A stretch of 55,538 bases of DNA from Acidimicrobiia bacterium (GTDB lineage: Bacteria > Actinomycetota > Acidimicrobiia > Spongiisociales > ZC4RG35): contig JBBDQO010000019.1 in the NCBI GenBank assembly GCA_040905925.1, positions 1 to 55,538 on the forward strand. The letters are read 5' to 3'. The notes beneath the pieces are model-generated. The model made no database searches and had not been told where the DNA came from. It was given only the letters and a program-made list of their open reading frames with translations. The number at the start of each line of letters is the position of its first letter. Position 1 is the first letter of the stretch. The position numbers were made by a program, and so were the translations under genes. This document shows, one piece after another, positions 1 through 55,538 of this stretch.

Positions 1-204
1 CGGCTCGATGTAGGTGGCGTCGGCGAACTCGGGATCGGTCATGATCGTCGCCGGGTTCGAGTTGACGAGGACCACGCGGTAACCGTGTGCCCTGAGCACC
101 TTGGCGGCCTGCGTGCCGGAATAGTCGAATTCACAGCCCTGCCCGATCACGATCGGGCCCGAGCCGATCAAGAGGATGGAGCGGATGTCGCGGCGGGCAG
201 GCAT
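1..204 (-). CDS. carB: Carbamoyl-phosphate synthase large subunit, N-terminal part (runs off window)
   Basis: Manual translation from ATG 204: [33 protein letters not shown]...[21 protein letters not shown], the CarB N-terminus; abuts carA stop. Confidence 0.96.
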
Positions 205-1371
205 CTACACCCCCTCCTCCATCAGAGTCACGAAGTCATCGAACAGGCCCCGGGCGTCACGGGGGCCGGGGGCGGCCTCGGGGTGGTACTGGACGGAGAA
301 TGCCGGCACGTCGACCAGACGCATGCCCTCCAGAGTCCCGTCATTGAGGTTCTGATGTGTTGCGAGCACGGTGCCGAACTGCCCGGTGACACGCTCTGGC
401 AGGAGATCGCGTCCGACGAGACCGCGCCGCTCCGGCGCCGCATCCTCGCTCAGGGCCCACAGATCGACGGCGAAACCATGGTTCTGCGCGGTGATCTCGA
501 CCCTCTCGTCGTCGAGGCGCCGCACCGGGTGGTTGCCACCGTGATGGCCAAAGGGAAGCTTGAATGTTCTGGCCCCCACGGCCAGGCCAAGGACCTGGTG
601 CCCGAGACAGACGCCGAACAGCGGCACCTTCCCCAGCAGGCCCCTCAGGGTATCCGTGGTGCGCCGCAGTGGCTCGGGATCGCCAGGCCCGTTGGACACG
701 AAGACGCCATCCGGCTCGAGGGCGAGGATCGACCCATGATCAGTTCCAGCCGGCACCACCTCAACCGCGAATCCACGCCCGGTCAGATTGTCCAGCATGT
801 CACGTTTCATCCCGAGGTCGATTGCCACCACCCGGCCCCGCCTCGAGCCCAGGTGGTCGAGGTGGTACGGAGTCGAGGTTGTCACCCCGGCCACCAGATC
901 CTGGCCTTCCATCGAGGGCGCGGCCTCGGCGATCGACCGAAGCTCCGCCTCGTCGACGTCGGCCCCGATCGCCACCGGCATTGCCCCCCGGTCACGGATG
1001 TGCTTGGTCAGGCGTCGAGTGTCCACCTCGGCTATCGCCACCACACCATGCCGTCGGAGATACTCGGCGATCGCACCCTCCGACCTCCAATTGGAATCGC
1101 GTCGCGACATCACCCTCATCACGAACCCGGATACTGCAGGCCCCGATGACTGCTCGTCCAACGTGGTGAGCCCATAGTTCCCGATGTGGGGTGCCGTCAT
1201 CACCACCACCTGGCCGGCATAGGACAGATCGGTCAGGATCTCCTGATAACCGGTCATCGAAGTGTTGAACACCGCCTCTCCGACGCCCACTCCAGGCGCC
1301 CCCACCGAGCGCCCACGGAAGATCGCACCGTCCGCCGTGCAGAGAATCGCCGGTCCCGCGTGGTCACTCAT
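205..1371 (-). CDS. carA: Carbamoyl-phosphate synthase small subunit
   Basis: GEAVFNTSMTGYQE, SNGPGDP, GVCLGHQ, SVQYHPEA motifs; start taken at ATG 1371 overlapping pyrC stop (alternatives 1377/1380). Confidence 0.96.
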   Translation of the reverse strand: MSDHAGPAILCTADGAIFRGRSVGAPGVGVGEAVFNTSMTGYQEILTDLSYAGQVVVMTAPHIGNYGLTTLDEQSSGPAVSGFVMRVMSRRDSNWRSEGAIAEYLRRHGVVAIAEVDTRRLTKHIRDRGAMPVAIGADVDEAELRSIAEAAPSMEGQDLVAGVTTSTPYHLDHLGSRRGRVVAIDLGMKRDMLDNLTGRGFAVEVVPAGTDHGSILALEPDGVFVSNGPGDPEPLRRTTDTLRGLLGKVPLFGVCLGHQVLGLAVGARTFKLPFGHHGGNHPVRRLDDERVEITAQNHGFAVDLWALSEDAAPERRGLVGRDLLPERVTGQFGTVLATHQNLNDGTLEGMRLVDVPAFSVQYHPEAAPGPRDARGLFDDFVTLMEEGV

Positions 1372-2632
1372 CAGCATCACCTTCGTACACGACCGAACCC
1401 TCGTGGATCGTGGCCATCACCCTCCCGCTGAGAGTGGACCCGAGAAACGGGCTGTTCGACGACTTCGAGTAGAACGACCGCGGCTTCCAGGATCGGTCCG
1501 GGTCGAAAAGCACGAGGTTGGCCACGGATCCCGGCTCGACCGGCTGCCCGTGTCTGTCCAGGCTTGCGATCCGAGCGGGAGCCGCGCTCAACCGCTCGAA
1601 GAAGAGCCCGGCGTCCCCGTTCAGGGCCTCCCATGCCACCGATGCCGAAGTCTCCAGGCCGATCACCCCTCTGGGCGCCTCCTCAAACGGGACATCCTTC
1701 TCCGCGACCGAGTGTGGGGCGTGATCGGTGGCCACGGCGTCGACCGTACCGTCCTCGAGAGCCTCGACCAACGCCTGGCGGTCACCGGCGGTCCGCAGCG
1801 GCGGGTACATCTTGAAGTTCGGGTCGAGACGGTCGACAGCCGACTCGTCCAGGCTGAGGTGATGGGGGGTGACCTCGCAGGTGACGGCAAGACCGGATTC
1901 CTTTGCCCTCCTGATCATGCTCACCGAGCCGGCGGTGGAAACATGCTGGATGTGAAGCCGGGCTCCGGTGTCGGCGGCCAAAGCCAGGTCCCTGGCCACC
2001 ACGACCTCTTCCGCCACCGCGGGTAAGCCGCCGATACCGTGACTCGCGGCCACCGCGCCTTCGTTCAGATGACCGCCTCTCGTCAAAGAGCGATCCTCGG
2101 CGTGTTCGGCCACCACCGCCCTCGGTAGATCGCAGAGGTAGGCCATGATGCGGCGCAAGAGACCGGAGTCGGCGACCGAGTCTCCGTCGTCTGTGAACAG
2201 CCGGACTCCCGCCTCGTACATCGCATCGAAGTCGGCCATCTCCAGGCCCTCCCGGCTCCGAGTGAGGGCCCCCGCCACCGCGATGTCAACCAGGCCTACC
2301 TCGGCGGAGCGGTCGATTACTTCCTTCACCGCCTTGACGCTGTCGATGGGGGGCGCGGTATTGGGCATGGCGACCACAGCTGTGAACCCACCGGCGACCG
2401 CCGCCATCGAACCGGTCGAGAAGTCCTCCTTCCAGGTCTGGCCGGGGTCGCGGAGGTGGACATGGATATCGACCAGGCCCGGGCCGAGGATGGCGCCACG
2501 CGCCTCTATGACCCTCCCCCCAGGGGGCGCGGTCACGGTGCCAACCTCGACCACCCGGTCGCCCTCGATCACAACTTCCGCCTCGACCAGCCCAGACCGC
2601 CGCCACACCCGGGCCCCCTTGACGATGATCAT
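1364..2632 (-). CDS. pyrC: Dihydroorotase
   Basis: DIHVHLRDPG, AMPNT, CEVTPHHL, KMYPPLR, ATDHAPH; ATG 2632 overlaps pyrB stop (ATGA). Confidence 0.95.
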   Translation of the reverse strand: MIIVKGARVWRRSGLVEAEVVIEGDRVVEVGTVTAPPGGRVIEARGAILGPGLVDIHVHLRDPGQTWKEDFSTGSMAAVAGGFTAVVAMPNTAPPIDSVKAVKEVIDRSAEVGLVDIAVAGALTRSREGLEMADFDAMYEAGVRLFTDDGDSVADSGLLRRIMAYLCDLPRAVVAEHAEDRSLTRGGHLNEGAVAASHGIGGLPAVAEEVVVARDLALAADTGARLHIQHVSTAGSVSMIRRAKESGLAVTCEVTPHHLSLDESAVDRLDPNFKMYPPLRTAGDRQALVEALEDGTVDAVATDHAPHSVAEKDVPFEEAPRGVIGLETSASVAWEALNGDAGLFFERLSAAPARIASLDRHGQPVEPGSVANLVLFDPDRSWKPRSFYSKSSNSPFLGSTLSGRVMATIHEGSVVYEGDADE

Positions 2633-3534
2633 TCCGCCCCCATCGCAGCGGCCAGGACCGCCATCCGGATCGGGACTCCATTGGCGACCTGCTCCAGGAT
2701 GAGTGAGCGCGGGCCATCGGCGGCCGCGTCGCAAATCTCCACGCCTCGATTGATCGGGCCCGGGTGCATGATCACCGCACTCGGGTGCAATCGTGAGAGC
2801 CTGGTCTGGGTGAGCCCGAACCGGGAGGCGTAGGCGGAGACCGAGGGGAAGCCGGCGGCCGCTCCCCGCTCGCGCTGCACACGGAGCAGATACACGACGT
2901 CCAAGCCTTCGAGCGCCGAGTCGAGGTCGGTCTCGATGCGCACCCCCCAGGGATTGGCCACCGGGAGCAAGCTGCGAGGGCCGATGAGAGTGACGTCTAC
3001 GCCCAGAGTCGGGAGCGCCCATAGATGGCCTCGCGCCACCCTGCTGTTTCTGATATCGCCCACGAGCCCCATCCGAAGCCCCTCCAGCGCACCAAAGTGC
3101 TTCCTCATCGTCAGAGCGTCAGCAAGGGTCTGGGTCGGATGCTCACCCCTGCCATCACCGGCGTTCACGACGGGAAGACCGGTCCAGCGGGCCACGAGCC
3201 CGGGCACGCCCACGCCACCATGCCGTACCACCAGGAGATCGCTTCCCAGCGCACTCAATGTGAGCACGGTGTCTCGCAGCGATTCCCCCTTCTCGAGAGA
3301 CGACACCTCCGGGTTGAAGCTCATCACGTGGGCCCCGAGATGTGCGGCCGCCTTCTGGAAGGAGAGCCGGGTGCGAGTCGAAGGCTCGAAGAAGACGGTG
3401 GTAACGGTGACTCCTGCCAACTCCGAGCTCTCCTTGTCCCTGCCTTCGAGTTGCTTGCCGTAACGCTCGGCGCTGTCGAGCAGATCCCCCAGGACGGGCC
3501 TGGAAAGCCCTCGGAGTGTGAGCAGACCGCTCAT
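2629..3534 (-). CDS. pyrB: Aspartate carbamoyltransferase catalytic subunit
   Basis: [31 protein letters not shown] motifs. Confidence 0.97.
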
Positions 3535-4064
3535 GCCACCGCCACCCGGTCGATCCAGACGCCGTGGTCCGCATCCACCTCTCCGAGCCTGACTCGAACC
3601 ACCTCGTCGAGGCTCGTGGGCAGGTTCTTGCCCACATAGTCGGCCCGGATTGGCAGCTCACGGTGGCCTCTGTCTATGAGCACCGCGAGCTCGGTCTGAG
3701 TTGCCCGCCCGATGTCGGAGAGGGCGTCGAGCCCGGCGCGCACAGTGCGGCCGGTGTAGAGGACGTCATCGACCACGATCACGCTCCTGCCTGTGATGTC
3801 CACCGGGATCCGGGTCGGCCTTGGTTTGCGAGCGGGACGCAGACCCTGGTCGTCTCGATACGGTTCGATGTCGAGGTCTCCGACGGGTACCACCACGCCC
3901 TCGAAAGAGGAGATCGAGTCGGCGAGAGATCGGGCGAGGTAGACGCCCCGGGTGTGGATCCCGACAATGACGATGTCGTCGATCCCACGATGACGCTCCA
4001 GGATCTCGTGGGCGATGCGGCGAACTGCCCGGTCGATGTCCTGGCCGCTCATCACCTGGGGCAC
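3531..4064 (-). CDS. pyrR: Pyrimidine operon regulator / uracil phosphoribosyltransferase
   Basis: [37 protein letters not shown]; GTG 4064 preceded by GGAGG. Confidence 0.96.
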
Positions 4065-4106
4065 CGACGAACCTCCGGCGGCGCCTCGACCCAAAGCATG
4101 TGATCT

Positions 4107-4139
4107 CCTTCCCGGTCTCACAGGACCGTTCCTTAAAGG
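4107..4139 (-). promoter_or_regulatory. PyrR-binding RNA stem-loop in the pyr operon leader
   Basis: Minus strand CCTTTAAGGAACGGTCCTGTGAGACCGGGAAGG resembles the PyrR binding-loop consensus (CUUUAA...ARUCCNGNGAGGYU); directly upstream of pyrR. Confidence 0.8.
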
Positions 4140-4178
4140 TGTTGCGAGCCTAACGGTGGAGCGCCCCGGCCGCCAACC

Positions 4179-4730
4179 TCAGTGTCGGGTGGACCGGGCG
4201 AGTGATGCCAGGACGCCATTGACGAACGAGCCAGACCGTTCGGTCGAGTACGTCCGCGCCAGCCGGACCGCCTCCGACACGATGACGCCGGTGGGGACAT
4301 TCTTGTCGTGGCGGAGCTCGAACAACCCGAGTCTCAGGATCGATCGGTCGATGACGGGCATTCGGGCGACGCTCCAATTATCCGAAGCCGATTCGATCTC
4401 GTGGTCCAGGTCCTCACGGTTCTCCAGCACCCCGGCCACCAATCGTGCGGCCCGCCCGGTGAGGCCCTCGAGTTCGTGCGCGCCCCTCGTCTCCAGCTCG
4501 TAGAGGGCTTCCAGCGCGACGTCACGGGGCTCGATGTTGACCTTGACCCCGAGGGCCATCGCGACTGCGGTCGACAGCTCGGGCCCGATCATCTCGGCCG
4601 GCCCGGACGCCTCAGAGCGCGCCTCGAGAGCCGCCTTCACCTCCTCGATCGGGCGCCCGGTCGCAGCGGCCAGTTCGGCGGGGGTCAGCCGGGCCGGAAT
4701 GGTCGGCGCCGGTTCGGGCTGCGAGCTCAT
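4179..4730 (-). CDS. nusB: Transcription antitermination factor NusB with N-terminal extension
   Basis: C-terminal NWSVARMPVIDRSILRLG...EAVRLARTYS...FVNGVL; position after efp. Confidence 0.92.
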   Translation of the reverse strand: MSSQPEPAPTIPARLTPAELAAATGRPIEEVKAALEARSEASGPAEMIGPELSTAVAMALGVKVNIEPRDVALEALYELETRGAHELEGLTGRAARLVAGVLENREDLDHEIESASDNWSVARMPVIDRSILRLGLFELRHDKNVPTGVIVSEAVRLARTYSTERSGSFVNGVLASLARSTRH

Positions 4731-5284
4731 GCTCGAGTCAGGTACTCCCCGCTGCGGGTGTCGACCTTGACCCGATCGCCTTGCTCCACGAACAAGGGGA
4801 CCTGGATCTGGATACCAGTCTCGAGTGTCACTGGCTTGGTCGCTCCGGTGCGGGTGTCCCCTTTGACTGCAGGCTCGGCGTAAGCGACCTCCAGCTCAAC
4901 GGAGGCGGGCAGCTCGACTCCAATCGGCGTGCCGCGATACAGCGAGAGACTCACAGTCATCCCATCGACAAGATAACCGGCGGCGTCACCGACGTCCTCC
5001 GCCGAGAGGGCCAACTGGCCGAAATCATCGAGGTTCATGAAATGGTACCCGAGGTCGTCGGAGTAGAGGTACTGATGGTCACGCCGGTCGATGATCGCCT
5101 GGTCGACGTGCTCATCAGCTCGAAAGGTCCGCTCCAGGACCTGGCCCGTCTCGAGGTTCTTGATCTTCATCTTGACAAAGGCCCTGCCCTTGCCTGGTTT
5201 GACGTGCTGGTACTCGACGATGTTGAACAGACCATCGCTCAGCTGCAGGGCCATGCCTGGTCGTACGTCGTTGGTGCTGATCAT
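4727..5284 (-). CDS. efp: Elongation factor P
   Basis: MISTNDVRPG, HVKPGKG, KGDT, VPLFV...VKVDTRSGEYLTRA. Confidence 0.97.
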   Translation of the reverse strand: MISTNDVRPGMALQLSDGLFNIVEYQHVKPGKGRAFVKMKIKNLETGQVLERTFRADEHVDQAIIDRRDHQYLYSDDLGYHFMNLDDFGQLALSAEDVGDAAGYLVDGMTVSLSLYRGTPIGVELPASVELEVAYAEPAVKGDTRTGATKPVTLETGIQIQVPLFVEQGDRVKVDTRSGEYLTRA

Positions 5285-5330
5285 TGCCGGTGTCCTGATT
5301 CGAGATCGTTCGTCGGAGACGCTACCGCCC

Positions 5331-6356
5331 TCAAAGACCCACGGCCCCGAGCCCGACCGCAATATCGTTCCCGTCGACATGGTGGACGGTTGGAGCGCCG
5401 ATGCCCCGCAACAAGACCATGCGGATGCCCCGTTCGTCCCGCTTCTTGTCATGACCAAGCAGGTCGATCACCCTCGCCCGATCCAAACCGGTCACCTTGA
5501 TCGGCAGGCCGAGCTTCTGGATCGACTCCGAGATGCGAGCCGCCTCCTCGAAGCCGAGCCGCGCCTCCGAGATCCTCGCCGCAGCTACAAGTCCTATCGC
5601 CACGCTTTCGCCATGGGAGAGTGGCGAGGCGAACTCGATGGCGTGCCCGACGGTGTGCCCCAGGTTGAGAACCGCACGTATCCCCAGCTCCCTCTCGTCC
5701 TCGCCGACAACCCGCGCCTTGACCGTGGCCGATCTCACGACGACATCCTCGAGATCGGCTTTGGTCCCGTTCCTCTCGATCATGGCGAACAAGTCGGGAT
5801 CGCCGACGAGCCCGGTCTTCAACGCCTCGACCATCCCTTCCCGCACCAGAGATGACGGGAGACCCCTGAGGATTCCGACGTCAACCACCACCCGACTCGG
5901 GTGCCAGAACAGGCCCACCAGGTTCTTCCCAGCCAGATTGACCCCGGTCTTGCCCCCGATGGACGCGTCAACCGCCGCGAGCAGGGTGGTGGGGACATGC
6001 ACCACCTCGACACCTCTGAGCCAGGTGCCGGCGACAAACCCAGCCAGATCCGACACCGAGCCCCCGCCCACACCGACCACGGTGTCCTGTCGCCCCAGGC
6101 CGAAGCGGGCCAGGGTCTCATAGACCGTCTCCGCCACGGTCAGGGTCTTCGCCTCATCGCGGTCGGGAAGACCGATCACCTCCACACCGAGACCCTCTTC
6201 CTTGAGCCGCCGTGCGATGTCGAGTGCGTAGCGCGTGGCTCCGGGTTGGGTGAGGATCGCAACGCGCTGTCTCCCCTCGCGGGGGGGAAGCACGTCGTCG
6301 GGGAACCCTTCACCGACGAGGACCTCGGTTCGGCCGGCGACGGTCAGAGTGCCCAT
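5331..6356 (-). CDS. aroB: 3-dehydroquinate synthase
   Basis: GGGSVSDLAGFVA, PTTLLAAVDASIGGKTGVN, LNLGHTVGHAIE. Confidence 0.95.
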   Translation of the reverse strand: MGTLTVAGRTEVLVGEGFPDDVLPPREGRQRVAILTQPGATRYALDIARRLKEEGLGVEVIGLPDRDEAKTLTVAETVYETLARFGLGRQDTVVGVGGGSVSDLAGFVAGTWLRGVEVVHVPTTLLAAVDASIGGKTGVNLAGKNLVGLFWHPSRVVVDVGILRGLPSSLVREGMVEALKTGLVGDPDLFAMIERNGTKADLEDVVVRSATVKARVVGEDERELGIRAVLNLGHTVGHAIEFASPLSHGESVAIGLVAAARISEARLGFEEAARISESIQKLGLPIKVTGLDRARVIDLLGHDKKRDERGIRMVLLRGIGAPTVHHVDGNDIAVGLGAVGL

Positions 6357-6847
6357 AACGCTTCAATCTCAGCAGCCACCTCGGCGATGCTCTTACCGGT
6401 GGTCTCGATCACGTGATCCGCCGCTTCGCGATACCACACGTCTCGCTCCACGGAGATGGACCGAAGCTCCCCGAGCCGGTCCTGGCTCCGGTCGAGGAGA
6501 GGACGGCCCGGAGTCGATCCCACTCGTTCCAAGAGCTCCTCCGGTGTCGCCTGCAACCAAACGATGGGGCCGGTTGCCATCATCACCTCGCGGTTCCCGG
6601 AATCGAGCACAACACCCCCGCCGGTTGCCACGATTGCCTTTTCTCCGGCCAGCCGTACCACTACTGCACTCTCCAACTCGCGGAAGCCAGGCTCACCCAG
6701 ACGTTCCCAGAGCTCGGCCACGGTGCAGTCGAATGCGGCCGTGACCTCGAGGTCGGTGTCATGGAAGGGCACGCCGAGATTCGCCGCGGCGACGACCCCA
6801 CACGAGGTCTTCCCCGACCCCATCATCCCGGCGAGCCACATCGTCAT
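6344..6847 (-). CDS. aroK: Shikimate kinase
   Basis: GMMGSGKT P-loop, GEPGFRELE, ATGGG, RPLL. Confidence 0.95.
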   Translation of the reverse strand: MTMWLAGMMGSGKTSCGVVAAANLGVPFHDTDLEVTAAFDCTVAELWERLGEPGFRELESAVVVRLAGEKAIVATGGGVVLDSGNREVMMATGPIVWLQATPEELLERVGSTPGRPLLDRSQDRLGELRSISVERDVWYREAADHVIETTGKSIAEVAAEIEALWAL

Positions 6848-8001
6848 CGCTCGAGACGCTCGACCATTCCATCGACATAGCGCCGGTGAGCGGCGACGAA
6901 TTCGTCGACCGTGTCTCCACCGAACTTGCGCTGGAATTCGGAAGCGAGGGTGATGGCAACCATCTGCTCACCAACCACGGCTGCGGCCGGGACCGCGCAG
7001 ACATCGGACCTCTCCCTCACCGCCTCGGCCGGCTCGCCGGTCGTCATGTCGACGGTGCGGAGGGGCCGCATGAGTGTCGATATCGGCTTCATGGCCGCAC
7101 GAACCCTGATCGGCTCACCGTTGCTCATACCACCTTCGACCCCGCCGGCGCGATTGGTGGGTCGTTCCAGGCCAACGTCTCCCGAGATGATCTCGTCATG
7201 CGACTTGGACCCGGGGAGGACGGCGACCTCGAAGCCATCACCGATCTCGACGCCTTTGATCGCCGGGATCGACATCAAGCCCGCCGCCAGCATGCCGTCG
7301 AGACGCCGGTCGTAGTGCACATGGGAGCCGATGCCGGCCGGCACCCCGTATGCGAGGACCTCGAACACCCCACCCAGGGTGTCTCGACGATCCTTTGCGT
7401 CCTCGATCAATTCGACCATCGCCGAAGCCGAAGGCTCGTGGAAGCACCTGACCGGGCTCGAATCGATGGTCGGCAGGTCGGTGGGGAGCGGGGTGGGCCC
7501 TTCGCTCTCGACGTGGCCAATGGACACGACATGACTGATGACGTCGACCCCAACGGTGTGCAGGAGGCTCTTGGCCAGATGGCCCGCCACCGTACGTGCA
7601 GCCGTCTCCCTCGCCGAAGCCCTCTCCAGGATGTCACGGGCGTCGTCCGTGCCGTATTTGAGCATCCCCGCCAGGTCGGCATGACCGGGGCGAGGCCGCG
7701 TCACCGGCTTCTTGACTGGCGCCGGCTCGGGGCTCATCTCCTCTGCCCAGCGGGGCCATTCGGTGTTTCTGACCAGGACCGCAACCGGAGAGCCCAGGGT
7801 CCTCCCGTGCCTCACACCGCCCAGGATCTCCAAGGCGTCGCGTTCGATTGCCATCCGCTTCCCACGTCCGAAGCCGAGCCGACGCCGCGCCAGCTCATCG
7901 GCTATCGCCTCTGCAGAGACAACGAGGCCGCGGGGCAGGCCCTCGACCACCGTCACCAGCCCGGGCCCGTGAGATTCTCCGGCCGTCATGAAGCGAAGCA
8001 T
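6844..8001 (-). CDS. aroC: Chorismate synthase
   Basis: MLRFMTAGESHG, PRPGHADL, ERASARETA, MKPISTL, ERSDVCAVPAA. Confidence 0.97.
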   Translation of the reverse strand: MLRFMTAGESHGPGLVTVVEGLPRGLVVSAEAIADELARRRLGFGRGKRMAIERDALEILGGVRHGRTLGSPVAVLVRNTEWPRWAEEMSPEPAPVKKPVTRPRPGHADLAGMLKYGTDDARDILERASARETAARTVAGHLAKSLLHTVGVDVISHVVSIGHVESEGPTPLPTDLPTIDSSPVRCFHEPSASAMVELIEDAKDRRDTLGGVFEVLAYGVPAGIGSHVHYDRRLDGMLAAGLMSIPAIKGVEIGDGFEVAVLPGSKSHDEIISGDVGLERPTNRAGGVEGGMSNGEPIRVRAAMKPISTLMRPLRTVDMTTGEPAEAVRERSDVCAVPAAAVVGEQMVAITLASEFQRKFGGDTVDEFVAAHRRYVDGMVERLER

Positions 8002-8010
8002 GGGAGGATG

Positions 8011-8796
8011 CTACGTCGGGATCGGGATAGCACCGAGCCCGACGAGGGCGATCGCCGCCCAGGCCCCCACGATCATTGCCGGCCCGTATGGGACCTCGGT
8101 CTTCATCACATCCCGGATCGAGACGTTCTCATCCCTGGGCGCTCTCCTCTGAGCCCGAGTCTTGACGACCAGGCCCACCGAGAGCACGACGATCGAGACG
8201 AGACCGCCCAGAAGTGCTGTGATCAGCACCGCCCAGCCGAGGGAGCCCCAGGAGAGGTAGGCGGTGAACAGGCCAAGTTGGACGGAGAGCTTCACGTCTC
8301 CGTACCCGAAACCCTTGCCCCCCGCGAGGAGGAACATCAGGTTGCTTCCCCCGAAGTAGGCGAGAGCACCGAGCGCCCCTCGGCCAAAATCGGGAATCGA
8401 ACCGTCCAAGACTGCTGCGGCACCCAGGCCGACGGCGAGGATGAGGGTTCCCCTCAGATTGAGTCGGTCGACGATGCGGAAGGCGTCGATGTCGGTCACA
8501 CCGAGGGCGAGAGTGAGGACCAGGAATCCGAGATAGGGGATCAAGGACCAGGTCGTGCCGATCGTCTCGACGAAACCGACCGCGACCACGATCCCCACCA
8601 GGGCCAGCACCGGCTCACGGTTGACCCTGCGGGAACAGCTCGGGCACGTCCTCTTCAACCAGCCCCGTTGATGGCCACATCGCGGGCAGGTGCCTGCCAA
8701 TGGGCGCAGCGGAAGATCGCGCAGGGTCTGAGTCGCGAGATCGTGGGCGGCAAGGGCCCCTAGAAAGCCAAAAGCTCCGGCGACGACATGAATCAC
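8011..8796 (-). CDS. Prepilin peptidase (A24 family)
   Basis: CPRC...CPSC zinc motif, multiple TM segments, GFGYGDVKL and VPYGPAM motifs. Confidence 0.85.
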   Translation of the reverse strand: MIHVVAGAFGFLGALAAHDLATQTLRDLPLRPLAGTCPRCGHQRGWLKRTCPSCSRRVNREPVLALVGIVVAVGFVETIGTTWSLIPYLGFLVLTLALGVTDIDAFRIVDRLNLRGTLILAVGLGAAAVLDGSIPDFGRGALGALAYFGGSNLMFLLAGGKGFGYGDVKLSVQLGLFTAYLSWGSLGWAVLITALLGGLVSIVVLSVGLVVKTRAQRRAPRDENVSIRDVMKTEVPYGPAMIVGAWAAIALVGLGAIPIPT

Positions 8797-8837
8797 CGCC
8801 GGAGCAATTTAGCGTTGAGAAGGTTGGAGAGCCGGGC

Positions 8838-10019
8838 TCAATCTTCCTCGGTCAGTTCCTTGAGCACGGAACCGAGACGACGGCGCCGCAGTAGGCCGTG
8901 GCCCTCCTCCTCGGGCTGCCCATTCTCGAGCTGTGAGAAGACCTTCTCCAAGAACGCTTCGGTGTCTTCCTCAACAGCGTCCAGGTCTGAAGGAGTCTCC
9001 AACGCGGGAACCGGCTCGTCCTCGGGCTCGAATGCCGCCGGCCGGGTCTCGGGCTCGGGCTCGGGCTCGGGCTCAGCCTGCGACTGCTCGGACTCGGCCT
9101 GCGACTGCTCGGAGTCGGCCACCATCTGGCGGAACTGGCCGAAACGGCTGTCGCGGTGCGTGTCGGGCCCGAACGGCTCCTGCGCCTCGGCGGTGGGTGC
9201 AACCTCTGATTCCTCGACCTGGGGCTCGACCCACCACGATTCGTTGGGATCCTTGTCCTCGTCGATCTCGCTGGCCACCTCTGCTGCTATTGGCGGCGGG
9301 TACTGCGGGGATTGATCCGCAATCGGTTCGATCTGCTCTTCCTCGACCACACTGGCGGCCAGGACCAGCAGCTGCTGGTCCGAGAGGCTGGCGGCGACCC
9401 TTGCCGTCCAGAAATCGGTGGTCCCCAGACGCTCGGCGAGAGTCCGCACCGAGGCACCGGAGCCCAACTCACACAAAAGACGCCAGGCGTCACGGCTGAT
9501 CTTGACCGAGTCCTGTTCGCCCAGCTCACGGTTCATCCTGATGACCCCATCGAGGTCCGAGATGACCTGCTCCACCTCGGCCCACTCGCCGGCACGGCGC
9601 CTCGACTCTTCGAGGATCGCCTCGAGCTCGAAGGCCCTCGGGCTGGCGTATGGAGTTGTGAGAGATTCGGTGACCTCGAAGGACGAGCCGCGGCGAGACA
9701 TCTGGTAGAGGCTTTCGACAGTCATCTCACGAAGCAGGTCGATGATGTTGGCTTCCTTGTCGGCCAGCGGGGCCAGAGTGGTGGAGCCCGCTTCGATCGA
9801 GGTCAGATACGCCTCGTCGACGTAACCGGAGTTGACCAGGTGGCGACGCAGTTCCTTGTCATCGGAGATGGTGGCGAGGCCGATCCCCTTCTTGCTGATG
9901 AAGATACGGCCGCGGACGTCCTGACCCCAGACGTCGATGGCACCCTGCTGGTCAGAGCGGGTGAGTAGCCGAAGCACCTCATCAAGAGGCACAAAGCCCA
10001 GGTTTCCAGAAAGAGCCAC
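8838..10019 (-). CDS. DUF4388 (PATAN-like) domain protein with acidic low-complexity tail
   Basis: Start (V)ALSGNLGFVPLDEVLRLL typical of DUF4388; AAGGAG SD; Glu/Pro-rich C-terminus ending LLRRRR. Confidence 0.7.
   Translation of the reverse strand: MALSGNLGFVPLDEVLRLLTRSDQQGAIDVWGQDVRGRIFISKKGIGLATISDDKELRRHLVNSGYVDEAYLTSIEAGSTTLAPLADKEANIIDLLREMTVESLYQMSRRGSSFEVTESLTTPYASPRAFELEAILEESRRRAGEWAEVEQVISDLDGVIRMNRELGEQDSVKISRDAWRLLCELGSGASVRTLAERLGTTDFWTARVAASLSDQQLLVLAASVVEEEQIEPIADQSPQYPPPIAAEVASEIDEDKDPNESWWVEPQVEESEVAPTAEAQEPFGPDTHRDSRFGQFRQMVADSEQSQAESEQSQAEPEPEPEPETRPAAFEPEDEPVPALETPSDLDAVEEDTEAFLEKVFSQLENGQPEEEGHGLLRRRRLGSVLKELTEED
9048..9117. repeat. Intragenic tandem repeats: (CTCGGG)x4 plus two near-identical 21-bp units
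   Basis: Encode PEPEPEPE and the SEQSQA duplication in the DUF4388 protein tail. Confidence 0.8.
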
Positions 10020-10078
10020 TTGTTTCACTCCTTGCGTGCAGTCCTTCTCAACCATTTCGGTCTGAAGGGCCTTGCGCT

Positions 10079-10864
10079 TTAGCCGTTTTTGGCTGCATCC
10101 AACATCACATCCAACGGTGCCCCGAGCCCTGTCCACCAGGTGAAGGACTCCCCCGCCTGAAGGGCGAGAAACTCGATTCCCTCAACCAACGGCACACCTA
10201 GCTCACGAGCGAGAATCGTGGACGGCGGGTCGGTGTGACCATACGCGAGGTCGACCAAGCCGGAGGCGGTCTCCAGCACCTTGTGCGGCAAAGACTCACC
10301 GTTCATCCCGATCGGGGTGGCGTTGACCACGATCGCATCCGACACCGGCGCTCCGAAGGGCACGACCACGACCTCGTAGCCGGCCCTGTTTGCCAGGTCG
10401 TGGGCAGCCTCGTCACGTCGCGCCGACAGATAGACGGCACGCCCCTCGATTGCGGTGAGGACGGCCGCTGCCGCGCCCCCGGCGCCCAGGATCAGGATCG
10501 GTGCAGTGGCAGCGAATCGGTTGCTCTCGAGCACCGTCTTCATAGCCGATGCGTCGGTGGAATGACCCTCCACCTGCCCGTCCCGGAGCCTCAAGGTGTT
10601 GACCGAGCCCGATCTAGAGGCGAGATCGGTCAATCGGTCTGCCGCGTCGGCCGCCATTGCCTTGAGCGGCATGGTGACGTTGATGCCGTGGAGGATGCCG
10701 GCCCTCAGCTCGGCGATGGCGCCGAGAAGCCCGGTATGTCCGGTGCGTCGGGTCTCATAGCTGCCGGAGAGCCCGAGGCTGGCCAAAGCTGCGTTGTGAA
10801 TGACCGGCGAGCGTGAGTGCTCCACGGGATCGCCGAGGAGCACGAGCCGGATTTCCCTGCTCAT
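10079..10864 (-). CDS. aroE: Shikimate dehydrogenase
   Basis: GDPVEHSRSPVIHN, NVTMPLK, SVNT, GAGGAA, NATPIGM; ATG 10864. Confidence 0.93.
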   Translation of the reverse strand: MSREIRLVLLGDPVEHSRSPVIHNAALASLGLSGSYETRRTGHTGLLGAIAELRAGILHGINVTMPLKAMAADAADRLTDLASRSGSVNTLRLRDGQVEGHSTDASAMKTVLESNRFAATAPILILGAGGAAAAVLTAIEGRAVYLSARRDEAAHDLANRAGYEVVVVPFGAPVSDAIVVNATPIGMNGESLPHKVLETASGLVDLAYGHTDPPSTILARELGVPLVEGIEFLALQAGESFTWWTGLGAPLDVMLDAAKNG

Positions 10865-10886
10865 CAAGGGATGTGCCGGCTCGCGA

Positions 10887-11984
10887 TCAGGGAAGCACTC
10901 CGTCAGCCCGGGCCTGGTCCACGTTGCCGTTGTGCTCTTCGATCGTGGCGGCGAACGCGTGATGCCCTTCGAGATCCGACAATACGTAGTAGAGGAATGC
11001 GGTTGTTTCAGGGCTGGCCGCCGCCTCCAATGAGGACCGTCCCGGGGAAGCGATCGGGGTTGGTGGCAACCCGGCCACCAGGTAGGTGTTGTAGGGCGAG
11101 TCCACCTCGTTGTTGAACTGTGAGATATCGCGTGTTCCAAGGGCATAGAGAACAGTGGCGTCGATGTCGAGCTTCATCCCGAGGCCGAGCCGGTTGTGGA
11201 TGACACTGGACACGAGGGGGCGCTCATCATTCAGGAGCACTTCGGTCTCGATCAATGAGGCGATGATCAGTCCCTGGTAGGGGGTGTAGCCGGCTGCCTC
11301 GATGATCGACCAGTCGATGCTGTCGACTCGTTGCTCCATTGTCGAGGCCAGACGTTGCAGGATCGAGCTGGGCTCTGCATCCTGCGAGAACTCGTAGGTA
11401 TCAGGGAAGAGCAGCCCTTCCCAATCGGCGATCGTCAGCTCGGCCGGCATCGGGCGCAACGAGGTGGAGACATCGCCCGATAACAGAGCTTCTTCGAATT
11501 CTGCGTAGGGAACACCGGCTGCTTCGGAGAGCCGGGTCAGGATCTCTCCCACCCGCAGGCCTTCGATGACGGTCACTCGATAGACATCGGCCACCGGCCC
11601 CACGACGAGCACTGCCACCACCTCGGCCGGGTCCATCAGGGTCTCGAGCTCGTAGGCGCCTGCCTGAAGACGTACGGCCGCCTCGCTGTTGCGAACCGCT
11701 ACCTCGAATTCCAGCGCCGAGCGAACGACCCCTTGAGCAGCAAGGATGGCGGCAATGTCCTCGGCACTCGACCCGCTCGGGATCTCAACCGTGACCTCTT
11801 GTCCCGGCAAGACATTGACCGGGTCAGAGGACCCATCCGAACTGATCGACGAGCCCACCACCCGTCCCAGGTACGAGGCCCCACCCACCACGGCGACGGC
11901 GGACAGGACCACGACACCACCGATCGCGATCATCCGGGCGGCGCGGACCCATGGCGAGGGCTCGGGTACTGGTTCAAAAGTCAT
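10887..11984 (-). CDS. mltG: Endolytic transglycosylase MltG
   Basis: N-terminal TM, EGLLFPDTY, IASLIETE, SPYNTY...GLPPTPIASPG. Confidence 0.93.
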   Translation of the reverse strand: MTFEPVPEPSPWVRAARMIAIGGVVVLSAVAVVGGASYLGRVVGSSISSDGSSDPVNVLPGQEVTVEIPSGSSAEDIAAILAAQGVVRSALEFEVAVRNSEAAVRLQAGAYELETLMDPAEVVAVLVVGPVADVYRVTVIEGLRVGEILTRLSEAAGVPYAEFEEALLSGDVSTSLRPMPAELTIADWEGLLFPDTYEFSQDAEPSSILQRLASTMEQRVDSIDWSIIEAAGYTPYQGLIIASLIETEVLLNDERPLVSSVIHNRLGLGMKLDIDATVLYALGTRDISQFNNEVDSPYNTYLVAGLPPTPIASPGRSSLEAAASPETTAFLYYVLSDLEGHHAFAATIEEHNGNVDQARADGVLP

Positions 11985-12385
11985 TTCAAGGAGTTGAGAT
12001 AGTCCTGGAGGATGATGGCCGCAGCCACCTTGTCGATCGTGTTTTTCCGCTCCCGACGCTTCATCCCGGACTCGAGGAGAGCGCTCTCCGCCATTCGCGA
12101 AGTGAATCTCTCGTCGAGATACACGATTTCGGCTGTTGTCGCTCGAGTCAGCTGGTCGCCCAGACTCCTGGCATCGGCGGCGGACATGCCCTCACCACCG
12201 CCGAGGCTGGTGGGAAGGCCGACCACGATGGTACCCACGTCGTGGATTTGAGCGAGTCGTGCGATCTCCTCCAGAGCAATCGCCCTTTCGACGACAGCCA
12301 ACGGGGTGGCGGTCAGGCCGAGGGGGTCGGACAGGGCGATTCCCACCCGCTTGGCCCCAACATCGACCCCGAGACACCGGCTCAC
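11981..12385 (-). CDS. ruvX: YqgF/RuvX family nuclease
   Basis: LGVDVGAKRVGIALSD, VVGLP, DERFTS, IDKVAAAIILQDYL. Confidence 0.95.
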   Translation of the reverse strand: MSRCLGVDVGAKRVGIALSDPLGLTATPLAVVERAIALEEIARLAQIHDVGTIVVGLPTSLGGGEGMSAADARSLGDQLTRATTAEIVYLDERFTSRMAESALLESGMKRRERKNTIDKVAAAIILQDYLNSLK

Positions 12386-15003
12386 AGACCGCCCAGGGCG
12401 CGCTCCGCGGCCTCTCGGGCCAGATCGAGGGCTTGGGGTAGTCGCTCGCCATGCTGGCCACCGGCCTGGGCCAACTCCGGGTCATTGGAGCCTCCCCCAC
12501 CCAGCTCACGCGCAGCATCGGCGATTAGGCCGGCCGCGGACACCCCAGCCTGCATCAGATCCTTGGACACCAGCCCAATCAGGACTCCTTTGCCGGCATG
12601 CTCAGACCCCACGACCACCACCGATCGGCCCCCCAGACGGTCCCTGATCCCGAGCGCCAGCTGACGGAGAGCGTTGGCATCGAGGTCACCGGCACCCGCC
12701 ACGACCAGGGACGCATCCCCGATCTTGCTTGGTGAAGATGCCAGCTCTCCGGCCAGCTCTCCGCGCTTTTGGGCCCGAATCGTGTCCAGCTCTTTCTCCA
12801 GGCCACCGACACGAGCGAGAAGGGCTTCAACGCGAGCCGGGACTTCGGGCGCTCCCACTTTGAGCAGTTGGCCTGCGCGATCCATGCTCTCCCTCACCTC
12901 GGCTATCCGCTGATAGGCAGCCATGCCGGTGAGGGCTTCGAGCCTTCTCAGGTTGGAGCCGATCGACGACTCAGACGTGACGAGCAGGGGCCCGACCTGT
13001 GCCGAGGAGTGGGTGTGAGTGCCCCCACAGAACTCGATCGAGTACTCCCCGACCTGGACGACTCGAACCGTCTCGCCATACTTGTCCCCGAAGAAGGCCA
13101 ACGCCTCCATCTTCTCGGCCTGTTCCTTGGTGGTGACGATGGTCTCGACCCTGGCATTGTCGATGAGCTTCTGATTCACCTCGGCCTCGACATCGGCGAG
13201 CTCCTGTGGTGCCACCTGGGCAAAATGAGAGAAGTCGAAACGGACCCGTCCCGGCTCGACGAGAGATCCCGCCTGTCTTGCATGCTCACCGAGGACATCG
13301 CGAAGGGCCCAATGAAGGACATGGGTCCCGGTATGGCTCTTCCTGATCGCCTCCCGCCGTGGCGAGTCGATGACGGCGGTGGCCTGTTGACCCACGGCGA
13401 TGAAGCCCGACTCGACCTCGAGGCGATGCCCATGCAGCCCCTGGAGCGCGTGTTGGGTGTCCCGCACCGAGCCGGTGCCCGTCTCTGTCTCGATGACCCC
13501 GGTGTCACCCACCTGCCCTCCGGATTCCGCGTAGAACGGGGTGCGACTGAGGAACACCTCCACCGCGCGGCCCTCGTCGGCTCTGTCGATTGTCTCTCCA
13601 TCAGCGACGATGGCAAGCACCTGCCCGTGGGCTGCCTCCTGCTCGTAGCCGACGAAGTCGGTGAGACCGGTCACTTCGAGAACCGATCTGTAGATCTCGA
13701 GAGCGGCCACGTCGTCCCCACCTTTCCATGCGTCCCGGGCCCGTTTGCGTTGTGCTGTCATCTCCTCCTCGAAACCCAGCGAGTCGACCGTGACGCCGCG
13801 CTCTGCCGCGATTTCGCGGGTCAGCTCGATCGGGAATCCGTAGGTGTCATGCAGCTTGAACGCCGTAGAACCGGACAGGGTCGCCTCATGGTCCCCCAGT
13901 TCGACGTCAAGGAGCTGATGACCCGATTCGAGCGTGCGCCGGAAGCGCTCCTCCTCGCGAGTGACAACTTGGGTGATGAAGTCCTTTTTGGCCTGAAGCT
14001 CGGTGTACCAGTCACCCATCACGTCCACCGTGGCCTGGACGAGATCGGGGAAGACGAGGCTCTCCCCCCCGTACTGCCAGGCGTGACGCACCGCCCGACG
14101 GAGAAGGCGGCGCAGGACATATCCCCGACCGTCGTTGGAAGGGATGACTCCGTCACCGATCAGAAAGGTGACGGCGCGGGCATGGTCGGCCAGGATCCGC
14201 AGCGAGACGTCGTGGAACTCGTTCTCGCCGTAGGTGAGGCCGGTGTATGCAGACGCCACGTCACGTATGTGCCTGGTGGTGTCGATGTCGAAGACTGAAG
14301 GAACACCCTGCATCACCACCGCGACCCGGTCGAGCCCCATACCGGTGTCGATGCTCTTGGCGGGCAGGTCGCCGATCACGTGGTAGGGCTCGTCCTGGAT
14401 GTTCTGCATGAACACCAGGTTCCAGATCTCGAGAAAGCGGTCCTCACCTCCGACGATCGGCCCGCCAGGGGCTCCGTAGTCGTCACCCTTGTCCCAGAAG
14501 ATCTCCGAGCACGGCCCACATGGCCCGGGCACGCCCATCTGCCAGAAGTTGTCCTTCCCCCCGCGTTGCACCCTTGCGGCGGGAACGCCCACCTGATCGA
14601 TCCAGATCTGCTCGGCCTCGTCGTCCGTCTCGTACACCGTGTACCAAAGCCGCTCCGGGTCCAGGCCGAGACGCTCGGTCACGAGCTCATACGCCCAAGC
14701 GATCGCCTCTTCCTTGAAGTAGTCGCCAAAGCTGAAGTTGCCCAGCATCTCGAAGAAGGAGAGATGACGCTGGGTGGTCCCGATGATGTCGATGTCGACG
14801 GTGCGCACCACCTTTTGGACAGTGGTGGCACGGTCGAATGGGGCCGGCTCCTCTCCAAGGAAATATGGCTTGAAGGGGACCATGCCGGCATTTGTCAGCA
14901 AAAGGGTGGGGTCGACCGGGATCAGGGAGGCAGACGGCCGGACGACGTGGCCTTTCTCCTCGAAGAATGAGGTAAAAAGCGTGCGAATCTGGTTGCTGTC
15001 CAA
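12382..15003 (-). CDS. alaS: Alanine--tRNA ligase
   Basis: DPTLLLTNAGMVPFK, FFEMLGNFSFGDYFK, DTGMGLDR, HTGTH editing motif, FCGGTH; TTG start. Confidence 0.98.
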   Translation of the reverse strand: MDSNQIRTLFTSFFEEKGHVVRPSASLIPVDPTLLLTNAGMVPFKPYFLGEEPAPFDRATTVQKVVRTVDIDIIGTTQRHLSFFEMLGNFSFGDYFKEEAIAWAYELVTERLGLDPERLWYTVYETDDEAEQIWIDQVGVPAARVQRGGKDNFWQMGVPGPCGPCSEIFWDKGDDYGAPGGPIVGGEDRFLEIWNLVFMQNIQDEPYHVIGDLPAKSIDTGMGLDRVAVVMQGVPSVFDIDTTRHIRDVASAYTGLTYGENEFHDVSLRILADHARAVTFLIGDGVIPSNDGRGYVLRRLLRRAVRHAWQYGGESLVFPDLVQATVDVMGDWYTELQAKKDFITQVVTREEERFRRTLESGHQLLDVELGDHEATLSGSTAFKLHDTYGFPIELTREIAAERGVTVDSLGFEEEMTAQRKRARDAWKGGDDVAALEIYRSVLEVTGLTDFVGYEQEAAHGQVLAIVADGETIDRADEGRAVEVFLSRTPFYAESGGQVGDTGVIETETGTGSVRDTQHALQGLHGHRLEVESGFIAVGQQATAVIDSPRREAIRKSHTGTHVLHWALRDVLGEHARQAGSLVEPGRVRFDFSHFAQVAPQELADVEAEVNQKLIDNARVETIVTTKEQAEKMEALAFFGDKYGETVRVVQVGEYSIEFCGGTHTHSSAQVGPLLVTSESSIGSNLRRLEALTGMAAYQRIAEVRESMDRAGQLLKVGAPEVPARVEALLARVGGLEKELDTIRAQKRGELAGELASSPSKIGDASLVVAGAGDLDANALRQLALGIRDRLGGRSVVVVGSEHAGKGVLIGLVSKDLMQAGVSAAGLIADAARELGGGGSNDPELAQAGGQHGERLPQALDLAREAAERALGGL

Positions 15004-15035
15004 GTAAATGCCTGGTGGGTTCGACTGGGCCGAGG

Positions 15036-15227
15036 TTAACGAGCGTGTTCCCGGAGGCGTTTTCCATTAGGGCGGACCGCCCTCGCTGCCAGGCTCATCA
15101 CATCGGCGCCGGTGACAACCGCGGCATGTCGCAGGTCGTGCAAAGTGGGTTTGCGACGCAAGGCGCGGACAGTCACCACCCCTCCGGTGACGACGCCGCT
15201 CACAAACCAAAAAGAGCGCCTCAGCAT
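15036..15227 (-). CDS. Small membrane-associated protein upstream of alaS
   Basis: MLRRSFWFVSGVVTGGVV; same position as small conserved actinobacterial ORFs between rarA and alaS; TACCCT -10 six nt before ATG. Confidence 0.65.
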   Translation of the reverse strand: MLRRSFWFVSGVVTGGVVTVRALRRKPTLHDLRHAAVVTGADVMSLAARAVRPNGKRLREHAR

Positions 15228-15243
15228 GGCTCCAGGGTAACGG

Positions 15244-16581
15244 TCATTTCCGCCCCTTCCGCTCGAGGATTCGATCAATCTCGGCCAGACGTCTGGCGAC
15301 CTCCTCCTCATCGCCGAAGTGGCCGGGGTGGAACAGCGGCTCGGGTGTCACCTCGTCAGGGAAGTACTGCTGAGCGACCACTCCCTCGGGGTGGTCGTGG
15401 GAGTAGAGGTAGCCCTCGCCGTGACCGAGCACGCCGGCGCCGGAATAGCCGGTCGAACGGAGATGCATGGGGACGCCGCCGGCCGGCCCGTTGTTGACCA
15501 GGTCCCGGGCCGCCCCCATCGCCCTCCCCACCGAGTTCGATTTGGGTGCGGTGGCGAGGTACAAGGTCGCATGGGTCAAGTGATACCCCGCCTCCGGCAG
15601 GCCGACGTAGGCGAGGGCGTCCGCCGCCGCCACCGCAATCAGCAGCCCTTGACTGTCGGCGAGACCGACGTCCTCAGAGGCCAGAATGATCAAGCGGCGT
15701 GCGATGAATTCGGGGTCTTCGCCACCCTCCAACATCAGGAACAGCCAGTAGAGGGCTGCGTCCGGGTCCGACCCCCTGACGCTCTTGATGAAGGCGGAGA
15801 TCACGTCGTAGTGACGGTCGCCGGTCTTGTCGTACCGGACCACCCGGCGCTGCAATGCCTCCGCAGCGTCATCGATCGAGATCTCGACACGTGAGTCCCC
15901 GCCAGCGAGGAGGGCGGCCACCTCCAGGGCGTTCAAAGCCTGTCTGGCGTCACCCCCGGTTCGAGACCCCAACTCCTCCAGGGCATCCGAGGCGATGGCC
16001 AACCCTTGGTCTCCGAGACCACGCTCTGTGTCACTCAGCGCCCGCTCCACCAACGTCTCCACCTCCTTCGCACCCAACGGCTCGAGGCGGAACAAGGTCA
16101 TCCTGCTCATCAGCGGTGAGTTGACCTCGAAGAACGGGTTCTCCGTCGTGGCGCCGATCAGCGTCAATAACCCGTCCTCGACACCGGGCAACAGGGCGTC
16201 CTGTTGGTTTTTGGCGAACCGATGGATCTCATCGAGGAAGAGAACCGTTCGACGCTCGTCCGTCTCCAGCCGATTCCGGGCGGATGCCAGGACGTCTCGG
16301 ATGTCTTTTACCCCTGCCGAGGTGGCCGACAGCGTCTCGAAGACGGCGTCGGCATGAATGGCCACCACCCTGGCCAGAGTGGTCTTCCCGGTGCCCGGTG
16401 GGCCCCAGAGCAGCATCGAAACCGGCCGACCGGACTCGACCACCCTCCGGAAAGCGGCGCCAGCCCCCATGAGCGCTTCCTGTCCGACCACCTCGTCCAG
16501 CGATCGTGGCCGCATTCGGGTGGCGAGCGGAGCCGAGCGCGCCGCGGCCGCCTCGACCCGGGCAGTGAACAGATCGCTCAT
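15244..16581 (-). CDS. rarA: Replication-associated recombination protein A (AAA+ ATPase)
   Basis: APLATRMRP, WGPPGTGKTT, FLDEIHRF, GATTENP, SAFIKSVRGSDPDAA; ATG 16581. Confidence 0.95.
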   Translation of the reverse strand: MSDLFTARVEAAAARSAPLATRMRPRSLDEVVGQEALMGAGAAFRRVVESGRPVSMLLWGPPGTGKTTLARVVAIHADAVFETLSATSAGVKDIRDVLASARNRLETDERRTVLFLDEIHRFAKNQQDALLPGVEDGLLTLIGATTENPFFEVNSPLMSRMTLFRLEPLGAKEVETLVERALSDTERGLGDQGLAIASDALEELGSRTGGDARQALNALEVAALLAGGDSRVEISIDDAAEALQRRVVRYDKTGDRHYDVISAFIKSVRGSDPDAALYWLFLMLEGGEDPEFIARRLIILASEDVGLADSQGLLIAVAAADALAYVGLPEAGYHLTHATLYLATAPKSNSVGRAMGAARDLVNNGPAGGVPMHLRSTGYSGAGVLGHGEGYLYSHDHPEGVVAQQYFPDEVTPEPLFHPGHFGDEEEVARRLAEIDRILERKGRK

Positions 16582-16616
16582 TGGGGCCGACGGTAATGGG
16601 TTGTGCAGGTAGAGGA

Positions 16617-17096
16617 TCAGCCGGTCTCGAGATAGCCGCGAACCGACCGTGTCAAAGGAAGCAGGGCCAAGGCGAGTCCCAATGGACCGAATACGGCCAT
16701 CAGGATCGAGAACGGGATGGAGATCAGCTCGAGCGTGATCCAAATCGCCTGACCCGCACCGATGAGGATGGTTGCGATCCATGACCAATGGTGGCCGGTG
16801 CGCCGCTCTAGACCAGCCAACCAGGTCCATCTCGGTCTGCGCAAGACGCCATAGGCGGCAATCAGCGAGCCGATCCCGAATCCAACCAGCAGCACCAGGC
16901 CCGGCATGACCCAGTTGTCGACCAGGGGAATGGCCTCCAGATACTCGTCGGGCAGCATGCTCTCGCCACCGATCCCGAGTGTCATCGCGAATCCACCGCC
17001 GACGGCACCCATACCCAGGACAGTGAGCAGGGTGAGGATGATCACAACCGGCATCGGTCGATGGGTTGGAACAGCCTTCGTAATGGTGAGCGTCAT
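16617..17096 (-). CDS. Hypothetical multi-pass membrane protein
   Basis: About four hydrophobic segments, AAGGAG SD, fills the aspS-rarA gap. Confidence 0.7.
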   Translation of the reverse strand: MTLTITKAVPTHRPMPVVIILTLLTVLGMGAVGGGFAMTLGIGGESMLPDEYLEAIPLVDNWVMPGLVLLVGFGIGSLIAAYGVLRRPRWTWLAGLERRTGHHWSWIATILIGAGQAIWITLELISIPFSILMAVFGPLGLALALLPLTRSVRGYLETG

Positions 17097-17180
17097 GAAG
17101 ACGTCTCCTTTTCGCTGCGCCCATGATCGGGCCTCGGCGAAGGAGTCAGCCAGAGGACAACGTCACAGCGACGACAGACC

Positions 17181-18953
17181 TCAGTCGGGGTCTGATGGTG
17201 TCTCGGGCTCGGTCTGGCGGGCACGCGCCTCGGTGGTCATGGTGATGCCCAACTCGGCCAGCTGGTTGTCATCGACCCAGGTCGGGGCGCCCGTCATCGG
17301 ATCGACACCGGTTTGGGTCTTGGGGAAAGGAATGACCTCCCTGATCGATACCTCACCCTGCAGCACCATGACCAGGCGGTCGATGCCGAACGCGAAACCG
17401 GCATGGGGGGGTGTGCCGTAGCGAAGGGCTTCCAGAAACCAGCCGAATCGCCGCTCCGCGATCTCGGAATCGATGCCCAGGATCTCGAAGACCTGGCGTT
17501 GCACCGCTGGATCGTGGATCCGCACCGAGCCCGAACCGAGCTCGATCCCATTGAGGACCACGTCATAGGCGTTGGAGGTCGCGCTCCGCGGGTCGTCCCG
17601 CATCTCTTCGAGGGACACCGGTGAGGTGAAGGGGTGGTGGGAGAAAGTCAGTGACCCATCCTCTGCTTCCTCGAAGAGCGGGAAGTCGATCACCCACAGA
17701 AACGAAAGATCGTCGTGGCCGGCCGGCCGGCCCAACTCGGTGCGCAAACCACCCAGAACCGTCACGCATGTCTTCCACTTGTCGGCTGCCAGAAGCAACA
17801 CGTCACCGGGCTCTCCGTCGAGGGTGTCTTTCACGGAGATCAACTCATCGGGTGACAGGAACTTCGCCACCGGTGATCGCAAAGACCCATCCGCTTCCAC
17901 CACCATCCACACCAGGCCCTTGGCCCCCAACTCCCTTGCTCGCTCGGTGAGGGCATCTGCCCTGGATCGTGGCCACTCCTGAGCCCCGATGTTGATCCCC
18001 CTCACCGTGCCTCCCGATTCGAGAGCAACTTTGAAGACACCAAACTCGGTGCCGTCGAGATGGGTCGAGACATCCCGGATCTCCATGCCGAATCTGGTGT
18101 CCGGTTTATCCGACCCATACCGGTCCATCGCCTCGGTCCAGGTCAGTCGGGGAAACGGGCGGGGAACATCTACGCCCCTCAGCGCTCCGACTGCGGCCAC
18201 CAGCACCGATTCGATGGCATCGAGCACGTCGTCCCGGCCCCAGAACGACCCCTCCAGGTCGAGTTGGGTGAACTCGAGCTGCCGATCCGCCCTGAAGTCC
18301 TCGTCCCGGTAGCACCGGGCGATCTGGAAGTAACGCTCCACCCCGGAGATCATCAGCAACTGCTTGAAGAGTTGGGGCGATTGTGGCAATGCGTAGAACT
18401 CACCGGGGCGAAGCCGGGAGGGCACCAACATGTCCCTCGCCCCCTCCGGAGTGCTGTTGATCAAGGTCGGAGTCTCCACCTCCAAGAAACCTTGCTCATC
18501 GAGGGTGCGACGGATCACCGCTGTCGCTCGGGAGCGAGCCTTCAAGTTGGCCGCCATCCGGGGCCGGCGGAGGTCAAGGTATCGATAGCGAAGACGCGCT
18601 CGCTCATCGGTGTCGGTGCGGTCATCGATCATGAAGGGAAGGGCTTCGGCGGCCGAGAGGACCGTGATCTCCTCGGCACCGATCTCGATCGTCCCGGTTG
18701 CCATCTCCGGGTTCTCCGTCCCTTCAGGTCGACGCCGGACTGTGCCGGTAACGGACACACAGAATTCCATTCGCAGGTCGCCAACTTCAGGATGGGCGGC
18801 GGGGTCGGCTACGACCTGGATGATGCCCGATGCGTCGCGGATGTCGAGAAAGGCGATACCTCCGTGATCACGTCGGCGCTGGATCCATCCGGCGACGGTT
18901 ACCTGCCGCCCGATCTCTGCCTGGCCGATCGCAGTTGCGTGATGGGACCTCAT
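17181..18953 (-). CDS. aspS: Aspartate--tRNA ligase (probably non-discriminating Asp/Asn type)
   Basis: RRDHGG, YRYLDLRR, ALPQSPQLFKQ, CYRDED, YGTPPHAG; His in RDHGG suggests the ND type; ATG overlaps hisS stop. Confidence 0.97.
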   Translation of the reverse strand: MRSHHATAIGQAEIGRQVTVAGWIQRRRDHGGIAFLDIRDASGIIQVVADPAAHPEVGDLRMEFCVSVTGTVRRRPEGTENPEMATGTIEIGAEEITVLSAAEALPFMIDDRTDTDERARLRYRYLDLRRPRMAANLKARSRATAVIRRTLDEQGFLEVETPTLINSTPEGARDMLVPSRLRPGEFYALPQSPQLFKQLLMISGVERYFQIARCYRDEDFRADRQLEFTQLDLEGSFWGRDDVLDAIESVLVAAVGALRGVDVPRPFPRLTWTEAMDRYGSDKPDTRFGMEIRDVSTHLDGTEFGVFKVALESGGTVRGINIGAQEWPRSRADALTERARELGAKGLVWMVVEADGSLRSPVAKFLSPDELISVKDTLDGEPGDVLLLAADKWKTCVTVLGGLRTELGRPAGHDDLSFLWVIDFPLFEEAEDGSLTFSHHPFTSPVSLEEMRDDPRSATSNAYDVVLNGIELGSGSVRIHDPAVQRQVFEILGIDSEIAERRFGWFLEALRYGTPPHAGFAFGIDRLVMVLQGEVSIREVIPFPKTQTGVDPMTGAPTWVDDNQLAELGITMTTEARARQTEPETPSDPD

Positions 18954-20167
18954 CCGGATCGAGCTTTCAGCCAATCCGCCAACTCCTCGAGAGGCACGCC
19001 CACCCGGAGTCCATCCGGGGTCCGGACATCAACAGGCTCGTCCAGGGATCGAAGCACCACCGTCACCGGTGCTCCGGACCGGCTCGCGGCGCGGAACTGC
19101 GTCTTGATCGATCTCCCTTCGCTGTCGAAATCGACCCGAATCCCCTCGCGACGGAGCCGGGAGGCTGCAACCAGGGCATCGGCTGCAGGGACCTCGGACA
19201 CCACGAAGACATCAACCTCGGACCGAGGCTCGCGACCGGTAGCGAGGATGATCCGGTCCACACCCAATGCGAAGCCGACACCCGGCGTCCGCCTGCCACC
19301 CAAGGCCTCGGCCAACCCGTCGTATCGCCCCCCTCCGCCTACTGCGTTCTGCGCCGTCTCCAAATCCCGGGCTATGTACTCGAAGGCGGTTCGGGTGTAG
19401 TAGTCGAGACCGCGAACCAAACGATGATCTTCGACGAAAGGCACGTCGAGGCGGGTCAGGGTCTCCTTCACCTCCTTGAAATGGGCCGAGCAATCGTCAC
19501 AGAGCCTGTCTGCCATCGCCGGCGCATCCTTCAGCTCGGGAGCACAGATCTTGCAGTCGAGGACCCGCAGGGGGTTGGTGTCAACCAGAGGCTTCGACTC
19601 CTCGCAGAGCTCTTCGTAGCGCGACCGCAGGAAGGATCGGAGCTCCTCGACGTATCCGGGACGGCACACCCCGTCCCCGAGGGAGTTGAGCCGCACCTCG
19701 AGGCCGGGGACACCGACTGCGCCCAGAAAGCGATAACCGAGTTCGATCACCTCGACGTCCGACGGAGGCGCCTCGACATCGAGATACTCGACACCGACCT
19801 GCCAGAACTGACGTCTCCGCCCGCCCTGAGGCCGTTCGTAGCGAAACATCGGGCCGGAATAGGCGCCCTTCCAGGCACCGAGGGAGCCAGAGGCGAGGAA
19901 CGCCCGCACCACCCCGGCGGTCCCCTCCGGTCTCAGAGTGACCGAACGGCCGCCCCGGTCGGTGAAGGTGTACATCTGCTTGGTGACGACCTCGCTGGTA
20001 TCACCGACCCCGCGTTGGAACAGCTCGGTGGCCTCGAAGATCGGGTTCATCACCAGTGGATAGCCAAAGCGGGCCGACCACTCCTCCCATTCGCCCAACA
20101 CCGATCGCCACACCGACGACTGGGGCGCGCCGATGTCGTCGGTGCCCTTAGGCGGTTGGAAGCTCAT
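18950..20167 (-). CDS. hisS: Histidine--tRNA ligase
   Basis: LRPEGTA, FRYERPQ, LVRGLDYY, GGGGRYDGL. Confidence 0.97.
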   Translation of the reverse strand: MSFQPPKGTDDIGAPQSSVWRSVLGEWEEWSARFGYPLVMNPIFEATELFQRGVGDTSEVVTKQMYTFTDRGGRSVTLRPEGTAGVVRAFLASGSLGAWKGAYSGPMFRYERPQGGRRRQFWQVGVEYLDVEAPPSDVEVIELGYRFLGAVGVPGLEVRLNSLGDGVCRPGYVEELRSFLRSRYEELCEESKPLVDTNPLRVLDCKICAPELKDAPAMADRLCDDCSAHFKEVKETLTRLDVPFVEDHRLVRGLDYYTRTAFEYIARDLETAQNAVGGGGRYDGLAEALGGRRTPGVGFALGVDRIILATGREPRSEVDVFVVSEVPAADALVAASRLRREGIRVDFDSEGRSIKTQFRAASRSGAPVTVVLRSLDEPVDVRTPDGLRVGVPLEELADWLKARSG

Positions 20168-20194
20168 GAACCGGGGAGGTTAGGACGGCGTACT

Positions 20195-20854
20195 TCAGAC
20201 GCGGCGGTAGCCCCGGCCGCTCAAGAACGGATTGGTCTCGATCTCGCGCCGGATCGTCGTCTCCGGCCCGTGACCGGGAAGCACCCGGGTGTCGCCTGGG
20301 AGCACGGTGACCTTCTCGGCCATCGAATGCATCAGATCGGGCATGCTCCCACCCGGCAGATCGGTGCGTCCGATCGACCCGGCGAACAGCTGGTCACCAG
20401 AGAACAAGGTCTCCTGGTTGGACAGTAGGAAACAACAGTGTCCCGGGGTGTGGCCCGGAGTGTGACGGACCTCGAAGCTGAGACCGCCAAGGTCGAGGAC
20501 TTGGGAATCCACCAAACGCTCGAAACGCTCGGGCAACTCGTAGGAGCCGGGTGGAGTCATCCCGAACATCGCAGCCAACTGTTGGGAGGGGTGCATGGTG
20601 AGAAAGTCATCATCGGGATGGACATAGACCGCGGCCCCGGTTGACGCCGCCAGCGCACCGCTCCCACCGCTGTGGTCGACGTGGCCGTGGGTGAGCAAGA
20701 TCCCCACCACCGCCAATCCCTGTTCGGCAACGACGGCACCGATCTTCTCAGGTTCAGGAGGGGCGTCCACCACCACCGCAAGACCGCCCGGCTCGTTCGC
20801 CACTATGTAGGCATTGGTCTCGGCCAGCCAGGCCGGCACGCGAACGATCAGCAC
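20195..20854 (-). CDS. MBL-fold metallo-hydrolase (glyoxalase II-like)
   Basis: THGHVDH, HTPGHTPG, FSGD, PGHG. Confidence 0.92.
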   Translation of the reverse strand: MLIVRVPAWLAETNAYIVANEPGGLAVVVDAPPEPEKIGAVVAEQGLAVVGILLTHGHVDHSGGSGALAASTGAAVYVHPDDDFLTMHPSQQLAAMFGMTPPGSYELPERFERLVDSQVLDLGGLSFEVRHTPGHTPGHCCFLLSNQETLFSGDQLFAGSIGRTDLPGGSMPDLMHSMAEKVTVLPGDTRVLPGHGPETTIRREIETNPFLSGRGYRRV

Positions 20855-20856
20855 GT

Positions 20857-23019
20857 CTAGGACGCCGGGTCGTTCGCCAGCCGGAAGGCAGAGAACACCC
20901 CGTCGACCCCGCGCAGATCAGTCAGAAGCTTGGGCAGCTGGCCGGGGTCGGAAAGCTCGACCTCGTACCTGAGGACGGCTACTCGGTCCGCGCCGGAATG
21001 GGTCGACGATGCGGTGATGTTCCCGCCGGTGTCGCTGACGACGGTGGTCACATCCTTGAGGAGCCGGGTCCGATCCAGAGCCTCCACCTGGATCCAAACC
21101 ACGAATGCCCCGGTGTGCTCTGCCGGCCAGGCAACCTCCACCGTCCGCTCCCGGCGCTCGTTGAGAGACGAGACATTGGTGCAATCGGCACGATGGACCG
21201 ACACTCCCCTGCCCACCGTCACGTAACCCACGATCGGATCACCGGGCACAGGCGAGCAGCAGCGGGCGAGATGGACGAGCATGTCATCCTGGCCCTCGAC
21301 CACGACCTGGGCCTGGTCCAGCGGGCGGCGTCGTCTCGGTTGAAACAGCTGGTCCCCGGTGTCCGGGGCGAGTATCCGGTTGAGACGGGCCGACACCGAG
21401 TCGATCGAGACGTTGCCCTCGCCCAACCCGACCTGGAGCGACTCGAGATCGTGGAGACCCAACTCCTGGGCGATCGCCTCGAGGTGCTTGTCCTTCTCAG
21501 ACGCCGTCAGGTCGCCGGCCTCTTTCTTGAGCAGGCTCTGGATCATCTCCTTGCCATCGGAGAGCGCCTCATCCCTTCGCTCCTTGGTGAACCACTGCTT
21601 GATCTTCGATTTCGCCCTTCCGGTGCGGGCGAAACCCAGCCAGTCCCGGCTTGGGCCGGCGTCGGGAGCCTTGGTGGTCAGCACCTCGACGATGTCCCCG
21701 GATTGGAGACGTGTCGACAGCGGCACCAGGCGGCCGTTCACTTTGGCCCCAACACACCGGTGCCCGACCTCGGTGTGGACCGAGTAGGCGAAGTCGATCG
21801 GAGTGGCTCCCGCCGGAAGGGACTTGGCATCGCCACCCGGGGTCAAGACGATCACCTCATCCTGGTAGAGGTCGAGTTTCAGGTTGGCGAGGAATTCCTC
21901 GGGGTCCTCGTCGGCGCTCCAGGCGGCGACATCGACGTTGGGGACCCGGCTCATGTCCCCTTCCTTGTATCGCCAGTGGGCGGCGATCCCTGCCTCCGCC
22001 CTCTGATGCATCTCCTCGGTTCGGATCTGGACCTCCAAGGGCTTGCCGCCGGACCCGATCACTGTGGTGTGCAGCGATTGGTAGAGGTTGATCTTGGGCA
22101 TGGCGATGTAGTCCTTGAACCGACCGGCCACGGGGACCCAATGGCTGTGGATCAAGCCAAGCGCTGCGTAACAGTCCCGGGTGGACGGGGTGATCACCCT
22201 GATCCCCATCAGGTCGTGGATGTCCTCGAACGGCCGGTTCTGCTCCATCATCTTGCGGTAGATGGAGTACTGATGCTTCGGTCGGCCGCTGACCTCGGCC
22301 TCGATGCCCGCGTCGGAGAGAATTCCCGAGACCTCGCTCACCATCTTCTCGATGAATGCCTCGCGCTCCGGGGCACGCTCGGCCAACTTGGCGTGTATCT
22401 CGGCGTTGGGCCCCGGGTAGAGAATGGCGAAACAGCGATCCTCGAATTCATGCTTGATCTCCTCGACGCCCAACCGATGGGCGAGCGGGGCATAGACATC
22501 GAGAGTCTCCCTGGCCACCCGGCGCTGCTTCTCCTCGCGGAGGGCGCCAACCGTGCGCATGTTGTGGAGACGATCCACCAGTTTGATGATCAAGACCCGC
22601 ACGTCCTTGGCCATCGCCACCACCATCTTGCGGATGGTCGCCGCCTGCGCCTGCTCCCGGTTGGTGTAGCGGACCCGATCGAGCTTGGTCACACCGTCGA
22701 TCAAGGTTGCGATCTCGAGGCCGAATTGAGCCGAGATCTCGGCCAGGGTGAGCGGGGTGTCTTCGACGGTGTCATGGAGAAACGCCGCCGCCAGGGTCTG
22801 CTCGTCGAGCCCGTAGTCGGCGAGCATCAGGGCGACCATCACCGGGTGGGTGATGTAAGGGTCTCCTGTCTTGCGGATCTGCCCTTTGTGGGCCGCCTCG
22901 GCCACATCGTGGGCTCGCCGCAGCAGTTCGACATCCCCTTCGGGATGATGGGCCTCGAAGGCGTCGAGCACGTCGGCCAGGGTGGCCGTGCGACCGTCAG
23001 TCGTATCGAACGAGAGCAT
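20857..23019 (-). CDS. relA: Bifunctional (p)ppGpp synthetase/hydrolase
   Basis: HD domain LHDTVED, DRLHNMRT, RFKDYIA, YQSLHT, TGS TPIDFAY, C-terminal ACT; start uncertain. Confidence 0.96.
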   Translation of the reverse strand: MLSFDTTDGRTATLADVLDAFEAHHPEGDVELLRRAHDVAEAAHKGQIRKTGDPYITHPVMVALMLADYGLDEQTLAAAFLHDTVEDTPLTLAEISAQFGLEIATLIDGVTKLDRVRYTNREQAQAATIRKMVVAMAKDVRVLIIKLVDRLHNMRTVGALREEKQRRVARETLDVYAPLAHRLGVEEIKHEFEDRCFAILYPGPNAEIHAKLAERAPEREAFIEKMVSEVSGILSDAGIEAEVSGRPKHQYSIYRKMMEQNRPFEDIHDLMGIRVITPSTRDCYAALGLIHSHWVPVAGRFKDYIAMPKINLYQSLHTTVIGSGGKPLEVQIRTEEMHQRAEAGIAAHWRYKEGDMSRVPNVDVAAWSADEDPEEFLANLKLDLYQDEVIVLTPGGDAKSLPAGATPIDFAYSVHTEVGHRCVGAKVNGRLVPLSTRLQSGDIVEVLTTKAPDAGPSRDWLGFARTGRAKSKIKQWFTKERRDEALSDGKEMIQSLLKKEAGDLTASEKDKHLEAIAQELGLHDLESLQVGLGEGNVSIDSVSARLNRILAPDTGDQLFQPRRRRPLDQAQVVVEGQDDMLVHLARCCSPVPGDPIVGYVTVGRGVSVHRADCTNVSSLNERRERTVEVAWPAEHTGAFVVWIQVEALDRTRLLKDVTTVVSDTGGNITASSTHSGADRVAVLRYEVELSDPGQLPKLLTDLRGVDGVFSAFRLANDPAS

Positions 23020-23515
23020 GTAGCGGCACACCGTCCAACATGTCGGCGCCATTCAGGAATGCGAGCTCTATGAAGACCGAGATGCCGATCACCTCGGCAC
23101 CCACACGTCTCAGCAGGCGGGTGGCTGCAGCCGCGGTGCCTCCGGTGGCTATCACATCATCGACCAGGAGAACTCGCTCCCCTTCGTGAGCCGCGTCGAC
23201 GTGGATCTCGAGCGCATCCGTCCCGTACTCGAGGACATAATCCTCCCGGACCGTCTCGTAGGGCAGCTTTCCCGGTTTGCGAACCGGGATGAACCCGGCG
23301 CCGAGCCGGTCGGCAACCGGTGTTGCCAGGGTGAATCCCCGAGCCTCGATGCCCGCGACCTTGGTGACACCGGCGTCTCCAAAGGGGGCGGCCATGGCGT
23401 CAACCAGCATCTTCAGGGCCTTACCGTCGGCGAGCACCGGTGTGATGTCTTTGAAGACCACCCCAGGCTCAGGAAAGTCCGGGATGTCGCGGATGAGGGA
23501 TGTGAAGAGTTCCAC
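22997..23515 (-). CDS. apt: Adenine phosphoribosyltransferase
   Basis: PDFPEPGVVFKDITP, GIEARGF, RKPGKLP, VDDVIATGGT. Confidence 0.97.
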   Translation of the reverse strand: MELFTSLIRDIPDFPEPGVVFKDITPVLADGKALKMLVDAMAAPFGDAGVTKVAGIEARGFTLATPVADRLGAGFIPVRKPGKLPYETVREDYVLEYGTDALEIHVDAAHEGERVLLVDDVIATGGTAAAATRLLRRVGAEVIGISVFIELAFLNGADMLDGVPLHALVRYD

Positions 23516-23536
23516 CTCCCTGATTCTACGGGCGGA

Positions 23537-24502
23537 TCAGGCTCGTCCCGCCCGTTTCCGTCTTTCGACCTTCTGGGCCCTCTCCTGCCAGTGCTCTTCT
23601 TTCTCTTTCCACACCGCCAGGAGAGGCGCCGCAAAGAAGACCGAGGAGTAGGTGCTGGCTGCAAGGCCTACGAAGAGGGCAAGCGCGAATTCGGTGAGAG
23701 TCGAGGCTCCGAGGATCACGCTGCCGACGACCAGGATGCTCCCGATCGGGATCAACGAGGTCAGTGACGTGAAGAGAGACCTCGCCAGCACCTGGTTCAA
23801 CGCCTTGTTGACGATCTCGGTGTAGACCTTGTCGTCTTCGATCTCTACCAACTCGTCGACCTTGTCGAAGACCACGACCCCGTCGTAGAGCGAGTACCCG
23901 AGGATGGTGAGAATCGCCACCACTGTCGCCGGGGTCACCGTGAACCCGGTGATGGAATAGACCCCCACAGTGAGTATCAGGTCATGGAAGAGGGCGGCGA
24001 CACTCGTCATGGCCATCTTGAACTCGAGACGCCAGGTGATGAAGAGGATGACGGCCCCGAGAAACACGCCCAGGGCCAGCAATGCGCGCCGGGCCACAAG
24101 TGCGCCGAAGCTGGGCCCCACGGCGTCGATTGACACCTCCGAGCGCACGCTCCCGGTCACCTCGACCAGGGTGGTGACGGCTTCAGCTTCGACGCCGGGC
24201 TCCAGAGCCTCGGTGGTTACCCGCACCGTCTCCCCATCGTCGAAGAACTGGATGGTGGGGCCGGTGACGCCGACGGCGGTCAGGGCATCGCGGATCTCGC
24301 CCACCTCCGCCCCAGCTGGGTTCGGGGCCTGGAGGCCGAGGCCACCAACGAACTCGATTCCGAGGTTGAGTTGCCTGACGGCGAGGCTGCCCAGGCTGAG
24401 GACGATGAGCACCGCGGAGATGATGAACCACGTGCGGCGACGACCAACGAAATCGATCGTGGTCTCACCCCGGTCCACCCGGCGAAACACGTTGCTCGTC
24501 AT
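23537..24502 (-). CDS. secF: Protein translocase subunit SecF
   Basis: NLGIEFVGG, VGPSFG, HDLI, GYSLYDGVVVFD; ATG overlaps secD stop. Confidence 0.93.
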   Translation of the reverse strand: MTSNVFRRVDRGETTIDFVGRRRTWFIISAVLIVLSLGSLAVRQLNLGIEFVGGLGLQAPNPAGAEVGEIRDALTAVGVTGPTIQFFDDGETVRVTTEALEPGVEAEAVTTLVEVTGSVRSEVSIDAVGPSFGALVARRALLALGVFLGAVILFITWRLEFKMAMTSVAALFHDLILTVGVYSITGFTVTPATVVAILTILGYSLYDGVVVFDKVDELVEIEDDKVYTEIVNKALNQVLARSLFTSLTSLIPIGSILVVGSVILGASTLTEFALALFVGLAASTYSSVFFAAPLLAVWKEKEEHWQERAQKVERRKRAGRA

Positions 24503-25911
24503 CTCGCCGCTCGCTCGAGGCTGAACCAGCCGTGCGACCCCACTCCTGTGGTGGCAAGGACAGCAGCCGCTCGCCTGGTGTAGAGACGGGCGACCACCAG
24601 ATCCAGGACGGTCCCGATGCCAAGGGAGATGGCGAACCCCTTGACCGCACCGACGGCGAGGGCCCAAAGCAAAACCGCACCAAGGAGACTCACCGTGTTG
24701 GCGGTGAGCATGGTGCGGAAAGCGATCTTGAATCCGCCCTCTGTCGCCTCCTCGATGTCGAGACCCTGGCGAAGCTTTTCCTTGATTCGCTCGAAATACA
24801 CGATGTAGGTATCAGCCGTGATCCCGACCGACACGATGATGCCGGTCACCCCGGCCAGGGTCAGAGTCAGGCCTACCCACTTGCCGAGAAGTCCGAACAC
24901 TGTCATCAGGATGGCCCCGAAAACGGTGAGCCCGATGATGGCCACCAGGCCCAGTGATCGATACACGAGAAGCAGGACTACGGCCACGAGGCCGAGGCCC
25001 AACAGACCGGCGACGATCCCGGCCTGAAGTGAGTCCGCCCCCAGCGTGCCCGACACCTTGCGCACCGCCGATACCTCGAAAGATATGGGTAGCGACCCGT
25101 AGCGGAGGACCACACCGAGATCCGTCGCCTCCTGCTGGGAGTCGGCGCCCTGACCCATGGTGATCTGGGCTTGCCCACCGGAGATTCCTGTCTCGGGGGA
25201 CACCGTAGGGTTGACCGCCGGCGCGGTCACCACGTGGCCGTCGAGGACGATTGCTATCTGGCGCCGCGGGTCGCCGACCGGAAAAGAAGCCGCCTCAGCG
25301 GTGAGATCGGCAAAAAGCCCGGCGCCCTCAGAGGTGAGGTCCAGGCTCACCGCCCAGACCGCCGAGTTGGGATCGAAGACCGGCACTGCGTCGGCAACGT
25401 GCTCACCCCGAAGCTCGGCCGGGCCCAGATTGAGGACCTCGAGGGGCGTGGCAGCTTCGTAGAGAAGCCAGGTCTCGGCCTCGAGGTCATCCTCGATGGT
25501 CAGACCGGTTTCGTCGTCGATGTTGGGGGTCCCGGTCCCGGCCAACGGCCCGATTTCGCCTCCTACGGCGTCCAACACGGGTCGAAAAGAGAGGATACCG
25601 GTCTGGCCGACCGCCTCGATGGCCCGTTGTTCGTCTTCCACGCCCGGGAGTTGCACGATGACGGTGTTCTCACCGGAGATCTGGATGTCGGGCTCCTGAA
25701 CCGCCCCGATCTCCTCTATCCGTCGGTTCATGATCTGCGTGGCCACCTCGAGCAACTCGGAGTCGGTGCCTTCGGGAGCGGTCAGGACCACGGCGGTCCC
25801 TCCCTGGAGATCGAGGCCGAGCAGCGGGGTCAACCCGAAGTAGATGACCGCGGCCAGCCCTCCCCACGCGACCGTCAGAACGATGATCAGACCGACGACG
25901 CGTCGGGTCAT
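24499..25911 (-). CDS. secD: Protein translocase subunit SecD
   Basis: LGLDLQGG, VQLPG, AIVLDG, LRYGSLP, YFERIKE, VKGFA. Confidence 0.95.
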   Translation of the reverse strand: MTRRVVGLIIVLTVAWGGLAAVIYFGLTPLLGLDLQGGTAVVLTAPEGTDSELLEVATQIMNRRIEEIGAVQEPDIQISGENTVIVQLPGVEDEQRAIEAVGQTGILSFRPVLDAVGGEIGPLAGTGTPNIDDETGLTIEDDLEAETWLLYEAATPLEVLNLGPAELRGEHVADAVPVFDPNSAVWAVSLDLTSEGAGLFADLTAEAASFPVGDPRRQIAIVLDGHVVTAPAVNPTVSPETGISGGQAQITMGQGADSQQEATDLGVVLRYGSLPISFEVSAVRKVSGTLGADSLQAGIVAGLLGLGLVAVVLLLVYRSLGLVAIIGLTVFGAILMTVFGLLGKWVGLTLTLAGVTGIIVSVGITADTYIVYFERIKEKLRQGLDIEEATEGGFKIAFRTMLTANTVSLLGAVLLWALAVGAVKGFAISLGIGTVLDLVVARLYTRRAAAVLATTGVGSHGWFSLERAAR

Positions 25912-25912
25912 C

Positions 25913-26215
25913 TCAGGTTTCGTCCCCTCCTACACGGGAGCCGATGGCGCGGCGGGACACCCGGATCTTCCCGTCCTCGACCTGAAGGACCACGCTTTCC
26001 TCGTCGACCGAGATCACGCGGCCGTGGATGCCACCGATGGTCCTCACCTCCTGTCCGGCGATGAGCGAGTCCGCCAAGGACTGCTGCGCTTTGGCGCGTT
26101 GGCGCTGCGGGCGGATGATGAACAACCAGAAGACAACGACCATGAGGCCTAGGAAAACGAGTGAGGTCAAGCCGCTGCCGGCAGCGGCGTCCTGCGCGAA
26201 CACGACGTGGGTCAC
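25913..26215 (-). CDS. yajC: Preprotein translocase subunit YajC
   Basis: TM followed by IRPQRQR, VRTIGGIHG. Confidence 0.93.
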   Translation of the reverse strand: MTHVVFAQDAAAGSGLTSLVFLGLMVVVFWLFIIRPQRQRAKAQQSLADSLIAGQEVRTIGGIHGRVISVDEESVVLQVEDGKIRVSRRAIGSRVGGDET

Positions 26216-26269
26216 GGGCTCCTCCGGTGGGGTGAATCGGACCGCGGGAGGTTAGGCAACGGCCAGGCT

Positions 26270-28400
<2,131 letters not shown>

Positions 28401-28412
28401 GTGGGACCGAGG

Positions 28413-29426
28413 CTAGAGCAATGTCCCCTGTTGGCTCTCGGGGACTTCCAGCCCCATATGGGAATAGGCCCTGGCGGTGGCCATCCGCCCCCGTGGTGTG
28501 CGTTTCAGGAGACCGGACTGGAGCAGGAACGGCTCGTAAGCGTCCTCCACCGTTTCCGGCTCCTCCCCCACGGCAATCGACAAGGTGGAGAGCCCGACCG
28601 GTCCCCCTCCGAAACGAGCGATCACGGCCTCGAGGATGGAGCGGTCGACCTTGTCCAGACCGAGCTGGTCGACCTCATATACCGCCAAAGCCTGGTCGGC
28701 GACTTCGGGATCGATGAGGCCCGAAGCCCTCGCCACCGCGTAATCACGAACCCGGGCCAGCAACCGGTTGGCGATCCTCGGTGTCGACCGGCTCCGTGAA
28801 GCGATCACTTCGGCGGCGATCGGATCGACGTCCACGCCGATGATCCCGGCCGACCGGGTCACGATCCGGGTGAGATCTTCGACCTCGTAGTAGTCGAGTC
28901 GCTCCTCGATCCCGAAACGGTCCCGCAGCGGTGCGGTGACCTTGCCCTTGCGCGTCGTGGCCCCGACCAGGGTGAATCGAGGAAGGTCGAGCCGTATCGA
29001 CTGTGCGGTTGGCCCTTTGCCGAGCACGATGTCCAATTGGAAGTCCTCCATGGCCGGGTAGAGGATTTCCTCGACCGCCCGTGGCAAACGGTGGATCTCG
29101 TCGATGAAGAACACATCACCGTCGTCGAGGTTGGAGAGGATGGCGGCCAGGTCTCCCGGTCGCTCCAGCGCCGGGCCTGAGGTCACCCGCATCGTGACCT
29201 CCAACTCGTGGGCGATGACTCCGGCCAGAGTGGTCTTGCCCAGACCCGGCGGACCACTGAGGAGGACATGGTCGAGGGCTCGACCTTCCTTGTGCGCCGC
29301 CTCCAAAGAGATCCGTAACCGCTCCCGCACCCGGTTCTGTCCGATGAATTCTTCGATGCGCTTGGGACGGAGAGAGATCTCCTCTTCGGTTTCGATGATT
29401 GGGCTGAGCAGACTGTCCTCGCGCAT
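28413..29426 (-). CDS. ruvB: Holliday junction branch migration helicase RuvB
   Basis: [34 protein letters not shown]. Confidence 0.97.
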
Positions 29427-29430
29427 GTTG

Positions 29431-30000
29431 CTACCTCCGACCTAGGGCTCGTAGGGCGGTCGTGATCTGGATCTCGATCGTGGCGGTCGGGTCCAGTTCG
29501 GGAATGACGCCGTTGATCTCCTCCGCCGAATAGCCGAGACGGTCCAGTGCCTGACGGACCGTGATGGTGGCCGGGGAACCGACCACATCTGCCTCCCTGC
29601 CCGCGAGCTTGGGGGCCAACTCGAGAACGATTCGCTGTGCGCCTCTCTTGCCGACACCGGGAACCGCGGTGAGGGCATCGGCATCCTCGGTGGCGATGGC
29701 GCGGACTATTTCGTCATGGGTGAGGGTGGCGGTCATCGCCAGTGCCAGCTTGGGCCCCACCCCGGCCGCTCCCAACAAGACACGGAACAGATCCCGGTCG
29801 GGCTCGGAGACGAAGCCGAAGAGACTCAACTCGTCCTCACGGACATGAGTGTGGGTGTGGATGACCACCTCTTCGCCGACCCCGGGAATCGAGGCCAGGC
29901 TTCGTGGAGTCATCGTGAGGTCGTAGCCAACGCCTCCCACTTCGACGCAGACCACGTCCCCCCTCTTGGAGACCAATGTGCCCCGCAGGCGCCCGATCAT
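29431..30000 (-). CDS. ruvA: Holliday junction binding protein RuvA
   Basis: [39 protein letters not shown]. Confidence 0.96.
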
Positions 30001-30479
30001 CGCCTCGCCTCCAGCGGGGCAACCCGGAGATGACAGAGGGCGACGGCGAGGGCGTCGGCGGAGTCGGCCGGTTGTGGCGGCGCGTCCAGGTGAAGGAGAC
30101 GAGCCAGCATCTCCTGGATCTGGGTCTTGCCCGCCGACCCATCACCGGTGATCGCCGACTTCACCGCGGTGGGGACGTATTCGAAAACCGGCACCCCAGC
30201 CTGGGCAGCGACGAGGAGGGCAACTCCGGACGCCCGACCCACCGAGATCGCGGTCTGCAGATTGCGGTTGGTGAAAAAGCTCTCCACGGCGATCACGTCG
30301 GGGTTGGCATCGACGACGACGCTGGTGAGGCCTCGATGCAACTCGGCGAGCCGCTCGGGCATGGGGAGGTCGACGGCGGTTCTGATCACACCGGCCAACC
30401 TTGCGGTCGGCGGGTAGCTCCCCTCCACCAGCCCGTAACCGGTGGCGGACAACCCGGGATCGATACCCAATACGAACAT
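29997..30479 (-). CDS. ruvC: Crossover junction endodeoxyribonuclease RuvC
   Basis: VLGIDPG, AVESFF, VKSAITG, DSADALAVALCH. Confidence 0.96.
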   Translation of the reverse strand: MFVLGIDPGLSATGYGLVEGSYPPTARLAGVIRTAVDLPMPERLAELHRGLTSVVVDANPDVIAVESFFTNRNLQTAISVGRASGVALLVAAQAGVPVFEYVPTAVKSAITGDGSAGKTQIQEMLARLLHLDAPPQPADSADALAVALCHLRVAPLEARR

Positions 30480-30486
30480 GTGTTCT
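30473..30486. promoter_or_regulatory. Putative LexA (SOS) box overlapping the ruvC start codon
   Basis: CGAAC-ATGT-GTTCT matches the actinobacterial/Gram-positive GAAC-N4-GTTC consensus. Confidence 0.75.
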
Positions 30487-30489
30487 ACG

Positions 30490-30511
30490 ACAGTAATGGT
30501 TCGAACCGACG
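30490..30511 (-). promoter_or_regulatory. PafBC/RecA-NDp-like DNA-damage promoter of ruvCAB
   Basis: Minus strand CGTCGG-N10-TACTGT versus consensus TGTCGG-N10-TANNNT. Confidence 0.6.
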
Positions 30512-30556
30512 TTTCCGTGCCTTGTTGCGAATCTCACAGTGCGGGGGCGGTTGCCC

Positions 30557-31693
30557 CTAGGTTCGGATCAGTTCTCGGAGCCGGGGGTGGAGCCTGGTTC
30601 GGTCCGGGGGGTAGATTCGGCCGTTCGGTTTCCGGAAGACCAACTTGCCCCCGGGGTCGCCTTCAATCGACCAGCCGTGTTCGTGTACGAACCGGTGGTG
30701 GTACCCGCACAACAGGATCAGATTTTCCAAGTCGGTAGGCCCCCCGTCGGCCCAATGCTGGATGTGGTGACCATGAACCCAACCCTGATGGGGACATCCC
30801 GGGAACCGACAACCCCCATCCCGGAACCAGAGCTGACGACGCAGCCACCCGGGGATCATCCGGGTTCTTCGTCCCACCCCGAGAACACGACAGTCGTCAT
30901 AGACCGCGGTTTCGATGATGGCATCACAGGCCAAGCGTCGTGCCGTCTCCGAAGCAACAACCGGGCCCGCCTCCAACTCGGCCACCCCGGTCGTGTCGGT
31001 GTGCACGGTGAGCGCTTCGAGGTCGGCGTGGACCGTCACCTGAACCGAAGGTGAAGACTCGTCACCACTGGTGGCACACAAATCGACCAACCCATCCGCC
31101 AACCGGACCGGATACGGATCGAACATCCCGGATTCAGGATTAGGACCAAACCGGTCGGCTCGAGCCCGGATCGCGGTCTCCACCAGATGCAGGTCCCCAC
31201 CCCCCAGCCGGGCGTGGAGACGACCCTCAGTCCCATCCAGACTGTGCTGGATCATCAACCAACGCTTCTCCCAAGCAGCCCGCTCCTCCTCAACCGAAGG
31301 CGGATGGGATCGGCGGGCGGCCCGATCCAGAGCAGCATTCGACAACCCCAAAGCCTCCTCGATCAGAGCCTCTTCGGTGTCTGGGGTTGCCATCCGAGAA
31401 ATCGCATCCACCTGATCCAAAGACAATTCCCCAGCAGCGAAACGTTCCCGAAGCAAAGGGGAATCCTGGAGTCTCCGGGCCACCCCTACCAACTGAGAAG
31501 CAGTCGAATGCCTCAACCCGAACCGAGCCGAAACCCACTGGCCCAGATCCCGAGCACCATCCGCTAGAAACTGTTGCCGGTGGTCAGCTTCGATCAGCCA
31601 CTCACACGCCGCCGCCAATCCAGCCGAAACCAAACCCAAGAAATGGCCGATCCCCAGATCGACCTCATCATTGGAAACCCTCTCCCACTCCAT
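30557..31693 (-). CDS. DUF222 / HNH endonuclease (13E12-repeat-like family)
   Basis: ARRLACDA, RDGGCRFPGC, HHIQHWADGGPTDLENLILLCGYHH HNH motif; start ATG 31693 (leaderless) or 31705. Confidence 0.9.
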   Translation of the reverse strand: MEWERVSNDEVDLGIGHFLGLVSAGLAAACEWLIEADHRQQFLADGARDLGQWVSARFGLRHSTASQLVGVARRLQDSPLLRERFAAGELSLDQVDAISRMATPDTEEALIEEALGLSNAALDRAARRSHPPSVEEERAAWEKRWLMIQHSLDGTEGRLHARLGGGDLHLVETAIRARADRFGPNPESGMFDPYPVRLADGLVDLCATSGDESSPSVQVTVHADLEALTVHTDTTGVAELEAGPVVASETARRLACDAIIETAVYDDCRVLGVGRRTRMIPGWLRRQLWFRDGGCRFPGCPHQGWVHGHHIQHWADGGPTDLENLILLCGYHHRFVHEHGWSIEGDPGGKLVFRKPNGRIYPPDRTRLHPRLRELIRT

Positions 31694-31698
31694 ACCCC

Positions 31699-31722
31699 CG
31701 AACATACGTTCCCCCTGTGACA
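31699..31722 (-). promoter_or_regulatory. LexA box overlapping a PafBC/RecA-NDp-like promoter of the DUF222/HNH gene
   Basis: CGAAC-ATAC-GTTCC (31699-31712); minus strand TGTCAC-N10-TATGTT then 7 nt to ATG 31693. Confidence 0.65.
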
Positions 31723-31726
31723 GAAA

Positions 31727-31753
31727 GGTAAGTATGTATTGACAACACGTACG
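31727..31753 (+). repeat. Left terminal inverted repeat of the IS
   Basis: GGTAAGTATGTATTGACAACACGTACG. Confidence 0.93.
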
Positions 31754-31766
31754 TGTAGAGTATAAT
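31739..31766 (+). promoter_or_regulatory. Consensus sigma70/SigA promoter of the transposase (likely leaderless mRNA)
   Basis: TTGACA-N16-TATAAT followed 6 nt later by ATG 31773, no SD; spacer contains palindrome ACACGTACGTGT. Confidence 0.85.
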
Positions 31767-31772
31767 ACAGGT

Positions 31773-32684
31773 ATGGCAGCGAGAACACGTTCATCAAACG
31801 AACCGGCAGCGTCGACCGAATCTCAAATGACGTACACCCGGTTCATGGAGATCTTCCCGAATCACGACGCGTGTCTCGACCACCTCAAGGAGATTTTCTA
31901 CCGCGACGGGACCATATGCCCGGGTTGTGAGAAGCGGACCAAGTTCCACCGGATCAGGGGCCGGTCAGCGTATGGGTGTCAGTACTGCGGACATCAGGTT
32001 TACCCGACTGCTGACACCATTTTTAACAAGTCGACGGTGAGCCTCCAACTATGGTTTTGGGCGATCTACCTAATGTCCTCGACTCGCTGTGGAATCTCCG
32101 CCAAGCAGCTCGAACGGGAAATCGGAGTCACCTACAAGACGGCACATCGGATGTTCAAGATGATTCGCAGTTTGCTGTCTGATGACGTCCAGACGCCTCT
32201 CAACGGACAGGTTGAGATCGACGAGATGTACGTCGGCGGTACTCGGAAGAGCAGTAAGGGTCGCCTTCCCGCTCCTAAAACGACGGTTCTCGGGATGATG
32301 GAGCGCGGTGGGCGTGTCTCCGCCAAAGTCGTACCCGACGCTTCGATGCTTTCCCTCTACCCGTGGATTGGCAAGACCGTTGGGGAAGGCAGTCAGGTGT
32401 TCACCGACGAACACACGGTTTACATGAACATGCCCAAGACTCGCTTCCTACATGAGTCGGTCAATCACCGATCCGGGGTATTCGTCAGCGGAGACGCCCA
32501 TACCCAATGCCTCGACGGATTCCTGGCGTTGGTCAAGAATGGGTTGAGGGGCGTTTACCACTCGGTCAGCAGCGAGTACCTGCAGGCCTACTTGGATGAG
32601 TACTCGTTCCGGTTCAACCGGCGTGACGGTGTTGAGCCCTTGTTCTGGGCGATCCTCAGTCGTGTTCAGAAGGAGGCGGCGTGA
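31773..32684 (+). CDS. IS1595 family transposase (ISXO2-like DDE domain, N-terminal Zn ribbon)
   Basis: CPGC...CQYC Zn ribbon, GISAKQLEREIGVTYKTA HTH, VEIDEMYVGG, VFTDE, VNH, YLDEYSFRFNRR. Confidence 0.95.
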   Translation: MAARTRSSNEPAASTESQMTYTRFMEIFPNHDACLDHLKEIFYRDGTICPGCEKRTKFHRIRGRSAYGCQYCGHQVYPTADTIFNKSTVSLQLWFWAIYLMSSTRCGISAKQLEREIGVTYKTAHRMFKMIRSLLSDDVQTPLNGQVEIDEMYVGGTRKSSKGRLPAPKTTVLGMMERGGRVSAKVVPDASMLSLYPWIGKTVGEGSQVFTDEHTVYMNMPKTRFLHESVNHRSGVFVSGDAHTQCLDGFLALVKNGLRGVYHSVSSEYLQAYLDEYSFRFNRRDGVEPLFWAILSRVQKEAA

Positions 32685-32832
32685 CCTCGTCCTCGTCCTC
32701 GTCCTCGTCCTTCCTCGGCGTCGTCTTGGTCACCCGGTACAAGTCGAGGCGGAATCGACCCTCGTCATACTCGGGGTCCTGCTTCTCTTTGATGTCCTCG
32801 GGAGGTTCGCGGGGTAGCTTGTTATCGCTCAT
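32656..32832 (-). CDS. Small acidic IS cargo protein (58 aa), absent from the ORF track
   Basis: Manual translation MSDNKLPREPPEDIKEKQDPEYDEGRFRLDLYRVTKTTPRKDEDEDEDEVTPPPSEHD; AGGA upstream; overlaps transposase 3' end convergently. Confidence 0.55.
   Translation of the reverse strand: MSDNKLPREPPEDIKEKQDPEYDEGRFRLDLYRVTKTTPRKDEDEDEDEVTPPPSEHD
32685..32708. repeat. (CCTCGT)x4 microsatellite
   Basis: Encodes the DEDEDEDE tract of the small minus-strand ORF. Confidence 0.8.
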
Positions 32833-32877
32833 GCGGTCCTATCGAAACGACGATGAGTAACATGTTCTCGTAGGTTG

Positions 32878-32963
32878 CGGAGGAAGGCGGAATTGAACCG
32901 CACACCCACATGGGGTGCCCGTACTTTCTAAGGGCCGGACCACTCCTCGTGGCTTCTTCCTCC
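32878..32963 (-). tRNA. Non-canonical tRNA-like gene with 8/4 fold and long variable arm (allo-tRNA-like); anticodon ambiguous (TAG or AGA)
   Basis: GGAGGAAG AA GCCAC GAGGA GTGGT CCGGCCCTTAGAAAGTACGG GCACCC CATGT GGGTGT GCGG TTCAATT CCGC CTTCCTCC G: 8-bp acceptor stem, 4-bp T stem with TTCAATT loop, 5-bp D stem, 6-bp V arm, G73; anticodon stem imperfect; CCA not encoded. Confidence 0.75.
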
Positions 32964-32974
32964 GACACACGGAG

Positions 32975-33005
32975 ACAGGGAAGGGTCAATACGACCCTTC
33001 CCTGT
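32975..33005. other. Perfect 13-bp inverted repeat (hairpin) between the cargo ORF and the tRNA-like gene
   Basis: ACAGGGAAGGGTC-AATAC-GACCCTTCCCTGT; overlaps the stop codon of the 32986-33498 ORF. Confidence 0.8.
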
Positions 33006-33498
33006 TCCTTTCTCCAACCGGCGTGTTCTCTCCTTTCAGTGGGGTTGCGCCGGTGGAGTGATCTCTGACGGGGCGGAAACGGCCCCGTCCAACCTTCTTG
33101 ACTATCCCCTCTCGTTCGAGGGCTGCCATCGCGGTACGCATTGCGTCCCTCGGATTTTGAGCATCGATGATGATGCCTTCCATTCTGAAGTGAGCTTCGA
33201 GAGCGTCGTAGGCCCATGTCCGCATCGGGCCATTCAGCATGAGGTCGCGGCAAGCCTCTTTCGGGCCGCGACGATGGATGTCCGTCACAGTGAGGCTGAC
33301 GGTGCCTGTTGGGAATCGGGCGGACCCGTTGTTTCCGGCCAGAACATCGCTCAGAGATGGTGGTTCCTGCCCGGTCAACGCCTTATACGCCGCATCCAAC
33401 CGGACCAGTTCCTGACCCTCAGGACCCGAGAACAACGCTTCGATGATGTCTAGCCGAGCCTGTAAAACCGATTTGGCGATCTGCGTTGAATCAGTCAT
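32986..33498 (-). CDS. IS cargo protein, predicted N-terminal helical segment plus C-terminal winged helix-turn-helix
   Basis: 170 aa from ATG 33498 (extended -10 TGTTATCCT 8 nt upstream); C-terminal RDAMRTAMAALEREGIVKKVGRGRFR resembles a wHTH recognition helix and wing. Confidence 0.65.
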   Translation of the reverse strand: MTDSTQIAKSVLQARLDIIEALFSGPEGQELVRLDAAYKALTGQEPPSLSDVLAGNNGSARFPTGTVSLTVTDIHRRGPKEACRDLMLNGPMRTWAYDALEAHFRMEGIIIDAQNPRDAMRTAMAALEREGIVKKVGRGRFRPVRDHSTGATPLKGENTPVGERNREGSY

Positions 33499-33602
33499 AG
33501 AAGGGGAGGATAACAGGTTCCACACCGGATGAACGGGTTTCCGCGCGTCCAACCGGTGATCGCGTTCCGCAGCGCTCCGGATCACGACTGCGACCTACGA
33601 CC

Positions 33603-33629
33603 CGTACGTGTTGTGACTACATACTTACC
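33603..33629 (-). repeat. Right terminal inverted repeat of the IS
   Basis: Reverse complement GGTAAGTATGTAGTCACAACACGTACG. Confidence 0.93.
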
Positions 33630-33682
33630 GACAGAAACAAGAGGGTTGTGACCGGAAATCAAAGAAACTACCGGGTAGCTAC

Positions 33683-33865
33683 AAGCCCCCCTCCCCGGCT
33701 TCGCCGGTACTCCCCCCAACGCTCACTTCGTTCACTGGGGGGAGAAATGCTCGCTTCGCTTCTGGGGGGAGAAACAAGGGAGAACCGTTATCGCGCAACG
33801 GGAAGCCCCCCTCCCCGGCTTCGCCGGTACTCCCCCCAACGTCGCTTCGCTCCTGGGGGGAGAAA
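33683..33865. repeat. REP-like palindromic repeat cluster (two full copies 120 bp apart plus a partial copy)
   Basis: 39-bp identical AAGCCCCCCTCCCCGGCTTCGCCGGTACTCCCCCCAACG at 33683 and 33803, each followed by ...CTTCG...CTGGGGGGAGAAA; a third CTGGGGGGAGAAA at about 33762. Confidence 0.85.
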
Positions 33866-33871
33866 TGGGCG

Positions 33872-34621
33872 TCAGACCTCTTCGAGGACCTTCTCCATCA
33901 CCTCGTCGTCGATGTCGTAATTGGAGAAGACCGCCTGAACGTCGTCGAGCTCGTCGAGGGCGTCGATCAACCGCAGCAGTTTCCTGGCATCACCTTCCGC
34001 CACCGGGACCGTAGTGGAAGGGAGTTGAGTGATATCGGCGGCCTCGAGCTCCAGCCCGGCGGCCTCCAGTGCAGTTCGCACCTTGTGTAGGTCTCCCGGG
34101 GCGGTGACCACCTCGAACCACTGATCACCCACGTCGCGGACATCTTCGGCTCCGGCCTCGAGCGCGGCCAGCAGCACCTCATCCTCCGACCCCTTGGCCT
34201 CGATCAGGCCCTTCTGGCTGAAGAGGTATCCCACCGAGCCCGGCTCGCCCAGGTTCCCACCGCTACGGGTGAAGGTGGATCGCACGTCGGAGGCGGCCCG
34301 ATTCCGATTGTCGGTGAGGATCTGGACGTAGAGGGCCACCCCACCGGGCCCGTATCCCTCGTACCAGATCTCCTCGTAGTGGGCGCCTTCCGCCTCGCCC
34401 GTGCCCCGCTTGACCGCCCGCTCGATGTTGTCGTTGGGCATCGAGGCGGCTTTGGCCTTGTAGATGGCGGTGGCCAGGGTCGGATTGAACTCCGGGTGGC
34501 CACCGCCTTCACGGGCCGCGATCTCGATGGCCTTGGCCAGCTTCCCGAACAGCTTTCCCCGGGCCGCGTCCTGGCGGCCTTTGCGATGCTTGATATTGGC
34601 CCATTTGGAGTGTCCGGACAT
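33872..34621 (-). CDS. yebC: YebC/PmpR family protein
   Basis: [38 protein letters not shown]. Confidence 0.96.
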
Positions 34622-34627
34622 ACGACC

Positions 34628-35191
34628 TCAGATCAGATCCAACAACATCTGGTGGATGCGCCCGTCACCGGTGAGCTCTGGGTGAAACGAGGTTGCCAGG
34701 AGACGATCCTGACGCACCATCACCGGGTGCTCACCGATCGACGCCAGGACCTCGACCTCGGAACCGACCTTCTCCACCCAGGGCGCTCTGATGAACACGG
34801 CCGGGAACGGTGAGTCCATGCCCACCACATCGAGATCCGCTTCGAACGACTCGTTCTGCCGGCCGAACGCGTTGCGTCTCACCACAACGTCGAGAACTCC
34901 GAGGAGCGGCTGGTCGCCCTCGGTGATCGAGCCGGAGAGCAGGATCATCCCGGCACAGGTTCCGTAAACCGGCAAGCCATCTCCGATCGCCGAACGCAGG
35001 GGGTCGAGGAGACCGAACCGCACCGCCATCTTGCCGATGGTGGTCGATTCGCCACCAGGGATCACCAAAGCGTCGACCGACTCCAACCGGTCCGGTTTCT
35101 TCACTGGCACCGGGGTCACCCCGAGCGACTCGAGAATCGCAAGGTGCTCCCGCACGTCCCCCTGTAGGGCGAGGACGCCAACCGTGGTCAT
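34628..35191 (-). CDS. pdxT: PLP synthase glutaminase subunit
   Basis: GVLALQG, PGGESTT, GTCAG, FIRAP, SFHPEL. Confidence 0.96.
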   Translation of the reverse strand: MTTVGVLALQGDVREHLAILESLGVTPVPVKKPDRLESVDALVIPGGESTTIGKMAVRFGLLDPLRSAIGDGLPVYGTCAGMILLSGSITEGDQPLLGVLDVVVRRNAFGRQNESFEADLDVVGMDSPFPAVFIRAPWVEKVGSEVEVLASIGEHPVMVRQDRLLATSFHPELTGDGRIHQMLLDLI

Positions 35192-35192
35192 C

Positions 35193-36074
<882 letters not shown>

Positions 36075-36115
36075 GATCAAAACTCCTTTTCTGATCCAAA
36101 TGGTACAGCCTCGGC

Positions 36116-37174
36116 TCAGGTTCCAATCGAGAGAGCTCGCCGGTAGCAGTCGCGATATGCGCCGAGAACCTTCGACCAATCGAAGCGCTTCACCGCCTCC
36201 CGAGCCGCTTCCCCGAGACGATCGGCTTCCGCATCATCGGCGACCAGAGCGCTCACCGCATCGGCCAACGCGGGCACGTCCCCCACCGGCACCAATATGC
36301 CGTCCTCGCCGAGCACCACGCGAAACGCGGAGAGATCGCTGGCGACCACGGCGCACCCGGCGGCCATCGCCTCGGCTAAGACGATGCCGAAGCTCTCCCC
36401 GCCGGTGTTGGGTGCGACAAACACCGCGCTCGAGGCCAGAACCTGCCGCTTTTCGGCATCGCTGACCCGACCGAGGAACCGAACCCTGCGTGGCGGGTCG
36501 CTCCGCTCGGCTCCCATCACGACCAGTTCGGCGTGGGCATAGCGCTCTCTGATCCGGGGCCACGCCTCGAGCAACAGATCGAGGCCCTTTCGCGGCTCGT
36601 CGCGTCCCAGGAAGGCGACCCTCCCGGCGACCCGGCCCACCGGGAGGTCATAGGAGGCCACATCGATCGCATTCGGAACAATGACCGGTTCGCCCCACGT
36701 TCGAGGAAGAGCCCGAGCCGCCGGCTCACTCACAGCAGTCAGGACCGCCTTGCGCATCCGAGAGCCGATGAACGGCGCCCATCGGTACGCCGGGCCCACC
36801 CAACCCGGCGGATCGGCGTGAAAGGTGGCAACCATCGGTTTGGATACTGTCAGGGCGAACCAGCCGGTCAGCGGAACGGCTGGCTCGTGGACATGGATCA
36901 CATCGACTCCGGCTAATGCCCGCCGGGTGCGAGCCCAGCTCAAAGGGCTGAGAGTGATGGGCACGATCGAGTCGTTGCCTCTCCAGAATGTGGGGCGGCC
37001 CACTGGCACCGTGGTGACACCGCGACCCGGGCCTGAGGTGTGAATTGTCCTCCCGGGGCTGACCAAAACCACTTCTTCCCCCTGGTCGCGGAGCTTCGCT
37101 GCCAGCTCGGTGGTCAGCTGTTGCACGCCGCCGGGCACCGACAGGTCGTAGGGGGAGACGAGGCCGATCTTCAC
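36116..37174 (-). CDS. pimA: GT4 glycosyltransferase, PimA-like phosphatidylinositol mannosyltransferase
   Basis: [40 protein letters not shown]; in pgsA-patA-pimA operon. Confidence 0.85.
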
Positions 37175-37181
37175 CGATGGC

Positions 37182-38057
37182 TCACTGCCGGTCCGACGGC
37201 CAGTTGGGAACCACCAGATGCCATTGCTGCGGGGCCTCTGATATCAGCTTCTCCATTCGATGGGCAAGCTCCTGGGTCATGGCCCTCACTTTCTCGGAGC
37301 GGGTGCCTTCTTTGGGGACCGGGATCGCGGACGTGATGACCACCCGATGGCCCCTGTCCTCGAAGTAGGTGGCGACCGGGAACAGCGGAGCCCCGGTCCG
37401 AAGGGCCAAAGTGGCCGGCCCCGGAGGGAGTGTGGTCTTCTCGCCAAAGAACTCGACCTCAACCCCCCGCCCCTTGAGATCACGGTCCGAGAGCAGGGCT
37501 ACCGCCTTGTTCTGCCCCAACGCCGTCTCCAGCTGTCGCATCACCTCGCCGCTCCCGGTGGCCAGGATGATCTCGATGCCAAAGCCGGACCTCATCGCAG
37601 TGAACCAATCGGTTATCCGTTGATTGGCGAGCTGCTCGGCCACGGCGACGATGGGTATCCCTTCGAGGACCGCCACCGGGGCCGCCGCCTCCCAATTCCC
37701 GAGGTGCGGCAGGGCAAAGACCATCCCCGTTCCCGCGTCCCGGGCAGCGATCGCCAGATCGAGGCCCTCCACGTGGGTGTGGCGTCGCATGTCGGCTACT
37801 CGTCGGGGTCGGGCCCACAATGCCTCTGTCCAGTATCTCCCGTAGGAGACCATGACCGCCTCCGCTGCCGAGCCTACGTCGGCCCCGTCTCCAAGCACAC
37901 GCCGCATGTGCCTCTGCGCCATCAGACGGCGCCCTCCAGCCGCGAGATGCCAGCACCACCCGAAGACCCTCCCCAGCGCCCGGGCCCCGCCGGCCGGGAG
38001 CAGGCCAACGAGACCGACACCGGCTCGAAGAGCCAGATACCCGAGATAGTCCTTCAC
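37182..38057 (-). CDS. Phosphatidylinositol mannoside acyltransferase (PatA/LpxL-like)
   Basis: HLGNWE, LLSDRD, VEFFG, PQQWH; GTG overlaps pgsA stop. Confidence 0.85.
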   Translation of the reverse strand: MKDYLGYLALRAGVGLVGLLPAGGARALGRVFGWCWHLAAGGRRLMAQRHMRRVLGDGADVGSAAEAVMVSYGRYWTEALWARPRRVADMRRHTHVEGLDLAIAARDAGTGMVFALPHLGNWEAAAPVAVLEGIPIVAVAEQLANQRITDWFTAMRSGFGIEIILATGSGEVMRQLETALGQNKAVALLSDRDLKGRGVEVEFFGEKTTLPPGPATLALRTGAPLFPVATYFEDRGHRVVITSAIPVPKEGTRSEKVRAMTQELAHRMEKLISEAPQQWHLVVPNWPSDRQ

Positions 38058-38623
38058 TCGAAGGAACGGTAGGTGTGGATGAAGCGGACGAGGGCGGTGA
38101 GCCAGACGAGCACCACGAACACCCAAAGCATGGGCTCGACAACACCGAGTATCAGCCCGAGGCTGAACAAGAGCACACGCTCGGCCCGGCCCATGAGGCC
38201 GCCTCGCCCGTCGAAGCCCTCGGCTTCGGCGCGGGCCCGCATGTAGGGCACCAACATCGCGCCTCCGATCGCGAGCACTATCAGCAGGAGCTCGCGGGGC
38301 TGTCCGGCTCGAAGGAAGCCGAGCCCGGCGAAGGCTGCAATCTCGCCCACCCGGTCGAAGGCCGAGTCGAGGAAGGCGCCCCGCGCCGAGACCAGGCCCG
38401 AGGCCCGGGCCACCGATCCGTCGAGCCCGTCGAGGAGAGCCCCACCGAGCACGACCGCGGCACCAGACCGGGGCAGCCCGGTGGCGATCATCACCGATCC
38501 GACGATTACCACCGCCAGCCCGGAAAAGGTCATGACGGTCGGGGTAACACCGATCGAGGCGAGAGCCTTGCCGATTGGCTCCAGAAACCGGGTTGCGCGA
38601 GGTCGAACCCGCATGTCGATCAC
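38054..38623 (-). CDS. pgsA: CDP-alcohol phosphatidyltransferase (phosphatidylinositol phosphate synthase)
   Basis: DGLDGSVAR...GAFLDSAFDR motif, YMRARAE, RAER. Confidence 0.88.
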   Translation of the reverse strand: MIDMRVRPRATRFLEPIGKALASIGVTPTVMTFSGLAVVIVGSVMIATGLPRSGAAVVLGGALLDGLDGSVARASGLVSARGAFLDSAFDRVGEIAAFAGLGFLRAGQPRELLLIVLAIGGAMLVPYMRARAEAEGFDGRGGLMGRAERVLLFSLGLILGVVEPMLWVFVVLVWLTALVRFIHTYRSFE

Positions 38624-38706
38624 GACCCAGCAAAGTAGCAGGCACCCGGGAAACCTGCCCCGCTCCAGGGTTAGGATCGTCGCCTCACCCTTGAAGAGGA
38701 GGTCCT

Positions 38707-40758
38707 GTGATTCCTGAGAAGGTGCGCAACGTGGCGCTGGTCGGTCATGGTGGGAGCGGGAAGACAACCCTGGCCGAGACACTCCTCTACGTCGCCGGGG
38801 CGACCAGCCGCCGCGGATCCGTCGAACAGGGAACCACCATTCTCGACCACGAGCCCGAGGAGATCGAACGTGGCATCTCCCTTGGGTTGGCGGTGGCGAG
38901 CCTGGAATGGCAGGGGCACACCATCAACTTGATCGACACCCCGGGATCAGGTGATTTCTCCGGTGACGCCCGCGCCGCGCTCAAGGCAGCCGACCTCGCC
39001 CTATTCGTCGTCTCGGGGGTGGATGGGATCGAGGTTCAAACCGAGCAATTGTGGAAGGTCGCTGCCGAAGAAGGGATCGCTCGTGCGGTCGTGATCACCA
39101 AACTCGACCGCGACCGCTCCTCGTTTGAACGCACGCTGGACCAGTTGCGTGAGTCCTTCGGCAAGGCAATCGCCCCGATCCAGGTGCCGATCGGCGCCGA
39201 AGACGGCCTGACCGGCGTGGTCCGCGTCGCCACCGAGCGGGCCTACGAGTACTCGGGAGAGGCCAAAACCGGATCCGAGATCGCTCTCCCGGCCGACGTC
39301 GAGAACCTGGTCCATTCGGCGCACACCGCTCTCGTGGAAACCGTTGTCGAGACAGACGACGACATGTTGGAGGCCTACCTCGAGGGCACCGAGCCCTCAC
39401 GCGAGGAGATCGTCGAGACCATCCACCACGGCATCCTCGACGGGACGATCCACCCGGTCCTGATCACCTCCGCCGAGAGGATGATCGGCATCGACCTGGT
39501 CGCCGAGTTCATCGTGGATTATGCCCCACATCCCCTGGAGCGGCCCATCCCCCGCCTCTCTGCGGGCGACACGTTCGCACCGGCCACCGACGGACCGGTG
39601 CTCGCCTATGTCTTCAAGACCGTATCCGACCCGTTCGTGGGCCGAATCTCGATGTTTCGCATCTATTCGGGGACCGTGAAGGCTGACCAAGAGCTGGAGC
39701 TGGCCCGGGGAGGAAGGGTCCGTCTCCACAATCTCTTCAGGCTTCAGGGCAAGGACCACCACGATGTCGCCGATTTGCCCGCCGGAGGCATAGGCGCCGT
39801 TGCCAAACTGGACAATGTCAGAGTCGGCGACACGATGCGCTCCCCCGGGCTGAACGCTGTCATCGACCCTGTCGTCTATCCGAGACCGGTGGCCGAATTC
39901 GCGATCACACCGGTGTCCCACCACGACGAGGAGAAGCTCTCGACGGCCCTGCACCGCATCGAGGAAGAGGACCCCACGGTGCGGATCGAGAGAAGGCCCG
40001 ACACCGGGGAGACCATCATCGCCGGGCTCGGTGACAGCCATCTCGACGTGACTTTGGCCCGGATCCAACGGAAGTTCGGCGTCGAGGTGGTATCGGCATT
40101 GCCGGTGATCCCGTATCGCGAGACGATCACCACCTCCGGGCAGGCGGAGGGAAAGCACAAGAAACAGAGCGGTGGACGCGGGCAATTCGGCGTCGCCTTC
40201 GTCAAATTCGCCCCGCTCCCCCGCGGCGCCGGCTACCAGTACATCGACTCGATCAAGGGAGGTTCGATACCTCGCCAGTTCATCCCGGCGGTCGACAAGG
40301 GGATTCAGGAGTCGCTGAGGCGGGGAATCCTCGCCGGATTCCCCGTCATCGACGTATCGGCCGAGGTGTTCGACGGCAAGTACCACACCGTCGACTCCGA
40401 CGAGATGTCGTTCCGGATGGCGGGTATCCAGGCGGTCAAGGCGGCGGCCGCGAGTCTCCGCCCGATCCTGCTCGAGCCGATCATGAAAGTCACTATCAGT
40501 GTCCCCGAGGACTACCTGGGAGACGTGATGGGCGACATCAACTCCAAACGTGGCCGGGTTTTGGGGATGGAGGGTGAGGGGAACCTCAGGGCGGTGGTCG
40601 CGCAGGTCCCGATGGCCGAGATCCAGCAATACGCCGCTGAGCTGCGATCATTGACCTCAGGCCGGGGCAGTTTCGAGATGGAGTTCGATCATTACGCAGA
40701 AGTGCCCCAGAATGAGGCACAGAATGTGATAGCTGCGGCACGGCCATCGGACGTTTGA
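38707..40758 (+). CDS. fusA2: Elongation factor G-like protein (EF-G2)
   Basis: GHGGSGKTT, DTPG, KKQSGGRGQFG, YHTVDSDEMSF, LRSLTSGRGSF; not in the str operon. Confidence 0.9.
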   Translation: MIPEKVRNVALVGHGGSGKTTLAETLLYVAGATSRRGSVEQGTTILDHEPEEIERGISLGLAVASLEWQGHTINLIDTPGSGDFSGDARAALKAADLALFVVSGVDGIEVQTEQLWKVAAEEGIARAVVITKLDRDRSSFERTLDQLRESFGKAIAPIQVPIGAEDGLTGVVRVATERAYEYSGEAKTGSEIALPADVENLVHSAHTALVETVVETDDDMLEAYLEGTEPSREEIVETIHHGILDGTIHPVLITSAERMIGIDLVAEFIVDYAPHPLERPIPRLSAGDTFAPATDGPVLAYVFKTVSDPFVGRISMFRIYSGTVKADQELELARGGRVRLHNLFRLQGKDHHDVADLPAGGIGAVAKLDNVRVGDTMRSPGLNAVIDPVVYPRPVAEFAITPVSHHDEEKLSTALHRIEEEDPTVRIERRPDTGETIIAGLGDSHLDVTLARIQRKFGVEVVSALPVIPYRETITTSGQAEGKHKKQSGGRGQFGVAFVKFAPLPRGAGYQYIDSIKGGSIPRQFIPAVDKGIQESLRRGILAGFPVIDVSAEVFDGKYHTVDSDEMSFRMAGIQAVKAAAASLRPILLEPIMKVTISVPEDYLGDVMGDINSKRGRVLGMEGEGNLRAVVAQVPMAEIQQYAAELRSLTSGRGSFEMEFDHYAEVPQNEAQNVIAAARPSDV

Positions 40759-40782
40759 TCGAGCCCAGGAAGGACATTGACA

Positions 40783-42066
40783 ATGGCGGACGCGGTTCTC
40801 CGGTTTGGAGACAAGGAACTCTCACTCCCCACCGTTTCAGGCACGGTGAGCGAAGTGGGGATGGAAATCTCCGGCATCCGCTCCGAGCTGGGCCTGATCA
40901 CCATCGACCGTGGGTTCGCCAACACCGCCGAAAGCACGTCCTCCGTCAGCTACGTGGGGGGCGAGGAAGGAGTCCTCAGCTATCGGGGCTACCCCATCGA
41001 GCAGCTCGCCGACCAGGCGTCTTTCATCGAAGTCGCCTACCTCCTCCAATACGGGGAGCTGCCGACGAAAGACCAACTCGAGGGGTACGAGGAGAGCATC
41101 ACCCGCCACACCCTGCTCCGGGAAGACGTGAAGCACCTCTTCGAGGCCTTCCCCCATTCGGCGCATCCGATGCAGATCCTGGCCTCGGCCACCTCCGCCC
41201 TCGCCACCTACTACCCCGATGCCCTCGACCCTCTCGACGGGGAATCGGTGGACATCAGCGCCCGCCGCCTCATCGCCAAGACACCGACGATGATCGCCTG
41301 GTCCTACAAGTACCGGATGCATCAGCCTTACGTCTATCCGGACAATGAGATCGACTACGCGTCCAACTTCTTGAAGATGATGTTCTCGGTTCCGGCGGAG
41401 AATTTTCAGCCCGACCCAGTCATCGCCAAGGCGCTCAACATGCTGCTCATCCTCCACGCCGACCACGGCCAGAACTGCTCTTCCTCCGCGGTCCGACTTG
41501 TGGGGTCAGGCCAGGCCAATATCTTCAGCTCGGTATCGGCCGGCATCCATGCCCTCTCCGGGCCTCTCCACGGCGGTGCCAACGAGCAGGTACTGAACAT
41601 GCTCGACATGATCGTTGCCAGTGGCAAAGACGTGTCCACCTTCGTCGATCGAGCCAAGGACAAGGACGATCCGTTCCGCTTGATGGGATTCGGTCATCGT
41701 GTCTACAAGAACTTCGATCCCAGAGCCCGAATCATCAAGACAGCTTCGGATGACGTGCTGAACGCCCTGGGCATCGACGACCCCCTTCTCGAGGTCGCGC
41801 TTCATCTCGAGGAGGTAGCGCTCTCCGACGACTACTTCATCAGTCGAAAGCTGTATCCGAACGTCGACTTCTACTCAGGGATCCTCTATCGGGCGATGGG
41901 CTTTCCCACCGACATGTTCACGGTCCTCTTCGCCCTGGGACGTCTCCCCGGTTGGATCTCGCAATGGCGCGAGCTGATGTCCGACTCCGAGACCAAGATC
42001 TTCAGACCACGCCAGGTCTACGTCGGGGCCGCTCCGCGGGACTTCGTGCCGCTCGACGAGCGCTGA
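40783..42066 (+). CDS. gltA: Citrate synthase (type II-like)
   Basis: YRGYPIEQLA, LHADHGQNCS, GPLHGGANE, RLMGFGHRVYKNFDPRA, YPNVDFYSG. Confidence 0.96.
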   Translation: MADAVLRFGDKELSLPTVSGTVSEVGMEISGIRSELGLITIDRGFANTAESTSSVSYVGGEEGVLSYRGYPIEQLADQASFIEVAYLLQYGELPTKDQLEGYEESITRHTLLREDVKHLFEAFPHSAHPMQILASATSALATYYPDALDPLDGESVDISARRLIAKTPTMIAWSYKYRMHQPYVYPDNEIDYASNFLKMMFSVPAENFQPDPVIAKALNMLLILHADHGQNCSSSAVRLVGSGQANIFSSVSAGIHALSGPLHGGANEQVLNMLDMIVASGKDVSTFVDRAKDKDDPFRLMGFGHRVYKNFDPRARIIKTASDDVLNALGIDDPLLEVALHLEEVALSDDYFISRKLYPNVDFYSGILYRAMGFPTDMFTVLFALGRLPGWISQWRELMSDSETKIFRPRQVYVGAAPRDFVPLDER

Positions 42067-42067
42067 A

Positions 42068-42559
42068 TCAGACTGCGGGAACGTCCTCCAGGTAGGGCTC
42101 CTCGGCCAACTTCCCCGTTACGGCGTCGACCACGACCAGAGCGCGTCTGTCCGGGGGCTCGGCTGCCGAGTAGAGGACGACACTCCATCTCGGCACAGAG
42201 CGGATCCCGCGGAAGGTGACTGCCGCCGAGGCGTGACCGACCGGGAAGTCGACCGCCGATCCGGCGATGGCGAGGGCCTTGTGCTCATCGATGTTGAGCG
42301 GCCACGATGAGGCGAATTGCCAGAGGGCAAGGGCGACGAAACCCAAGGCAGGGATCCACCCGTCATCGAGGAGTAGCAGGGTGAAAGCAGCGCCCGCCAC
42401 GAATACCCAACCGGCGACCCGACGACGCATCGGAGAGGGGAATCGGTAGGGGCCGACCATATTGGAGTCCAACTCCTCCTCGATCGAGATGGAGTCGGCC
42501 AGATCGCGCTCGATGTGGATCCCTTCTCGATCGACCCGGGGTGGTTCGGGCTCGGTCAC
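42068..42559 (-). CDS. Hypothetical membrane protein coupled to thrS
   Basis: GTG overlaps thrS stop; two TM segments; coding-like composition. Confidence 0.7.
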   Translation of the reverse strand: MTEPEPPRVDREGIHIERDLADSISIEEELDSNMVGPYRFPSPMRRRVAGWVFVAGAAFTLLLLDDGWIPALGFVALALWQFASSWPLNIDEHKALAIAGSAVDFPVGHASAAVTFRGIRSVPRWSVVLYSAAEPPDRRALVVVDAVTGKLAEEPYLEDVPAV

Positions 42560-44490
42560 GACCTCGGTCTCCCCGCCAGATCCACCAGGCGATTGGTGGC
42601 CTCGATCAGCGAAATCCCACGGGTGTCCTTGTCCTCGCCGTACATCCGCAGCCCCACCGTCGAGTCTTTCAGGTCCTGGTCTCCAACCACGATTACAGCC
42701 GGGTGCTTCTGACTGAGCGCCCGGCGGATCTTCTCTCCCACCGTTTCCTCGCTCTCGTCCACCTCCACCCGAAGCCCGGGATCGCGCAGCTTGGCGGCAA
42801 CCGACCGGGCGTATTCGTGATGCCGGTCGGCCACCGGGACCACCGATACCTGGACCGGCGCCAGCCATATCGGGAAGGCGCCGGCGTAGTGCTCGACGAG
42901 GACAGCCACGAATCGCTCGATCGATCCTGCCTTGGCGCAATGGATCATGTACGGGCGCTCTTGGATGTTCCCCGAGGCCGTGTACTCCAACCCGAACCGC
43001 TCGGGGAGAGTGAAGTCGAGTTGGATGGTCGAGATCTGCCACCGGCGCCCGATCGCATCCTTGACATGGACGTCGATCTTGGGCCCGTAGAACGCCCCTT
43101 CCCCTTCTGCGATCCGATATTGGACCCCCTTGAGCTCGAGCGAGTCGGCCAATGCCTTCTCGCTCACCTCCCAAAGCGCCTGCTCGCCCACCGACTTGTC
43201 GGGCTGGGTGCTCAAGTCGGCATCGAATTCGGTGAATCCGAAGTCACGAAGCCAGGTGAGCACGAAGTCGAGATGTCGATCCAGCTCCGCCGGGAGCTGC
43301 TCGTGGGTGCAGAAGGTGTGTGAGTCGTCCTGGGTGAAACCCCTGGCCCGGAGCAGACCGTGAACCACACCCGATTTCTCGTATCGGTACACGCTGCCCA
43401 ACTCGGACAGGCGAATCGGCAGGTCACGGTAGGAACGGCCCTTACTCTTGTAGACCAGGATGTGGAACGGGCAGTTCATCGGTTTCACCCGGTACTCCTG
43501 ATCGTTGTCGAGCTCCATCCCCGGATACATGCTCTCTTCGTAGTAGTCGAGATGACCCGACGTCCCCCACAGCTCGGACTTGGCCAGATGCGGGGTGAAC
43601 ACGAACTCGAACCCAAAGCGCTCGTGCAGGGTGCGGCTGTGGTCCTCGATGATCTTGCGCAGCATCCCGCCTTTGGGGTGCCAAACGCTCAGACCTGAGC
43701 CCAACTCGGTGGGGAAGCTGAACAGGTCGAGCTCGGGGCCGAGGCGGCGATGGTCCCTCTTCTCGGCCTCCTCGAGGCGGTTCAGATGCTCCTCGAGCTG
43801 GCTCTGCGACGGCCATGAGGTCCCGTAGATGCGCTGCAATTGCTCACGGTTCTCGTCGCCGCGCCAGTACGCCCCCGAGCTCCTCAGCAGTCTGAACGCC
43901 GGGATCCGGGCCGTGGAGGGGAGGTGTGGGCCACGACACAGGTCGACGAAGGCCCTATTACGGTAGAGGGTCACCTGTTCGCCGGCAGCCCCCTCATCCG
44001 GGTCGACCCCCTCGATGATCTCTCTCTTGAAAGGATGGCCGGCGAAGACCTCGAGGGCTCTCTCCCTGGAAACGGCCTCTCGCTCAAAGGGTTGATCAGC
44101 GGCGATGATCTCTTTCATCCGTTGTTCGATGCCCTCCAGATCCTCCGGGGTGAATGGCTGATCGACCTTGAAGTCGTAGTAGAACCCATCTTCGATGGCG
44201 GGGCCTATCGCAAAGGTCGAGCCTTCGAAGAGCCCGAGCACCGCCTGTGCCAGGACATGCGCCGTGGAATGGCGGAGCACGTCGAGGCCCTCCGGACTTT
44301 CGAGTGTCACCACGGCAAAATCCCCGTCATCCTGGATCGGACGAGCCAGATCGACCAGTTCCCCGTTGACCTTTGCCGCAACCGCGGCCTTGGCCAGTCT
44401 GGGCCCTATCGACTCGGCGACATCCAACGCAGTAGCCCCGTCGGCATGTTCGACGACGCTCCCGTCTGGATAACGAAGCTCTATTGGCAC
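42556..44490 (-). CDS. thrS: Threonine--tRNA ligase
   Basis: TGS domain, HSTAH, DLCRGPH, KPMNCP, RYEKSG, GAFYGPKID. Confidence 0.98.
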   Translation of the reverse strand: MPIELRYPDGSVVEHADGATALDVAESIGPRLAKAAVAAKVNGELVDLARPIQDDGDFAVVTLESPEGLDVLRHSTAHVLAQAVLGLFEGSTFAIGPAIEDGFYYDFKVDQPFTPEDLEGIEQRMKEIIAADQPFEREAVSRERALEVFAGHPFKREIIEGVDPDEGAAGEQVTLYRNRAFVDLCRGPHLPSTARIPAFRLLRSSGAYWRGDENREQLQRIYGTSWPSQSQLEEHLNRLEEAEKRDHRRLGPELDLFSFPTELGSGLSVWHPKGGMLRKIIEDHSRTLHERFGFEFVFTPHLAKSELWGTSGHLDYYEESMYPGMELDNDQEYRVKPMNCPFHILVYKSKGRSYRDLPIRLSELGSVYRYEKSGVVHGLLRARGFTQDDSHTFCTHEQLPAELDRHLDFVLTWLRDFGFTEFDADLSTQPDKSVGEQALWEVSEKALADSLELKGVQYRIAEGEGAFYGPKIDVHVKDAIGRRWQISTIQLDFTLPERFGLEYTASGNIQERPYMIHCAKAGSIERFVAVLVEHYAGAFPIWLAPVQVSVVPVADRHHEYARSVAAKLRDPGLRVEVDESEETVGEKIRRALSQKHPAVIVVGDQDLKDSTVGLRMYGEDKDTRGISLIEATNRLVDLAGRPRS

Positions 44491-44581
44491 GGGTGATATC
44501 TCGCTAGCCTGAAGTGGGCCAGAGGCTAATTGCCTGCCAGACCAGTCTGGCCGGTCCTGTCAGCAACGAGGGGTACCAGGG

Positions 44582-45412
44582 ATGGATCCACGAGAGTTAG
44601 TTGCGAGTCTTCATCCGAGTGCGACGATTCGAGAGCTTTCTTCCGGGGCGAACAAGGTGTTCCGGGTGCTCGAAGCGGAGAACCAGAGCTCGATCATCAA
44701 GGTCTACCCCGTCGCCTCGCGTGAGCGCCGGGAGCGCCACGCCCTCGAAGCACTTGTCGCAGCTCCTTCGGTACCAAGGATCATCAATCACGGGCTGAGT
44801 GGCGAGATGGCCTGGCTCAAGACGACCGACGGCGGGCATTGGAACCTGGCCAACCTCCCCAAGAACCTCGACGCGGTGGAGGCCTCCGGCGCCGCCTTGC
44901 GCGGGATCCACACCTCCGGGGCACAGATCACCAACCTCGCTGCCGGAATCGACTCCGACTACGTGTTGAGTCACTATCGCTCGACCATCGAGCGTCTCGG
45001 TCGTTATCGAAGGCGCTTCGGCATGGAGCAGGTAGTGCTGGACAAGGCGCTGGAGCTCGAGCCGCCTCTCGCCACCACTCCGGTGCCTGCCCACACCAAA
45101 CCACTGTTGTCGAAGTTCGTGCTGGACGAGGAGGGCAACGTCACCATCGTCGACTGGGAGTGGGCAACCCTCGCTCCTTCCGAATGGGACCTGACACTCG
45201 CCGTCTGGCAATTGGCGCGCAACATAGGCGAGGACGCCGCTGCTTCCTTCCGGGCCGGCTATGGGGCCGAGTTGCCCGAGAGCCGGTACCGGCCGTGGGT
45301 CGCCTATCACTCCGCCATGATGATGCTCGAGGCAGCCGAGGTCCGGGAGGGCCGGCTGGGCAACCTCCAGTACCTGGTCGACGACCTCACCGAGGCCGTG
45401 CTCGGGACCTAG
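44582..45412 (+). CDS. Aminoglycoside-phosphotransferase-like kinase-fold protein
   Basis: LSSGANKVFRV, IIKVY, LRGIH, IVDWEWA...EWDL; catalytic loop atypical. Confidence 0.7.
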   Translation: MDPRELVASLHPSATIRELSSGANKVFRVLEAENQSSIIKVYPVASRERRERHALEALVAAPSVPRIINHGLSGEMAWLKTTDGGHWNLANLPKNLDAVEASGAALRGIHTSGAQITNLAAGIDSDYVLSHYRSTIERLGRYRRRFGMEQVVLDKALELEPPLATTPVPAHTKPLLSKFVLDEEGNVTIVDWEWATLAPSEWDLTLAVWQLARNIGEDAAASFRAGYGAELPESRYRPWVAYHSAMMMLEAAEVREGRLGNLQYLVDDLTEAVLGT

Positions 45413-45484
45413 CGCCCGCGAAATCCGCGAAATCCGACACCGTCAGCCTTAGCCTCTCCTCGCTGGAGCAAGGAGGACGGACTG

Positions 45485-45694
45485 GTGTTCGAAGCATTGG
45501 TTGCAGCGACCGCTACCACAGGTCTGTTCGCCCTGGCTAAGGGGATACGCGGCAATCATCAGTACAGGGTCGACCCTCAACTGGTGGTTACGCCACGGGA
45601 CGAGCGAGGCGACGATCTGCCATGCCCATGGTGTTATGGGCCTACCCAGGAGGAGGACGCCCGCTGCGCGGGGTGCGGCAACTCTTTTGGATGA
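45485..45694 (+). CDS. Small protein with N-terminal hydrophobic segment and C-terminal zinc ribbon
   Basis: Strong SD AAGGAGGA; CPWC-x10-CAGC. Confidence 0.65.
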   Translation: MFEALVAATATTGLFALAKGIRGNHQYRVDPQLVVTPRDERGDDLPCPWCYGPTQEEDARCAGCGNSFG

Positions 45695-46555
45695 TCACAA
45701 ACGATGTCGGAAGACCTCGCCGACCCGGTCCACGTTGAACCCGACTGACTGGTAGAGGCTCGACGCTGCTTTGTTTGACGCATCCCAATAGATCATGGTT
45801 ATCGCACTATGGCGTGCCGTGGTCAGGTACTCGATCCCTGCGGTGAGCAGTGCTCGGCCCAGCCCGCGCGCGGTGTGCGCCGGTCGGACGGCCAAGAGGT
45901 ATATCTCCCCAACTGAATCGGGATGGACCTTCGTCCAGCAGAATCCGGTGACGACGGTGCCCTGTCTCGTGACAAAGAGACCGGCCGGATCGAACCAGGT
46001 CTCCCGGAACAGGCTCTCCAACCCGGCGTGATCCCAATTCCCGGCCTTCAGATGATCCTCGAAGGCGAGATTGTTCACCTCGAGCAGCCCTTCGAAGTCG
46101 CGCTCCCGTTGAAAGAGGCCCACCTTGGCGGAGTTCGACGAGACAGGAATCGACCGGGCATCGGTAAATCCCCGGTTGATTACGCGCACTTGCTGCCATC
46201 CCCGGTCCGCGAGCTGCGCCCGAAGCCCGGCGTCCCACGTCAGCAGCTCGACACCCCGATAGCCCAATTGGACCGCCTCCGATTCGACCTCTTGCTCCGC
46301 CAGATCCCAGAAATCCGACATCGAGACCTGGTCCGGCACAGCCACCTCGACCATCCCGATTCCGACCCGCTTCGTTGGGCTGAGGGTCGCCAACCCGGTT
46401 CGGTCCTCCGATATCAACACCGCTGCGTGTCCCAGGCCAAGCTGAAGTCGCGTGTGCTCGCTCAGGGAAGGGTGGTGAGGGGAGTCGGACCAATCAGAAG
46501 CAAGCGATTCGACTTCGGCAAGCTCCGGCCCGGCGTCGACCCGGCGCAAAGACAT
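45695..46555 (-). CDS. mshD: Tandem GNAT acetyltransferase, mycothiol synthase MshD-like
   Basis: VNNLAF, WFDPAG, GFCWTKVH...GEIY, GLGRALL, DASNKAA..LYQSVGF. Confidence 0.7.
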   Translation of the reverse strand: MSLRRVDAGPELAEVESLASDWSDSPHHPSLSEHTRLQLGLGHAAVLISEDRTGLATLSPTKRVGIGMVEVAVPDQVSMSDFWDLAEQEVESEAVQLGYRGVELLTWDAGLRAQLADRGWQQVRVINRGFTDARSIPVSSNSAKVGLFQRERDFEGLLEVNNLAFEDHLKAGNWDHAGLESLFRETWFDPAGLFVTRQGTVVTGFCWTKVHPDSVGEIYLLAVRPAHTARGLGRALLTAGIEYLTTARHSAITMIYWDASNKAASSLYQSVGFNVDRVGEVFRHRL

Positions 46556-46602
46556 TCAAGGTACGGTACCGAAAAGGACGATTACTGTCCTATGGTGGAC
46601 CG

Positions 46603-47580
46603 GTGAACAGGGTAGGTCTGGTCCTCGGGGGCGGGGGCATAACCGGCGCGGCCTATGAGATGGCTGCGCTGATGACGATCCGCCTCGCCACCGGATGGGA
46701 GCCCAACAGCGCCGATGTTGTGGTAGGCACCTCGGGTGGCTCCTTTGTGACTGCTCTGGTGCGCAGTGACGCTCTCACCCTCGATTCCCTCGTACTCCCC
46801 ACCGATGACCGGGACGCAGTTGCAGGGCGTATCCGGAGTCACGTCTTCACCCGGGACCCTGGAGTCCAAGTCGGCCAATGGGTGCGTCACGGAATCGTGC
46901 CCGGTATCAGGAACCCAGGTTTGACCCTTTTCATGGGCTCTCCTGCCCCTTATCACGCCGAGGGCGTGGCCCGGTGGGTCGTTTCCCATGTCGGAGAGGA
47001 CAGGGCGTCGAAATGGCCCGACAAACCCACCGCGGTGGTCTCGTACGACGTCATGAATCGGAAACGGGTCGTGTTCGGCACCTCGTCCGCACCCGAGGTC
47101 GGCCTGGCCGATGCGGTGGCAGCGTCGTCAGCGATCCCATTGCTGTTCCGGCCCTATGGGATAGATGGCCGTATCTACGTTGATGGAGGCGTCAGCTCGG
47201 GCACCCATGCCGATCTCGTCTTGGGATCGGAGCGCCCCCTCGACCTGGTCCTCGTGCTCGCTCCGCTGGCCGCCGACGTCCAGAGGAAGCGAGCCCGGTT
47301 CCACGAGAAGGTGTTCGACAGGGCTGGACAACGATCGTTGACTGAAGAGATTCGATTGATCAAGGACGCATGGCCGAACAGCGACGTGGTGGTCCTCAGC
47401 CCCGCCCCGTCGGTCCAGAACGCAATGCGACCCAACCCGATGGATGCCTCTCGAGCAGTTGCCACCTTCACCCGTACCTTGATCTCGATGAAGCGGACGC
47501 TCGCTCGACCCGAGTTGTGGGAGTTGTTGGACCATCATCTCAGGAAACGGGTCAGGGCCAGAAAGGTCGCCAGCGTCTAA
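46603..47580 (+). CDS. Patatin-like phospholipase
   Basis: LVLGGGG, GTSGG (GxSxG), ASSAIP, YVDGG. Confidence 0.9.
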   Translation: MNRVGLVLGGGGITGAAYEMAALMTIRLATGWEPNSADVVVGTSGGSFVTALVRSDALTLDSLVLPTDDRDAVAGRIRSHVFTRDPGVQVGQWVRHGIVPGIRNPGLTLFMGSPAPYHAEGVARWVVSHVGEDRASKWPDKPTAVVSYDVMNRKRVVFGTSSAPEVGLADAVAASSAIPLLFRPYGIDGRIYVDGGVSSGTHADLVLGSERPLDLVLVLAPLAADVQRKRARFHEKVFDRAGQRSLTEEIRLIKDAWPNSDVVVLSPAPSVQNAMRPNPMDASRAVATFTRTLISMKRTLARPELWELLDHHLRKRVRARKVASV

Positions 47581-47641
47581 TCGGTTGCGTTCTCCATTCT
47601 GTGTTCTACGTTCTACCTATCAATAAACAGGAGGAGCCCCG

Positions 47642-48001
47642 GTGCCGGTTCGCCCCACACATTTCGAGTTCTATTCGGCCGACCCCAAGGCGACCGTTGA
47701 GTTCCTGATCAAGGCTTTCGGCTGGCAGGCGCACCAATGGGGCGATCAGGAATATTGGCTTCTCGACACCGGCGACGGGCCCGGAATCAACGGAGCAGTG
47801 GCTCGCGCCGGTGAGGACGGCCCCAAGACTCTGACCACCTGTGATGTCGAGGACCTGGATGCCGCCATCCAGGCTGTCGAGATCAGTGGAGGAACCCTGC
47901 TCACCGATGTCATCGAGTTGCCAGCGGTTGGCCGCTGGGTAGAGGTCGAAGGCCCGGGAGGAGAGGTCTTCGGCTTGATGGAGGCCGTGACCCCAACCTG
48001 A
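47642..48001 (+). CDS. VOC/glyoxalase family protein
   Basis: THFEF, FGW, GINGA, DVEDLD...GG, GEVFGLM; AGGAGG SD. Confidence 0.88.
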   Translation: MPVRPTHFEFYSADPKATVEFLIKAFGWQAHQWGDQEYWLLDTGDGPGINGAVARAGEDGPKTLTTCDVEDLDAAIQAVEISGGTLLTDVIELPAVGRWVEVEGPGGEVFGLMEAVTPT

Positions 48002-48931
48002 TCAGGCGACTGAGGCGGGGTCGGTGTTGGCGCCTGAGATCACCGCGACGATCCGTTCCCCTCGGTGCGGGAAGTAGGCGCCGGAGGCGAGCGCCGCGAC
48101 TGTGGTAGCCGCAGCCGGTTCCGCCACGATCCGGCAGGTCTCCCAGAGCCATTGCTGGGCATCGACGATTTGGGCGTCGGCGACGAGAACCGAATCGTCG
48201 ATCCAGCGGTTGGCGTACCAGGCATGTTCTCCGACTCGGGAGGCCCCCAGAGCCGACGCGGCGATCCCCCCGACGCCGGCTTCCACAGGCTCGCCGGCGC
48301 GACGTGCCTCGAACAAGGAGGGGCACGACTCGGGCTCCACCGCCACCACATTTCCGTCATCCCGGATCCAACTCGCAATCCCGGCGATCAGGCCCCCGCC
48401 GCCGACGGCCACCAACACGGTGTCGAGGCTCGGGAGGTCTTCGAGGATCTCTCTTGCACAGGTTCCCTGCCCGGCAACGACATCCGCCTGGTCGTAGGCG
48501 TGAGCCTGAAATGCACCGGTGTCCGCTGCCCAGGCGATGGCCGCATCCATGGCCTCGGGGTAGAAGCCGGGAACGGACCGGACATCGGCTCCGTATGCCG
48601 CGATTCTCCCTACCTTCTCCTGTGGCGAGGTCTCGGGGACGAAGATCGTCGCTCGATACCCGAGATCCCGAGCAGCGCACGCCACTGCCAACCCGAAATT
48701 GCCTCCGGAGGCTGCCACTACCCCTGGCTCCGGGATCTCTGCCGCCGTCATCAACGAGAAGGCGCCCCGCACCTTGAAAGACCCGGTTCGCTGCAAGGTC
48801 TCGAGCTTCAGGATCAAGTCGTAACCGGCGCCATGGACGTCGCCGAGCTCGATCAAGGGTGTGCGGCGGATATGGCTCTCGATGCGGCCCGCCGCCGCCA
48901 CGATTTGGTCGCGGGTCACTTCGGTTGTCAC
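48002..48931 (-). CDS. PLP-dependent serine/threonine dehydratase family protein
   Basis: RRTP, KLETLQRTGSFKVRGA, ASGGNFG, AVGGGGL, SGAN. Confidence 0.9.
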   Translation of the reverse strand: MTTEVTRDQIVAAAGRIESHIRRTPLIELGDVHGAGYDLILKLETLQRTGSFKVRGAFSLMTAAEIPEPGVVAASGGNFGLAVACAARDLGYRATIFVPETSPQEKVGRIAAYGADVRSVPGFYPEAMDAAIAWAADTGAFQAHAYDQADVVAGQGTCAREILEDLPSLDTVLVAVGGGGLIAGIASWIRDDGNVVAVEPESCPSLFEARRAGEPVEAGVGGIAASALGASRVGEHAWYANRWIDDSVLVADAQIVDAQQWLWETCRIVAEPAAATTVAALASGAYFPHRGERIVAVISGANTDPASVA

Positions 48932-48991
48932 TTGTCCCAGGCTAGAAGCGACCCCGAGGAACCGTGACCGCCTCGTCCTCGTTTCACCCCA

Positions 48992-50425
48992 ATGGAAGGA
49001 ACCACCCGGCCGTCAGGCTCTCCCTTCCTCGCCGCCACGGCTTCGGCCGCGGTTCCGGGTTGGGGCCAGATCCGGGTCGGCAAACGTCGAATCGGATGGG
49101 CCCTGCTTTCCGGGACCCTCGTCGCCACCGCTACGTTCGTCACCGTGGGATTGGCCGAGGGCACCCTCGGGATCGTCTCATGGCTCCTGGATCCCGATTT
49201 CCTCCTTGCGTTGGTGATCCTCAACCTTGTGGTGGCGCTGGTTCGGGTGTGGGCCACCACCGATGCCTGGAGGGCAGCCGGGGGACGATGGGCTGGCGTC
49301 GGCCTGCTCGTGCTCCTGACCTTCGTCGGTCTCCCCCACGCCGCCCTCGGTTACTACGGCTTGAAGAGTCGATCAACGATCAATGCCACCTTTCCCAGCG
49401 GTCCCCAGCCCACGCCGCCCGTGACCATGGCCACCATCTCTTCGACGACCACCCTGCCGACTACCACGACCACCTATGTGGAGTGGGGGTCCCTATTGCC
49501 GCCAGTGACCGCCTCGACAACAACCACGGCCCCCACGACCACCACGACGCTTCCCCTTGGAATGACACGAATCACGGTGCTTCTCCTCGGCGGGGACGCC
49601 GGGCCGGGTCGCTCGGGATTGAGGACGGACACGATCATCGTCGCCTCGGTCGACACCATCACCGGAGAGGCGGTGCTGTTCGGTCTTCCCCGCGACATGA
49701 TGGGATTCACCTTCTCCGATGGCACACCGTTCCCCGGATTGGGCAAGGGGCTCCTCAACGAGGTCTACCAGTGGGGAAACCGCCACCCTGAGGCCTTCGG
49801 AGGGATCGATCCCGGAGCCTCGGCGGTCAAGGACGTTGCAGCTCACCTGCTTGGGATCCCCATCGACTACTTCGTCCTGGTCGACATGACCGGATTCGCC
49901 GAGATCGTCGATGCGATGGGCGGAGTCACCGTCTCGGTGGGCAAGGATGTGATCGCACCGATCTACAACAGGGAGAACGGCACCCATGTGATGACCACCA
50001 TCCCTGCCGGTAGCCAGCTACTGGATGGCGACCTGGCGCTGGCCTACGCTCGTAGCCGAACCGGGAGCAACGACTACTCGCGCATGGCGCGTCAGAGGTG
50101 TGTCCTGACCGCCCTGGCGGAGCAGATTGACCCGTTGAGCCTGCTCCCCCGACTCGGAGACCTCTTGGACACGGTGAGAGAGAACCTGACAACCGACATC
50201 CCGCCAGAGCAGATCCCGGCTTTGGTGAATCTGGCACCGTTGCTCAGCTCGGAGCGGGTCTTGGTGGTCGGTTTCGACCGGCGTTACCGTCTCGGCACCG
50301 TGGCCGAGGACTCGCTTCGGCCCGATGTCGACCGGATCAGAGCCGCCGTGCAACAGGCAATCACCGACCCAACCGCAATCGACCCCGGGTTGGGGCTGAC
50401 GGCGGCGGCGGAGGCTTGTCAATGA
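48992..50425 (+). CDS. LytR-CpsA-Psr (LCP) family cell-wall ligase
   Basis: N-terminal TMs, Thr-rich linker, LLLGGD, RTDTI, LPRD, ALAYARSR, DYSRMARQ. Confidence 0.9.
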   Translation: MEGTTRPSGSPFLAATASAAVPGWGQIRVGKRRIGWALLSGTLVATATFVTVGLAEGTLGIVSWLLDPDFLLALVILNLVVALVRVWATTDAWRAAGGRWAGVGLLVLLTFVGLPHAALGYYGLKSRSTINATFPSGPQPTPPVTMATISSTTTLPTTTTTYVEWGSLLPPVTASTTTTAPTTTTTLPLGMTRITVLLLGGDAGPGRSGLRTDTIIVASVDTITGEAVLFGLPRDMMGFTFSDGTPFPGLGKGLLNEVYQWGNRHPEAFGGIDPGASAVKDVAAHLLGIPIDYFVLVDMTGFAEIVDAMGGVTVSVGKDVIAPIYNRENGTHVMTTIPAGSQLLDGDLALAYARSRTGSNDYSRMARQRCVLTALAEQIDPLSLLPRLGDLLDTVRENLTTDIPPEQIPALVNLAPLLSSERVLVVGFDRRYRLGTVAEDSLRPDVDRIRAAVQQAITDPTAIDPGLGLTAAAEACQ

Positions 50426-51714
50426 CGATGCTCTCGGACCTCGGCCCCTACCCGACCGACGACGGATACGGCGAGGCGCTGGCAGCCGACGCCACGGACC
50501 CTCTGGCCGAGTTCCGATATCGATTTGTCTTCACCGAACCCGACCTCATCTATCTGGACGGCAATTCGCTTGGGCGGATGCCGCTAACCGCCAGACGCCT
50601 CGTCGATGTGGCGGTCGAAGCCGAATGGGGGGACCGCCTCATCCGGTCTTGGAATGAAGGATGGTGGGACCTCCAACTCAAGTTGGGGGATCTGCTCGCT
50701 CCATTGATCGGCGCGTCGGCAGGCGAGGTCATCATCTCGGATTCGACATCCGTGAACTTGTTCAAACTGGCTGCCGCCGCGGTACGAGCGCGACCTGGCA
50801 GACACACCATCATCACCGACGATCTCAACTTCCCGAGCGACGTCTACGTCCTGGACGGCGTGTCGAAACTGCTCGGCCCCGACTACCGCTTTGTCGTGGT
50901 CGAATCCGATGGGATCCACGGGCCGATCGACACTCTGGCCGGCACCATCGACAACGACACCGCTCTCGTCTCGCTGTCACACACGTCGTTCAAGTCCGGG
51001 TTCACCTACGACATGGCGACGGTGACGGAGATGGGGCATTCCGCGGGTGCTCTGGTCCTCTGGGACCTGAGCCATTCGGTGGGTGCGGTCCCCATCGATC
51101 TTACGGCCTCGAAGGCGGATCTAGCGGTCGGCTGCACCTACAAGTACCTCAACGGCGGACCCGGTGCTCCGGCCTTCCTCTATGTGCGTTCCGAGCATCA
51201 GGACACTCTCGAGAACCCGATCACGGCGTGGTGGGCCCACACCGACCCATTTGCGATGGATCTCGATTTCGAGCCGGTGTCCGGGATACGGCGGTTCCAC
51301 ACCGGCACCATGCCGATCCTATCGCTGACCGCGATCGAAGCCGGGATTCGTGATGTGGCCGAGGCCGGAATCGAGCCGATCAGATCGAAGTCGGTGGCGC
51401 TGTCGGAGTACTTGATCTCACTGTGGGAGACCCATCTCCAGGCGTTGGGTTTCTCCCTGGCCTCGCCTCGGGATCCCGACCGGCGCGCCTCGCACATTGC
51501 CCTGGCCCATCCCGATGGGTGGCCGATCACCCGGGCCCTGATCGATGGCGCCGCGGTCATCCCCGACTTCAGGGCACCCGACACATTGAGACTCGGCCTG
51601 GCCCCGCTCTACACCTCTTTTCTCGACGTCCATACCGCCGTGCTGAGGCTTAAGCGGGTCGTGGAGACGGGCCTATATGAGGACTTCCGTCACGTCTCCC
51701 TCACCGTGACCTGA
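50422..51714 (+). CDS. kynU: Kynureninase
   Basis: IYLDGNSLG, DSTSVNLFK, NFPSDVY, WDLSHSVG, GCTYKYLNGGPGAP, DFRAPD; ATGA overlap with LCP stop. Confidence 0.93.
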   Translation: MTMLSDLGPYPTDDGYGEALAADATDPLAEFRYRFVFTEPDLIYLDGNSLGRMPLTARRLVDVAVEAEWGDRLIRSWNEGWWDLQLKLGDLLAPLIGASAGEVIISDSTSVNLFKLAAAAVRARPGRHTIITDDLNFPSDVYVLDGVSKLLGPDYRFVVVESDGIHGPIDTLAGTIDNDTALVSLSHTSFKSGFTYDMATVTEMGHSAGALVLWDLSHSVGAVPIDLTASKADLAVGCTYKYLNGGPGAPAFLYVRSEHQDTLENPITAWWAHTDPFAMDLDFEPVSGIRRFHTGTMPILSLTAIEAGIRDVAEAGIEPIRSKSVALSEYLISLWETHLQALGFSLASPRDPDRRASHIALAHPDGWPITRALIDGAAVIPDFRAPDTLRLGLAPLYTSFLDVHTAVLRLKRVVETGLYEDFRHVSLTVT

Positions 51715-51724
51715 AGGGTGGTGC

Positions 51725-51802
51725 TGGTGGGCGATACTGGACTTGAACCAGTGACCTCTCGCGTGTGAGGCGAGCGCTCTAGCCAGACTGAGCTAATCGC
51801 CC
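51725..51802 (-). tRNA. tRNA-Val(CAC)
   Basis: GGGCGATTAGCTCAGTCTGGCTAGAGCGCTCGCCTCACACGCGAGAGGTCACTGGTTCAAGTCCAGTATCGCCCACCA; canonical cloverleaf, anticodon CAC, CCA encoded. Confidence 0.97.
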
Positions 51803-51863
51803 GTTTGGGGAAGGTCAGGATACCGACCCCCGCGCTCTTCCGGTTCCGTGATTGAATCCCCAC

Positions 51864-52205
51864 GTGAACCGTCGCCAGTTCGAGGAGGCAGTCGATCGCA
51901 TCTTGGAGGGCCTTCCCCCATGGGTGGTCGAACAGATCGACAACCTCGTTGTGGTCGTCGAGGAACGCCCCGATGAGGAGCAGGGGGACATCCTCGGTAT
52001 CTACGAAGGGGTGTCACTTCCTGAGCGCGCCGCCGACTATTGGGGAGCCCTGCCCGATCGAATCGTGATCTTTCGAACTCCCCACCTGGAGCTGGGTCTC
52101 AACCGGCAAGACCTCGAGACCGAGATTCGCCGGACTGTGTTACACGAGATCGCCCATCACATCGGAATCGACGACGAACGACTGGCCGAGTTGGGTTGGG
52201 ACTAG
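51864..52205 (+). CDS. Zincin-like minimal metallopeptidase
   Basis: LGIYEG, PDRIVIFR, TVLHEIAHHIGIDDERLAELGW (HExxH); start 51864 or 51852. Confidence 0.88.
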   Translation: MNRRQFEEAVDRILEGLPPWVVEQIDNLVVVVEERPDEEQGDILGIYEGVSLPERAADYWGALPDRIVIFRTPHLELGLNRQDLETEIRRTVLHEIAHHIGIDDERLAELGWD

Positions 52206-52597
52206 CGGCGACGAGTTTCGGGAATCCCCGCCTTCTTCAACACCGCCGCCGGCACACCGAATCGACGCCATGCGGTGTAGCTGATGCTTTTTCGCTGCGA
52301 ATACCCTTTCGCGTTTGCCACGAAATCCGCCTCGATCTGATCGAGATTCGCCACATCCTTCACTGACGCCAACGCTTCCTCTATATCGAGTCTCGATTGG
52401 ACCAGATCCAATCGCTTCAAGGGATCATCCATCCCTTCCAGCTTTGCATTCACGGTGGCGAGTCGCGAAGTCAAGCTCTCCTTTGTGACCGGTCGTCCCG
52501 GTTTACGGGACTCGATCGTTTTGAGATAGTTCTTGATCGCCCTCGACTCCTTGCGGCCGCGTGCCAGTGCGTCTTTGTGTGCTTGGGACATAGCCAT
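52202..52597 (-). CDS. Basic hypothetical protein (131 aa)
   Basis: ATG 52597 with AGGAGG SD; RKPGRP motif, coiled-coil-like middle, ISYTAWRRFGVPAAVLKKAGI C-terminus. Confidence 0.8.
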   Translation of the reverse strand: MAMSQAHKDALARGRKESRAIKNYLKTIESRKPGRPVTKESLTSRLATVNAKLEGMDDPLKRLDLVQSRLDIEEALASVKDVANLDQIEADFVANAKGYSQRKSISYTAWRRFGVPAAVLKKAGIPETRRR

Positions 52598-52774
52598 GCC
52601 AGATCCTCCTAATGCTTCTGCGTCGGACGGGTCAATAATGCCACATCTTGGGGGCCCTGAGAGCGGCGGATTCATGATCAAGAACCCCAGTGCTACGGAC
52701 ACAAAACGCGTCTTCACGTGAACTACTCTTCGCTCCCTCGGACCAATGACCTAGCCCTTTTCGAAAGGCCCGAC

Positions 52775-53233
52775 ATGAGGCGCACCATTGCCGCGCTGCT
52801 TCTGCTGACCGCCTGCGCGGGCACAAGCGAAGCAACCACAACCCTGCCAGAACCCACGACGGCAGCGCCAACGACACCCGAGGCCACAACTACAACAACC
52901 CTCGCGACAACCACGACCATTGATGTGATAGCGGCGGCGTGTACAGAGGACGCACTCCTCCAGGCCATGGATCGGGACCTGCCCCGCTACCCAGATCTGA
53001 CGCTGGTCGGCGTTGAGATCACTGAGTGTCAAGCCGGTTACGCCCGTGTAATCGCCATGCCGGATCAGTCAATCTGTCCCGAAGCCAACAACTGCATGGA
53101 AAACGAGCAGGTATTCCTCCGCGACGTGTCAGGCCGTTGGGAGATCATCGGGTCAGGTACGGGTCTGACGTGTTCGGACGCCGATCTGTCCGAGGAGCTC
53201 GTTGCGGCGTGCGAGGCTCTCGACCTGCGGTGA
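52775..53233 (+). CDS. Predicted lipoprotein with Thr-rich linker
   Basis: MRRTIAALLLLTAC lipobox; Cys-containing C-terminal domain. Confidence 0.75.
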   Translation: MRRTIAALLLLTACAGTSEATTTLPEPTTAAPTTPEATTTTTLATTTTIDVIAAACTEDALLQAMDRDLPRYPDLTLVGVEITECQAGYARVIAMPDQSICPEANNCMENEQVFLRDVSGRWEIIGSGTGLTCSDADLSEELVAACEALDLR

Positions 53234-53456
53234 GATTCAGCTTCCCGCGTCTCGTCGCCTCGTCACGTAGAAAACCCCCACGCTGGTGAGGGTTTCCGTC
53301 GGTGGGCCCTCTAATCGCCGAATGTGAACGACAAGGGCTCGACTGGCAAGCAGTCGCAGGGATTTCCCCGGACATGCTCGAACGTTGGCGACGCAGCGAG
53401 ACGGCCCAAACGAGAGGGATGCGCTCCGGAATGTCTGGCGCCTAGGGTTGGCGCAC

Positions 53457-53729
53457 ATGAGTGAGTTTGGCGATGACATCATCCGGCAGGTTCAGGACGC
53501 CGTCGACGGGGTGATCGACGAAGACCTGGCCGAAATGGAGATCGACTTCAACCGACTGGCGGCATCCCTGGTAAGCCGGCCCGAGGATGAGATCAGAGAT
53601 GCACTTACTCGGTTCTGGGCTGACAACCTCGATTCGCTTGACGAAGACGTGACCGATTGGATCGAGGACGACACGAGCGCCCTCGCGAACGGCGAACTCG
53701 TCACTCTTGACGTCAAACGACTGAGCTGA
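53457..53729 (+). CDS. Small acidic hypothetical protein
   Basis: 90 aa from ATG 53457, TAGGGT -10 upstream, coding-like codon pattern. Confidence 0.55.
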   Translation: MSEFGDDIIRQVQDAVDGVIDEDLAEMEIDFNRLAASLVSRPEDEIRDALTRFWADNLDSLDEDVTDWIEDDTSALANGELVTLDVKRLS

Positions 53730-53921
53730 CGCCCTAGCCAGCGGCTGGGCTACGACCGCTCCGGTGTTCGTGTAGCTCTCTAGCGGGAAGCCGGAGGCCG
53801 ATACGTCGTCCACGCTCGAAGAGAGCCAGGAGGCTTCCGGACCCGGAGGCGCTTTCGACACTGGGATTCGATTGAGGGGCCTCTGATCTCGACACTGGGT
53901 AGGTTCGCGCTTCCCCGAGAC

Positions 53922-54278
53922 GTGGAGACGATGGTGGAGATCACACCAGCAGGGCTCGTGCTTACGGCGGCGAACGATCGAGTTCAGCGCGCATACCCAT
54001 TCGCGTACCAGTTCAACATGATGTGTCAGCAGGCGATCATGGGCGACGAGGCGGCCACGCTCCCCGAACTGACTGCGACCAGGAAGCTCGAAGATCATGA
54101 GGGCGCAGCAGTCAATGTGGTCTTCTCTGCGCTTCTGGGTGCTGCTAATTCGGGTTCCATTGACGCCATCATGGGTGTAGCGACCTTCGGGCTACCTCTA
54201 ATCGCGAAGTGGGCGCAGTATCTCGTGGTGATCGAACAACACCCTGATCTCGACTTCTCTCGCGACGACGAGAGCTAG
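53922..54278 (+). CDS. Hypothetical protein
   Basis: 118-aa ORF with natural-looking composition; no recognisable motif. Confidence 0.45.
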   Translation: METMVEITPAGLVLTAANDRVQRAYPFAYQFNMMCQQAIMGDEAATLPELTATRKLEDHEGAAVNVVFSALLGAANSGSIDAIMGVATFGLPLIAKWAQYLVVIEQHPDLDFSRDDES

Positions 54279-54407
54279 CTCGACTCTGGCGTATGACGGC
54301 AAAACCCGTTTTGCCTCGCCGGTATTCGCGGCGAGTTTCGCTCGACCTCGATGGGGGCCAGCGTCTAGGGGTCTCCCCCTGGCCCTTCACGATGCGATCG
54401 GGTAGCT

Positions 54408-55052
54408 CTACGGATCGGTGTAGCGCTCACCTTCCATCTGGTCCCGTTGGAAGTCTTCCTCCAGCTGATCGTCGATCGCTTCCGCCGTCCCTGGACAGGC
54501 CAAGCCGAACCCGTCGATGTGTTGGACCTCCGACTCCCAGCACCATTCGTCGTAGTCGTCGAGGCAACGGCCATCGTCGTGACATCCGTATTGCTGAGGC
54601 GAGTACCGACCGGATCGAGTCACAGCCCCGACGTATGAGTTGAGGGCCGCCGTCACCTGGGCCTCGAAGTCTTCAAGCTCCCGCTCGTAGGCGTCGTAGC
54701 ACGCGCCGATGTCGTTGCTGAAGTCCTCGGCACAGGTTGTTCTGACCTCGTCGTCGTACAGCACGAGAAGACTGAATTCTGTGTAGACCGGCCTTCCGAT
54801 TGAAGGGTCGCTGGCGGTTGGGGTGGCGAGACCTGTGGTCGTCGACGCGAGGGGCGGAAGAGTTGTCGCGGTCTCGACGGGTACGACATTGGATGCAGCG
54901 GGTTCCCTTCCCCACCCGAACGCAGCTGCCAGCCCACCAAGGATCAGCGCCACCACGAGGCCAACCACCGCGGTCGCGGTAGCGACGGCGAGGACCCAGG
55001 CGAACGGTCGCTGCCATCGAGGCAGGTCTGAGAAGAACCCGTTATCGGGCAT
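54408..55052 (-). CDS. Hypothetical membrane-anchored protein
   Basis: N-terminal TM, Thr/Pro linker, acidic Cys-containing domain; TAGGTT -10 seven nt before ATG. Confidence 0.65.
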   Translation of the reverse strand: MPDNGFFSDLPRWQRPFAWVLAVATATAVVGLVVALILGGLAAAFGWGREPAASNVVPVETATTLPPLASTTTGLATPTASDPSIGRPVYTEFSLLVLYDDEVRTTCAEDFSNDIGACYDAYERELEDFEAQVTAALNSYVGAVTRSGRYSPQQYGCHDDGRCLDDYDEWCWESEVQHIDGFGLACPGTAEAIDDQLEEDFQRDQMEGERYTDP

Positions 55053-55275
55053 GGGACAGAACCTAACGGCACCATTTCAGGACGACCAGCAACTCTCCGA
55101 TGGGCCCGCGCAGATCGCGCGAGATCGTCTCGATCGAAGCTCCCGCGTCCCTCTAGTCGTCGGGTCGCTCTCGCATCGCGTAGACACGAATCTCGTGGCT
55201 CTCGAGAGCTTCTAGCTCCGTCGCCTGGCCGTCGACTGCCCGGCCAGGATCGACCTTGGATCGCGCGATCCGAAG

Positions 55276-55536
55276 TCACTCGTCGAGCGAGAGCCCGATG
55301 TGTCGTTGGAGCGCTCTCGTGAGATCGCCGATCTCGGGATGGTCGCTGATCGCGGTAGGCCAGAAGCCGGGAGGGTGCGTCCTCAGGCTGTCGTAGAGGT
55401 TCGACGGTCTGTCGCCGAAGAGCGCAGCAAGATCGGGATACTTCGTGTCGAGAGCTTCGGCGAAGTCGCGTAGCCCACGAGAGAGTGCGAAGGCGATCTC
55501 GGTCAGCGGCCACGCGCCGGGATGCGGCTCCCATCC
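55276..55536 (-). CDS. C-terminal part of a hypothetical protein (start outside window)
   Basis: Manual translation of open frame ...GWEPHPGAWPLTEIAFALSRGLRDFAEALDTKYPDLAALF...ALQRHIGLSLDE*. Confidence 0.55.
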   Translation of the reverse strand, partial: GWEPHPGAWPLTEIAFALSRGLRDFAEALDTKYPDLAALFGDRPSNLYDSLRTHPPGFWPTAISDHPEIGDLTRALQRHIGLSLDE

Positions 55537-55538
55537 TG

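Follow-up and report, generated by a model that had tools for sequence, protein, structure and literature searches.

Why would an insertion sequence (IS) of 1.9 kb carry a gene for a tRNA? The question is raised by the window examined here, i.e. the whole stretch of 55,538 nt (contig JBBDQO010000019.1 of an Acidimicrobiia bacterium) that was analysed, in which an IS1595-family transposon contains, besides its transposase gene, two small open reading frames (ORFs), a hairpin and a tRNA-like gene with the anticodon UAG. ISs restrain themselves by truncated proteins, frameshifting and antisense RNAs. From sequence comparison, we consider it probable (about 60%) that the element tRNA is functional and under selection, and that it would read CUA at sentinel codons in the element's own transposase, probably with insertion of Ser or Ala, and in this way control transposition.

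Integrity of the element and its target site

The features of the element are collected in Table 1. Its inverted ends are complementary at 25 of 27 positions, and the flanking target duplication GACAGAAA is perfect (8/8). The transposase matches DDE_Tnp_IS1595 (PF12762, 3e-34), Zn_ribbon_IS1595 (PF12760, 5e-9; an N-terminal zinc ribbon) and the NCBIfam IS1595 model (NF033547, 2e-55; 187.9 bits vs a cut-off of 75). Transposase type plus zinc ribbon, inverted ends and 8-bp duplication all place the element in the IS1595 family, and the first-pass annotation of an intact 1903-bp IS1595 element with terminal inverted repeats and a perfect target-site duplication is borne out. A promoter-like site lies inside the left end, one being found where 0.7 is expected in shuffles; its position before the start codon suggests that the transposase mRNA is likely leaderless.

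Table 1. Coordinates of the element and its features in the window.
Feature	Positions	Strand	Remarks
Left copy of 8-bp target-site duplication	31719-31726	.	GACAGAAA, read directly
IS1595-family transposon	31727-33629		1903 bp, complete
Left terminal inverted repeat	31727-31753	+	27 nt; end profile E 5e-7
Promoter-like site	31739-31766	+	12/12 to sigma-70 consensus; inside left end; 6 nt before transposase ATG
Transposase gene	31773-32684	+	IS1595-family DDE, 303 aa, uninterrupted; ORF list, Pfam, NCBIfam
Further CTA codon, Leu93	32049-32051	+	
Candidate sentinel CTA codon, Leu100	32070-32072	+	invariant Leu (Y-L-M, helix-turn-helix region)
Further CTA codon, Leu226	32448-32450	+	
58-aa ORF	32656-32832	-	convergent with transposase gene; 29-nt overlap of its 3' end
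tRNA-like gene	32878-32963	-	8/4 cloverleaf; anticodon UAG at 32928-32930
G+C-rich hairpin, 13 bp	32975-33005	-	11 nt upstream of tRNA-like gene; spans stop codon of 170-aa ORF
170-aa ORF	32986-33498	-	small protein family; recurs directly upstream of tRNA(UAG) gene in relatives
Right terminal inverted repeat	33603-33629	-	27 nt; end profile E 2e-7
Right copy of 8-bp target-site duplication	33630-33637	.	GACAGAAA, read directly

An empty-site allele with one GACAGAAA, which the first-pass annotation had proposed to look for, was found in the same-genus genome G010, where a single, uninterrupted copy stands between the same flanks. Another genome of the genus (G004) has a variant 8-mer at the corresponding site. 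The element is single-copy within its own genome, and a search of 60 relatives for it gave low-complexity matches only. A 2688-nt contig from a public run, possibly the source sample itself, spans both junctions without difference. The public runs that contain the stretch are three DNA runs from one study, two of them possibly from the source sample, and no RNA run; in the contigs of the DNA runs no joint across the element was found, and so no empty site was seen there. In the plasmid collection, the best identity to the transposase was not above 41%.

Gene organization in related elements

The element belongs to a large Actinomycetota clade; Solirubrobacterales-type elements of this kind are common in soils and peat. 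From the best 80 of 429 confirmed genome loci and the best 80 metagenome loci, 160 loci were fetched, with transposases 48-78% identical, and 70 complete relatives were analysed. An end profile finds both ends in these 70 elements, and 63 of them have perfect 8-bp flanking duplications. A tRNA-like gene is present in 32/70 (22 Ser-like, 9 Ala-like and 1 other), in a list that combines three detectors and in which L074 comes solely from a noisy low-threshold ARAGORN call; at its 80% threshold this program was too noisy, with 375 matches in elements vs 243 in shuffles. The first-pass annotation would have fallen if related elements never carried the tRNA-like gene, and this is not what we observe.

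The same annotation had regarded the 58-aa acidic ORF as cargo, an assignment that we abandon. The ORF is a divergent member of the small protein conserved in the clade, encoded as the second gene in 64/70 elements and even in a 1.1-kb relative devoid of cargo. The acidic tail is peculiar to the window copy, and codon 6 of the ORF is CTA. In the sources searched, neither the small ORF nor the 170-aa family gave a Pfam or NCBIfam match or an informative name.

The series of ORF, hairpin, tRNA and small ORF, as first annotated, proved to be real and recurrent. Relatives keep its order, whether it lies to one side of the transposase gene or to the other. In 18 of the 32 elements the tRNA has a gene of the 170-aa family immediately upstream, and a strong hairpin precedes the tRNA by 5-25 nt in most of 25 relatives examined. 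The spaces within the series are too small for a separate tRNA promoter, and the tRNA would presumably be transcribed together with its neighbours. In one related element this place is taken by a PIN-domain gene.

The 170-aa protein itself gave weak matches only: JetB/MukE-like in PADLOC (E 0.002), GntR-type winged helix-turn-helix (wHTH) and S19e among PDB profiles (E 0.04-0.25), and HARE-HTH as the nearest named Atlas cluster (15% of members, score 0.85). These hint that the protein may have a C-terminal winged helix; the initial wHTH label is tentative, and Pfam and NCBIfam give no match. A protein search with this ORF found only 4 proteins, and when its alignment was run against metagenome and genome contigs, no relative was confirmed.

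Structure and identity of the tRNA-like gene

In the tRNA-like gene of the window, an 8-bp acceptor stem is combined with a 4-bp T stem (8 + 4 perfect pairs). The D stem has 5 bp, the variable arm is long and the discriminator is G; CCA is not encoded. The anticodon arm is non-canonical, an enlarged loop of 8-9 nt being placed on an imperfect stem. ARAGORN at default settings detects no tRNA in the element. The covariance model made here gives 34.1 bits, which does not exceed the scores of ordinary class II tRNAs in the same genome; since this score is unexceptional, membership of the window tRNA in the family rests on subgroup structure, position and anticodon.

Two conventional identities were rejected. 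As tRNA-Sec (Rfam RF01852), the gene scores 28.5 bits (E 0.006), below the gathering score of 47; its anticodon is UAG and not UCA, and its acceptor branch has 12 rather than 13 bp. ARAGORN finds no tRNA-Sec gene in the window genome. A canonical tRNA-Leu(UAG) is likewise inconsistent with the discriminator G, in place of A73, and with the enlarged loop, in place of one of 7 nt; the tRNA-Leu(UAG) that the genome itself encodes on contig C51 does have A73 and is unlike the tRNA-like gene.

Alignments were made per subgroup, since MAFFT did not place the 5' halves correctly across the tRNA subgroups, and a covariance model was used. Among the 8 sequences of the window subgroup, 93.3% of the cells are paired and 13/26 pairs are changed on both sides, figures that 0/500 shuffles reach and that compare with 48-52% in slid controls. 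Pairing, with compensatory changes, amounts to 96.9% in the acceptor stem and to 100% in the T stem; the variable stem is likewise 100% paired. The main subgroup (13 sequences) behaves similarly, with 90.8% paired, 16/21 pairs changed on both sides and 0/500 shuffles. The anticodon-loop triplet is UAG in every tRNA-like gene found in the elements (32/32). The loop ranges from 6 to 9 nt among the copies; the 8-9-nt form is kept in 8 to 11 members of the window subgroup, and other subgroups have the ordinary 7 nt.

The irregular anticodon stem and the failure of standard detectors might indicate a decayed, functionless copy of a host tRNA captured by chance. We give this explanation hardly any credence. 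Elements with transposases of only about 50-60% identity share this irregular arm, which shows covariation; the anticodon is constant and the synteny is kept. Decayed chance capture, the outcome that the first-pass annotation had named as fatal to its proposal, is contradicted by the covariation-supported fold and by the codon-tRNA coupling described below.

Regarding amino acid identity, all Ser-like copies have G as discriminator, and the Ala-like copies carry G3:U70 together with A73 in 9/9 cases. When the Ser-like model was applied to the window genome, its three tRNA-Ser genes scored highest (57.6, 36.9 and 36.8 bits). The nearest of the 45 tRNAs of this genome is tRNA-Ser for 18/22 Ser-like copies, including that of the window, and tRNA-Ala for 6/9 Ala-like copies. 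With its 8/4 cloverleaf, long variable arm and discriminator G, the window tRNA therefore resembles tRNA-Ser and the allo-tRNAs. The structural marks of an 8/4 allo-tRNA, namely a 12-bp acceptor branch, a long variable arm, Ser/Ala determinants and a non-cognate anticodon, are all found, and charging with Ser or Ala would be predicted from these bodies.

Association of CTA codons with the tRNA

CTA, the codon matching the anticodon UAG, accounts for 203 of 1389 Leu codons in the transposases once overlaps are excluded (14.6%) and for 22% of those in the small ORFs, vs 2-3% in hosts, 3.4% in flanking long ORFs, 2.15% in the window genome and 2-7.5% in the cargo genes. No other codon is as strongly enriched in the transposases (4.3x for CTA), and 146 of 225 CTA codons fall in Leu-dominated columns.

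An association with the tRNA is found at the invariant Leu of the Y-L-M motif, which is encoded by CTA in 31/32 tRNA-bearing vs 4/38 tRNA-less elements. In phylogenetically independent pairs (n=9), 7.9 change in the same direction, 0.0 in the opposite one and 1.1 show no difference (median sign-test p 0.008), bearing in mind that such tests have only 9-11 pairs and that kin are not independent. An earlier, narrower tRNA list gave 26/27 vs 9/43 (p 0.03). A second column shows CTA in 22/32 elements with vs 5/38 without the tRNA (pair test p 0.06); here the window has Gly and no CTA. Independent metagenome contigs repeat the pattern, with 9 CTA vs 2 other codons among distinct tRNA-bearing elements and 1 CTA vs 6 other among complete tRNA-less ones (Fisher 0.013). 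Exceptions are L046 and L148/L149, which have the tRNA without CTA, and L039, L040, L041, L070 and L164, which have CTA without a detected tRNA. In the sister transposases L014 (Ala-like) and L087 (Ser-like; support 100), the tRNA bodies differ while UAG and CTA are kept. At the invariant Leu of the small ORF, CTA is not associated with the tRNA (7/23 vs 10/41).

Codon and tRNA thus co-vary, and the first-pass suggestions of mistranslation or transposition control fit this coupling, insofar as codon statistics can tell. We also considered that the CUA sites might correspond to Ser or Ala in relatives, which was rejected as the main sites are invariant Leu, and that the hosts might lack tRNA-Leu(UAG), which was rejected for the window genome and for 3/5 other hosts. 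As these hosts own this tRNA, CUA is decodable there without the element tRNA.

The coupling would be explained equally well if the element supplied a helper, i.e. additional decoding of the rare codon CUA that raises translation of the CUA-rich transposase and small protein whatever amino acid is charged, possibly Leu, much as phage-borne tRNAs serve phage genes; the module would then switch transposase synthesis on, after the fashion of the bldA/UUA system of Streptomyces. The CTA enrichment is confined to the two core IS genes, Leu appears to be the functional residue since CTA sits at invariant Leu positions, and the host tRNA-Leu(UAG) has an anticodon loop similar to those of the canonical-looking copies. 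However, the discriminator is G in all Ser-like copies vs A73 in host tRNA-Leu genes, the Ala determinant G3:U70 occurs in 9/9 of the other type, a tRNA-Leu body is seen in no copy, and the hosts already own tRNA-Leu(UAG). On balance, a helper seems to be unlikely.

Other readings account for less of these data. The fold and the hairpin might be only a cleavage signal for RNase P/RNase Z that separates and stabilises the upstream and small-ORF mRNAs, with no decoding. The hairpin-tRNA unit does lie between two same-strand ORFs, with a gap of only 5-25 nt, its position is kept on either side of the transposase gene, and the anticodon loop varies in size (6-9 nt); nevertheless, the invariant UAG, the CTA enrichment, the codon-tRNA coupling and the conserved aminoacylation determinants (G3:U70) would be left unexplained, and we judge this role improbable. 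The enlarged loop could alternatively read four bases, for instance CUA and its following base, and shift the frame at the sentinel codon, such that a truncated DNA-binding fragment would inhibit transposition. Conservation of the 8-9-nt loop in 8 to 11 subgroup members, the 4-base anticodon given by low-threshold ARAGORN, and the closure of the window +1 frame within about 28 codons after Leu100 are in line with quadruplet decoding or frameshifting. This is very improbable, though, given that subgroups with ordinary 7-nt loops show the same coupling and that the base after CTA is unconstrained (47 C, 46 A, 43 G, 41 T).

The first-pass annotation had further proposed a decoy against tRNA-cleaving toxins. 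A decoy or antidote against such toxins or defence nucleases might be suspected from the PIN-domain gene mentioned above and from the allo-tRNA genes that PMC5389517 reports near toxin-antitoxin systems. However, neither in the window nor in most elements is the tRNA found together with a nuclease gene, and a decoy does not account for the CTA codons of the transposase or for their coupling with the tRNA; the proposal is without support, and its likelihood appears very slight.

Proposed mechanism

According to our preferred reading, transposition control by a CUA-reading tRNA, the transposase and convergent small-protein genes constitute the core of an active-looking element. The module, comprising the 170-aa protein of probable DNA-binding type, the hairpin and the tRNA with anticodon UAG, sits to the right of the small gene, before the right end. 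CUA, the rarest common-box leucine codon of the host, is retained at critical leucines of the transposase (Leu100 here). Since the tRNA is expected to read CUA at these leucines, transposase output would depend on the element's own tRNA. The 170-aa protein may govern how the module is transcribed. RNase P would cut the tRNA out of the co-transcript, and the upstream mRNA would then terminate 3' in the hairpin.

Because the tRNA bodies are Ser-like (window) or Ala-like (relatives) and not Leu-like, insertion of Ser or Ala seems to be the most likely effect. Ser or Ala at those leucines would render the transposase inactive or interfering in proportion to the tRNA level, a self-limiting effect exerted in trans; the sign of the effect is presumably negative. 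More specifically, a Ser- or Ala-accepting tRNA(UAG) may deliberately mistranslate by competing with host tRNA-Leu at 1-2 sentinel CUA codons, so that dead or dominant-negative transposase rises with tRNA-gene dose and serves as a copy-number sensor. We offer this version tentatively, at less than even odds. Harm to the host proteome would be low, since the sentinel is the rarest Leu codon of the host. The irregular anticodon arm of the window tRNA speaks against the preferred reading, as some structurally irregular allo-tRNAs were inactive in E. coli (PMC5389517).

Comparison with known systems

Allo-tRNAs are 8/4 and 9/3 tRNAs of Ser or Ala identity with non-cognate anticodons (Mukai et al. 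2017, PMC5389517). They were presented in 2017 as tRNAs active in missense or nonsense decoding, their purpose being unknown and their association with mobile elements vague. Those that combine Ser/Ala identity with a Leu anticodon cause insertion of Ser or Ala in E. coli and are toxic (PMC5389517). Links to transposable elements are suspected (PMC5389517, PMC7609411), and allo-tRNAs are reported from Clostridia, Proteobacteria and Acidobacteria (review PMC7609411).

The window tRNA is like these RNAs in its 12-bp branch split 8/4, in its long variable arm and in combining a non-Leu body with a Leu anticodon; the element tRNAs in general share with them the discriminator G or G3:U70. In the Ala-like type, the RNA is short and class I-like with a 7/5 branch, which some Ser-like copies also have. 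Unlike the reported allo-tRNAs, the element tRNAs occur in Actinomycetota on a carrier defined end to end, their anticodon is always UAG, and candidate target codons are located in the carrier's own transposase.

That the architecture had not been characterised, as the first-pass annotation stated, needs qualification: the tRNA type has its precedent in the allo-tRNAs, whereas tRNA genes in IS1595 elements were not found in the literature searched. The literature searched on the IS1595 family describes no tRNA passengers, conserved convergent small ORF or codon-tRNA coupling, and the supplements of PMC5389517 (allo-tRNA loci, sequences) may contain related elements. The element otherwise conforms to the "transporter IS" of this family in its DDE_Tnp_IS1595 domain with N-terminal zinc ribbon, its 8-bp duplications, its short ends starting with GG and bearing a TAT-type motif, and its passengers between the transposase gene and an end. 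Such IS1595-family ISs with passenger genes and ISNwi1-type ends are reportedly treated by Siguier, Gagnevin and Chandler in 2009 and in ISfinder. The ends of the window element presumably resemble those of the ISNwi1-type subgroup.

A dedicated tRNA coupled to rare or special codons in key genes is also a feature of bldA and of phage tRNAs. In Streptomyces, bldA tRNA-Leu(UAA) and the UUA codons of regulators form a translational switch; phage-borne tRNAs match phage codon usage, and suppressor tRNAs gate late genes. Unlike in these systems, a single 1.9-kb transposon carries both partners here, and the amino acid predicted from the tRNA body is not the usual one of the codon. The yeast mitochondrial tRNA-Thr(UAG), which reads CUN as Thr through an enlarged anticodon loop, shares with the window tRNA the UAG in an enlarged loop, the non-Leu body and the Leu codon box; the sequences are unrelated, and an organelle-wide reassignment is replaced here by a mobile element.

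Self-limiting devices of ISs include InsA of IS1, the inhibitor protein of Tn5 and the antisense RNA of IS10. As with these, a trans-acting product encoded by the element would cut active transposase as copy number rises, but the proposed agent is a tRNA acting via decoding rather than a truncated protein or an antisense RNA. If true, a tRNA-codon circuit inside a 2-kb element would represent a new principle of IS self-control and the first defined biological role for allo-tRNAs. Because carrier, ends, companion genes and probable target codons are all defined, the purpose of allo-tRNAs would become testable with a few constructs. Standard tools miss these tRNA genes, a matter of consequence for annotation. 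The elements may also interest genetic-code engineering, since they are small, occur in nature and supply orthogonal-looking tRNAs whose anticodons match sense codons.

The element and its insertion site

The element is bounded by 27-nt inverted repeats matching at 25 of 27 positions, and its 303-aa ORF is an IS1595-family transposase (Pfam DDE_Tnp_IS1595, 3e-34; zinc ribbon, 5e-9; NCBIfam, 2e-55). Read directly from the sequence, the 8-bp duplication, the 27-nt ends, the intact transposase, the 1903-bp length and the minus-strand series of 170-aa ORF, hairpin, tRNA-like sequence and 58-aa ORF all agree with the first-pass annotation. The end profile assigns the -35 hexamer of the promoter-like site to the conserved end sequence. 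Since this site finishes 6 nt before the ATG, the transposase mRNA is probably leaderless.

Positions of the element and its features in the window
Feature	Position	Strand	Remarks
Target-site duplication	31719-31726 and 33630-33637		8-bp direct repeat GACAGAAA; flanks the element (outer limits 31719-33637)
IS1595-family element	31727-33629		1903 bp
Promoter-like site	31739-31766		12/12 vs sigma-70 consensus; within left inverted repeat, ends 6 nt before transposase ATG
Transposase ORF	31773-32684	+	303 aa, uninterrupted
Sentinel CTA codon, Leu100 of Y-L-M	32070-32072	+	invariant Leu
58-aa ORF	32832-32656	-	29-nt overlap with transposase 3' end
tRNA-like sequence	32963-32878	-	
13-bp hairpin	32975-33005	-	spans stop codon of 170-aa ORF
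170-aa ORF	33498-32986	-	faces transposase

The first-pass annotation had proposed searching the element against its own genome and looking for an empty-site allele. It is a single copy in its 2.48-Mb genome, and was not detected in 60 relatives searched with its right half, where the sole match is a low-complexity stretch. The flank on the yebC side is kept in 13 of 13 same-genus genomes, a tally that takes in the unpublished G011 although no conclusion depends on it, and two same-genus genomes, G010 and G004, have the uninterrupted site. In G010 the left and right flanks are joined via one GACAGAAA, which is the empty allele sought; G004 carries a variant 8-mer. Both junctions of the element are bridged by a 2688-nt contig of a public run, which may be the source sample.

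The left neighbour of the insertion (window 30557-31705) is a DUF222/HNH endonuclease-type ORF (Pfam 2e-12, 5e-7), a family that is often mobile in Actinobacteria. The empty sites of G010 and G004 retain its 5' end along with the sequence upstream of it. Directly to the right lies a dispersed 65-90-bp repeat (window 33685-33774 and 33805-33870), which occurs many times over both here and in every same-genus genome searched. With a summed contig depth of 200-650 versus about 10 nearby, it looks like a REP/MITE-type repeat.

The transposon clade

IS1595 elements with passenger genes are known. Across 400 genomes of the phylum, including the unpublished G148 and G206 (no conclusion depends on these two), transposase relatives do not exceed 60% identity. 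A one-genome-per-species scan confirmed 429 loci; among the best 80 of these, the closest transposase is 78% identical, and the hosts are mostly metagenome-assembled Solirubrobacterales, Thermoleophilia, Gaiellaceae and Acidimicrobiia. The best 80 loci from each collection (genomes, metagenomes) were analysed. An end profile located the two termini of 70 elements, which range in size from 1.9 to 4.9 kb, ours being the smallest. Perfect 8-bp duplications flank 63 of the 70; in the other seven, the ends are offset by 1-2 bases or the flanks are unequal.

The duplication is identical, directly or as the reverse complement, at six loci in different genomes (L042, L045, L079, L048, L050 and L110); this A-rich 8-mer ends in GTA and hints at a preferred target. 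At L051:3330-3460, a host tRNA-Sec(UCA) gene is followed about 30 nt downstream by a related element.

The tRNA-like gene and its module

ARAGORN at default settings finds no tRNA in the window's copy, and the tRNA-Sec model of Rfam gives it 28.5 bits, where the gathering score is 47; in relatives, the corresponding slot holds genes that ARAGORN calls tRNA-Leu(UAG). The first-pass annotation had made its reading depend on recurrence of the tRNA-like gene and the 170-aa ORF in related elements, and both recur. The census combined a covariance model built from 13 copies and run over all loci, ARAGORN, and a strict structural scan run equally on all 70 elements. By the union of these detectors, on which the count depends, a tRNA-like gene lies inside the ends of 32 of 70 elements, with L074 resting solely on a noisy low-threshold ARAGORN call; this and similar counts are to be read as coming from related, non-independent elements. 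UAG is in the anticodon loop of all 32.

Two bodies can be distinguished. The Ser-like body (22 elements) combines a long variable arm with a GGAG-type acceptor stem and a G discriminator, and has the acceptor branch split 8/4 in most copies and 7/5 in four (L044, L056 and L114 among the 22, and L016 from an incomplete element). The Ala-like body (nine elements, 67-71 nt) has G3:U70 and A73 in every case. Two further measures also mark the body as Ser-like: within the window's genome, the Ser-like covariance model scores the three tRNA-Ser genes highest, and the nearest of that genome's 45 tRNAs is tRNA-Ser for 18 of 22 Ser-like copies and tRNA-Ala for six of nine Ala-like ones.

The copy in the window falls in a Ser-like subgroup that combines an 8/4 branch, an AA linker and a 5-bp D stem with an anticodon arm of 20-21 nt, in which the stem is imperfect and the loop has 8-9 nt. 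In this subgroup 93.3% of cells pair, a figure somewhat favoured by deriving the structure from the alignment on which it was tested, and compensatory changes are seen at 13 of 26 pairs. These values were matched by none of 500 shuffles, and slid registers reached 48-52%. For the main subgroup the corresponding values are 90.8% of cells paired and compensatory changes at 16 of 21 pairs. The pairing and compensatory changes thus mark the odd anticodon arm as a conserved feature, which argues against the decayed chance capture that the first-pass annotation had considered.

The tRNA gene occupies one of two positions: on the minus strand beyond the 58-aa ORF homologue, as in the window, or on the plus strand just upstream of the transposase. 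Searching the 70 elements with a profile of the 170-aa family (32 representatives, E up to 0.001, among 1.8 billion proteins) identifies members in 19. In 18 of 32 tRNA-bearing elements, with both body types, the gene immediately preceding the tRNA belongs to this family; in others, the ORF there is DUF5343-type or unrelated. A G+C-rich hairpin ends 5-25 nt upstream of the tRNA, its stem having at least 10 pairs in at least 19 of 25 cases examined, as read by eye from dot-brackets with no shuffle control. Because this gap has no room for a promoter, the simplest reading would be that the tRNA is co-transcribed with the upstream ORF and freed by RNase P.

Other odd tRNA-like genes lie within elements just upstream of the transposase (L048:3309-3395, L110:3342-3416 and L049:3215-3288): they comprise a class II tRNA with an AUC anticodon, a Glu(UUC)-like gene and a gene whose 8-nt loop contains UAG. 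In a close relative, the slot of the ORF-tRNA module is taken by a PIN-domain gene (Pfam 2e-10) together with its 253-aa partner (L015:71-1335).

Coupling between the tRNA and CTA codons

Since the anticodon UAG reads CUA, we counted CTA codons, leaving out overlaps between the transposase and the small ORF (the 58-aa ORF and its homologues). CTA makes up 14.6% of Leu codons in transposases (203/1389) and 22% in small ORFs, compared with 3.4% in long ORFs of the flanks, 2.15% in the window's genome and 2-7.5% in cargo gene families. Its 4.3-fold enrichment is the highest among all synonymous codons, and it falls mainly at conserved leucines (146/225 in Leu-dominated columns).

Coupling is seen at the invariant Leu of the Y-L-M motif in the helix-turn-helix region, which is encoded by CTA in 31 of 32 tRNA-bearing elements versus 4 of 38 others. 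The tRNA label changes at least 13 times on the transposase tree; among nine independent pairs, the Y-L-M codon follows the tRNA in 7.9, runs against it in 0.0, and does not differ in 1.1 (median p 0.008). A narrower first tRNA list gave 26/27 versus 9/43 (median p 0.03, 11 pairs). A second column, where the window's transposase has Gly, shows CTA in 22/32 versus 5/38 (p 0.06 in the pair test).

In a replication set of metagenome contigs fetched after the main analysis, distinct tRNA-bearing elements comprised nine with CTA and two without, and complete elements lacking the tRNA one and six (Fisher 0.013). Of the two tRNA-bearing cases without CTA, one lies on an incomplete contig and its tRNA looks ordinary; the other, L148/L149, is a genuine exception. 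Taken across elements, these sequence comparisons show that the tRNA and the CTA codons co-evolve. The sister transposases L014 and L087 have different tRNA bodies with UAG and CTA retained, which indicates that the conserved thing is the anticodon-codon pair, not the amino-acid identity.

Possible function

SerRS and AlaRS are the two synthetases that ignore the anticodon, and the tRNA bodies point to them as the charging enzymes. A canonical tRNA-Leu(UAG) with A73 is encoded in the window's genome, and three of five other hosts checked also have a tRNA-Leu(UAG) of their own. Hosts can thus read CUA themselves, so the element's tRNA, if decoding, would compete with the host tRNA and fill no gap.

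We favour a self-limiting circuit, in which a Ser- or Ala-charged tRNA would read the sentinel CUA codons of the element's own transposase and misread leucines would reduce the share of active enzyme. The main sentinel residue is Leu in 69 of 70 elements, and Ser or Ala there should damage the helix-turn-helix region. As a precedent, in E. coli allo-tRNAs of exactly this type place Ser or Ala at Leu codons, with toxic effects (PMC5389517). Alternatively, the tRNA may be a helper, and the CUA codons would then tie production of the transposase to the module. The tRNA-codon co-evolution is common to the two models, which differ in the inserted amino acid and the sign of the effect; the Ser/Ala-type bodies, the allo-tRNA precedent and the functional Leu at sentinel sites favour self-limitation.

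According to PMC5389517 and PMC7609411, links between allo-tRNAs and transposable elements are suspected; unlike here, the tRNAs reported there come from other phyla and have neither a defined carrier nor a defined target. Our literature search found no paper on tRNA genes in IS1595 elements, although supplements of PMC5389517 may list similar loci, and no codon-tRNA circuit in an insertion sequence.

The small ORF

The first-pass annotation had counted the 58-aa ORF as cargo. In 64 of 70 elements a homologue is arranged tail to tail with the transposase gene, and one is present even in the nearest relative, L038 (about 1.1 kb), which has nothing between this ORF and the right end; this distribution identifies it as a core gene of the clade. 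The 58-aa ORF has no Pfam match, and its acidic tail is unique to the window's divergent copy. We infer only that its product may be an accessory protein of transposition. In the tail-to-tail overlap (window 32656-32684), CTA on one strand is often a TAG stop on the other.

Follow-up and report, generated by a model that had tools for sequence, protein, structure and literature searches.

An IS1595-family insertion sequence with a cargo tRNA-like gene of the (8/4) allo-tRNA type and anticodon UAG

Allo-tRNAs were described in 2017, and their natural role has been a question since; some are active in E. coli and some are not, and a link with mobile elements had merely been hinted at before. In Streptomyces, bldA, a chromosomal, canonical, Leu-accepting tRNA-Leu(UAA), exerts control via rare TTA codons; phage-borne tRNAs serve as rare-codon helpers, and bldA does likewise for TTA codons. 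In the multicopy inhibition of IS10, the antisense RNA-OUT pairs at the ribosome-binding site. LeuRS is anticodon-blind. SerRS and AlaRS are anticodon-blind as well (Mukai 2017, PMC5389517), and another publication (PMC10404621) gives examples of dedicated mistranslating tRNAs, namely, Streptomyces tRNA-ProX with ProRSx and Candida tRNA-Ser(CAG). Literature searches on IS1595- or transposon-encoded tRNAs, noncanonical actinobacterial tRNAs and Leu-codon mistranslation found no published description of a system such as the one presented here; neither from IS1595 elements nor from Actinomycetota was an IS-borne family of strongly covarying tRNAs known before.

The window, i.e., the whole stretch of DNA analysed (55,538 nt), contains an IS1595-family insertion sequence (IS) of 1903 bp that encloses a tRNA-like gene on the minus strand. 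The features of this locus are as follows.

31719..31726, no strand: left copy of the target-site duplication, GACAGAAA, 8 bp, by direct reading identical to 33630-33637
31727..31756, plus strand: left inverted repeat (IRL), 30 nt, 90% complementary to 33600-33629
31739..31766, plus strand: putative sigma-70-type promoter in IRL (TTGACA, 16-nt spacer, TATAAT), from 12/12 consensus matches only
31773..32684, plus strand: IS1595-family transposase gene, 303 aa, an ORF with matches to DDE_Tnp_IS1595 (3e-34) and Zn_ribbon_IS1595 (5e-9)
32070..32072, plus strand: CTA codon for invariant Leu100, motif FWAIY-L-MSST, from the alignment of transposase homologues
32656..32832, minus strand: small conserved ORF, 58 aa, convergent with the transposase gene and overlapping its 3' end, with homologues in 55 loci (jackhmmer)
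32878..32963, minus strand: 8/4 class-II tRNA-like gene, 86 nt, G1 to G73, from its fold, family model R2 and covariation
32928..32930, minus strand: anticodon UAG within the loop CUUAGAA (32926-32932), register taken from family members with regular 7-nt loops
32975..33005, minus strand: perfect GC-rich hairpin, 13 bp with a 5-nt loop, from an inverted-repeat search
32986..33585, minus strand: passenger ORF199, 199 aa, with a C-terminal winged-helix-like region
33600..33629, minus strand: right inverted repeat (IRR), pairing with IRL
33630..33637, no strand: right copy of the target-site duplication, GACAGAAA, identical to 31719-31726

The first-pass annotation had placed the tRNA-like gene inside an IS, and the inverted repeats, the 8-bp duplication and the DDE_Tnp_IS1595 match confirm this position. 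The features of the IS1595 family were all found, including the DDE_Tnp_IS1595 domain, the N-terminal zinc ribbon, the inverted repeats and the target duplication, whose length of 8 bp is typical for this family. The putative promoter in IRL directly precedes the transposase start. Judging by its intact ORF, inverted repeats and target duplication, the IS looks recently active. A DNA-level search found a single copy of it in the window's genome; among 60 relatives searched likewise, one genome gave the sole match, which was weak and 40 nt long (E = 0.0018). A search for sequencing runs containing the stretch yielded three DNA runs of one study, two of them possibly its source, and no RNA run; in the contigs of these DNA runs the IS was seen in place in X1 and X2, and no empty-site joint was found. 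The best transposase match in the plasmid collection was 41% identical, so the collection holds no close annotated relative.

The minus strand of the gene reads as the first-pass annotation had described it, with an acceptor stem of 8 bp (GGAGGAAG/CUUCCUCC) followed by an AA linker, a D stem of 5 bp (GCCAC/GUGGU, one G.U) with a 5-nt loop, a variable arm of 5 bp plus one G.U, and a T stem of 4 bp (GCGG/CCGC) enclosing UUCAAUU; the discriminator is G, and CCA is not encoded. The D arm can alternatively be read as six positions around a 3-nt loop, the terminal one being G.A. The cloverleaf is the minimum-free-energy fold (-39.0 kcal/mol versus -27.9 +/- 3.5 kcal/mol for 200 shuffles, z = -3.16), and 0 of the 200 shuffles folded as well. 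A 7/5 fold, said earlier to force a mismatch, indeed requires U.C in the window copy; the rival 7/5 pair (49:65) forms in 1/17 homologues, and the eighth acceptor pair in 16/17. Position -1 (C at 32964) is a potential partner of G73; as these two positions are pairable in 17/17 class-II copies, a 9/4 fold is possible too.

A tRNA-like gene is found in the matching slot of related ISs at about 30 loci, mostly in Actinomycetota MAGs and metagenomes; according to the record titles, those hosts that are named are for the most part MAGs of Actinomycetota (Thermoleophilia, Acidimicrobiia). At most related loci the tRNA-like gene and the transposase are encoded on opposite strands, the former ~100-260 nt beyond the stop of the latter, and the tRNA-like gene is situated within the inverted repeats in all 11 of the tRNA-bearing loci where both repeats were detected. 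A search of 150 other genomes of the window's class with family model R2 gave no matches at E <= 1e-5. In the alignments of the family, which are based on covariance models and lean toward the model structure (plain MAFFT, tried with seven copies, was unusable), 93.4% of the cells of 17 distinct class-II homologues pair, and changes on both sides occur in 27 of the 30 pairs. The covariation score of these 17 copies is 0.685, compared with 0.177 for shuffles (0/500 reach the observed value) and 0.07-0.12 for slid registers. Pairing is seen in 98.5% of the cells of the T stem, 96.2% of those of the variable-arm helix (with double changes in 6/6 pairs) and 94.1% of those of the 6-pair D helix; the value for the anticodon stem is 78.6%, the subgroup of the window copy having five pairs and the others four to six regular ones. 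Covariation among homologues thus supports the 8/4 stems. These comparisons identify the gene as real and selectively maintained, as a member of the (8/4) allo-tRNA type that has UAG as its anticodon, and as cargo of an IS1595-family element.

The gene might nevertheless be regarded as a decaying tRNA pseudogene or a chance fold within the IS. It is missed by the standard detectors, as ARAGORN made no call and Rfam at gathering thresholds gave no match, and the window copy shows a G.U, a C.A mismatch and one bulge in the anticodon stem, besides the terminal G.A of the D stem. This alternative is scarcely probable given the strong covariation, the apparent recent activity of the IS and the score of the window copy with model R2 (80.6 bits), which is the second best among the family members. 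Moreover, the same "defects", including the bulged and mismatched anticodon stem, are common to its subgroup (loci L048, L006, L058, L053, L049, L067, L015 and L052). Decay, one of the options named in the first-pass annotation, is not supported; as judged from the homologues, the gene is neither a chance fold nor a product of decay.

The loop had initially been read either as UAG (Leu CUA) or as AGA (Ser), and the loops of the family settle the register in favour of the former. In seven copies with a 7-nt loop and standard closing pairs, parsed by eye, UAG occupies positions 34-36; UUAG is present in 25 of the 26 distinct copies and CUAG in the remaining one. From these alignments, the anticodon register is UAG, kept in all copies and across three structural types, the remaining parts of which have no common sequence. 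The anticodon stem was also correctly described as imperfect: in the window subgroup, a bulged nucleotide and a mismatch beside the loop make the loop effectively about 8-9 nt long, and four other copies have 6-nt loops. Irregular anticodon loops of 6 or 9 nt usually mean poor decoding.

The codon that corresponds to this anticodon is conserved in the transposase gene. Leu100 is Leu in 54/54 transposase homologues, and it is encoded by CTA in 34 of these 54, in 33 of the 36 distinct genes of the tRNA-bearing clade and in 26/28 tRNA-bearing ISs. The Leu100 codon shares the highest conservation among 45 invariant columns and is the sole one that keeps a rare codon; in the other 12 Leu columns (Leu in at least 45 of 54 sequences), the CTA count is 0-5. 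Altogether, CTA constitutes 156 of the 825 Leu codons (18.9%) in 39 transposase genes of the clade. The figure for flanking high-GC3 frames is 28/1035 (2.7%) and that for the window's genome 1.8%, which corresponds to a 7- to 10-fold enrichment in the transposase genes. The codon three positions upstream of Leu100 (GCG) is conserved equally (33/36), so a nucleotide-level constraint other than codon choice may act on this region. CTA is kept in several ISs without a detectable tRNA (L003, L004 and L054), and L047 has lost both the tRNA and the Leu100 CTA, with six CTA codons remaining. The association between the presence of the tRNA and CTA at Leu100 goes back largely to a single event at the level of the clade, with only 5-7 independent contrasts (sign-test median p = 0.5). 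Inspection by eye found no family-wide pairing of the anticodon loop with the mRNA around Leu100 beyond the 3-4-nt codon-anticodon match.

Perhaps the enlarged loop, effectively 8-9 nt in the window subgroup, could make the tRNA a frameshifting or quadruplet reader; a +1 shift at CUA would then yield a truncated, N-terminal, DNA-binding inhibitor of transposition, a kind of control likened to that of IS1/IS3. The position of the conserved codon, between the zinc-ribbon/helix region and the DDE domain, would suit such a product, and a stop in the +1 frame follows within 0-29 codons in 35/39 clade genes, a count without a control in genes that are GC-rich, where early +1 stops are commonplace. 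Other members of the family, however, have regular 7-nt or even 6-nt loops, and the base following CUA is unconserved (A, G or C), which makes this explanation very improbable.

The Ser-type identity features pointed out in the first-pass annotation proved to be family-wide. The long-arm copies (18 correctly aligned, 84-89 nt) all contain G73, and none has G3:U70; in the covariation set, 16/17 class-II copies have G73, and G1:C72 and G2:C71 are invariant. The acceptor of the window copy, GGAG...CUCC, is like the acceptor ends of the host's tRNA-Ser. The seven short copies (66-73 nt), devoid of the long variable arm, all possess G3:U70 and A73, and the same combination was recognised by eye in L007, L055 and L063; the copies of type C have no clear D arm. 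Ser-like and Ala-like types are interleaved on the transposase tree. These elements point to putative charging by SerRS, which in copies with G3:U70 may be replaced by AlaRS.

The conserved anticodon, the CTA enrichment of the transposase genes and the conservation of CTA at Leu100 would also agree with a decoding helper, an extra tRNA supplied by the IS for efficient translation of CUA and inserting Leu or a tolerated substitute; LeuRS, too, would not be hindered by the anticodon. The structure of the family fits this poorly: the host tRNA-Leu genes are 7/5 with A73, and this canonical build occurs in no copy, the long-arm copies having G73 and the A73 copies having G3:U70. Furthermore, a canonical tRNA-Leu(UAG) of their own is present in 6/6 host genomes checked (the window's genome, G000, and G195-G199), leaving no decoding gap to fill. 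We consider it unlikely.

Two passenger ORFs adjoin the tRNA-like gene. The 58-aa ORF starts 45 nt downstream of it and matched no Pfam family. This ORF also keeps a CTA codon (motif ..TRR-L..), located within the stretch that encodes the transposase C-terminus, 11 nt before the transposase stop and out of the transposase frame; it was set aside as evidence of coupling, together with the transposase CTA codons at alignment columns 372-375, both being confounded by double coding. ORF199, on the other side, has two homologues besides itself, and its positional counterparts in other ISs show 20-31% identity. Pfam scans of eight passenger proteins indicated HARE-HTH in three and AbiEi_4 in one, every match being below the cut-off. 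The GC-rich hairpin overlaps the ORF199 stop and ends 11 nt upstream of the tRNA-like gene; of the 24 related loci inspected, most have a similar hairpin a few nucleotides upstream of this gene.

This arrangement raises the alternative of an element that does not decode, namely, a site for processing of the passenger transcripts by RNase P/RNase Z, or a module that stabilises them or binds a protein; the winged-helix mRNA would then end, at its 3' side, with the upstream hairpin, and the ribosome would never be involved. Besides the hairpin, the lack of a detected promoter of its own, the irregular anticodon arms (bulges, 6- or 9-nt loops), the non-canonical T loops of some copies and the unclear D arm of type C are all consistent with it, as is the inactivity in E. 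coli of six transposon- or toxin-antitoxin-associated allo-tRNA(UAU) variants (Mukai et al., PMC5389517). A processing signal does not need a set anticodon, whereas UAG is kept across the three structural types; the family has likewise preserved the acceptor/T branch of 12 bp and full identity sets of the Ser or Ala type, and the cognate rare codon is conserved within the IS's own gene. We therefore rate the non-decoding explanation as rather unlikely.

The explanation that we favour, with about even confidence, is a functional passenger of the allo-tRNA type coupled to the CUA codons of the IS's own genes. The tRNA would be transcribed from the minus strand, probably jointly with the upstream winged-helix passenger gene; RNase P would cut directly after the GC-rich hairpin, and trimming of the 3' end would be followed by the addition of CCA by the host CCA-adding enzyme, a PolyA_pol/CCA-type nucleotidyltransferase gene being present in the window's genome. 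The window copy would most likely be charged by SerRS, in view of its long variable arm, G73 and the tRNA-Ser-like GGAG...CUCC acceptor, and its 12-bp acceptor/T branch would suit EF-Tu. On the ribosome, it would decode CUA in competition with the host's canonical tRNA-Leu(UAG). Since CUA, a rare codon in the host, is enriched in the transposase gene and has become fixed where Leu is invariant, tRNA and codon together resemble a control circuit of the element that acts at translation; a CUA-reading tRNA combined with a rare CTA codon kept at an essential Leu of the transposase suggests that the element tunes its own translation. Several observations count against the coupled passenger: no RNA run containing the stretch and no promoter-like site ahead of the gene were found, the anticodon arms are irregular (bulge, mismatch, 6-nt loops), ARAGORN and Rfam miss the gene, some ISs keep CTA without the tRNA, the independent contrasts are few, the GCG codon near Leu100 is conserved to the same degree, and the six allo-tRNA(UAU) variants of Mukai et al. 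were inactive in E. coli. In addition, replacing the invariant Leu by Ser or Ala would be expected to harm the transposase, which leaves the identity elements at odds with a simple helper role.

A specific form of this coupling, possible though on the unlikely side, is an IS-encoded missense tRNA that would insert Ser or Ala at CUA, so that dead transposase would rise with the tRNA dose, resulting in multicopy self-inhibition. Such missense insertion would explain why the anticodon is fixed while the Ser/Ala identity switches on the transposase tree, why Leu-type copies are absent and why the tRNA gene is not redundant despite the hosts' tRNA-Leu(UAG). As a side effect, a number of Leu-to-Ser/Ala errors would arise in host proteins wherever their genes contain the rare CUA codon.

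The locus presents an allo-tRNA in a defined system, in which the IS is compact and contains three small genes, the anticodon does not vary and the rare codon that matches it stands at an invariant residue of the transposase, and it thereby turns a vague association of allo-tRNAs with mobile elements into a testable circuit. If Ser or Ala is inserted at CUA, this would be the first known mobile element that controls itself, or burdens its host, through programmed mistranslation, and natural "editing" of the genetic code could then spread horizontally on an insertion sequence. Even as a helper or a processing signal only, the gene would represent a new IS-borne tRNA family that is missed by standard finders.

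Among the known systems, tRNA-Sec (RF01852) is the best Rfam match: a permissive scan of 451 nt gave 28.5 bits (E = 0.0012), which is below the gathering score of 47. Common to both are the long acceptor, the long variable arm and a short-looped D stem of 6 bp, and pairing of position -1 with G73 would bring the branch to the 13 bp (9/4) of the Rfam consensus. The identity of tRNA-Sec was rejected on account of the unreached gathering score and of the anticodon, which family-wide is UAG and not UCA (reading UGA); ARAGORN found no tRNA-Sec in the window's genome. Canonical tRNA-Leu(UAG) has the same anticodon and the class-II long variable arm but was rejected as well, since the host gene is 7/5, has A73 and shows no irregularity in its D and anticodon arms, whereas the window copy is 8/4 with G73 and receives no ARAGORN call. 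With bldA, the locus has in common a rare Leu codon at specific gene sites, a GC-rich actinobacterium and a dedicated matching tRNA gene; it differs in that the tRNA is located on the mobile element bearing the codon and possesses Ser- or Ala-type identity elements. The mistranslating tRNAs of PMC10404621 likewise combine an anticodon with a mismatched amino acid under selection, Candida providing a precedent for Leu-codon-to-Ser reassignment, but they are cellular genes unlinked to a transposable element, and no self-targeted codon is known for them. Like RNA-OUT of IS10, the product would be a small RNA encoded by the IS and acting in trans, with the potential to reduce transposase output at a higher copy number; RNA-OUT is antisense and not a tRNA, and the proposed likeness is by inference only.

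The closest resemblance is to the (8/4) allo-tRNAs (PMC5389517), with whose published sequences the family was compared by eye. In both, an 8-bp acceptor and a 4-bp T stem form a 12-bp branch with a 2-nt linker, accompanied by a long, tRNA-Sec-like D stem with a short loop, a long variable arm, the G73 discriminator and a non-Ser anticodon; a parallel G3:U70/A73 sub-type, members with destabilised stems, and mobile or toxin-antitoxin contexts are common to both as well. For SerRS substrates of this type the discriminator is G73 or U73. The (8/4) allo-tRNAs also have a longer, regular anticodon stem of 6 bp, a trait for which the family, with its 78.6% pairing and four to six pairs, gives a mixed picture. 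The published hosts of the (8/4) allo-tRNAs are Clostridia, Proteobacteria and Acidobacteria, compared with mostly Actinomycetota MAGs here. In the supplementary allo-tRNA table (PMC5389517), "UAG" occurs five times, the only row with this anticodon in the section examined is of the 9/3 type, and transposons, IS1595 and ISXO2 are not mentioned. The anticodons of the published allo-tRNAs are diverse, whereas in the present family UAG is fixed, in a fixed slot of one IS clade; unlike in the published cases, the anticodon stem of the window subgroup is bulged, and the cognate codon is conserved by the transposase of the same IS.

The tRNA-like gene is the cargo of a complete IS1595-family insertion sequence (IS) of 1903 bp. 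The first-pass annotation had placed it inside the IS, and inverted repeats (IRs) flanked by direct repeats do enclose it, together with a transposase gene.

Features of the insertion sequence and its surroundings (positions in the window)
30557-31705, minus strand: DUF222-HNH endonuclease gene, directly adjoining the IS insertion site
31719-31726 and 33630-33637: 8-bp direct repeat GACAGAAA, flanking the inverted repeats
31727-31756: left inverted repeat, 30 nt, 90% complementary to 33600-33629
31739-31766: sigma-70 consensus promoter inside the left IR, ahead of the transposase gene (12/12 consensus match)
31773-32684, plus strand: transposase gene (DDE_Tnp_IS1595, 3e-34; Zn_ribbon_IS1595, 5e-9)
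32070-32072: codon of Leu100, an invariant Leu in the transposase motif FWAIY-L-MSST
32832-32656, minus strand: small ORF, 58 aa, convergent with the transposase gene and overlapping its end
32878-32963, minus strand: tRNA-like gene, read from 32963 to 32878
33005-32975, minus strand: perfect 13-bp hairpin between the 199-aa ORF and the tRNA-like gene
33585-32986, minus strand: passenger ORF, 199 aa, first of the minus-strand order
33600-33629: right inverted repeat, 30 nt, 90% complementary to 31727-31756

The minus-strand order is 199-aa ORF, 13-bp hairpin, tRNA-like gene and 58-aa ORF. The G+C content of the IS is about 57-59% vs about 65% in the surrounding region, and its neighbours are the DUF222-HNH gene, whose kind is frequently mobile in actinobacteria, on one side and yebC-pdxT-pdxS on the other; 161 nt comprising the tRNA-like stretch and flanking sequence have a single match in the 2.48-Mb genome. 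The right IR has a spoiled -35 hexamer (TTGACA to GTCACA; TTCACG in relatives), an asymmetry kept across the clade. Between the IS and yebC, the span 33683-33870 holds identical 39-nt direct repeats (33683-33721 and 33803-33841) and further sub-repeats of 15-24 nt; its summed contig word depth is 130-830 vs about 10 in the flanks, a pattern suggestive of a REP- or MITE-like element present in many copies in the community.

The small protein (32656-32832, minus strand) and its relatives at 55 loci are charged, about 55-70 aa long, with a core ..EKQDPEY..F...L.RATRRL.., match no Pfam family, and are encoded convergently to the transposase 3' end, with overlap, in this IS clade and its sister clades. 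The third IS gene (the 199-aa ORF) encodes a fast-evolving protein (20-31% identity among counterparts at L006:3832-4323, L009:1565-2044, L081:3374-3982, L064:1700-2206, L062:1475-2257 and L052:1574-2206; L numbers denote related IS loci) with a coiled-coil-like N-terminal and a winged-helix-like C-terminal part; Pfam searches gave only sub-threshold HARE-HTH and AbiEi_4 matches, and at L015 a DUF5343 protein occupies this position. L051, L060, L067, L009, L061 and L057 have a motif like the inner IR part (..CCCCTGACAACACGTA..) 70 nt past the tRNA-like gene, before the small ORF; it may be the former right end of a minimal IS, in which case winged-helix gene, hairpin and tRNA would form a module captured later. 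L061 and L064 carry this module in inverted orientation.

In the window copy, 8 bp form the acceptor stem (GGAGGAAG/CUUCCUCC), and two nucleotides (AA) link it to the D stem GCCAC/GUGGU, whose loop is short. The anticodon arm is irregular and its loop reads CUUAGAA; the variable arm has 5 bp and one G.U, and a 4-bp T stem (GCGG/CCGC) encloses UUCAAUU. The discriminator is G; CCA is not encoded and, as anticipated, would have to be added. The 8/4 cloverleaf (8-bp acceptor, 4-bp T stem) with short D loop, long variable arm and G discriminator, first described from the sequence alone, proved accurate on re-reading, and the minimum free energy fold agrees with it (-39.0 kcal/mol, z = -3.16; none of 200 dinucleotide shuffles as good). 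ARAGORN, named in the first-pass annotation as a check, did not call the gene in the window, its sole call being a tRNA-Val elsewhere; Rfam at gathering thresholds likewise reported only this tRNA-Val, and a permissive Rfam scan of 451 nt gave a tRNA-Sec match of 28.5 bits (E = 0.0012), below the gathering score of 47. The case from the window sequence taken alone would be weak.

A transposase protein search gave 42 loci in species-representative genomes, to which the best 80 of 152 confirmed metagenome loci were added; most loci are MAG or metagenome contigs, with identical pairs L061/64, L067/113, L049/50 and L045/46. At the genome loci, ARAGORN and blastn detected tRNA-like genes shortly 3' of the transposase stop and on the other strand, several being labelled 'tRNA-Leu (tag)' or anticodon undetermined. 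One covariance model (R1) was seeded with the window copy and L006, the closest relative, and a second (R2) from 17 class-II hits, i.e., those with a long variable arm. R2 gave 35 matches in 74 sources, 22 of them strong (at least 45 bits), with the window copy second best at 80.6 bits and canonical tRNAs at about 20-30 bits; weaker matches to shorter tRNA-like genes occupy the same slot in the locus. With canonical tRNAs and one contig-end-truncated match set aside, 30 loci carry such a gene (26 distinct sequences), and inspection by eye alone adds two more, at L055 and L063. The gene lies within the IS in all 11 tRNA-bearing loci where both IRs were located (elements of 1.9-2.7 kb; L015 also with an 8-bp duplication). 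Where a host is named, it is mostly an Actinomycetota MAG (Thermoleophilia/Gaiellales/Solirubrobacterales, Acidimicrobiia or unclassified); a sample of 150 other genomes from the window's own class gave no match. No tRNA-like gene was found in L003, the closest transposase relative (78% identical), L004 or L005; in L003, an IR-like sequence lies directly upstream of the small ORF. In L022, L024 and L025, N-terminal transposase fragments (about 2177-2900; residues about 6-137) are accompanied by a canonical tRNA-Leu(UAA) gene some 200 nt away on the other strand. L006 and its genome G195 are flagged as unpublished; on them model R1, the pairwise comparison of L006 with the window copy, one of 17 alignment rows, one of 54 transposase genes and one of six hosts with tRNA-Leu(UAG) partly rest; the conclusions stand on the other rows.

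In the alignment of 17 distinct class-II sequences, which is model-fitted and so biased towards the model, standard pairs fill 93.4% of cells vs 63.2% in shuffles (acceptor helix 99.3%, D 94.1%, anticodon 78.6%, variable arm 96.2%, T 98.5%). Covariation scores 0.685 vs 0.177 in shuffles (0/500 reach 0.685), and 0.07-0.12 with the 3' partners slid by 1-3 columns. This covariance alignment of homologues, a check named beforehand, supports the 8/4 stems, with changes on both sides in 27 of 30 pairs. The eighth acceptor pair is present in 16/17 copies; the pair required by the canonical 7/5 fold forms in 1/17. G1:C72 and G2:C71 are invariant, and G73 occurs in 16/17. Position -1 is always a pyrimidine and is pairable with position 73 in 17/17 copies (C-G 11, U.G 5, U-A 1), so a 9/4 fold may form instead, with the 13 bp of the Rfam tRNA-Sec consensus. 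T loops depart from UUCRANN in L053, L049/L050, L067/L113, L052 and L015: AUCGUGU, AUCGCGU and AUCGAAA take its place, three of them looking like a 54:58 pair swapped to A54..U58, and the L015 loop AGCAUGU is without U55.

UUAG occurs in the anticodon loop of 25 of the 26 distinct copies; the other copy has CUAG. Judged by eye, the loop is 7 nt long and enclosed by standard pairs in seven copies (L012, L061/64, L051, L059, L062, L014 and L026), all with UAG at positions 34-36. Of the two registers originally considered, AGA (Ser) was dropped, as it would vary among copies (AGA, AGG, AGC); the anticodon is therefore UAG, predicted to read Leu CUA. The anticodon stem had been called imperfect, and the window copy does show three outer pairs, a bulged A, G.U, C-G and then C.A beside the loop. 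The same design recurs with compensatory changes in L048, L006, L058, L053, L049/50, L067/113, L015 and L052, so it is a shared trait and not the decay also suggested at first; a pseudogene is accordingly the least probable explanation, and a highly improbable one. Four other copies have 6-nt loops (GUUAGA or GUUAGG), unusual for decoding tRNAs and thus counting against a simple decoding role; that the tRNA induces frameshifting is very improbable.

The family comprises a Ser-type and an Ala-type identity set. All 18 correctly aligned long-arm copies (84-89 nt) have G73, with A-U, U-A or C-G at 3:70, and all seven short copies (66-73 nt, without the long variable arm) have G3:U70 and A73, seen by eye also in L007, L055 and L063.

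Ala-type short genes in related loci (each about 69-70 nt)
L007:2171-2260, L010:1205-1275, L011:3608-3678 and L081:3175-3246
L055 and L063: about 150-220 nt past the transposase stop

In these short genes the acceptor is 7/5 or 8/4, a D arm is not clearly present, the anticodon arm is long but imperfect, and the loop is CUUAGAA, CUUAGCA or UUUAGAC. The canonical tRNA-Ala beside L026 has the same G3:U70 and A73; the tRNA-Ser genes of the window genome share the GGAG...CUCC-G acceptor ends of the window copy, and the tRNA-Leu genes of that genome have the 7/5 fold and A73. The types intermingle on the transposase tree (e.g., long-arm and Ala-type sisters L060 + L007 and L052 + L026), so the tRNA body has been exchanged repeatedly and the anticodon retained. 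Neither SerRS nor AlaRS recognises the anticodon. Tested in E. coli, allo-tRNAs led to insertion of Ser when they had Leu anticodons, and of Ala when they had G3:U70 (PMC5389517). A plain decoding helper for CUA would fit the anticodon, but is unlikely given the Ser-/Ala-type identity elements and the hosts' own supply: canonical tRNA-Leu(UAG) is present in the window genome and all five other host genomes checked.

The cognate codon is rare in the window genome (CTA 1.8% of Leu codons, 1.84 per 1000 codons). In the tRNA-bearing clade (39 transposase genes, SH-aLRT 95), whose GC3 is mostly 0.77-0.93 (window 0.72, L003 0.65, L052 0.69), TTA is not enriched (2/825).

CTA among Leu codons
Clade transposase genes: 156/825 (18.9%)
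The same minus the last 45 codons (small-ORF overlap): 125/662 (18.9%)
48 flanking high-GC3 open frames, same loci: 28/1035 (2.7%)

The bias is site-specific: Leu100 is CTA in 34 of 54 full-length transposase genes, and the other 12 columns with at least 45/54 Leu have 0-5 CTA each. Within the clade, Leu100 is CTA in 33/36 distinct genes. Of the 45 invariant columns with at least four synonymous codons, none exceeds it in codon conservation, and in no other is the conserved codon rare. One column ties with it, GCG (Ala) three codons upstream (33/36), so a local nucleotide-level constraint may act around Leu100. At 32008-32209, a part of the transposase gene that includes the conserved CTA, contigs of other organisms from the same samples match at 90% identity or more and increase summed depth roughly 3-fold; IS copies of the community show unusual nucleotide conservation around Leu100. 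CTA occupies Leu100 in 26/28 tRNA-bearing ISs vs 8/26 without a detected tRNA-like gene, of which three have too little downstream sequence to judge and two are L055 and L063, with an Ala-type copy recognised by eye. The association is mostly one clade-level event; on the tree, a sign test with only 5-7 independent contrasts was not significant (median p 0.5). The contrast between L005/L115 (tRNA lost, CTA 0/20 Leu codons) and their sisters L049/L050 (tRNA present, 6/22) is suggestive; as counter-examples, L003, L004 and L054 keep CTA without the tRNA, and L047 has six CTA without it.

The data thus show that this IS carries a conserved gene of tRNA shape whose anticodon is fixed, which has a full Ser- or Ala-type identity set and a 12-bp acceptor/T branch, and whose cognate rare codon is conserved in the transposase gene of the IS. 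No promoter-like site was found ahead of the tRNA-like gene, so it would be transcribed together with the upstream passenger gene. A GC-rich hairpin precedes it in most loci, which RNase P cleavage could turn into the mRNA 3' end. A non-decoding processing or stability element would account for the missing promoter and the irregular loops, but leaves the conservation of anticodon and codon unexplained and is rather unlikely. In the decoding role that is the leading explanation, at about even odds, CCA would be added (a PolyA_pol/CCA-type enzyme gene is present in the window genome), and the serylated tRNA, delivered by EF-Tu, would read CUA in competition with host tRNA-Leu(UAG). Leu100 stays invariant in genes that use CTC, CTG or TTG for it, so replacement by Ser or Ala would be expected to harm the transposase; the boldest consistent reading, put forward tentatively, would therefore be negative autoregulation through programmed missense that grows with the copy number of the IS.

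The published (8/4) allo-tRNAs share with this family the 8/4 fold, 2-nt linker, long D stem, long variable arm and G73, along with a parallel G3:U70/A73 class (PMC5389517). The same paper records an allo-tRNA(UAU) pseudogene that overlaps a transposon-related ORF, and also proximity to toxin-antitoxin genes (PMC5389517). No description of an IS1595-borne tRNA was found in open-access full texts, including two reviews and the supplementary table of PMC5389517, in which a UAG row is of the 9/3 type. The present family differs from the published allo-tRNAs in its host phylum, in the constancy of the UAG anticodon, in having a defined IS1595 carrier and in the codon coupling.
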